In this document: one piece after another, positions 1 to 24,000 of the stretch
How the letters are laid out: each line of letters opens with the position of its first letter
How positions within the stretch are numbered: the stretch's first letter is position 1
Assembly (NCBI RefSeq): GCF_048631835.1
Contig: NZ_CP184640.1
Coordinates: forward strand, 3,205,461-3,229,460
Source: Psychrobacter sp. ER1
Lineage (GTDB): Bacteria; Pseudomonadota; Gammaproteobacteria; Pseudomonadales; Moraxellaceae
DNA: 24,000 nucleotides
Direction: 5' to 3'
Notes under the pieces: generated by a model
Database searches by the model: none
What the model saw: only the letters and a program-made list of their open reading frames with translations
Told to the model about the DNA's origin: nothing
Program-made: the position numbers and the translations under genes

Positions 1-156
1 TATAAGCTCATACGTGAGTCACAAGTGAAATAATTCGCTCAACCGAACGAATTGTCGCTGAATGGTGCCTACATTGGTATTTTTGGGTTCAAGGGGTGTA
101 AAATAAGCGTGGTTTGTTTTACACCCTACTCATTTCTACGCCATACCGAAAATATT

Positions 157-1311
157 ATGAAAAACACTATATACAGCTCATCTTCCAAAAAACCTCTGCA
201 CCTTACCTTAGTAGGCGTCGTCAGCCTTGCTAGTACTTTAGGACTCAGCGCTTGCCAGCAAACCCCAGACTATAATTATCTGATCGGTGAGACGATGGGG
301 ACGAGCTATCATATTAGCTATCAGTTGCCTGATGATGCGGACGAAGCTGCCATACAAGCTGCGGTAGACGAGCGTCTAAAACAAATTAACGATAGCATGT
401 CTACTTATCAAAATGACTCAACGATATCTACATTCAATCGTTTGGGCAAAGACAAACCTATCACTATCGATGCTGATTTTAGTCGTGTGCTAGATGTCTC
501 GAAAATTGTCTATCAGCAATCTGGCGGTGCCTTTGACCCTACTGTTATGCCACTCGTAAACACATGGGGCTTTGGGAGTACCATGACGGTCGAGCGCCTA
601 CAAAGTCCACCGACTGCCGTTGAGATTGCTCAAGCAAAAGCATTGGTCGATTTTGAGAGTATCATAAAGAAAGATGACACCATCTATAAAACCAAAGACG
701 GCGTTGGTTTAGATTTTTCTGCTGTTGCCAAAGGTTATGGCGTCGATGTCATCGCTGACGTATTGAGAGAGGATTATCAAATTCGTAATTATATGGTTGA
801 GATTGGCGGTGAAATAGCCACTTCTGGTGTCAATAATCAGCAGCAACCATGGCAAATTGCGATTGACGCTCCTATTGAAGGCAGTACTGTCAGTGAACGT
901 CAAACCATATCTGCTATTCGCCAACCAAAGAATACGGCTAGCCAAATGCATCTAGCGACCTCTGGTAACTATCGCAACTCTGTTATATTCGATGGCAAAC
1001 GCTATAGCCATACTATCGACCCGACAACGGGTAACCCTATTGCAGGCGGCGCACCTTCAGTCACTGTCGCAGCTGACTCTGTGGCGTTAGCGGATGCATG
1101 GGCAACCGCCCTTACCGCGATGCCTTATCACAAAGCACTAGATCTCGCTAAAACGCAAAATCTAGCAGCCATGTTTGTGGTGCTAGCTGATGATGTAAAA
1201 GCAAAAGGTTCTGACGATATGTCTAACGAAGCTGCTGACGATGATATTGACGACTGGCAGGTGGTACAGACACCAGCGATGAAAGCGTTACGTGCTGATA
1301 AAAAGCTATAA
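157..1311 (+). CDS. apbE: FAD:protein FMN transferase, ApbE-family lipoprotein
   Basis: The long ORF is 52..1311. The internal Met at 157 gives MKNTIYSSSSKKPLHLTLVGVVSLASTLGLSAC, a lipoprotein signal with lipobox LSAC. The body resembles the ApbE family. It is followed by nqrM, as at the 3' end of nqr operons. Confidence 0.85.
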   Translation: MKNTIYSSSSKKPLHLTLVGVVSLASTLGLSACQQTPDYNYLIGETMGTSYHISYQLPDDADEAAIQAAVDERLKQINDSMSTYQNDSTISTFNRLGKDKPITIDADFSRVLDVSKIVYQQSGGAFDPTVMPLVNTWGFGSTMTVERLQSPPTAVEIAQAKALVDFESIIKKDDTIYKTKDGVGLDFSAVAKGYGVDVIADVLREDYQIRNYMVEIGGEIATSGVNNQQQPWQIAIDAPIEGSTVSERQTISAIRQPKNTASQMHLATSGNYRNSVIFDGKRYSHTIDPTTGNPIAGGAPSVTVAADSVALADAWATALTAMPYHKALDLAKTQNLAAMFVVLADDVKAKGSDDMSNEAADDDIDDWQVVQTPAMKALRADKKL

Positions 1312-1431
1312 ACGTTCTTCAAGATCTAGACAGCACACTCTAAAAGCCATTAATGAGTGATAGATGTGAAACAAGAGAATACGTTAACGCACAACGAGCC
1401 GCACTAAAATTTGCTATACTATTATACAGTT

Positions 1432-1494
1432 GTTATTAACGGTGCTTAGCTGTCATCAACTTAGACAGCACTACTAATAACTGCCCTATTTTTT
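1432..1494 (+). terminator. Imperfect long hairpin plus T-run between apbE and nqrM (possible attenuator or terminator)
   Basis: gttatta/taataac and gtgct..ctgtc/gacagcac arms (1432..1481) with a bulge, followed by tatttttt (1487..1494). Confidence 0.3.
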
Positions 1495-1511
1495 AAAATG
1501 AGGTTTCCTCT

Positions 1512-1756
1512 ATGCTTAGCCAACTGCTTCCTATGCTTGCCATTACTTTTACCGTATTTGTCCTATTCTTTATTTTTATGGGCGTCGGTTATATGGTCAA
1601 AAAAAGCCGCTTAGAGGATCTTGTGGCGGTGTTGCCAAATTGATGGGCGATGAAAATTGCTCGTTTTGTGGTAATGATCCCAATAAGTGCGATTCACTAA
1701 TCGCTGAACAGCAAGAGAATGCATTAAGAGCTGCTCAATTGGGTAAATCGGTTTAA
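1512..1756 (+). pseudogene. nqrM: (Na+)-NQR maturation protein NqrM, frameshifted in an A7 run
   Basis: ATG at 1512 gives a TM segment, MLSQLLPMLAITFTVFVLFFIFMGVGYMVKK. The frame stops after the A7 run at 1599..1605. One extra A yields KKKPLRGSCGGVAKLMGDENCSFCGNDPNKCD..., the Cys-rich NqrM/DUF539 signature, with a stop at 1754..1756. Confidence 0.75.
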
Positions 1757-1812
1757 TAGCCTATTGGTTACCATACGCTGGTAGCGTTTACCTGACATAT
1801 TTTCTTATAATA

Positions 1813-1850
1813 GCGTCAAGTCCTGTAAAAGTGACTTGGCGCTATTTTTA
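1813..1850 (+). terminator. Rho-independent terminator after nqrM
   Basis: Stem gcgtcaagtc (1813..1822) pairs with gacttggcgc (1833..1842) with one G-U pair, followed by tattttta. Confidence 0.6.
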
Positions 1851-2151
1851 TTGTGCGATAAGACTGCTCATTTAAGATTCCTTATTATCGCCATCTCTTA
1901 TTATCACTGTTCTAAAGCCGTAACTCGAAGTAACCACACATACATTTTGACTAACTTGCCTGCCAATTTAGCAAAGTCAGTTAAGCGAATGTATGTCTTA
2001 CGCGCTACATATATTTTTCGGTCGCATTTAAGATATCGATTACCGTTTAGGTACGTGTCTGGGTAAATGCTCTCTGGTGTTATTTTATAAGCGGCGATTT
2101 CTTGGCGCTGTCTAATAACGTGTTCTTTTTCGCTGTCATCGTTGTGCTGCT

Positions 2152-3383
2152 ATGTCTACCTCGTCCAATCTATCTGCTTCATCTAGCCTGCCATCCTCGC
2201 GCTTTACCTTTTGGTTGGTGCTGTGTGCCATGGTTCTGCTAGCCACCAATATGCGTGCGCCTATCGTCGCACTAGGTTCTATCGCCCCAGTGGTAAAAGA
2301 CGCGCTTGATATCTCTGAGTTTCAGATAGGCTGGCTAGGGGCAGTACCTATGCTGAGCTTTGCCGTTGGTGCGCTGATTTCCCCAACCATTGGCAAGCGA
2401 TTCGGACTAGAAAACACACTGATTGCTATGATTGGGCTATTGACGGTAGGAATGGTTATCCGTACTGCTATCCCGACGTGGAGTGGGTTTTTAATTGGTA
2501 CTTTGCTACTTACCCTCGCCATCGGCTTCGCTAATACTTTAGCAGCACCGGTCATTAAACAACGTACCCCTCAACATATTCCGCTAATTACAGGGTTGTT
2601 CAGTTTAACGATGACCACAGCAGCAGGTATCGTTGCAGGCGTCGTATTACCGTTATCTGCGCAAGTAGGTTGGCAGTGGGCATTAGGCGGTTGGACAATA
2701 CTGGGTGTTTTTGCTTTCGTGATTTGGTTGTTCTTACGTGTGCGGTTGGGTTCATCCAACCATCAAGCAGTTATCCCTGCGGCGTTAGGTTCTTCTGATA
2801 TCTCTATGTGGCGAACCACATTTGCGTGGCAAATTGCGATTTTTATGGGATTGCAGTCATTATTGTTTTACACCGTTGCCAGTTTTTTACCATCGATTTG
2901 GGTCAGTAAGGGACTATCTGCCGTCAGTGCTGGACAAATGGGTTCTGTATTTCAGTTTATGGCACCGGTTTCTATCTTAAGTTTAACTTGGTTGGTCAAT
3001 CGTGGCCGCCCTATTCAAGCGCTAGCGGTGTTCGCCGCTGTGCTAAATGTCATTGGTATATTGGGCGTCAGTTATCTATCGACTGACTTGGCATGGCTAT
3101 GGTCAGGTATGATGGGCATGGGCTGTTCGGCGATTTTCACCTTGAGCATGATGCTGTTCTCTATGCGCACCTATACGACCAATCAGGCAAGTGAGCTGTC
3201 TGGTATGGCTCAAGCAGTTGGTTATATCATTGCGTTTTTGGCCCATTGGGCACAGGCTGGCTCCATGAAACAACGGGCAGTTGGAGTATGCCGCTTTTTA
3301 TTATGTTGATACTGATGATTGTCAACGTCGTGATTGCTTGGCTTGTTAGTCGTCCAGTGATGGTCGATGGCAAATATATTTGA
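2152..3383 (+). pseudogene. MFS transporter (CynX/YeaN-like), C-terminus frameshifted at a T5 run
   Basis: The 385-aa ORF is multi-TM and hydrophobic throughout. Adding one T at 3235..3239 restores FFGPLGTGWLHETTGSWSMPLFIMLILMIVNVVIAWLVSRPVMVDGKYI, ending at 3383. This is a typical CynX-family C-terminus. Confidence 0.72.
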
Positions 3384-3484
3384 TTGCTATAAGCCTTTGT
3401 TATTCATAAGGCCATAATTGCTAACGCGCAATAAAGCGGCTTTAAATTAACCTTAGGGCAATATAGGTCACTGTCTTATTTTGC

Positions 3485-3645
3485 TATAGTCAGTTCAATA
3501 TAACTTAGATACTTAATATAAGCTGGATACTCAATATAATCCGGATAAAAGGAAGGTGAGTGACAGTACTACCAATAGTAGACTGAGCGAGCCTGACGAT
3601 TCATCCGACTGATACCGTATCTGATTTAGATAGGATTTGACTATA
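3485..3645. mobile_element. MITE-like element related to the IS630-family copy at 8843..9749
   Basis: The termini are tatagtca...tgactata. The left 28 nt match the IS left end at 21 of 28 positions. There is no ORF. Internal 18-bp tandem units lie at 3508..3525 and 3526..3543 (15/18 identical). TA dinucleotides sit at both ends. Confidence 0.45.
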
Positions 3646-3678
3646 CCTTGGTTTGATTGCATATAGGACATAACACCC

Positions 3679-4533
3679 ATGATGAATTTCCCTTCTCGTT
3701 TTGCTCAGCCCTTGCCTGCTATCGCCATGCTCGCAGCTGTAATGGCTATCAGTGGCTGTCAAAAAGATACTGAAACCACATCTGCTACTGATACGCAGAG
3801 TACCAATACTGAAGTGACCAACAGTCAAGCTAGCACTGCTCCAGTAGCAACTGAAAACGCAGCATCAACTGATCAACAGGTCAATTCGTCATCACTTACT
3901 ATTTTAGCGCTTGGTGACTCACTGACAGAAGGTCTGGGAGTGGATAAAGATGACAACTATCCTGCTCAGTTAGAAGATCGTCTGCAAGAGATGGGCTACG
4001 CTAACGCCAAAGTTATCAACTCAGGCTTGAGCGGTGAAACCAGTACGGGATTGGTCAATCGACTGGACTGGGTATCGCAAACCAAACCTGACATCACCAT
4101 ATTGACTATCGGTGCCAACGACGCCATACGTGGTATCGATGTGGCAACCATTGAAGCCAATATTCGTACTGCGGTTAAGCACCTACAGGACAATGGCAGT
4201 GTCGTCATCTTAGGCGGTATGTCGATCTATGACAATCTAGGCAGTGAATACGTTGCGGCATTCTCAGACATTTATCCTCGTGTTGCTAAAGACATGAACC
4301 TGACACTTATTCCGTTTTTCTTAGAAGGCGTTGGCGGTGACCGAGAGCTCAACCAAGCGGATGCGATTCACCCGACTAAAGAGGGCTACGAGATTATCGT
4401 TAATAACAATATCTTGCCTATTCTAGAGCCTAAATTAAATGAACTAGAAGAGTTAAAAACAGCCGATACCGATAGCATAGCTACGACTGCTCAAGACAAT
4501 ACGATAAAAAATAAGACAAACGAGACTACTTAA
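3679..4533 (+). CDS. SGNH/GDSL hydrolase lipoprotein (TesA/arylesterase-like)
   Basis: Lipobox AISGC. It carries the SGNH blocks GDSLTEG, a Gly block (LSGETS), GAND and DAIHPT (DxxH). It is adjacent to a ybbA/ybbP-like ABC pair, as tesA is in E. coli. Confidence 0.8.
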   Translation: MMNFPSRFAQPLPAIAMLAAVMAISGCQKDTETTSATDTQSTNTEVTNSQASTAPVATENAASTDQQVNSSSLTILALGDSLTEGLGVDKDDNYPAQLEDRLQEMGYANAKVINSGLSGETSTGLVNRLDWVSQTKPDITILTIGANDAIRGIDVATIEANIRTAVKHLQDNGSVVILGGMSIYDNLGSEYVAAFSDIYPRVAKDMNLTLIPFFLEGVGGDRELNQADAIHPTKEGYEIIVNNNILPILEPKLNELEELKTADTDSIATTAQDNTIKNKTNETT

Positions 4534-4558
4534 CGAGACCATTAAACGAGATACTGTA

Positions 4559-5278
4559 ATGACATCATCATCTTCGACTGCCACAGCAACGCCACAAGCA
4601 GACGCTAAGACACAAGCCCTACTGACCGCCTCACAATTAAATAAAACCGTGCAAGTCGGTGAGCAAAAGTTGTCCATCATTAAAGACGTGGATATTTATG
4701 TCAATGCTGGCGAGTTTGTGGTCATCATGGGTAAATCAGGCTCGGGTAAATCTACTTTGTTAGGACTACTTGCCGCGCTAGACTATCCCGATAGCGGTAC
4801 GGTATCGCTGGCAGGTCAAATGCTTAGCAATCTTGACGAAGATGCGCTAGCCGTCATTCGTCAGCAAGATATGGGCTTTGTCTTTCAGTCGTTTCATCTA
4901 CTGCCCACACTAACCGTCGCTGAAAATATTGCCTTTCCACTTGATATTGCCAGACGTCCAAACCCAACACGAGTAGACGAGCTGATAGATGCGGTCGACT
5001 TAGGTCATAGACGTCACAGCTTACCAAATCAGTTGTCAGGTGGTGAGCAGCAGCGTACAGCGGTGGCACGTGCGCTAGTATCGCATCCAAAGATTGTGTT
5101 TGCAGATGAGCCAACGGGCAACTTAGACGAGCAAAATGCCGATCAAGTCATGCAGCTACTATTGGACTTACGCCAACAGGTTGGCTCGGCACTGGTGGTC
5201 GTGACTCATGACCCTGCACTTGCCGAGATGGCAGATCGCGTCATCACCATGCATGACGGCCGCATTGTACCTACATGA
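4559..5278 (+). CDS. ABC transporter ATP-binding protein (YbbA/LolD-like)
   Basis: Walker A GKSGSGKST, signature LSGGEQQR, Walker B IVFADEPTGNLD, H-loop VVTHD. Confidence 0.88.
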   Translation: MTSSSSTATATPQADAKTQALLTASQLNKTVQVGEQKLSIIKDVDIYVNAGEFVVIMGKSGSGKSTLLGLLAALDYPDSGTVSLAGQMLSNLDEDALAVIRQQDMGFVFQSFHLLPTLTVAENIAFPLDIARRPNPTRVDELIDAVDLGHRRHSLPNQLSGGEQQRTAVARALVSHPKIVFADEPTGNLDEQNADQVMQLLLDLRQQVGSALVVVTHDPALAEMADRVITMHDGRIVPT

Positions 5279-5297
5279 ATAACTGGATTGTATCTTA

Positions 5298-7925
5298 ATG
5301 AATAGTAAGCCCACAGACAACAAATCGACTGATACAGAAAAAACTGATACCAGTATGCATCAAGAGTCCAGTTATCCCAGCGGCATCCTTAGTCAACTAT
5401 TTACCCGTACCCTAGGCTCGCAAGCACTCAGCCGTAGCTGGTGGCAGCGCTGGGTATATCCTGTGTTGTTTCTACTGACTTTGACCTTGTCGCTTGCAAC
5501 CTACCTGACCCTCGACTCTGTGCAGCAGTCTGTCGATAGCTACATCAATGACAATCAGCGCGCGCTCGTTGGTGGGGATCTAATCCTAAACAGTAAACAA
5601 GACTGGCCAAGCGAAGTATTGTCACAGGTAGAAACTCTCCCTAATACACAGACCGTGTATGACTATCAGTTTAGCGCCATGCTGGTCAACGATGAGCAAA
5701 CCTTGCTTGCCAGCGTTAAAGCCGTCTCGCCCTCGTATCCCCTATACGGCACAGCGGAGCTTGCTTCCAGGACAGCCACTGTGGAATCAGCTAACATCTG
5801 ACAGTGTGATCGTCGCGCCAGAAGTACTCAGTAGTCTACAGGCCGATATCGGCGACCGTATCACCATTGGCGATGCGCAGTTTACGATCAGTGATGTACT
5901 GACCAAAAAGCCTGACCGTCCGCTGACTACCTTTGGTTTTGGTGGGCGTGTGTTAATGAAACAAGATGCACTTCCGTCAACCAACCTATTGGGTCAACGT
6001 AGCCGCATAAACTATCGTATCGAGATGGCAGGCGACCCAGAGCTAATAACCACGCAGCGTGAGCAGCTTACAGATATCCTGACCAATTATTCTGATATCG
6101 AGCTCTCTGATGCAGAGTCCGCAGACACTTCTGTCTCGCGTATCTCTGATAATGTGCTGATGTTCTTAAAGCTACTGGTCATCGCGGTGTTGCTACTATC
6201 TGCGGTCGCTATGTATGGCGTCATTAGTGCGTTTGTTAGCAAGCAGCAGTCCAATAATGCCATTCGCTTGGCGCTAGGCGAACCGCTTGGCTCACTCAAA
6301 CGTAGCTACTATCAATTGCTCATCGTAACGACCGTCATCGCTTGTATCGCAGCGATTGCCCTTAGTCTGGGCTTGCTCAAAATCGGCCAGCCATATCTGG
6401 TGGCTATCTTGCCTGCCGATGTGGGTCTAGCCATCAATCCAATCAGTGCTATTAAAACCATTGTGATTGCCTTAGCTCTGACACTACTGATTGCACAGCG
6501 TGGTTTAAGCGCACTTAACACGACCAAACCCGCTACCTTACTCAATCAAGGAGCGAGCACGCAGACACAAAATTTGCCTTGGTATCGACGCGTGCCGCTA
6601 CTGTGGTATGGCTTGGTGCTGGCAGGGTTGTATGCTTTCTTTGCTTATGAAGTTGGCTCACTGTCATTAGGCGCACAGTTATTGGGCGGCTTGATTGGCT
6701 TTGTGGCGATATTTTGGTTATTGGCGCGTGGGTGGCTCTGGTTGCTTAACAAGTTAGCAAGCAATACTAAGGTCAGTTGGATGCAGCGTATCGCCATCCA
6801 TAACCTTGCGCGTAAAGGCAACCAATCAGCGTTGTTCTTTGTCACCTTATCACTATCGGTAGCGGTGCTGACGCTCATTACCACGCTCAATCACAGTATC
6901 AATGCGCAGTTTATCAATGCCTATCCTGAAGACGCGCCTAATCTGTTTTTGCTCGACGTGCAGAGCGATCAACATGACGATATTGATGCAATCATTGGAG
7001 CGCCTGTCACTTATTATCCCGTCATTCGTGCGCGTGTGGAGACAGCAAATGATGTGGCGGCAAAAGATATCGAGCCTGCTGATGGGTTTGATGATCCCAC
7101 GCGTGTCTTTAACTTGAGCTATGCCGATACGGTCATGGAGACCGAATACATCACTGAATCGCTCACAGACGACGCGCTATACACCCCTATCGATGCGACA
7201 AATGAGCAAATCAAACCATTGTCTATCTTGGACACTGCTGCCAGTATGCTCAATGTCGGTATGGGTGATCAGGTACGTTTTAACATTCAAGGTATCGAAA
7301 TCATCGGGCAAATTACCAGTATTCGCACGCGCTATGAGCGTGGCCCAAGTCCGTATTTTTATTTCTTGTTTGAACCGTCTGTCCTATCCGCTGCCCCGCA
7401 GATTCAGTTTGCCACTGCCCACGTATCAGAAGACGCCATTCCAGAACTACAAGGCAAACTGGTACGCGAGTTCCTGCTGTCACTACGATTGATGGGACGG
7501 CTATTGCGAAACAAATTCAAGAGCTGGTGGTACAAATGAGCCGCTTGGTCTATGTGTTTACCTTGCTTGCCCTACTCACTGGCGTCATGGTGCTGATCAG
7601 CTCGCTGTTGTCTACTTCGCAAGATCGTATGAAAGACAGCGCGTCATTTAGACTGCTCGGTATGCAAAAGCGCGATCTGTATATGCTCAATATCCTAGAG
7701 CTGGGTGTGCTTGGTCTTAGCGCGGCGACGTTTGCGGTGGTCATCGCCAGCGTTGGCGCATGGGCAGCAATCACGCAATGGTTTAATCTACAATTTAGTG
7801 TGCCGTGGACGAGCTTGGCTATTGGCGGTGCGGCATTAGTTGTATTACTGTTTGCCATTGCCATTATTTATGTGAGATTGGTGATTGGACGCGGGATTAT
7901 GGCTAGGGTTAGGGCGATGATTTAG
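5298..7925 (+). pseudogene. FtsX-family ABC permease (YbbP-like), split into three ORFs by two frameshifts
   Basis: ORFs 5298..5801, 5659..7539 and 7527..7925 read as one continuous protein if the frame is shifted near 5765..5772 (YPLYGTAELAS/GQPLWNQL) and at 7473..7474 (VREFPAVTTIDGTAIAKQIQELVVQMSRL). It has multi-TM FtsX-like halves. Confidence 0.8.
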
Positions 7926-8271
7926 AGGTTATATTTGAAGACTTAGCAGAGATTAATGAAAGGTTAGTTTTTACAGCTAATCCTGCTTCAGATCGATAAG
8001 CTATAAGATGATATAGTTGAATGTGATTTAACGTTTTGAAAACAATTTCAAAATTAGAAAAATCGACTTTACTTCTATTAGGCTCTATTACTCTCTCTAA
8101 AAACTCTTTTTTACCATAAAATTTTGTTTGATCGGTTTTTTTATTAGAAGGATTAAATATTCGCTGATCAACTTTGGTTTGAAGTACATTTGAATCATAT
8201 AGCTTTTCTACATCAACATCTTTATCCAGCTGCAGAATATAAAGGTTATTGTAAACGTGATAAAACAACAT
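7909..8271 (-). CDS. Hypothetical protein, last gene of the retron islet
   Basis: An uninterrupted 120-codon ORF in visibly AT-rich DNA. It is co-oriented with the Toprim ORF and starts 20 nt after that ORF's stop, with an AGGGA-like RBS. I recognise no domain. The 3' end overlaps the ybbP-like stop by a few codons. Confidence 0.45.
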   Translation of the reverse strand: MLFYHVYNNLYILQLDKDVDVEKLYDSNVLQTKVDQRIFNPSNKKTDQTKFYGKKEFLERVIEPNRSKVDFSNFEIVFKTLNHIQLYHLIAYRSEAGLAVKTNLSLISAKSSNITSKSSP

Positions 8272-8291
8272 TATCCCTACTGTCGGAATAT

Positions 8292-8842
8292 TTATTTTTT
8301 AATAGTTTTATCGAATAATTTCTCAGCCATTTTGATGACATCGTTACCTGCTTTATCACCATCTAGAAGAATAATGCAAGGGAACTTGCTGATAGCTATT
8401 GATTTATCTATAAGCTGATATTCACTTAGAAATTTGTTTATCAGACCTGTTCCACCTTTCATACCAGTGAAATGCGAAAAACGTTTAGTATTACCTAAGT
8501 AGGTAAACTTTATACTGGTATTATGAGCATTATAGATAACTTTGTAAGCAATTCTCAAATGACGAGGGTCAGTAAAACCTTCACCTATCACTATTGTTCT
8601 GTATGGATAAATAAAATTGTAATGGAATAAAAATTTCGTATATAATTTTTGAAGACCTTTCATATCGCAATATTTAATATGGCCGTCATCTACCACCAGG
8701 TTTCTATCACGTTTAATATAATAAATAAAACTAAGTATTCCATTCAATGAGTTATCATTCGCTATGTTAACTCTCCTATGCTCAGAAGATTTGAAATACA
8801 TACCTGTCATACAATATTGATTTACCATAGACCTAGTATATC
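8292..8842 (-). pseudogene. Toprim-domain C-terminal portion of an interrupted RT-Toprim protein (or a separate Toprim effector)
   Basis: IVIGEGFTDPRHL (Toprim Glu motif) and ILLDGDKAGNDV (DxD motif). The first ~30 codons of the annotated 213-aa ORF are IS-derived. The native sequence starts immediately at the IS left end. Confidence 0.6.
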
Positions 8843-9749
8843 TATAGTCAGTCCAAAATAGAAAAGGTACAATGCTTTTAAACCAAGCAAAGAGAAATAT
8901 AAAAGATGACCTACTCAGCAGATTTTCGAGCACAAGTTATCAAAAACATTGAGCAAAAGACATGAGCATCCGTCAGGCCTGTATTTTTTATAATATCAGC
9001 AAGAGTACACTACAGCGCTGGCTTATAGACCCAAGCATCCAAACGACCAGAGTCAAAACGCCAAGCAGTATACCCAATGAAGCTCTTCTACAAGACGTTA
9101 ATCAATACCCAGATGACTATCTATATGAGCGAGCTCGTCGTTTAAACTGTAGTAAATCAGGTATTGGCTATGCCTTAAAAAGATTAAATATCAGCCAAAA
9201 AAAGACCTTAGCACATCCAAAAGCGTGTTCAATAAAAAGAGCGGTATATAAGAATAAGCTTGATCATTTTAAGCAGCAAGGCTATCCCGTTGTCTATATG
9301 GATGAGAGTGGCTTTGAGGCTGAAACTATTCGTCCTTATGGCTACGCACCGATAGGTAAACCTTGTATTGATAGCTATAATTGGCAAGCTAAAAAACGTA
9401 CCAATGTCATCGGTGCTCTGTATGAAAAGATGCTTTTTGCGCTTGATTACTTTGAGAAAAACATCAATGGCGATATATTCTATGACTGGTGCAAATATAC
9501 GCTCATTCCAAGCCTTAAAACTAAATGCGTAATCGTCATGGATAATGCCAGCTTTCATAAACGAGTGAAAAGTCTTCTGAATAGGCATGGTCACAGGCTT
9601 TTATTTCTACCATCCTATAGTCCTGACTTAAATCCTATTGAAAAGAAATGGGCACAAGCTAAGTTTCTACGACAAGGTTGGATGGAGAATAATCTACCTA
9701 AACTATTTCATAATATGGGTTGTACTTCTTTTATTTTGGATTGACTATA
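8843..9749 (+). mobile_element. IS630-family insertion sequence (about 0.9 kb)
   Basis: The terminal inverted repeats tatagtcagtccaaaatagaaaaggtac (8843..8870) and the reverse complement of 9722..9749 match at 24 of 28 positions. TA dinucleotides sit at both ends, consistent with TA target duplication. It encodes a DDE transposase. Confidence 0.8.
8906..9744 (+). pseudogene. IS630-family DDE transposase, N-terminal frameshift in an A4 run
   Basis: MTYSADFRAQVIKNIEQK joins MSIRQACIFYNISKSTLQRW (HTH) if one A is added at 8955..8958. The catalytic triad context is VVYMDESGF, VIVMDNASFH and SPDLNPIEKKW. Confidence 0.8.
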
Positions 9750-10631
9750 GTATTCTTTTCTTATATTTACTTTTTTGTTTACGGATAAAGAAGTTACTTC
9801 TTGTCTTTCATTATTAGTATAAAGACGTGTTTTAGACTTATTTACTTCAAATCCTGAGGATTTAATAATTTTTTCTAATTGAAGACCTACAATCCAACGA
9901 TCTTGTCGATGTACAGCAATTTGATATGGGAAGTCTTTGAGATTCGTAGAAAGTGTAATGTCATCCGCATATCTCGTATAATCAAGCTGATACTTTTTAG
10001 CTAAACGTAGAATCCTAATATCAAGGATACTGCTTATTAGATTACTAATAATAGGTGATAAAGGACTTCCTTGTGGTAGATATCCTTTCGTATTACCTGA
10101 CTCTCTGTAAGTTGCAATTTGAGCTATAGTAACTGCAACGTCCACGTCTAAAAGAAAGTCATTATTTTTGACGAAGTAACCTACAATACGGGGAAAATCT
10201 ATACTTTTGAAAAAATCTTTAATATCTAAATTAAATACGTACTTCTTATTTGTATGATTTTTTGCATTGCTGTAGATATCAAAACTAAACTTATTTAAAT
10301 AATGCTCATTATCTATTGTGCGTCTAAAGCCATGAGAAGAAAAACTTAAAATTGAGACAGGTTTCGTTAACTTTGATATTCTGTTGCACTCTATTTCTTC
10401 GTAACAATTACTTAAGAGCGTTGCAAGTTTTTGTTGTAACCGCTTTAAATCAGTTTTAGGAGCTAATATATCTCTGCTTCCTCCTGTCTTCTTCGGGATA
10501 GTAAAGCTATGATATTTATTTTGTGGGCTTTGGGCATAGATTATTGCTGTAAATTGCTTAAGGGAATAGCCTAAAATAGTAGCTAAATCTTTTCTATCAT
10601 TACATTTCTTTAGTGCTATTAAACTGCTCAT
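9750..10631 (-). pseudogene. Retron-type reverse transcriptase, truncated after motif 7 by the IS630 insertion
   Basis: NAKNH (the retron NAxxH region) is followed by LDIKDFFKSI. Also present are LPQGSPLSPIISNL, YADDITLS (YxDD, residues 221..224), SKTRLY and RQEVTSLSVN (VTG-like). The last 12 codons of the ORF are read from IS sequence. Confidence 0.85.
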
Positions 10632-10654
10632 GTTTTACATCATCTTGTTTGGTT

Positions 10655-10858
10655 CCTTCTGGGAACTCATGTGGTCACAGTACAAATAACATTAATACCA
10701 GTCGAACCCTCCAAAGCCTTATAGGACTCAGACAGAAGTTCTTACATTGTCAGAACAGGTTGCGATACGCATCCCAAGGATCTTCCCAGAAGGGAATAGT
10801 CAGGTTATATCAAACTTGTTGTTTATTCAAGATTATAGTTAAAAAGACAACATGAGTT
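10655..10858 (-). ncRNA. Candidate retron msr/msd non-coding RNA region
   Basis: It lies immediately upstream of the RT start (10631) on the same strand. A perfect 11-nt inverted repeat links 10783..10793 and 10655..10665, with a G at 10782 directly 3' of the upstream arm. An alternative 9(+3)-nt pair is 10846..10858 with 10664..10676. There are several short hairpins and a ~40-nt imperfect hairpin. The boundaries are uncertain. Confidence 0.45.
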
Positions 10859-10922
10859 ACGTATTGACTTTATGCTCTATGAGAACTTGACAAATTTGAA
10901 CCATCCTACGTCAAACCAAAAC

Positions 10923-10951
10923 GCCCTCTATTCATCTAGAGGGCTTTTTTT
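10923..10951 (+). terminator. Rho-independent terminator, probably the original ybbP-like operon terminator displaced by the islet
   Basis: gccctcta (10923..10930) pairs with tagagggc (10937..10944), followed by T7. No plus-strand gene ends nearby except the permease, about 3 kb upstream. Confidence 0.6.
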
Positions 10952-11090
10952 GGTTCATAAGCTGTATAGACATTTAAACCAACATCAGCCACGCACTTTG
11001 CTTATTTTATAGCCCTCATTTGCTATACTAGCCCAACTTTATCGGTTAAATACCAACTTATAACACTTTCCCAAACAGCATGGTAGCCTT

Positions 11091-12422
11091 ATGAAATTCT
11101 CAAAGTTCGGTCAAAAATTTACCCAGCCCACTGGCATCTCACAATTGATGGATGATCTGGGCGATGCGCTAAAAAGCGATCAGCCAGTCAACATGCTGGG
11201 CGGTGGTAACCCTGCCAAAATTGATGCCGTTAATGAGTTGTTCTTGGAGACCTATAAGGCGCTGGGTGTTGATAATGATGCAGGCGTGCCCAATAGTAGC
11301 GCGATTATCAGCATGGCGAACTACTCTAATCCGCAAGGGGATGCCGCTTTTATCGACGCCTTAGTTGGCTTCTTTAACCGTCATTATGATTGGAACCTCA
11401 CCTCAGAAAACATCGCTCTGACCAATGGCTCACAGAATGCGTTTTTCTATCTATTTAATCTGTTTGGTGGTGCTTTCGTTGATGAAAACAGTCAAGATGA
11501 AAAGAACCAATCTATCGACAAGTCCATTCTACTGCCATTGACCCCTGAGTATATTGGCTATAGCGATGTGCATGTGGAAGGTCAGCATTTCACCGCGGTA
11601 TTACCGCATATCGATGAAGTGACGCATGATGGCGAGGAAGGTTTCTTTAAATATCGTGTGGATTTTGACGCATTAGAGAACTTGCCAGCCCTAAAAGAAG
11701 GTCGTATCAGGGCGATTTGCTGCTCACGCCCGACCAGCCCGACTGGCAACGTGTTGACTGATGACGAAATGGCGCATTTGGCTGAGATTGCCAAACGCTA
11801 TGACATTCCCCTTATCATCGATAACGCCTACGGCATGCCCTTCCCCAATATCATCTACTCTGACGCGCATCTGAATTGGGATAACAATACGATTCTCTGC
11901 TTTAGTCTATCGAAAATTGGTTTGCCCGGTATGCGTACTGGTATTATCGTGGCCGATGCAAAAGTAATCGAAGCGGTTAGCGCAATGAATGCCGTGGTCA
12001 ATCTAGCACCGACACGCTTTGGTGCAGCGATTGCTACGCCATTGGTAGAAAACGATCGTATCAAGCAATTATCTGATAACGACATCAAGCCGTTTTATCA
12101 AAAGCAGGCCACCCTTGCTGTGAAGCTATTAAAAGAAGCCTTGGGCAATTATCCGTTGGTCATTCATAAGCCTGAGGGCGCGATATTCTTATGGTTATGG
12201 TTCAAAGACTTGCCGATTAGCACGCTGGATCTATACGAGCGCCTAAAAGAAAAAGGCACGCTTATTGTACCAAGTGAGTACTTCTTCCCTGGCGTCGATG
12301 TTAGCGATTATCAGCATGCGCACGAGTGTATCCGCATGAGTATCGCCGCTGATGAGCAGACACTGACTGATGGTATCAAAGCCATTGGTGAAGTGGTACG
12401 TGAGCTTTATGATGAGAGATAG
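11091..12422 (+). CDS. avtA: Valine--pyruvate aminotransferase (class I/II PLP aminotransferase)
   Basis: The N-terminus MKFSKFGQKFTQPTGISQLMDDLG is AvtA-like. It has the PLP-lysine context FSLSKIGLPGMRTG, and the size of 443 aa fits. Confidence 0.78.
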   Translation: MKFSKFGQKFTQPTGISQLMDDLGDALKSDQPVNMLGGGNPAKIDAVNELFLETYKALGVDNDAGVPNSSAIISMANYSNPQGDAAFIDALVGFFNRHYDWNLTSENIALTNGSQNAFFYLFNLFGGAFVDENSQDEKNQSIDKSILLPLTPEYIGYSDVHVEGQHFTAVLPHIDEVTHDGEEGFFKYRVDFDALENLPALKEGRIRAICCSRPTSPTGNVLTDDEMAHLAEIAKRYDIPLIIDNAYGMPFPNIIYSDAHLNWDNNTILCFSLSKIGLPGMRTGIIVADAKVIEAVSAMNAVVNLAPTRFGAAIATPLVENDRIKQLSDNDIKPFYQKQATLAVKLLKEALGNYPLVIHKPEGAIFLWLWFKDLPISTLDLYERLKEKGTLIVPSEYFFPGVDVSDYQHAHECIRMSIAADEQTLTDGIKAIGEVVRELYDER

Positions 12423-12457
12423 GTTGGCACTATAATATGACTTTGCGTGAGGCCTCT

Positions 12458-12738
12458 ATGCGTTACGAATTTGAAAATTTGAAAATCAGTAGAGAAAAAG
12501 ATACTCGCTAGGTAAAGAAACCACTACTAATAAATATTACTTATCTTTTCCAGTTAGTCCGCCAAATCATAGGTATGTTGAGTATGAAGAATATTATGAA
12601 ATTTCTTTTGAACAGCTCAATGACTTTTTAGAAAACGAAGATTCATTAATAGAATTTTTGGATAAATGTAGAAGAAGAAAAATGGATAATTTATTTCTCT
12701 TTTATCCTATAGCTCTTATTAGAGGTTATCCAAATTAG
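12458..12738 (+). pseudogene. Small AT-rich orphan ORF, apparently frameshifted; function unknown
   Basis: MRYEFENLKISREKDTR is followed by a stop. An adjacent frame is open for GKETTTNKYYLSFPVSPPNHRYVEYEEYYEISFEQLNDFLENEDSLIEFLDKCRRRKMDNLFLFYPIALIRGYPN. I recognise no family. Confidence 0.22.
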
Positions 12739-12750
12739 ATTACCCGCTTG

Positions 12751-12783
12751 AAAAAAACGGACTTATTAATAGTCTGTTTTTTT
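12751..12783. terminator. Bidirectional terminator (A-tract, stem, T-tract)
   Basis: aaaaaa + acggact (12757..12763) / agtctgt (12771..12777) + tttttt. It sits between convergent ORFs. Confidence 0.5.
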
Positions 12784-13134
12784 ATGTCGCTTGGTCAGTG
12801 AGGCAGGCTTGCTGGTTGGATGGAATATCTTAGTCCACTTATTTAACGCATAAAGCACATAAGACAGCATGCACGTATTGATCAAATCACGGATGCTGGC
12901 GGTCAGCTGCTCACGGCTTAAACCAGCCAAACCAAGCGACTCAATCGTCTCTCGATTGTCCAAATATTCACCCAATAATGCAATACAAGTCACTATTACT
13001 AAGGCGACAAAAGACCTGATACCTTGCTTTTTAAAAATAGGACGCAGTAATACCAAACACAGCAAATAGACACCAATACCGACATAGATGTGCAAAGCAT
13101 CTTTGGCCAGCCCTGTTGTCTCGATAATGTTCAT
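12766..13134 (-). CDS. Hypothetical small membrane protein
   Basis: The ORF is 12766..13188. Met at 13134 (MNIIETTG...) precedes two or three hydrophobic helices. I recognise no family. Confidence 0.45.
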   Translation of the reverse strand: MNIIETTGLAKDALHIYVGIGVYLLCLVLLRPIFKKQGIRSFVALVIVTCIALLGEYLDNRETIESLGLAGLSREQLTASIRDLINTCMLSYVLYALNKWTKIFHPTSKPASLTKRHKKTDY

Positions 13135-13246
13135 TTTAAAGGCAGTAAAATCCACTATATATTCCAAATATAAGCCAGTAGAAAACAACTGAGGGTATCA
13201 CTAAACAATGATGGCTAAAAGTAGTCGCTAAAAAGTGATAGCTGAG

Positions 13247-13283
13247 AATAAAAAAGGCAGATTATATAATTGATAATCTACCT
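13247..13283 (-). terminator. Rho-independent terminator after hisH
   Basis: On the minus strand, aggtagattat pairs with ataatctgcct at 10 of 11 positions, followed by TTTTTTATT. Confidence 0.6.
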
Positions 13284-13322
13284 TATGCTAAATTAAATAT
13301 TCACTGCGCGTTTATCATCTAC

Positions 13323-13967
13323 TTACACATCCCACTCGACGAAGTTCTTTAACAACTGCAAACCAGCAGTATGGCTCTTTTCTGGATGGAATTGAGTCGC
13401 AAATAGATTGTCTTGGATGACACTGGCACAAAATGGCTGACCATAATCACAAACGGCGGCCACTTGCGCGCTATCGGCAGGCTCACAGTAGTAACTATGC
13501 ACAAAGTAAAAATGTGCATTGTCTTGAATACCATTCCACAATGGATGGTCAAAGTCCATGCCACTGATGGTATTCCAGCCCATGTGCGGTACTTTGATAG
13601 TCGCGCCTTGCTGGTCTTTCCACGTAGGGTCAAATGCTTCTACACTGCCCTTTAAGATGCCAAGACAATCTGTACCACCATTTTCCGCTGACTGCTCAAA
13701 CAATGCCTGCATGCCTACACAGATGGCCATAACAGGCTTGTTAAATACTGCATGACGTATGACCTCATCAATCCCAGCATCATGCATACCAGCGATACAG
13801 TCACGCATGGCACCGACACCAGGGAAGACTATTTTATCTGCTGCAGCGACGACTTTGGGGTCGTTGGTGATAGAGACGTCTGCCCCGACCACTGACAAGG
13901 CTTTACTGGCGGAATGCAAATTACCCATACCATAATCTAGTAGTGCAACTTTGGTCACTTTAGCCAT
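13323..13967 (-). CDS. hisH: Imidazole glycerol phosphate synthase, glutamine amidotransferase subunit
   Basis: [16 protein letters not shown], catalytic Cys context AICVGMQ, FYFVHSY and QFHPEKS. Confidence 0.92.
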
Positions 13968-14630
13968 TAAAAGCCTCTTTGGTCGATGGCAAGGTATTCA
14001 ACGCACGCTCATCATATTCACAAGCCATACGTAATGCACGAGCAAAGGCTTTAAAGGTGGATTCGATCTGATGATGGCTGTTTTTGCCTTTTAGGTTGTC
14101 CAAGTGCACCGTCATCCATGAGTGATTGACAAACCCGTAAAGAACTCACTGAACAAATCAACATCGAAACGGCCCACATGCGAGCGCGTAAAAGGGATAT
14201 CCATGTGCAGTCCAGGACGACCTGATAGATCGACGACTGCACGAGTCAATGCTTCATCGAGCGGCGCATAAAAATGCCCGTAACGACGGATGCCTTTTTT
14301 GTCGCCCAATGCTTTGTTGAATGCTTGACCAAGCGTAATACCAGTATCTTCGACGCTATGGTGGTCGTCGATAAAGGTATCGCCGTTGCATTTGATGTCC
14401 AAATCAAACAAACCGTGACGCTTGATTTGATCAATCATATGATCCAAAAATGGTACACCAGTGTCTACCGTGCCTTTACCTGTACCATCCAGATTAACGG
14501 TACAGGTGATTTGCGTTTCGGCAGTGATACGCTCAACAGTCGCGATACGTTCAGGGCGACCATATAGATTTACGTTTTTTGACTCAGTTTGCTCAGATGT
14601 GGCAGCAGTCGTCGTTGCATTGGCTGTCAT
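13960..14630 (-). pseudogene. hisB: Imidazoleglycerol-phosphate dehydratase, frameshifted near the C-terminus
   Basis: The 172-aa ORF carries HisB motifs ([25 protein letters not shown]). One extra base in the run at 14131..14133 restores [38 protein letters not shown]... The stop at 13960..13962 overlaps the hisH start. Confidence 0.88.
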
Positions 14631-15017
14631 GGCTACTCTCTATCAGTTTTTTATCAGTGAAAAGCGGTCAATAAATAAGGCAAAAACCTGCCCAAAATAT
14701 TTTACTAGTGTCTGGGTCCGCCCCTAGCAAAAATGTATTAGAAAATGATATATACAAAAAGATATCAACATATTAGGGCTTATATACCCTACATATTATA
14801 TAACCTCATCATAGCAAACCCTAACATTTACTGCCACGACCAAGCGGTAAACCACGCACAAAATCACGTCATTCTGCTAAAATAGTGTGTTCAGTATTAT
14901 CAATCATGACTCGCGCCGACTTTGAAGACCCTTATTTACGGTATTGCACGCTATGACATCGTGCTGTCTCATACTGCTTATTTATACTATAGAAACCCTC
15001 TATTTATAGGAACTGCT

Positions 15018-15441
15018 ATGCCTTTAGAAGCGATCGCCATTAATAGTTTGGATGCGCCACTTATCAAAAAACCTGCTCGCGACAATGAGCTAGCAGAGCG
15101 CTTAGCAAGCGTTATACGATAGCGATGATGCGCAGCCTGACGGTCTCGAGGTATTAAATATCGTTGAGCAAGGGTTTAAACGTGGACAGTACCTCTATGT
15201 CGGTATGTTCAATGATAAGCCTATCGCCGCTGTCGCCTGCTTTGATGACGGGCAGACCAATGCTAAGCGCCTGCAATATCTCACTGTCCATCCGGAGAAT
15301 CGTAAACGTGCTATCGATGCCAAGTTTATTAAACTGGTCTATGATTGCGAAGTTAGAAAAGGCGTACGTGAATTTGTCCCCGCGGACGCCGATATTCACC
15401 GTATCATGAGCGAGTACGAACTATTGCGTGTGAAAGACTAA
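15018..15441 (+). pseudogene. Small GNAT-fold protein (PanZ/PanM-like acetyl-CoA sensor family), frameshifted
   Basis: MPLEAIAINSLDAPLIKKPARDNELAERLA joins ALYDSDDAQPDGLEVLNIVEQGFKRGQYLYVGMFNDKPIAAVACF...LQYLTVHPENRKR with a shift within 15106..15119. The pattern resembles E. coli PanZ (aarFNerLlAAV...L.V....RRRG). The assignment is tentative. Confidence 0.4.
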
Positions 15442-15517
15442 ACTGAGCGCTAAAACGGTGAATTTTACCAATATCTAATTATTTATCGTCTTTTATCAGA
15501 TATAATGCAAAAATTGC

Positions 15518-15546
15518 TTGACAGCTGAGCCTATATTTAGTTTAAT
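15518..15546 (+). promoter_or_regulatory. Sigma70-type promoter for tRNA-Phe
   Basis: TTGACA (15518..15523), a 17-nt spacer, then TTTAAT (15541..15546), followed by a GC-rich discriminator agcgcc. The tRNA starts at 15564. Confidence 0.5.
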
Positions 15547-15563
15547 AGCGCCTCAACGAAGAC

Positions 15564-15639
15564 GGCTCGATAGCTCAGTAGGTAGAGCAACGGATTGAAA
15601 ATCCGTGTGTCGGCAGTTCGATCCTGCCTCGAGCCACCA
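15564..15639 (+). tRNA. tRNA-Phe (anticodon GAA)
   Basis: A 76-nt cloverleaf: acceptor ggctcga/tcgagcc, anticodon stem-loop acgga-ttGAAaa-tccgt, T-arm gcagttcgatcctgc and an encoded CCA. It is very similar to E. coli tRNA-Phe. Confidence 0.95.
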
Positions 15640-15661
15640 TTCGTTAATAGAATTCTAAAAA

Positions 15662-15698
15662 GCCCTGAACAGCAATGTTCGGGGCTTTTTTTATGTTT
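15662..15698 (+). terminator. Rho-independent terminator after tRNA-Phe
   Basis: gccctgaaca pairs with tgttcggggc (one G-U pair), followed by T7. Confidence 0.7.
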
Positions 15699-15763
15699 AA
15701 ATTTTACCGTACTCTTTAGCGTTCGTTCTATTCATATGTTGCTCTTATTCGTATAGCCGACTA

Positions 15764-16096
15764 CTATTCGTAAAAACGACCACGTAATAGTAAATTACAG
15801 CGCTCACGCGAATCCAAGTCGTATATAGTTGCGCGGTAATCAATACCGTGACGCCCCTCAAAAAATATCACTCGGTCGCCCACTGCCAAAAAACGAGACG
15901 TGCGCGCATCGTAGATAAAGCCATCTATCACAAATGCTAAATCGCGATCTATCTCGCGTACCGTATACGTCTCACCTTGCGGAATCAAACGTTCAAACCA
16001 CGCGCTGTGGGCAGCCGTAGTAGCTAGTACGCTTATTGTTAACAACAGCCATGCTGCCGATATATTGCTAGGTAATAAAAAACGGTTCGGCTTCAT
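15764..16096 (-). CDS. Hypothetical exported protein
   Basis: The internal Met at 16096 gives MKPNRFLLPSNISAAWLLLTISVLATTAAHSAW, a signal-peptide-like sequence. I recognise no family. Confidence 0.45.
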   Translation of the reverse strand: MKPNRFLLPSNISAAWLLLTISVLATTAAHSAWFERLIPQGETYTVREIDRDLAFVIDGFIYDARTSRFLAVGDRVIFFEGRHGIDYRATIYDLDSRERCNLLLRGRFYE

Positions 16097-16321
16097 GACA
16101 CTTATCTTATTTCTGAACATAACATTTCTCGTAGCGCTCATCATATTAATAGCTTTTATACGTCTCAAAGCTAACTTTATCATAACCATTTTCACTTATC
16201 GCTTTTGATGCTAAATACCTACTGTCACGGTTGTATAACATTTCTATCCTGTTTTCTAAACAGCTTGGCTAAGTATACTCAATAACCATATACGAATAGA
16301 TAAAAATAATAGGTCATAGAT

Positions 16322-16823
16322 ATGAGAGAGTTTGATTACGACTTGGATTATAAGAGTTTGGATTTGCGCGCTCAGCCCGAGTTGTACCGTGTCGGTCGCG
16401 GTGAGCAAGGCGTATTACTGGTAGAGCCTTATAAGTCTGAGATTTTACCCCATTGGCGTTTTGCGACTCCCGATATCGCCCGCGAGAGTAGTGAAGCTAT
16501 CTATCAGATGTTTTTAGATTACTTGGCTGACGATGACTTCGTCGGTGCAGATATGGCGCGTAAGTTTATCCAAATGGGCTATACCCGTGCTCGTCGTTAT
16601 GCCAATCACAAAGGTGGTAAAAAATATAAAGGCGCAGTACCTGATGACAAAAAAGGTCAAAGCGGTGCTCATGGCCGCGAAGAATTGCCACGACAAGAGG
16701 AAGATCCGAATCAAGGCAGAATCTGCACGGATTTTTAAAGTTAAATGGGATGAATGCCGTGAGAACGAAGATTATTTAAGAATGAAGAAAGAGCATCGTG
16801 AACGCTATAAAGATGTCGAATAG
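16322..16823 (+). pseudogene. DUF4385-family protein, frameshifted
   Basis: MREFDYDLDYKSLDLRAQPELYRVGRGEQGVLLVEPYKSEILPHWRF is typical of DUF4385. The C-terminus IKAESARIFKVKWDECRENEDYLRMKKEHRERYKDVE lies in another frame, with the shift within about 16695..16712. Confidence 0.6.
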
Positions 16824-16951
16824 ATGCTAATGCTCAAGACATTAAGCACAACAGATAAACTAAATTGACTGGTCTCAAAACGCTACTGTGCTAAGGTATG
16901 GCACGGTATGCTCAATATAATAAATACAACGATTTCCAATAGTGAGGAATA

Positions 16952-17634
16952 ATGAATAAGCAGCTTTTAATTTTTGATTTTGATGGAACACTCATTGATA
17001 GCGTACCTGATTTGGCCGACGCAACTAACGCCATGCTAACCACATTGGGCAAAGAGACCTACCCTATCGAGACGATACGTAACTGGATAGGCAATGGTTC
17101 ACGCCTGCTTGTAGAGCGCGCTTTGGTCGGCAAGGTAGAAGTAGCAGATGGCGAGCTAACGGTTGAGGAAGCCGATCATGCAGAGCAAATATTTTTGAGG
17201 CTTATAAGAATCTTAGTGGTAGTAAAACCGTTGCCTATCCAGATGTCGATGACGGACTCAAAAAACTGCATGCAGCTGGATATACACTTGCTTTAGTCAC
17301 CAACAAGCCCATTCGATTTGTACCGAAGATATTGCAGTCGTTTGGCTGGCAAGACTTATTTAGTGAAGTGATGGGCGGTGACAGTTTAGCTGTCAAAAAA
17401 CCAGACCCCGCGCCCCTACTACACGTCTGTGAGACTCTCAATGTCAGTGTTGATCAGGCAGTGATGATTGGAGACTCTAGAAACGATATGTTGGCTGGAC
17501 AGAACGCCAATATGGACACGCTCGGCCTATCTTATGGTTATAACTACGGGCAAGACATTCGCGAATTAAATCCGACCGAAGCATTTGACCACTTTGCTGA
17601 CTTAGTTGCTTGGATTATGAAAAATAAAATCTAG
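16952..17634 (+). pseudogene. gph: Phosphoglycolate phosphatase (HAD superfamily), frameshifted at a T5 run
   Basis: DFDGTLIDS (HAD motif I), LVTNKP (motif II), KKPDP and GDSRND (motifs III/IV). One extra T at 17193..17197 joins the two ORFs (QIFFEAYKNLSGSKTVAYPDV...). Confidence 0.85.
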
Positions 17635-17684
17635 TCTATATGAAATCTATCGAATTATTATGATGTAACTTGCTCAAACATAGA

Positions 17685-18133
17685 TTACGCTTTATTGCGA
17701 TAGCTCAGCGCCTCAGATACGTGGGCGCTGTTGATATCGGTACTATTAGCCAAATCCGCGATTGTACGAGCCACCCGTAATACTCGGTGGTAGCCACGCG
17801 CGGACAAATTCAAACGCTGCTGAGCAAGTTGCAATAACTGCTTTTCATTGTCGCCTAGTTGGATATACTCATCGATTTCGCTAGGGCTAAGCTCATTATT
17901 AACCTTTTGCTGGCGCTGCATTTGATGCTGATGCGCGACTACTACCCGAGACCGTACTTGCTTGGAGGTTTCACCTACTTGACTATTTTGCAAATCGGCA
18001 ATCGGTAATGCAGGCACGGTAATATGTAAGTCAATACGATCTAAGAGAGGACCAGATAACTTATCTTGATAGCGTTTGATCTGCTCAGGTCGACAGCGGC
18101 AGCGACCTGAAGTATCACCATCATAACCACACG
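17685..18133 (-). pseudogene. comM: 3' fragment of comM/yifB (Mg-chelatase-like AAA+ protein), truncated by the Tn7-like insertion
   Basis: CGYDGDTSGRCRCRPEQIKRYQDKLSGPLLDRIDLHITVP... matches the ComM/YifB C-terminal region. Similarity ends at (P)CGY, exactly where TGTAATAA begins at 18134. Upstream codons of the ORF are transposon-end sequence. Confidence 0.8.
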
Positions 18134-18227
18134 TGTAATAATCCCAAATTACTGGCACAATACCCTTCAATATCACCTCTTTTCTATTCCAATACTTACC
18201 AATTAAATGGCAAAGATATACCAAATA
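18134..18227 (+). repeat. Tn7-like transposon end with four direct TnsB-site-like repeats
   Basis: The end starts 5'-TGT. The cores are cccaaatta (18143..18151), cttcaatat (18165..18173), taccaatta (18197..18205) and taccaaata (18219..18227), spaced 22, 32 and 22 bp. The 16-nt contexts have the form yAATAnnnnnCAAwTw. Confidence 0.55.
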
Positions 18228-18247
18228 GCTGTCATAAAATTTAATAA

Positions 18248-18916
18248 ATGCTAAATAAGCGACAAATTATTATGAGACAAATGCGCAAAATAAAACCGAC
18301 TAGAATGAGCGTATCAGGAAGAATTCCATATAAAGGTAAATCATTACCTTATGAATCAACTTTAGAGCGCGATTTAATTATAGTCTATGCCTTTCGAGAA
18401 GATGTGGAGGATATAGTTGCTCAACCAATTACTGTACCCTTCGTCAAGAATGGCGTTACTTATAAGTATACCCCTGACTTTTTTATCAAGTTTGTAGAAG
18501 ATGCTGGTAAGCCAAATATGATTATTGAGGTTAAACCACATGATCTATGGCAAGCGAACTGGAGAGACTGGTCGGATAAGTGGAAGACGATGCAGCGCTA
18601 TTGCAAAGACAATGGTCATGTATTTCATATTTATGATGAGAGTCGTATTAAGAATACAGCTTTAGACAATATCAATCTCTTAATGAAATTTAAGAACTCT
18701 GCAATCGAACAAGAGGATAAGGAAGCGGTTTTAGAGCAGGTTAGGCTTATGGGTACAACTACCATAGATTACCTATTAACCCGTTTTTACATAGGCTCTT
18801 TCTTGCACAATCACGGATTACGAGTAATTTATCATTTACTTGCTACTAAACGATTAAAATTTAATTTATTCCTTAAAATTAACGACTTAACAGAGGTATG
18901 GGTGGATTATGAATAA
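18248..18916 (+). CDS. tnsA: Tn7-like transposase endonuclease subunit TnsA
   Basis: A restriction-endonuclease-like E/D/K pattern: YESTLERDLI, YTPDFFIKF and MIIEVKP. It sits directly inside the transposon end and overlaps the tnsB start by 8 nt. Confidence 0.8.
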   Translation: MLNKRQIIMRQMRKIKPTRMSVSGRIPYKGKSLPYESTLERDLIIVYAFREDVEDIVAQPITVPFVKNGVTYKYTPDFFIKFVEDAGKPNMIIEVKPHDLWQANWRDWSDKWKTMQRYCKDNGHVFHIYDESRIKNTALDNINLLMKFKNSAIEQEDKEAVLEQVRLMGTTTIDYLLTRFYIGSFLHNHGLRVIYHLLATKRLKFNLFLKINDLTEVWVDYE

Positions 18917-21054
18917 TAGTAGTAGTGTAGAAACTGATTCATCTATCTTTGACAGGCATTTAGATGATTTTCAAAAATTAGGTATTGATATAGATACAAT
19001 AGATGAGTCAGTACCAACAACGAAAGGATATGGTTTCATGATTGACCATGATGATGAGGGTTTAGATAGGTTTGAAATCAGGCGCGGACGTATTGATTTG
19101 CGTAAAGGAAAAACCTATCTAAATAAGTCTGATAATAGACATTATGAGCTAGTCGAGTACCTAAACGAGAGTACAGAGGTCGTAGTTCGTAGTGTTGAAA
19201 CGGGTAAAACCAGTATTGTTAATATACAAAGTTTGTCAAACATTAAAGATCAGAATAATGATCATATCAATGTCGATATTAGTGCTATTGGCGATGAAGA
19301 GTGGCAAAAAGCACAGTCAAAGTTTGAGGCAATCAAACCTATTATCAATACTGAGCATAGCTATAATCATCGAAAATTAATCATGGAACGCTCAAAGGAG
19401 ATCAATGTCTCAATTCGTTCATTATATCGTTGGATCAAGCAATATCAGACTGTTGGCTCTATTGCAGGACTGGTAGAGAAAAAACGAGGTTGGAAGGAAG
19501 GTGGATCGCGTCTAACTAAAGTTCAGGACGATGTTATTCAAAGAGCCATAAAAGCATTTTATTTGACCAAGCAAAGGGCTAGTTTAGAGCAGACTTATCG
19601 CGAAGTTTTTCGCATTTGCTCCATGGAAAAGATCGACAAACCAAGTAAAAAAGCTATCAAATTACGTATTGATCAAATTTCAGAGTATGAACAGCTTAAA
19701 AAGCGTGGCCAAATAGAGCAAGCTAGAAAAAATTCAAACCCACACCCCATTCCTTTCCTAACGCAGATTATCCATTAAGCGTGATTCAAATAGACCATAC
19801 ACCTGTTGATTTAATGCTAGTCGATAACGAACACCGAAAATCTATTGGTAGACCATATTTAACACTAGCTATCGATGTCTATAGCCGAATGATTACGGGA
19901 TATTACTTATCATTAGATCCACCATCAGCGACCTCAGTTGCAATGTGTGTCGCAAGAAGTATCTTACAAAAAGAGAGTCTTTACTTGAACATGGTATTGA
20001 TCATACAGAATGGCAAGTGTATGGCTATCCTCAAAAGATACACGTTGATAATGGTGCTGACTTTCGATCAAACACCTTGGCTCGTTCGTGCGAAATTCAT
20101 GGGATTAACCTTGAATTTAGACCAGTAGCAAGACCTCAGTTTGGTGGACATATTGAACGTCTCATTGGTACGTTTATGAAAGAGGTTCATGGCATCAACG
20201 GTACAACATTTTCTAATATTAAGGAAAAAGACAATTATGACTCTGAAAAAGAAGCGACACTTACCTTGGATGAGTTTGAGGTTTGGCTTCTTACCTTTAT
20301 AACCAAGGTTTATCACAAGCGAATCCATAGCACTTTAGGGCGAAGTCCTACGGAACAATGGTATCTAGGTATTCATGGTGATGGTGAAAGCATTGGTACA
20401 GGCTTACCATCATTACCAGAAGACTCAAAAACCTTACTATTAGACTTCATGCCAAGTTTTGAGCGAACCATCCAGCATTTTGGCGTGACTATAGACTCCT
20501 TACGCTATTACGACCCCTGCTTAAATATTTTTATTAACGCCAAAATAAAGATGGAAGTAAGAAACACTTCTTATTCAGACGTGATCCAAGAGACATTAGT
20601 AAAATTTGGTTCTACGATCCAAGTTTACACCAGTACTTTACAGTCCCCTTTGCTAACCAGCAGCTACCAAGTATGAGTCTGTGGGAATATAAACAGATTC
20701 GTAAGCAGATTTCTGATAAAGGGAATGAGTATATAAATGAACATCAAATTTATGAAGCTTTAACCGAGATGCGAGACTTAATCGAAGATTCTTCTAAAAA
20801 AACGAAGTCTGCTCGTAGACAAGCGCAACGTCAAAAGACACATGCAAAAGTCAAACTATCGTAGCCAAAACAATAATGGCGAGTAAAAGAAACAATGCCA
20901 ATACTAGCAGCGATCTAGAACCGACTAACAGTGATGATATTCAAACAAATTTACAGCCATCAATACAAGCTTCTAAAAACCTGAAAAGAGTGTCGTTGAA
21001 CAAAATGGTCTACTTCTAGATACGACTGATTTTGATTTTGGAGATATTGAATAA
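18909..21054 (+). pseudogene. tnsB: Tn7-like DDE transposase TnsB, about 715 aa once roughly five homopolymer frameshifts are repaired
   Basis: DDE context: VIQIDHTPVD, KIHVDNGADFRS and GGHIERL. The fragments join when one A is added at 19727..19732, 19968..19972, 20542..20545, 20853..20855 and 20984..20987. The C-terminus is ...LLLDTTDFDFGDIE, and the stop overlaps the tnsC ATG. Confidence 0.85.
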
Positions 21055-21952
21055 TGAATGAAATTATCACTGATAACAAAACGTCTTACCTCCATGTATA
21101 TAAAGATTTCCGTCATCTTGTAGAATATTCTGATGACGATCGATTAGATTTTATTAACGAAGCTCGCTGGGTCAATTATGAGGTAGCAGACAATATAATT
21201 TTAGAGCTAAACGGGCTTTTGAGGTTCCCAAAAGACTAAGAATGCCTAACCTTTTAATAGTCGGTGATTCAAATAACGGCAAAACCAGTATTGCTCATCG
21301 TTTTTTAGAAAACATGGCATGCCAATCGAAGAGAATGGCATTTTAGTCAAGCCTGTTATTTTTGCAAATGCTCCTTCAAGCACTAATGAAAAAGACCTCT
21401 ATATGTCCATTCTAGAGGCACTTCATATGCCCTATAGAACGAAAGATTCAGCATCTTCATTGCTCTATCAAGTACTTCATTTATGCCGCGAGTATCAAGT
21501 CAAAATGATCATGGTTGATGAGCTTCATTCATTACTTACAGGTACACCAAGACAGCAACGTCAGGTAATGAATGCTTTGAAGACATTATGCAATGAATTA
21601 CAGATACCGATTTGTCGGTATTGGAACGCAGGATGCGAAACGTGTACTACACACTGATCCTCAGCACGCTAGTCGATTCGATATTGTAGAAGTCCCTCTT
21701 TGGAAATTAGATAAAAGATTTCAAGAATTACTTTTTCGACTCGAAAGTGTTTTTCCGCTTAAGAATCCATCAGAATTGCATCAACCCAAAACTGCTGCCC
21801 TTATTCATGCCGTTTCAAAAGGAAATTTAGGCAATATTCATAGGCTTCTGTCAGTTTGCGCCAAAGATGCCATTCTTAGTGGCACAGAACAAATTACCGA
21901 AGACATTCTGACTAAAAATAAAGATGTTCGCTCAACCGAAGGACTCAGGTAA
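21054..21952 (+). pseudogene. tnsC: AAA+ transposition regulator TnsC/TniB-like, about 300 aa with three frameshifts
   Basis: Walker A PNLLIVGDSNNGKTS, Walker B MIMVDELHSLL and the TniB-like LKTLCNELQIPxVGIGTQDA. The shifts are at 21230..21233, 21309..21312 and about 21611..21613. Confidence 0.8.
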
Positions 21953-23114
21953 TGGTTAGCGTAAAACCATTACCTGTTGCTACGCCTCTTTTAGATGATG
22001 AAAGCATAAGCTCATGGTTACTACGGGTATCTTTAAATCAAGGCTGCGACCTTTCTACAATTCTTTTTTATCACTGGTCTAAATACAATTTGCGTCATCA
22101 TGATTTTGATAAAGGCTTTAATCATATTAATAAGCAAATACATCAAGATATGGCTGTACTTGCTCAAACTGATACTAAATTTTTTGATAATAGAAGCTTG
22201 ATACAGTTCAATGAAGATATTGGATTAGAGTATCGACCAAATATTAGCCTTACTTGGGTGTTACCTATTCCCAAATTTCATTCTAAAACGATGGTAGGCC
22301 ATCAATATTGCGCTCAATGTATGCAAGAGGACAAAAGTGCGTATTTGAGATTAAAGTGGCGATTTAGTTGGATTGTTTACTGTGAACAGCACTTAATTTC
22401 ACTACAAAGTTCGTGTTCTAGCTACGGATTGCCGTATCAACCACATTTGATCAAAGCGAATCACCGATTTATCAATAGATGTCCTCATTGTCGAGAAAAG
22501 CTAAGCGCTGAAGCAGTAAATCAACTTTTATGTACAGATGCTTATGAGTTTCAATTGAAGGCTGAACAAGTATTGAGCGCTAATCAAGCAATAGTTTTTG
22601 GACATTCAATAACCTCTGGTGACTGGTTTGAGCTGACATTATTTTTCATCAACCTCATAAGGAAGAGTACTTTAGAAAAAGAATTAATCTATAAAAATTT
22701 AGTAGAAACCCTTGGTATATGTGGTATCGATGGTCTTAGGCTAAGCAAAACTAGAACGGGGCTAAAGTTTGATTACTTATCCTACGAGGAAAGAGTAATG
22801 CTTATCGCCTACACCAACCAGATGCTCAAAATCAAATTTGATGACTGGCTATTAGCTTGTAAGAAAAATAATTTAACGCAAAATAGCTTTAGGCTGGGTA
22901 AGCGACCCATCATACCAAAAGCCTTTTACCTATCTACAATGAGCTTCCTTCAGCTGTAAAGCGTCAAATTAAAGCAAACAGGATATCTGCTAAACCTAAG
23001 TCAGCAAGGGCGGTTAATAATTCTTGGGAAAGAATGCAATTACGAATTGAGAAGTTGAAAATATATGATAAATCAAAACCCAACAAGAGAGCTAGAAGAG
23101 CAACTAAGTCATAG
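21952..23114 (+). pseudogene. tniQ: TniQ/TnsD-family target-selection protein, C-terminal frameshift
   Basis: N-terminal TniQ signature PLLDDESISSWLLRVSLNQG and zinc-ribbon-like YCAQC...YCEQH...CPHC. A shift near 22924..22930 extends the ORF (IYNELPSAVKRQIK...) to a stop at 23112..23114. Confidence 0.72.
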
Positions 23115-23649
23115 TATATTCCAAAGCTACACTGATTTTAGTAAATTTCTTCGTAGTCGGACGGGCAAAAGAAACTTCGTTGCCCCTGCACTACAGGTTT
23201 GATGAGTTTTTCAAAGAATGCGACTTACAATGGGGCAAGATACCCTCCTATAAGATTATAACTCACACCTTTGATAATCACTTTGTCCAAAAAAATATGC
23301 CTGTACTTGGATGGCTTTTAAAAACTCGTCAAATCTTTGTCGATGATACAACAGAGCAAATTATTATTTCACAAGCAGCTATCCAAGAAATGTTCGTCGC
23401 CTTTGATGATGATCCACCAAGCATACTGCAAGAATACTTACTTTTTTGAATCAAAGACAGAAGCGTCGTCAGAGTAAGCCAAGTTCTGTTAGAACGGTCT
23501 TTCAACCCATAATTAGTTTATACCACCACTATGGCTTACGAGGCTGCCAAACGCCGTCACAAGCTCAAATAGATAGGTACTTGATCAAGAATAAGGGACA
23601 TATAACGGCTATGATTTCTTTTGTTCAATACTTAAACGGTCATCACTAA
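23065..23649 (+). pseudogene. Unknown fifth transposon ORF, fragmented over several frames
   Basis: Three abutting ORF pieces run in the same direction: MINQNPTRELEEQ... from 23065, then 23180..23449 and 23446..23649. They follow tniQ at the position of the fifth gene in comM-targeting Tn7-like elements. I recognise no domain. Confidence 0.3.
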
Positions 23650-23957
23650 TTTAATCTCGTTTGTAAACGATCATCTAAGAAAATACCAATTAAGCCAGCT
23701 TATAGAATAGCTGGAGATAAGGATCGGCAAAAATTTGAGAAGCGATTTATAGCACTAGCTATGTTAACCAGACCGATAAACGATAAGGAAAGATCCAATG
23801 GATCAATTATGGTATTAGGTACTTTCATCGATTTTTTATCAGCATAAAAACGCTATCAGATGTAGATATCAAGCCATGTAATGAGTATGAAAATTTAATG
23901 TTAGTTCAATACGATAATAAACAGTTTGCGTTACCCAAATTTTAATTAGCTTTTAAT

Positions 23958-23980
23958 ATTTTGTATTTTGTATTTTGTAT
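23958..23980. repeat. Perfect heptamer tandem repeat (attttgt x3 plus a partial unit)
   Basis: Read directly: attttgt attttgt attttgt at, just upstream of a possible ATG at 23995. Confidence 0.6.
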
Positions 23981-24000
23981 ACAGGTCTATAATAATGAGA

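Follow-up and report, generated by a model that had tools for sequence, protein, structure and literature searches.

We analyzed a 24,000-nucleotide stretch of Psychrobacter sp. ER1 (the window), in which an AT-rich islet lies between a divergent aminotransferase gene on one side and a convergent MacB/FtsX permease gene on the other. The native sequence of the islet has 31% GC, against 44 to 49% in the flanks, and the flanks examined showed no sign of a prophage. On its minus strand, the islet carries a retron noncoding RNA (ncRNA) and, downstream, a gene for a fused reverse transcriptase (RT)-Toprim protein, which as sequenced is in three pieces. An IS630-family element separates the first piece from the second.

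The RT-Toprim gene and its ncRNA

The 5' part of the gene (9750..10631, minus strand) encodes residues 1 to 294 and the first bases of codon 295, comprises the RT fingers and palm, and matches RVT_1 (E = 1.9e-19). It is read as a 307-aa ORF (10631..9708, minus strand) with NAKNH at residues 122 to 126, YADD at 221 to 224, and VTS at 279 to 281; 14 residues past VTS, at the IS terminus, the ORF leaves native sequence. N122, A123, and H126 of the region X motif NAxxH, located between RT2 and RT3 (PMC7736814), are invariant in our alignment (A1), as are Y221, D223, and D224 of YxDD. In VTS, the V and T are invariant, and S takes the place of G in all Psychrobacter orthologues aligned, intact ones included; VTG is kept in the aligned Acinetobacter relative (P0029) and in Retron-Eco2. 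Because a whole clade of intact orthologues has VTS, we read it as a lineage trait of the Psychrobacter clade and not as damage. The middle part (8292..8846, minus strand) encodes residues 296 to 478, followed by a stop, and spans the thumb/linker and the core of the Toprim domain, where E383 and D387 (EGxxD, within GEGFTD) and D456 and D458 (DxD, within DGDKAG) lie. Motif IV (EGxxD) combined with motif V (DxD) is the pattern tabulated for types I-C1 and I-C3, as opposed to the DxE of I-C2 (PMC7736814). The third piece is a 120-aa ORF (7909..8271, minus strand), corresponding to residues 487 to 606 of the rebuilt protein.

Restored in silico, the gene is a single 606-aa ORF, and both joins (at the IS site and at the frameshift site) are collinear with intact orthologues. 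The three loci L001, L002, and L004 share synteny with the window. At the same chromosomal site, orthologues that lack the IS encode one protein of 601 to 614 aa that is 92 to 93% identical over 99 to 100% of its length. The orthologues P0002 (Psychrobacter submarinus), P0001, and P0005 (Psychrobacter sp. B38), at 79 to 93% protein identity, likewise have the flanking aminotransferase and MacB/FtsX permease and a near-identical ncRNA; unlike the window copy, theirs are intact, IS-free ORFs of 598 to 614 aa with the poly-A site in frame. The NCBI annotation pipeline has already named the orthologues, one of them [quoted passage not shown]

The msr-msd ncRNA (10654..10801, minus strand) lies upstream of the RT start on the same strand and was delineated by a covariance model (R1) built from the window locus and six related loci. 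In 40 of the 46 loci searched, including distant loci with 31 to 39% protein identity, R1 matched over its full length immediately upstream of the RT-Toprim gene; an Rfam search of the ncRNA returned no matching family. In the alignment, which is fitted to the model, 97% of cells were paired, against 27 to 46% with the partners slid, and compensatory changes occurred in 15 of 19 pairs. The closing inverted repeat is formed by the a1 arm (CCUUCUGGGAA, 10783..10793, minus strand) and the a2 arm (UUCCCAGAAGG, 10655..10665, minus strand), which pair with each other in the MFE fold and by covariation: 10 of the 11 pairs of this helix (helix 1) had changed on both sides, with 99.3% of cells paired among 40 distinct sequences (alignment model-fitted). 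The first base past a1, within the motif A-G-A-U-C, is a G (10782, minus strand) conserved in at least 90% of 41 aligned ncRNAs. It is the candidate branching guanosine, assigned by its position analogous to rG15 of Eco2, where rA16 follows (PMC12405507). A single short msr stem-loop (UGGGAUGCGUAUCGCAACCUG, 10756..10776, minus strand; helix 2) showed compensatory change in five of eight pairs, with 93% of cells paired (alignment model-fitted); the msr of Eco2 likewise has one short stem-loop (PMC12405507).

Insertion and frameshift

The IS630-family insertion occupies 8843..9749 on the plus strand, with an 899-bp core (8847..9745) and TATA on either side (8843..8846 and 9746..9749). Its ends form 31-nt terminal inverted repeats that are 87% complementary. 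The transposase coding region (8906..9744, plus strand) is composed of a short N-terminal piece (8906..8965) and a 260-aa ORF (8962..9744) and matches DDE_3 (E = 1e-29) and HTH_Tnp_IS630 (E = 5e-13) in Pfam; in intact copies of the element, orfA and orfB overlap at an A8 run. The DDE_3 transposase, the IS630-type helix-turn-helix, the terminal inverted repeats, and the TA-containing target are those of the IS630 family, whereas the element is short (about 900 bp) and its flanking repeat is TATA. The flanking repeats are either 4 bp of duplicated target or IS ends with an extra TA.

The frameshift maps to 8295..8300 (minus strand), a coding-strand A6 run where the orthologues have seven bases (A7 in L001 and AGAAAAA in L002). 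One added A fuses the two downstream ORFs, giving the 606-aa protein collinear with the orthologues. As sequenced, the locus thus reads as a pseudogene, with a 903-bp IS at codon 295 and a 1-nt deletion at 8295..8300. Judging from the rest of the window, a sequencing error in the homopolymer is a likelier source of the deletion than a true mutation. In comparison with the 11 L001 genes that match it, the window has 6 frame switches in 5 genes; the unrelated window genes with such one-base frameshifts are hisB, the MacB permease (twice), an MFS transporter, and a 140-aa gene. Tn7-like genes look split as well, judged on the window sequence alone. The IS points the same way: compared with the three full metagenome copies (901 bp), its only two indels are 1-nt deletions, one shortening an A5 run to A4 near 8954 and the other an A8 run to A7 near 9196. 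This pattern argues for a systematic homopolymer error, not for selection at one site. With so many one-base indels in the window sequence, ORF-level readings of it need caution.

It is possible, though doubtful, that the poly-A frameshift is real and a second lesion in a doubly inactivated pseudogene, perhaps favored because the insertion had released a toxic Toprim fragment lacking the RT. Eco2 Toprim truncations starting from N267, S300, or N337 are toxic in E. coli, unlike the full-length protein (PMC12405507), and the IS splits the window gene at the equivalent of Eco2 residue ~272. Furthermore, an ORF (8933..8292) runs out of the end of the IS and into the frame of Toprim, and the frameshift takes away E508 (equivalent to the Eco2 metal-B ligand E515 by alignment) and everything downstream. 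Set against this are the similar one-base frameshifts across many unrelated window genes and in the otherwise near-identical IS. A fuller version of the selection scenario, drawn by analogy with Eco2, seems improbable: the frameshift would have been selected after the IS insertion and would have disarmed an uncaged Toprim RNase read out from the IS end. The palm/thumb boundary, where the IS splits the protein, is the position at which Eco2 truncations give a toxic, uncaged Toprim RNase. If the frameshift had indeed been selected, the locus would preserve, in a single-protein retron, a natural trace of an effector first uncaged and then detoxified.

By alignment, the 120-aa ORF is the tail of the RT-Toprim nuclease domain, thrown out of frame by the 1-nt poly-A deletion. 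The original prediction had described it as an unexplained extra gene with no recognizable domain that could be an additional component, a view that we now consider very improbable. The ORF does have its own ATG, 20 nt after the stop of the Toprim ORF, and a Pfam search with it found no domain. However, two RT-Toprim models match it over their final ~85 positions: PADLOC RT-Toprim_I-C (positions 463 to 549 of 568; E = 1.4e-19) and NCBIfam NF038237 retron_Ec67_fus (positions 481 to 568 of 572; E = 4e-15). It also aligns to Eco2 residues ~489 to 581 and to the intact orthologues and holds an invariant YGKK motif along with D506 and E508, which align with Eco2 S513 and E515. In every intact orthologue and in the Eco2 structure, this segment runs on directly from the Toprim domain; a separate gene at this place is absent from all homologous loci, in which the convergent permease comes next; and the split comes down to a single missing A in a homopolymer. 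The orthologue alignment thus rejects an extra component, leaving no new architecture to chase. As the 120-aa ORF is part of RT-Toprim, the locus is not the variant antiphage system that had been proposed but follows the canonical type I-C layout with a single gene.

We attach next to no credence to the idea that RT and Toprim were natively separate genes. IS630-family elements classically duplicate TA, and removing 905 bp (8845..9749), one of two excisions originally suggested, recreates a CTAG site and leaves an RT ending in KEY-stop next to a stand-alone Toprim ORF. The other suggested excision (8847..9749; 903 bp) restores the frame, and the empty sites decide between them. In both L001 and L002, the site has a single TATA (GAATAC-TATA-GATATAC) and reads GAATACTATAGATATAC, so the net insertion is 903 bp and the reading frame runs straight through. 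All homologues are fused (about 570 to 620 aa), and other copies of the same IS have TATA on both sides: all three full metagenome copies do, and among 22 metagenome contigs with the same IS end, TATA precedes it in 21 and CATA in 1. Natively separate genes are therefore rejected by the empty-site sequences. The junction peptide IRKEYY|RYTRSMVNQY, proposed on the basis of the disrupted copy, is exactly what the intact orthologues encode, with KEYY|RYTRS identical in all of them. Other parts of the original prediction also held up, including the AT-rich islet, the NAKNH and VTG-like motifs around YADD, the exit of the ORF at an IS630 terminus, the same-strand Toprim domain resuming past the IS, and inactivation by the IS.

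Family identity and proposed function

The rebuilt protein matches PADLOC RT-Toprim_I-C over its full length (E = 1.7e-168), and its best PADLOC profile pair is that of Eco2 itself. Against NF038237 it scores 520.2 bits (positions 3 to 568 of 572), above the cut-off of 450 bits, and its residues 2 to 576 align end to end with residues 5 to 582 of the Eco2 structures 9LM3 and 9I2F (E of ~3e-81). Together with the fused IS-free orthologues, in which Toprim is never a stand-alone gene, these matches bear out the Ec67/Retron-Eco2 (type I-C) architecture originally predicted, and the two refuting outcomes from that prediction that were checked, a non-retron RT and an unrelated stand-alone Toprim ORF, did not occur. 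That the RT belongs to a group II intron, Abi, or UG/DRT lineage has a negligible chance and is rejected: its weak matches to the RT model of group II introns (59 bits; cut-off, 300) and to Drt2 (32 bits; cut-off, 390) fall far below threshold, whereas every top PADLOC match is a retron RT, retron_Ec67_fus exceeds its own cut-off, and the upstream ncRNA is of the retron kind, with covarying a1 and a2 arms. We conclude, with a probability of about 0.93, that this stretch of the Psychrobacter chromosome holds a single type I-C retron (Ec67/Retron-Eco2 family, I-C1-like), inactive because of an IS630-family insertion; no result speaks against this identification.

Retron-Eco2/Ec67 (type I-C1, E. 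coli; PDB 9LM3, 9I2F, 9I2G, and 9S1F) has the same layout, with the ncRNA directly upstream of one RT-Toprim gene. The two share YADD, NAxxH, the Toprim EGxxD and DxD motifs, and the metal-B glutamate, and in the ncRNA the a1/a2 stem, the G right past a1, and the one short msr stem-loop. They differ in that the window protein is only about 35 to 40% identical to Eco2 and has VTS for VTG, the msd sequence is different, and the window retron sits at a conserved Psychrobacter chromosomal site, in a copy broken by the IS and (as sequenced) by the frameshift. Type I-B retrons such as Eco8 and stand-alone nucleases of the OLD family also use a Toprim/OLD-type two-metal nuclease effector (PMC12405507); theirs is a separate ATPase-Toprim protein, whereas the window Toprim is fused to the RT and has no ATPase.

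The intact form, as the orthologues have it, consists of the msr-msd ncRNA and a single ~600-aa protein. By analogy with Eco2, at ~35 to 40% identity, the N-terminal RT would make branched msDNA from the ncRNA. The effector would be the C-terminal OLD-like Toprim nuclease, presumably caged in msDNA-linked trimers. Degradation of the msDNA by a phage nuclease (of the DenB or A1 type) would release the Toprim domain, which would cut tRNA/RNA, stopping translation and aborting the infection. Phage-nuclease-triggered msDNA decay that frees the Toprim RNase is known for Eco2 only (PMC12916289 and PMC12405507). In the window copy, the IS630-family element has entered codon 295 at a TATA, on the boundary between palm and thumb, parting RT from Toprim and leaving the system inactive; as sequenced, a 1-nt deletion in the A7 run also breaks the Toprim frame and gives rise to the 120-aa "orphan" ORF.

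The kind of system is already known and annotated, as the Ec67/Eco2 RT-Toprim antiphage retron. RT-Toprim (type I-C) retrons make up ~11% of retrons (PMC12916289) and have been characterized structurally and mechanistically, so the window locus itself has little discovery value. For the family, the ncRNA model places an msr-msd RNA, without a matching family in Rfam, upstream of most RT-Toprim genes, and a whole Psychrobacter clade has VTS in place of the "most conserved" VTG glycine.

A single RT-Toprim gene split by an IS630-family element

The islet at 7926..10834 is AT rich (31% GC in native sequence versus 44 to 49% in the flanks), and every native feature in it lies on the minus strand. 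As sequenced, a 307-aa reverse transcriptase (RT) open reading frame (ORF) (10631..9708, minus strand) matches Pfam RVT_1 and contains NAKNH (residues 122 to 126), YADD (221 to 224), and VTS (279 to 281); 14 residues past VTS, it enters the IS element. Beyond the IS, the RT's strand encodes GEGFTD...DGDKAG up to a stop at 8292, and 20 bases after this stop begins a 120-aa ORF (8271..7909, minus strand). The original prediction had described these motifs, the junction, the Toprim continuation, and the small ORF accurately.

At its termini, the element has 31-nt inverted repeats (8842-8872 and 9720-9750; 87% complementary), and it carries a transposase ORF (8962..9744, plus strand) with DDE_3 and HTH_Tnp_IS630 matches. 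At the insertion point, IS-free orthologue loci read GAATAC-TATA-GATATAC, compared to GAATAC-TATA-899 bp-TATA-GATATAC in the window; since the empty sites hold a single TATA, the net gain is 903 bp. Deleting these 903 bp (8847..9749), proposed earlier as the second option, restored the frame and produced an uninterrupted 478-aa ORF with the junction peptide NIRKEYYRYTRSMVNQYC, which is identical in the orthologues. The deletion suggested first (905 bp, 8845..9749) yields KEY-stop and is contradicted by the empty sites. RT and Toprim had also been proposed to form one fused protein, and the IS-free orthologues are indeed single ORFs at the same site: P0001 has 614 aa (93% identity over 100% of the query), and P0002 has 601 aa (92% identity) and is named [quoted passage not shown] at NCBI. 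The IS therefore represents a genuine transposition event that broke one fused gene rather than two separate genes.

The retron's neighbors, a divergent aminotransferase gene upstream and a convergent MacB/FtsX permease gene downstream, are the same in the window and in four IS-free Psychrobacter loci (L001, L002, L003, and L004, the last from Psychrobacter sp. B38). Identical sequences were looked up for the window's aminotransferase, the 307-aa RT ORF, and the 120-aa ORF, and no record was found for any of the three. Across 7755..11200, DNA identity to L001 was 92 to 93% for the retron and the intergenic region upstream of it but only ~81% for the blastn segment running through the permease; the flanking gene products had 78 to 91% identity at the protein level. 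This hints that the retron cassette was exchanged more recently, or conserved more strongly, at a shared site.

A megablast search of the IS against plasmids returned only one match, which was partial (82% identity; Psychrobacter urativorans) and did not help with the ends. Other copies were found by a pattern scan of metagenomes. Before the left IS end, 21 out of 22 independent metagenome copies (L084-L105) have TATA and one has CATA, and TATA stands on both sides of three full copies. A 2-bp TA duplication is the usual description for IS630 elements; this one either duplicates 4 bp or has an extra terminal TA, which would be unusual for the family. In intact 901-bp copies from marine metagenomes (L098, L099, and L103), orfA and orfB overlap at an A8 run that is likely a programmed frameshift site.

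The 120-aa segment and the A6 run

The 120-aa ORF had been considered an unknown extra gene, a view that did not survive profile comparison. On the 568-position PADLOC RT-Toprim_I-C profile, the 478-aa piece takes up positions 6-457, and the 120-aa ORF continues with positions 463-549 (E = 1.4e-19); in NCBIfam retron_Ec67_fus, it corresponds to positions 481-568/572. The Toprim ORF ends in ...ACT ATT AAA AAA TAA, and its A6 run (8295..8300) faces ATTAAAAAAATAAAT (A7) in L001 and ATTAGAAAAATAAAT in L002. With one A added, the two ORFs merge into a 606-aa protein; across the join it reads KTIKKINIPTVGIMLFYHVYNN, collinear with the orthologues' KTIKKINIPKVGIILFYHVYNN. The 120-aa segment is thus the last fifth of RT-Toprim, at its C terminus, and belongs to the nuclease. 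Given the C-terminal match to both family models and the one-A join, the locus has no extra component, and neither does it have a new architecture.

In the alignment to the Eco2 chain, E508 and D506 of the rebuilt protein align with E515 and S513, which are metal B residues in Eco2 (PMC12405507), and an invariant YGKK motif follows D506/E508 in the RT-Toprim alignment. The Eco2 catalytic lysine "K562" was not mappable (position 562 is D by residue count of the PDB chain); E515, which aligns with E508, and the invariant YGKK are the only landmarks used in the nuclease-site comparison. At the very end of RT-Toprim, ~25 residues (SEAGLAVKTNLSLISAKSS...) occur in the closest orthologues only and are antisense to the permease C terminus; the 3' ends of the two convergent genes overlap by 17 nt (7909..7925), compared to 29 nt in L001.

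The missing A is probably a sequencing or assembly artifact. Relative to intact L001 orthologues, the window has approximately one one-base frame switch per 2 kb (~3235, ~5768, ~7472, ~14100-14196, ~15104, and 8295..8300), affecting hisB, the MacB/FtsX permease gene (twice), an MFS transporter gene, a 140-aa gene, and the retron. Tn7-like tnsB and tniB also look split, as does a HAD-type phosphatase gene judged from the ORF list alone. The pattern points to assembly errors or genome decay, and because such switches are frequent, ORF calls in the window need caution. Only five substitutions and two 1-nt deletions distinguish the window's IS from the near-identical 901-bp L103 copy. Each deletion shortens an A run: the one near 8954 (A5 to A4) severs the first 20 codons, and the one near 9196 (A8 to A7) fuses the orfA and orfB frames. 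Homopolymers therefore seem to be systematically undercalled here. The IS insertion itself cannot be a sequencing artifact, because the target-site repeat is present. Since the IS splits the protein at a point matching the boundaries of toxic Eco2 truncations, the frameshift could alternatively be a real detoxifying mutation, although we consider this improbable.

Family placement and the retron noncoding RNA

The RT is that of a retron, as predicted: the rebuilt protein scored 520 bits against NF038237 (cutoff, 450), whereas the nonretron RT models for group II introns (59 bits; cutoff, 300) and Drt2 (32 bits; cutoff, 390) remained below their cutoffs. The proposed Ec67/Retron-Eco2 (type I-C) architecture was likewise confirmed, with residues 2-576 aligning end to end with Eco2 residues 5-582 (9LM3 and 9I2F; E about 3e-81) and the same two PADLOC profiles, PDLC02966 and PDLC02963, scoring best for both proteins. 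The Toprim motifs EGxxD and DxD follow the I-C1/I-C3 pattern, as opposed to DxE in I-C2 (PMC7736814). Type I-C loci have one protein gene downstream of the noncoding RNA (ncRNA) (PMC12916289), a layout that the window locus matches once its two lesions are repaired. At residue 281 (window ~9789..9791), Ser replaces the Gly of VTG, which PMC7736814 ranks as the most conserved position in region Y, in the rebuilt protein and in P0001, P0002, P0003, P0005, and P0008. VTS is thus common to all intact Psychrobacter orthologues aligned, whereas the Acinetobacter relative P0029 and Eco2 have VTG.

Upstream of the RT start, an inverted repeat on the minus strand (a1, 10793..10783; a2, 10665..10655) encloses ~125 nt. 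No Rfam family matched within 7500..11500 at E <= 1; related loci were compared instead to establish the ncRNA. Psychrobacter and Acinetobacter loci share the msr-proximal half and the a2-proximal end, while the msd middle is variable; RNAalifold yielded two helices with compensatory changes, the a1/a2 stem and one msr stem-loop. R1, a covariance model built on this pair, matched at full length in 40 out of 46 RT-Toprim loci, including those with 31 to 39% protein identity, each time on the gene's strand and ending shortly before the gene start. In the R1 alignment, which is itself fitted to the model, 97% of cells pair (27 to 46% with slid partners), and 15 of the 19 pairs show double changes. 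The G at 10782, the first base after a1, is at least 90% conserved and lies in an A-G-A-U-C context; in Eco2, the base at the equivalent position is the branching rG15, with rA16 after it. Eco2 also shares the single short msr stem-loop. A second hairpin from the single-sequence fold (GUUCU...AGAAC, 10757..10739) was absent from the Psychrobacter and Acinetobacter consensus fold and was left out of R1.

A consensus promoter scan gave 14 matches, compared to 14.3 in shuffled sequence, and none before the ncRNA; a conserved TATAAC (10809..10804) just upstream of a1 is a promoter candidate by eye only. Between the divergent aminotransferase gene and the retron, a perfect 8-bp GC-rich hairpin with T runs on both strands (10923..10944) resembles a bidirectional terminator, with no upstream gene there needing termination. 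It is kept in L001 and partly in L002.

Surroundings and state of the retron

Elsewhere in the window (17685..22959), plus-strand genes of a Tn7-like transposition module abut a minus-strand 3' fragment of comM, a gene of the Mg-chelatase family (17685..18224). These genes encode TnsA (18248..18916), a TnsB-like transposase broken into three ORFs (18909..20676), TniB/TnsC in two pieces (21319..21952), and TniQ (21952..22959); the arrangement resembles insertion of a Tn7-like element into comM. AbaR islands occupy comM in Acinetobacter. Some 2.6 kb from the element, tRNA-Phe (GAA; 15564..15639) lies between a conserved his-gene block and a lower-GC region.

Our observations concern anatomy and family membership; for the mechanism, we draw on Eco2 (PMC12916289 and PMC12405507). 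By analogy, the RT would use the 2'-OH of the branching G as primer to copy the msd into msDNA, and three RT-Toprim protomers would be tied by their msDNAs with the Toprim sites caged. Degradation of the msDNA by the phage nuclease DenB (A1 is also implicated) may then free the Toprim domain, which would cut tRNA/RNA and halt translation. The retron in the window is unable to work: the insertion breaks the RT where the thumb begins and parts it from its effector. The locus is an IS-disrupted allele in a retron family that is already known, has solved structures, and is annotated routinely; the unusual traits, VTS in place of VTG and an IS split at a toxic-truncation boundary, are minor.

What the first reader, a model, noticed from the sequence alone, without database searches (positions are those of the whole stretch)
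17685..24000. Tn7-like transposon inserted in comM, the attachment site used by Acinetobacter AbaR/Tn6022-type islands
ComM similarity stops at the (P)CGY codons, precisely where an element beginning TGTAATAA starts (18134). tnsA, tnsB, a short TniB-like tnsC and a TniQ/TnsD-like gene follow. The same target and gene order define the AbaR/Tn6019/Tn6022 resistance-island family. The cargo and the other end lie beyond the window, and that is where resistance, defence or other novel cargo would sit. No cas genes are visible inside the window.
Basis: partly seen in the sequence, partly recalled or inferred. Interest (0 to 1): 0.6.

Follow-up and report, generated by a model that had tools for sequence, protein, structure and literature searches.

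The report
Tn6022-like transposon, shifted comM site
A 32-kb Tn7-type jumping element carrying phage-defence genes sits in the comM gene of a Psychrobacter; it is a relative of the Acinetobacter Tn6022/AbaR elements, but it has a shortened targeting protein and lands about 200 bp from their site.

Summary
comM similarity ends at window 18133, and a Tn7-like end (TGTAATAATCCC) starts at 18134, followed by tnsA, tnsB, tnsC and tniQ.

Extending into the genome gives a 32,429-bp element:
- It has a matching inverted end and TnsB-site repeats at both ends.
- It has a TnsF homologue after tniQ and a TnsE homologue at the far end. This is the Tn6022 architecture.

It is not at the Tn6022/AbaR position:
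- Long-TnsF elements (A. baumannii, a Psychrobacter, Neisseria elongata) split comM at the GGGS codons.
- This lineage splits it at NPCP|CGY, 199 bp further 3', beyond the Walker B motif.
- Its TnsF is 293 aa and lacks the N-terminal zinc-finger region.

At least five or six Psychrobacter hosts carry it at this site. One has a 5-bp duplication (ACGGG). This genome and two others have none, and have lost 481, 385 and about 950 bp of comM next to the far end.

The split tnsB, tnsC and tniQ genes are most likely assembly errors.

Cargo:
- a type II CBASS;
- a thymidylate-synthase-like and aGPT-Pplase gene pair;
- a Nudix gene;
- an ABC-F gene;
- a small biosynthetic operon.

No classical resistance genes and no cas genes were found.

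Verdict: a new variant of a known kind.

The parts
17685..18133 (-). 3' fragment of comM (ComM residues 380-526 of an intact relative), abutting the tnsA-proximal transposon end
   Evidence: Pfam Mg_chelatase_C 1.2e-31. tblastn and blastn against intact ComM of G068. Junction sequence.
18134..18247 (+). tnsA-proximal transposon end. The terminal TGTAATAATCCC is followed by three TnsB-site-like repeats at 18144-18157, 18199-18212 and 18221-18234.
   Evidence: 24 of the first 30 bases match the inverted other end at genome 3256022. The motif occurs only at the two ends, in inverted orientation; chance expectation 0.02.
18248..18916 (+). tnsA (222 aa, intact; PD...EVK nuclease motif present)
   Evidence: Pfam Tn7_TnsA-like_N 2.5e-16 and TnsA_C 1.1e-06. 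96% aa identity to the G008 copy.
18909..21054 (+). tnsB (716 aa in intact copies). Here it is split by 1-bp deletions at about 19726, 19979, 20541, 20845 and 20974.
   Evidence: Intact 716-aa ORF in G008 with rve and Mu-transpos_C domains. Indel list. dN/dS 0.07 and no in-frame stop.
21054..21952 (+). tnsC (TniB-type AAA+, 299 aa in intact copies). Here it is split at about 21229, 21306 and 21611.
   Evidence: Pfam TniB 1.8e-29 on the middle fragment. Intact ORF in G008. Indels.
21952..23114 (+). tniQ (387 aa in intact copies). Here it is cut to 335 aa by a 1-bp deletion at about 22923.
   Evidence: Pfam TniQ 5e-14. tblastn frames. Indel list.
23065..23945 (+). Short tnsF (293 aa in intact copies), overlapping the end of tniQ. 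Here it is split at about 23191, 23441 and 23788, with CAA>TAA at 23647.
   Evidence: BLASTP E 5e-18 to residues 209-446 of the 481-aa TnsF of an A. baumannii Tn6022. Always 293 aa in 16 clusters down to 59% identity.
23946..24000 (.). Start of the cargo, which runs on beyond the window to genome position 3256022 (equivalent to window position 50562). The far end reads ...GGAACTATTACA, followed by the 5' fragment of comM.
   Evidence: tnsE homologue at genome 3254057-3255947, minus strand.

Best explanation
This is a complete member of the TnsF-using, comM-targeting branch of Tn7-like transposons (the Tn6022 family in the wide sense), in a Psychrobacter chromosome. It is 32,429 bp long, from genome position 3223594 to 3256022.

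Shown:
- The element has two inverted ends carrying repeated TnsB-site-like motifs.
- Its genes run tnsA-tnsB-tnsC-tniQ-tnsF at one end, with a tnsE homologue on the opposite strand at the other end.
- Nearly the same element (95-100% nt in the transposition module) sits at the same comM point, within 2 bp, in at least five or six Psychrobacter lineages.
- The comM flanks of those hosts are only 73-86% alike, so the element arrived by site-specific transposition rather than by descent or flank recombination.
- One host has a clean 5-bp duplication.

Inferred mechanism:
- TniQ with the short TnsF recognises the conserved comM sequence that encodes CGYDGD...CRCRP, on the tnsA-end side.
- TnsC is recruited, and TnsA and TnsB insert the element a fixed distance away, between the codons of P379 and C380. 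This parallels how Tn6022 uses TniQ and TnsF near the Walker B codons.
- TnsE would give a second pathway, into conjugating plasmids.
- The loss of the N-terminal zinc-finger part of TnsF goes with the 199-bp shift of the insertion point. This is a correlation only: four or more short-TnsF elements against three long-TnsF elements.

The missing 481 bp of comM next to the tnsE end has different endpoints in two other hosts, while the transposon tip itself is exact. It is best explained by a later transposase-made adjacent deletion (an intramolecular replicative event).

The frameshifts in this copy are most likely consensus errors of the assembly, so the element is probably functional.

The cargo makes it a mobile defence and metabolic island.
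For: Ends and TnsB sites.

Domains.

TnsF homology. Its fixed 293-aa length. Rarity of the short form (4 of 401 Moraxellaceae genomes, all Psychrobacter; the other 18 genomes with a match have 446-504-aa frames).

TnsE:
- AF2 model.
- The top structural match is the TnsE C-terminal domain 5d16_A: Z 10.7, rmsd 3.0, 140 of 161 residues. The next hit has Z 6.0.
- A homologue lies at the same distal position in the G021 element.

Independent insertions.

TSD ACGGG in G091.

Tn6022 site at the GGGS codons, with the same orientation: A. baumannii; Psychrobacter G021; N. elongata.

Published work:
- Tn6022 needs TnsF; the 10-bp Walker B anchor; 39% cointegrates: PMC10293859.
- TnsF and TnsE roles, TSD ACCGC: PMC11014353.

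Assembly-error reading:
- Indels are mostly 1-bp losses in A/T runs, and the loss rate rises with run length: 3% of 4-runs, 75% of 7-runs, 3 of 3 8-runs.
- No A/T run of 9 or more in 3.29 Mb, and only 35 runs of 8.
- 277 indels against 490 mismatches versus the colinear intact G091 copy.
- dN/dS 0.07-0.18.
- The same kind of frameshift occurs in about a third of nearby housekeeping genes.

Cargo.
Against: - No transposition assay exists for this lineage. The roles of TniQ and short TnsF, and the position of their binding site, are inferred from Tn6022.
- The link between TnsF truncation and the site shift rests on few lineages, and TniQ also differs (28-39% identity).
- In this genome there is no target duplication, so its own insertion cannot be shown to be a simple one.
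- Frameshift density is several-fold higher in the island than in the backbone. The two nucleotide-modification genes are free of indels (rough p about 0.01). Some real decay is therefore not excluded.
- The TnsE call rests on a model of mean pLDDT 66. Neither BLASTP nor profile comparison linked it to Tn6022 Orf4 (E 0.077 via G021).
Confidence: 0.85

Rival explanations
1. The copy in this genome is a decaying, immobile fossil. The frameshifts in tnsB, tnsC, tniQ, tnsF, tnsE and most cargo genes are real mutations.
For: - Indel density in the island is about 1 per 100-500 bp, against roughly 1 per 3 kb detected in flanking core genes.
- There is one clear nonsense change in tnsF at 23647, and 15 stop codons in frame-corrected cargo genes.
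- The thymidylate-synthase-like and aGPT-Pplase genes have no indel although they contain two 7-runs and three 6-runs. This could reflect selection.
Against: - An indel-to-substitution ratio of 0.57 is far above natural values.
- Losses scale with homopolymer length and are almost always shortenings.
- The whole genome lacks A/T runs of 9 or more, and has about a tenth of the 8-runs expected from relatives.
- Housekeeping genes (gph, hemN-like and others) show the same frameshifts.
- Frame-corrected proteins are 99-100% identical to G091.
- dN/dS is 0.07-0.18.
Confidence: 0.1
2. The comM DNA missing next to the tnsE end was not removed by the transposase. Two alternatives:
- A second element at the Tn6022 site was lost together with flanking comM.
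- The island was acquired by homology-facilitated illegitimate recombination.
For: - Psychrobacter also hosts long-TnsF elements at the GGGS site, 199 bp away, so double occupancy is plausible.
- The genus is related to naturally competent Acinetobacter (own knowledge).
- No direct evidence for replicative transposition exists in this lineage.
Against: - In three hosts the junction lies exactly at the terminal ...ATTACA of the element, while the comM endpoint differs: nt 656, 752 and 186. Illegitimate joins or resection would not stop at the same base three times.
- The flanks are host-specific, so the islands did not come in with donor comM.
- The 5 bp on the two sides do not match, which excludes simple insertion into an already deleted gene.
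- Tn6022 gave 39% cointegrates in E. coli (PMC10293859), so nick-only, replicative events occur in this family.
Confidence: 0.25
3. The new insertion point is set by TniQ, or by another protein. The short TnsF is a passive remnant.
For: - TniQ here is 387 aa, slightly longer than Tn6022 TniQ (371-380 aa), and only 28% identical.
- TnsD-type proteins can bind DNA through C-terminal extensions (PMC10293859).
Against: - Short TnsF keeps exactly 293 aa down to 59% identity and has dN/dS 0.17, so it is under selection.
- It overlaps tniQ in an operon, as in Tn6022.
- It retains the part of TnsF homologous to the DNA-binding CB1/CB2 and pCAT regions (PMC10293859).
Confidence: 0.2
4. The genes belong to a Tn5053/Tn402-type element (TniABQR), not a Tn7-like one.
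For: [quoted passage not shown]
Against: - A TnsA endonuclease gene with both Pfam domains is present.
- A TnsE homologue is present.
- There are several TnsB-site repeats per end.
- A 5-bp duplication is seen in G091.
- No resolvase gene was found among the scanned ORFs.
Confidence: 0.01

Closest known systems
Tn6022 and the AbaR/AbGRI1 backbone transposons of Acinetobacter (TnsABC + TniQ + TnsF, distal TnsE; PMC11014353, PMC10293859)
   Same: - Target gene comM, with the tnsA end against the 3' part of comM.
- Gene order tnsA-tnsB-tnsC-tniQ-tnsF.
- tnsE homologue on the opposite strand at the far end.
- TGT...ACA tips and a 5-bp duplication (in G091).
- Homologous proteins.
   Different: - The insertion point is 199 bp further 3', at P379|C380 and not at the GGG(S) codons. 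It lies on the other side of the Walker B codons.
- TnsF is 293 aa and lacks the roughly 200-aa zinc-finger N-terminus.
- Identities are low: TnsA 25-34%, TnsB 41%, TnsC 43%, TniQ 28%, TnsF 23%.
- There is no uspA/sup and no resistance region.
- Host is Psychrobacter.
Long-TnsF comM element of another Psychrobacter species (G021, locus L050)
   Same: Same genus, same gene and same architecture, including a homologue of the 631-aa distal protein (E 6e-23). TnsB is 55% and TniQ 39% identical.
   Different: TnsF is 474 aa, and the element sits at the Tn6022 site (comM split at about residue 312).
Tn7-like element of A. baumannii plasmid pC13-2 (NZ_KU549175.1)
   Same: Closest TnsB and TnsC found in the plasmid collection (48-49%). 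A short (284 aa) TnsF-like ORF follows tniQ.
   Different: It is on a plasmid and is not next to comM. It carries copper-resistance cargo. The TnsF-like protein is only 20% identical.
Tn7 (TnsABCDE, attTn7 downstream of glmS)
   Same: Heteromeric TnsA/TnsB transposase, an AAA+ regulator, TniQ-domain target selection, the TnsE C-terminal fold, a 5-bp duplication, and insertion beside a conserved coding sequence.
   Different: The TnsC is of TniB type and short. The target selector is split into TniQ plus TnsF. Insertion inactivates the target gene.

Membership tests
Tn7-like transposons | TnsA endonuclease plus DDE TnsB transposase plus AAA+ TnsC | tested here: met
   Pfam PF08722/PF08721, rve plus Mu-transpos_C, and TniB. 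Intact ORFs of 222, 716 and 299 aa in G008.
Tn7-like transposons | Inverted TGT...ACA ends with several TnsB-site repeats | tested here: met
   24 of 30 terminal bases match. There are 3 motif copies at one end and 2 at the other, inverted, and none elsewhere in 42 kb.
Tn7-like transposons | 5-bp target-site duplication | tested here: inconclusive
   Present in G091 (ACGGG). Absent in this genome, G008 and G058, where comM DNA next to the far end is missing.
Tn6022 family (TnsF-dependent comM targeting) | TnsF homologue encoded with tniQ | tested here: met
   BLASTP E 5e-18 to TnsF of an A. baumannii Tn6022. The gene overlaps tniQ.
Tn6022 family (TnsF-dependent comM targeting) | Full-length TnsF (about 480-500 aa) with an N-terminal multi-zinc-finger region | tested here: not met
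   The protein is 293 aa and aligns only to TnsF residues 209-446. There is no room upstream, because the gene overlaps tniQ.
Tn6022 family (TnsF-dependent comM targeting) | TnsE homologue on the opposite strand at the distal end | tested here: met
   The 631-aa ORF next to the far end matches the TnsE C-terminal domain: Z 10.7, 140 of 161 residues. Sequence comparison to Tn6022 Orf4 was not significant.
Tn6022 family (TnsF-dependent comM targeting) | Insertion in comM with the tnsA end toward the 3' part of the gene | tested here: met
Tn6022 family (TnsF-dependent comM targeting) | Insertion at the Tn6022 point (GGG codons about 47 bp upstream of the Walker B codons; TSD ACCGC in A. baumannii) | tested here: not met
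   A. baumannii is split at nt 837-841. This element sits at nt 1134-1138 of a 526-codon comM, 199 bp further 3'.
Tn6022 family (TnsF-dependent comM targeting) | Transposition into comM requires TniQ and TnsF | not testable with these tools
   This needs a transposition assay. It has been shown only for Tn6022 itself (PMC11014353, PMC10293859).
AbaR/AbGRI1 resistance islands | Antibiotic or heavy-metal resistance region carried on the Tn6022/Tn6019 backbone | tested here: not met
   No resistance family was found in the cargo. The only related hit is an ABC-F protein below the NCBIfam cut-off (338 against 380 bits).
CRISPR-associated transposons | cas genes and a CRISPR array inside the element | tested here: not met
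   There was no Cas family among the 26 or so ORFs scanned in Pfam, NCBIfam or PADLOC. A few ORFs of at least 90 aa were not scanned. There was no tandem repeat array.
Tn5053/Tn402 (TniABQR) | No TnsA; resolvase TniR with a res site | tested here: not met
   TnsA is present. No resolvase was found among the scanned ORFs.

The most novel reading that the evidence does not exclude
The truncated TnsF has re-aimed a Tn6022-type transposon at a second conserved motif of comM (the CPCGY/CxC codons). The element then uses replicative, one-ended events from its tnsE end to delete the stretch of comM that holds the Walker B attachment site of its rivals (long-TnsF Tn6022 elements and Tsy elements). The deletions seen in three hosts would thus be a form of competition between transposons for one gene.
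Probability: 0.12. Interest if true: 0.75.

Novelty: new variant of a known kind. Interest (0 to 1): 0.5.

Why it matters
TnsF is a recently recognised target selector, and how it reads DNA is not settled. This lineage is a natural variant that lacks the zinc-finger half of TnsF. It still hits one precise point of the same gene, 199 bp away from the Tn6022 site and on the other side of the Walker B codons. Comparing the two forms could show which part of TnsF or TniQ sets the address, and whether such selectors can be re-aimed.

The repeated, exact-ended deletions of the target gene point to a replicative side reaction of a Tn7-type element in nature.

The element also moves a CBASS system and an unvalidated nucleotide-modification gene pair between Psychrobacter species. 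It does so at near-identity while the host genes differ by 15-27%.

For genome annotation, this assembly's frameshifts should not be read as gene decay.

Tried and rejected
- A search of the genome for an inverted copy of the first 100 bp of the end found nothing over 15 bp. The ends match too imperfectly; the far end was found through the comM 5' fragment instead.
- Megablast of 17 kb of the island against plasmids gave no match.
- Rfam and Tandem Repeats Finder on the ORF-poor cargo found no RNA family and no array.
- Pfam on ten ORF fragments of genome region 3229.6-3236.9 kb gave nothing. The region was solved only through the intact G091 copy.
- For the 631-aa distal protein, Pfam, NCBIfam and PADLOC gave nothing, and the ESM Atlas gave no usable lead.
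- Foldseek against the PDB found nothing at E of 0.001 or better.
- BLASTP and hhalign to Tn6022 Orf4 were not significant.
- The wide structural search settled the question.
- phmmer of TnsA against PDB sequences gave no significant TnsA hit. The catalytic motif was read from the sequence instead.
- The Benler 2021 text search for comM returned only 'communities'.
The contexts of the more distant short-TnsF proteins, including a 272-aa Moraxella one, could therefore not be checked.
- Considered and rejected: insertion into an already deleted comM (the flanking 5-mers do not match), and arrival by flank recombination (the flanks are host-specific).


Full report
**Where the window lies.** The window is positions 3205461-3229460 of a single 3.29-Mb contig with 42.9% G+C. 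Record titles of close relatives of the transposase name the genus as Psychrobacter.

**The observation.**
- The minus-strand ORF at 17685-18224 carries the C-terminal Mg-chelatase/ComM domains.
- An intact 526-aa ComM from another species of the genus (G068) aligns to it from residue 380, the C of NPCP|CGY. DNA similarity ends at window 18133.
- The next base starts TGTAATAATCCC.
- tnsA (222 aa, both TnsA Pfam domains) follows. After it come pieces of a DDE/Mu-type tnsB, a TniB-type tnsC and a TniQ-family gene.

**The broken genes.** In this assembly tnsB lies in six frame segments, tnsC in four, and tniQ is cut short.
- A complete genome of another species (G008) has the same module at 92% nt identity, with intact ORFs of 222, 716, 299, 387 and 293 aa.
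- Of the 13 internal indels between the two copies, 9 are single-base losses in this genome, 8 of them in A or T runs.
- With frames restored by alignment there is one stop codon in five genes, and dN/dS is 0.07-0.18.
- The chance that a run is shortened rises with its length: 3% of 4-runs, about 20% of 6-runs, 9 of 12 7-runs and 3 of 3 8-runs.
- The whole genome has no A/T run of 9 or more and only 35 of 8. A 45-kb sample of G008 backbone already has six 8-runs.
- About a third of nearby housekeeping genes show the same frame breaks, often at homopolymers.
- A third species (G091) has a colinear copy of the whole element. It differs by 490 substitutions but 277 indels, and frame-corrected proteins are mostly 99-100% identical.
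- My reading: the breaks are consensus errors of the assembly, and the element is probably intact.
- Errors are several-fold denser in the island than in the backbone, which I cannot fully explain. Low coverage of a strain-variable island is one possibility. I leave about 10% for real decay.

**The other end.**
- The ChlI domain of ComM is encoded at genome 3256283-3256624, minus strand. The open frame ends near 3256007.
- Just inside it the sequence reads ...TTGGAACTATTACA. This is the inverse of the left tip, matching at 24 of the first 30 bases.
- The motif CYAAWTWRMTGKCA occurs three times at the left end and twice, inverted, at the right end. It occurs nowhere else in 42 kb; chance expectation is 0.02. 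The motif was derived from these ends. Its inverted recurrence at the far end is the informative part.
- The element is 32,429 bp long (3223594-3256022).

**Independent insertions.**
- The first 780 bp of the element are 95.5-100% identical in eight loci from at least five or six Psychrobacter lineages.
- The adjoining 450 bp of comM are only 73-86% identical between different hosts, which is backbone-level divergence.
- So the element entered each host by site-specific transposition.
- In G091 the flanks read ...CCACACGGG|TGTAAT and ATTACA|ACGGGCACGG. This is a 5-bp duplication, ACGGG, in an otherwise complete comM.
- In the other hosts, including this genome, the left junction lies 2 bp earlier (...CCACACG|TGTAAT).

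**Missing comM DNA.**
- In this genome the far end abuts comM nt 656, in G008 nt 752 and in G058 nt 186. The left end is always at about nt 1137.
- So 481, 385 and about 950 bp of comM are gone, and there is no duplication.
- No other copy of the missing Mg-chelatase part exists in the genome.
- The transposon tip is exact in all three hosts, and the comM endpoints differ.
- The 5-mers on the two sides do not match, so the element did not enter an already deleted gene.
- The simplest mechanism is an intramolecular replicative event that joins the tnsE-side end to a nearby point and loses the DNA between.
- This is inferred. Support comes from the report that a Tn6022 of A. johnsonii gave 39% cointegrates in E. 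coli (PMC10293859).
- TnsA here keeps its PD...EVK motif.

**Family.**
- The 293-aa ORF that overlaps the end of tniQ has no Pfam hit. It matches the 481-aa TnsF of an A. baumannii Tn6022 over residues 209-446 (E 5e-18).
- That stretch is the part homologous to the XerH-like CB1/CB2/pCAT regions. The zinc-finger N-terminus described for TnsF (PMC10293859) is absent.
- The short form is exactly 293 aa in 16 protein clusters down to 59% identity.
- In a draw of 401 Moraxellaceae genomes it occurs in four, all Psychrobacter. The other 18 genomes with a match have 446-504-aa frames.
- The 631-aa ORF beside the far end, on the opposite strand, has no sequence-family hit. I modelled it from 19 homologues (mean pLDDT 66; C-terminal third 74-91).
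- An exhaustive structural search puts the TnsE C-terminal domain first: 5d16_A, Z 10.7, rmsd 3.0 Å, 140 of 161 residues. The next hit has Z 6.0. The middle domain resembles OB-fold ssDNA binders at Z 5-6.
- A homologue of this protein (E 6e-23) sits in the same place in the long-TnsF element of Psychrobacter G021.
- The architecture is therefore that of Tn6022: TnsABC, TniQ, TnsF and a distal TnsE (PMC11014353).

**The attachment point differs from Tn6022.**
- A. baumannii genomes with islands keep comM nt 1-841. The sequence GCGGT (the published ACCGC duplication on the other strand) lies at nt 836-840, in the GGG codons.
- A 12-kb Tn6022 in CP104448.1 has the comM 3' part against tnsA and the 5' part at the other end.
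- Psychrobacter G021 (TnsF 474 aa) and Neisseria elongata (TnsF 479 aa) split comM at the equivalent place, about residue 312 of the 526-aa protein.
- The Walker B codons (LFLDE, residue 329) are 47 bp further on. They are the published TnsF anchor (PMC10293859).
- The short-TnsF elements sit at P379|C380, which is 199 bp beyond the Tn6022 point and 135 bp beyond the Walker B.
- With the orientation kept, the flank next to the tnsA end no longer holds the Walker B. That flank is where Tn7-type selectors bind.
- Instead it encodes CGYDGD...CRCRP. I infer that this stretch is the new recognition site.
- In the three hosts with deletions, the Walker B region and the Tn6022 point have been removed.

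**Cargo**, read from the intact G091 and G008 copies, in the order they lie after tnsF:
- a genus-wide repeat of about 120 bp;
- a minus-strand operon of a permease, an iron-containing redox enzyme (Haem_oxygenas_2), an ornithine-cyclodeaminase-family protein and a PLP enzyme;
- an unknown 325-aa protein, a LysE exporter and a TetR regulator;
- an IS;
- a type II CBASS: phospholipase effector 383 bits, cyclase 574 bits, E1-E2 810 bits, and a 170-aa ORF that is probably Cap3 (not scanned);
- an IS256-family transposase;
- an unknown 455-aa protein, an ABC-F ATPase (338 bits, below the 380 cut-off) and an unknown 183-aa protein;
- a thymidylate-synthase-like gene overlapping an aGPT-Pplase3/ADDT gene;
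- an HTH-M78 peptidase and a Nudix protein (PADLOC candidate PDC-S07);
- then tnsE.

G008 lacks the 15.5 kb from the repeat to IS256. A recent paper lists aGPT-Pplase among predicted, unvalidated defence domains, and thymidylate synthase among validated ones (PMC13092281). No classical resistance gene and no cas gene was found.

**Verdict.** The finding is real.

Noticed in passing
genome 3229435-3229557 (just beyond the window end; L008:6435-6557): A repeat of about 115-125 bp, present in many copies (82-89% identity) in dozens of Psychrobacter genomes, lies exactly where the cargo of this element stops matching that of G008 and G058. It could be a MITE-like hotspot for cargo exchange.
   Followed up: partly
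genome 3234496-3234582 (L008:11496-11582): A second short repeat (76-87 bp, about 79% identity) is scattered through many Psychrobacter genomes. It is not a tRNA or any Rfam family.
   Followed up: no
genome 3250206-3252093 (beyond the window): An overlapping gene pair, thymidylate-synthase-like (332 aa) and aGPT-Pplase3/ADDT (306 aa), of the kind phages use for thymidine hypermodification. It is the only 1.9-kb stretch of the cargo without a single indel in this error-rich assembly.
   Followed up: partly
window 16952-17634: The phosphoglycolate-phosphatase-like gene upstream of comM is split into 114-aa and 100-aa ORFs in different frames. The G008 orthologue is one ORF. This is one of many housekeeping genes broken by the assembly's errors.
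   Followed up: yes
genome 3170000-3185000 (outside the window): 15 kb without any ORF of 150 aa, with a G+C pattern that repeats every 6 kb three times. This is probably three tandem rRNA operons. It was not checked with Rfam.
   Followed up: partly
L037 (Neisseria elongata ATCC 25295, NZ_FOPS01000003.1): A Tn6022-type element (TnsB 41% identical, TnsF 479 aa) is inserted in comM at the Tn6022 position in a Neisseria.
   Followed up: partly
genome 3237106-3237984 (L008:14106-14984): An IS-like unit with a 279-293-aa ORF and no Pfam match is repeated at several places in this genome (for example 599012, 1446639 and 1979775) and across the genus at about 72% identity.
   Followed up: no
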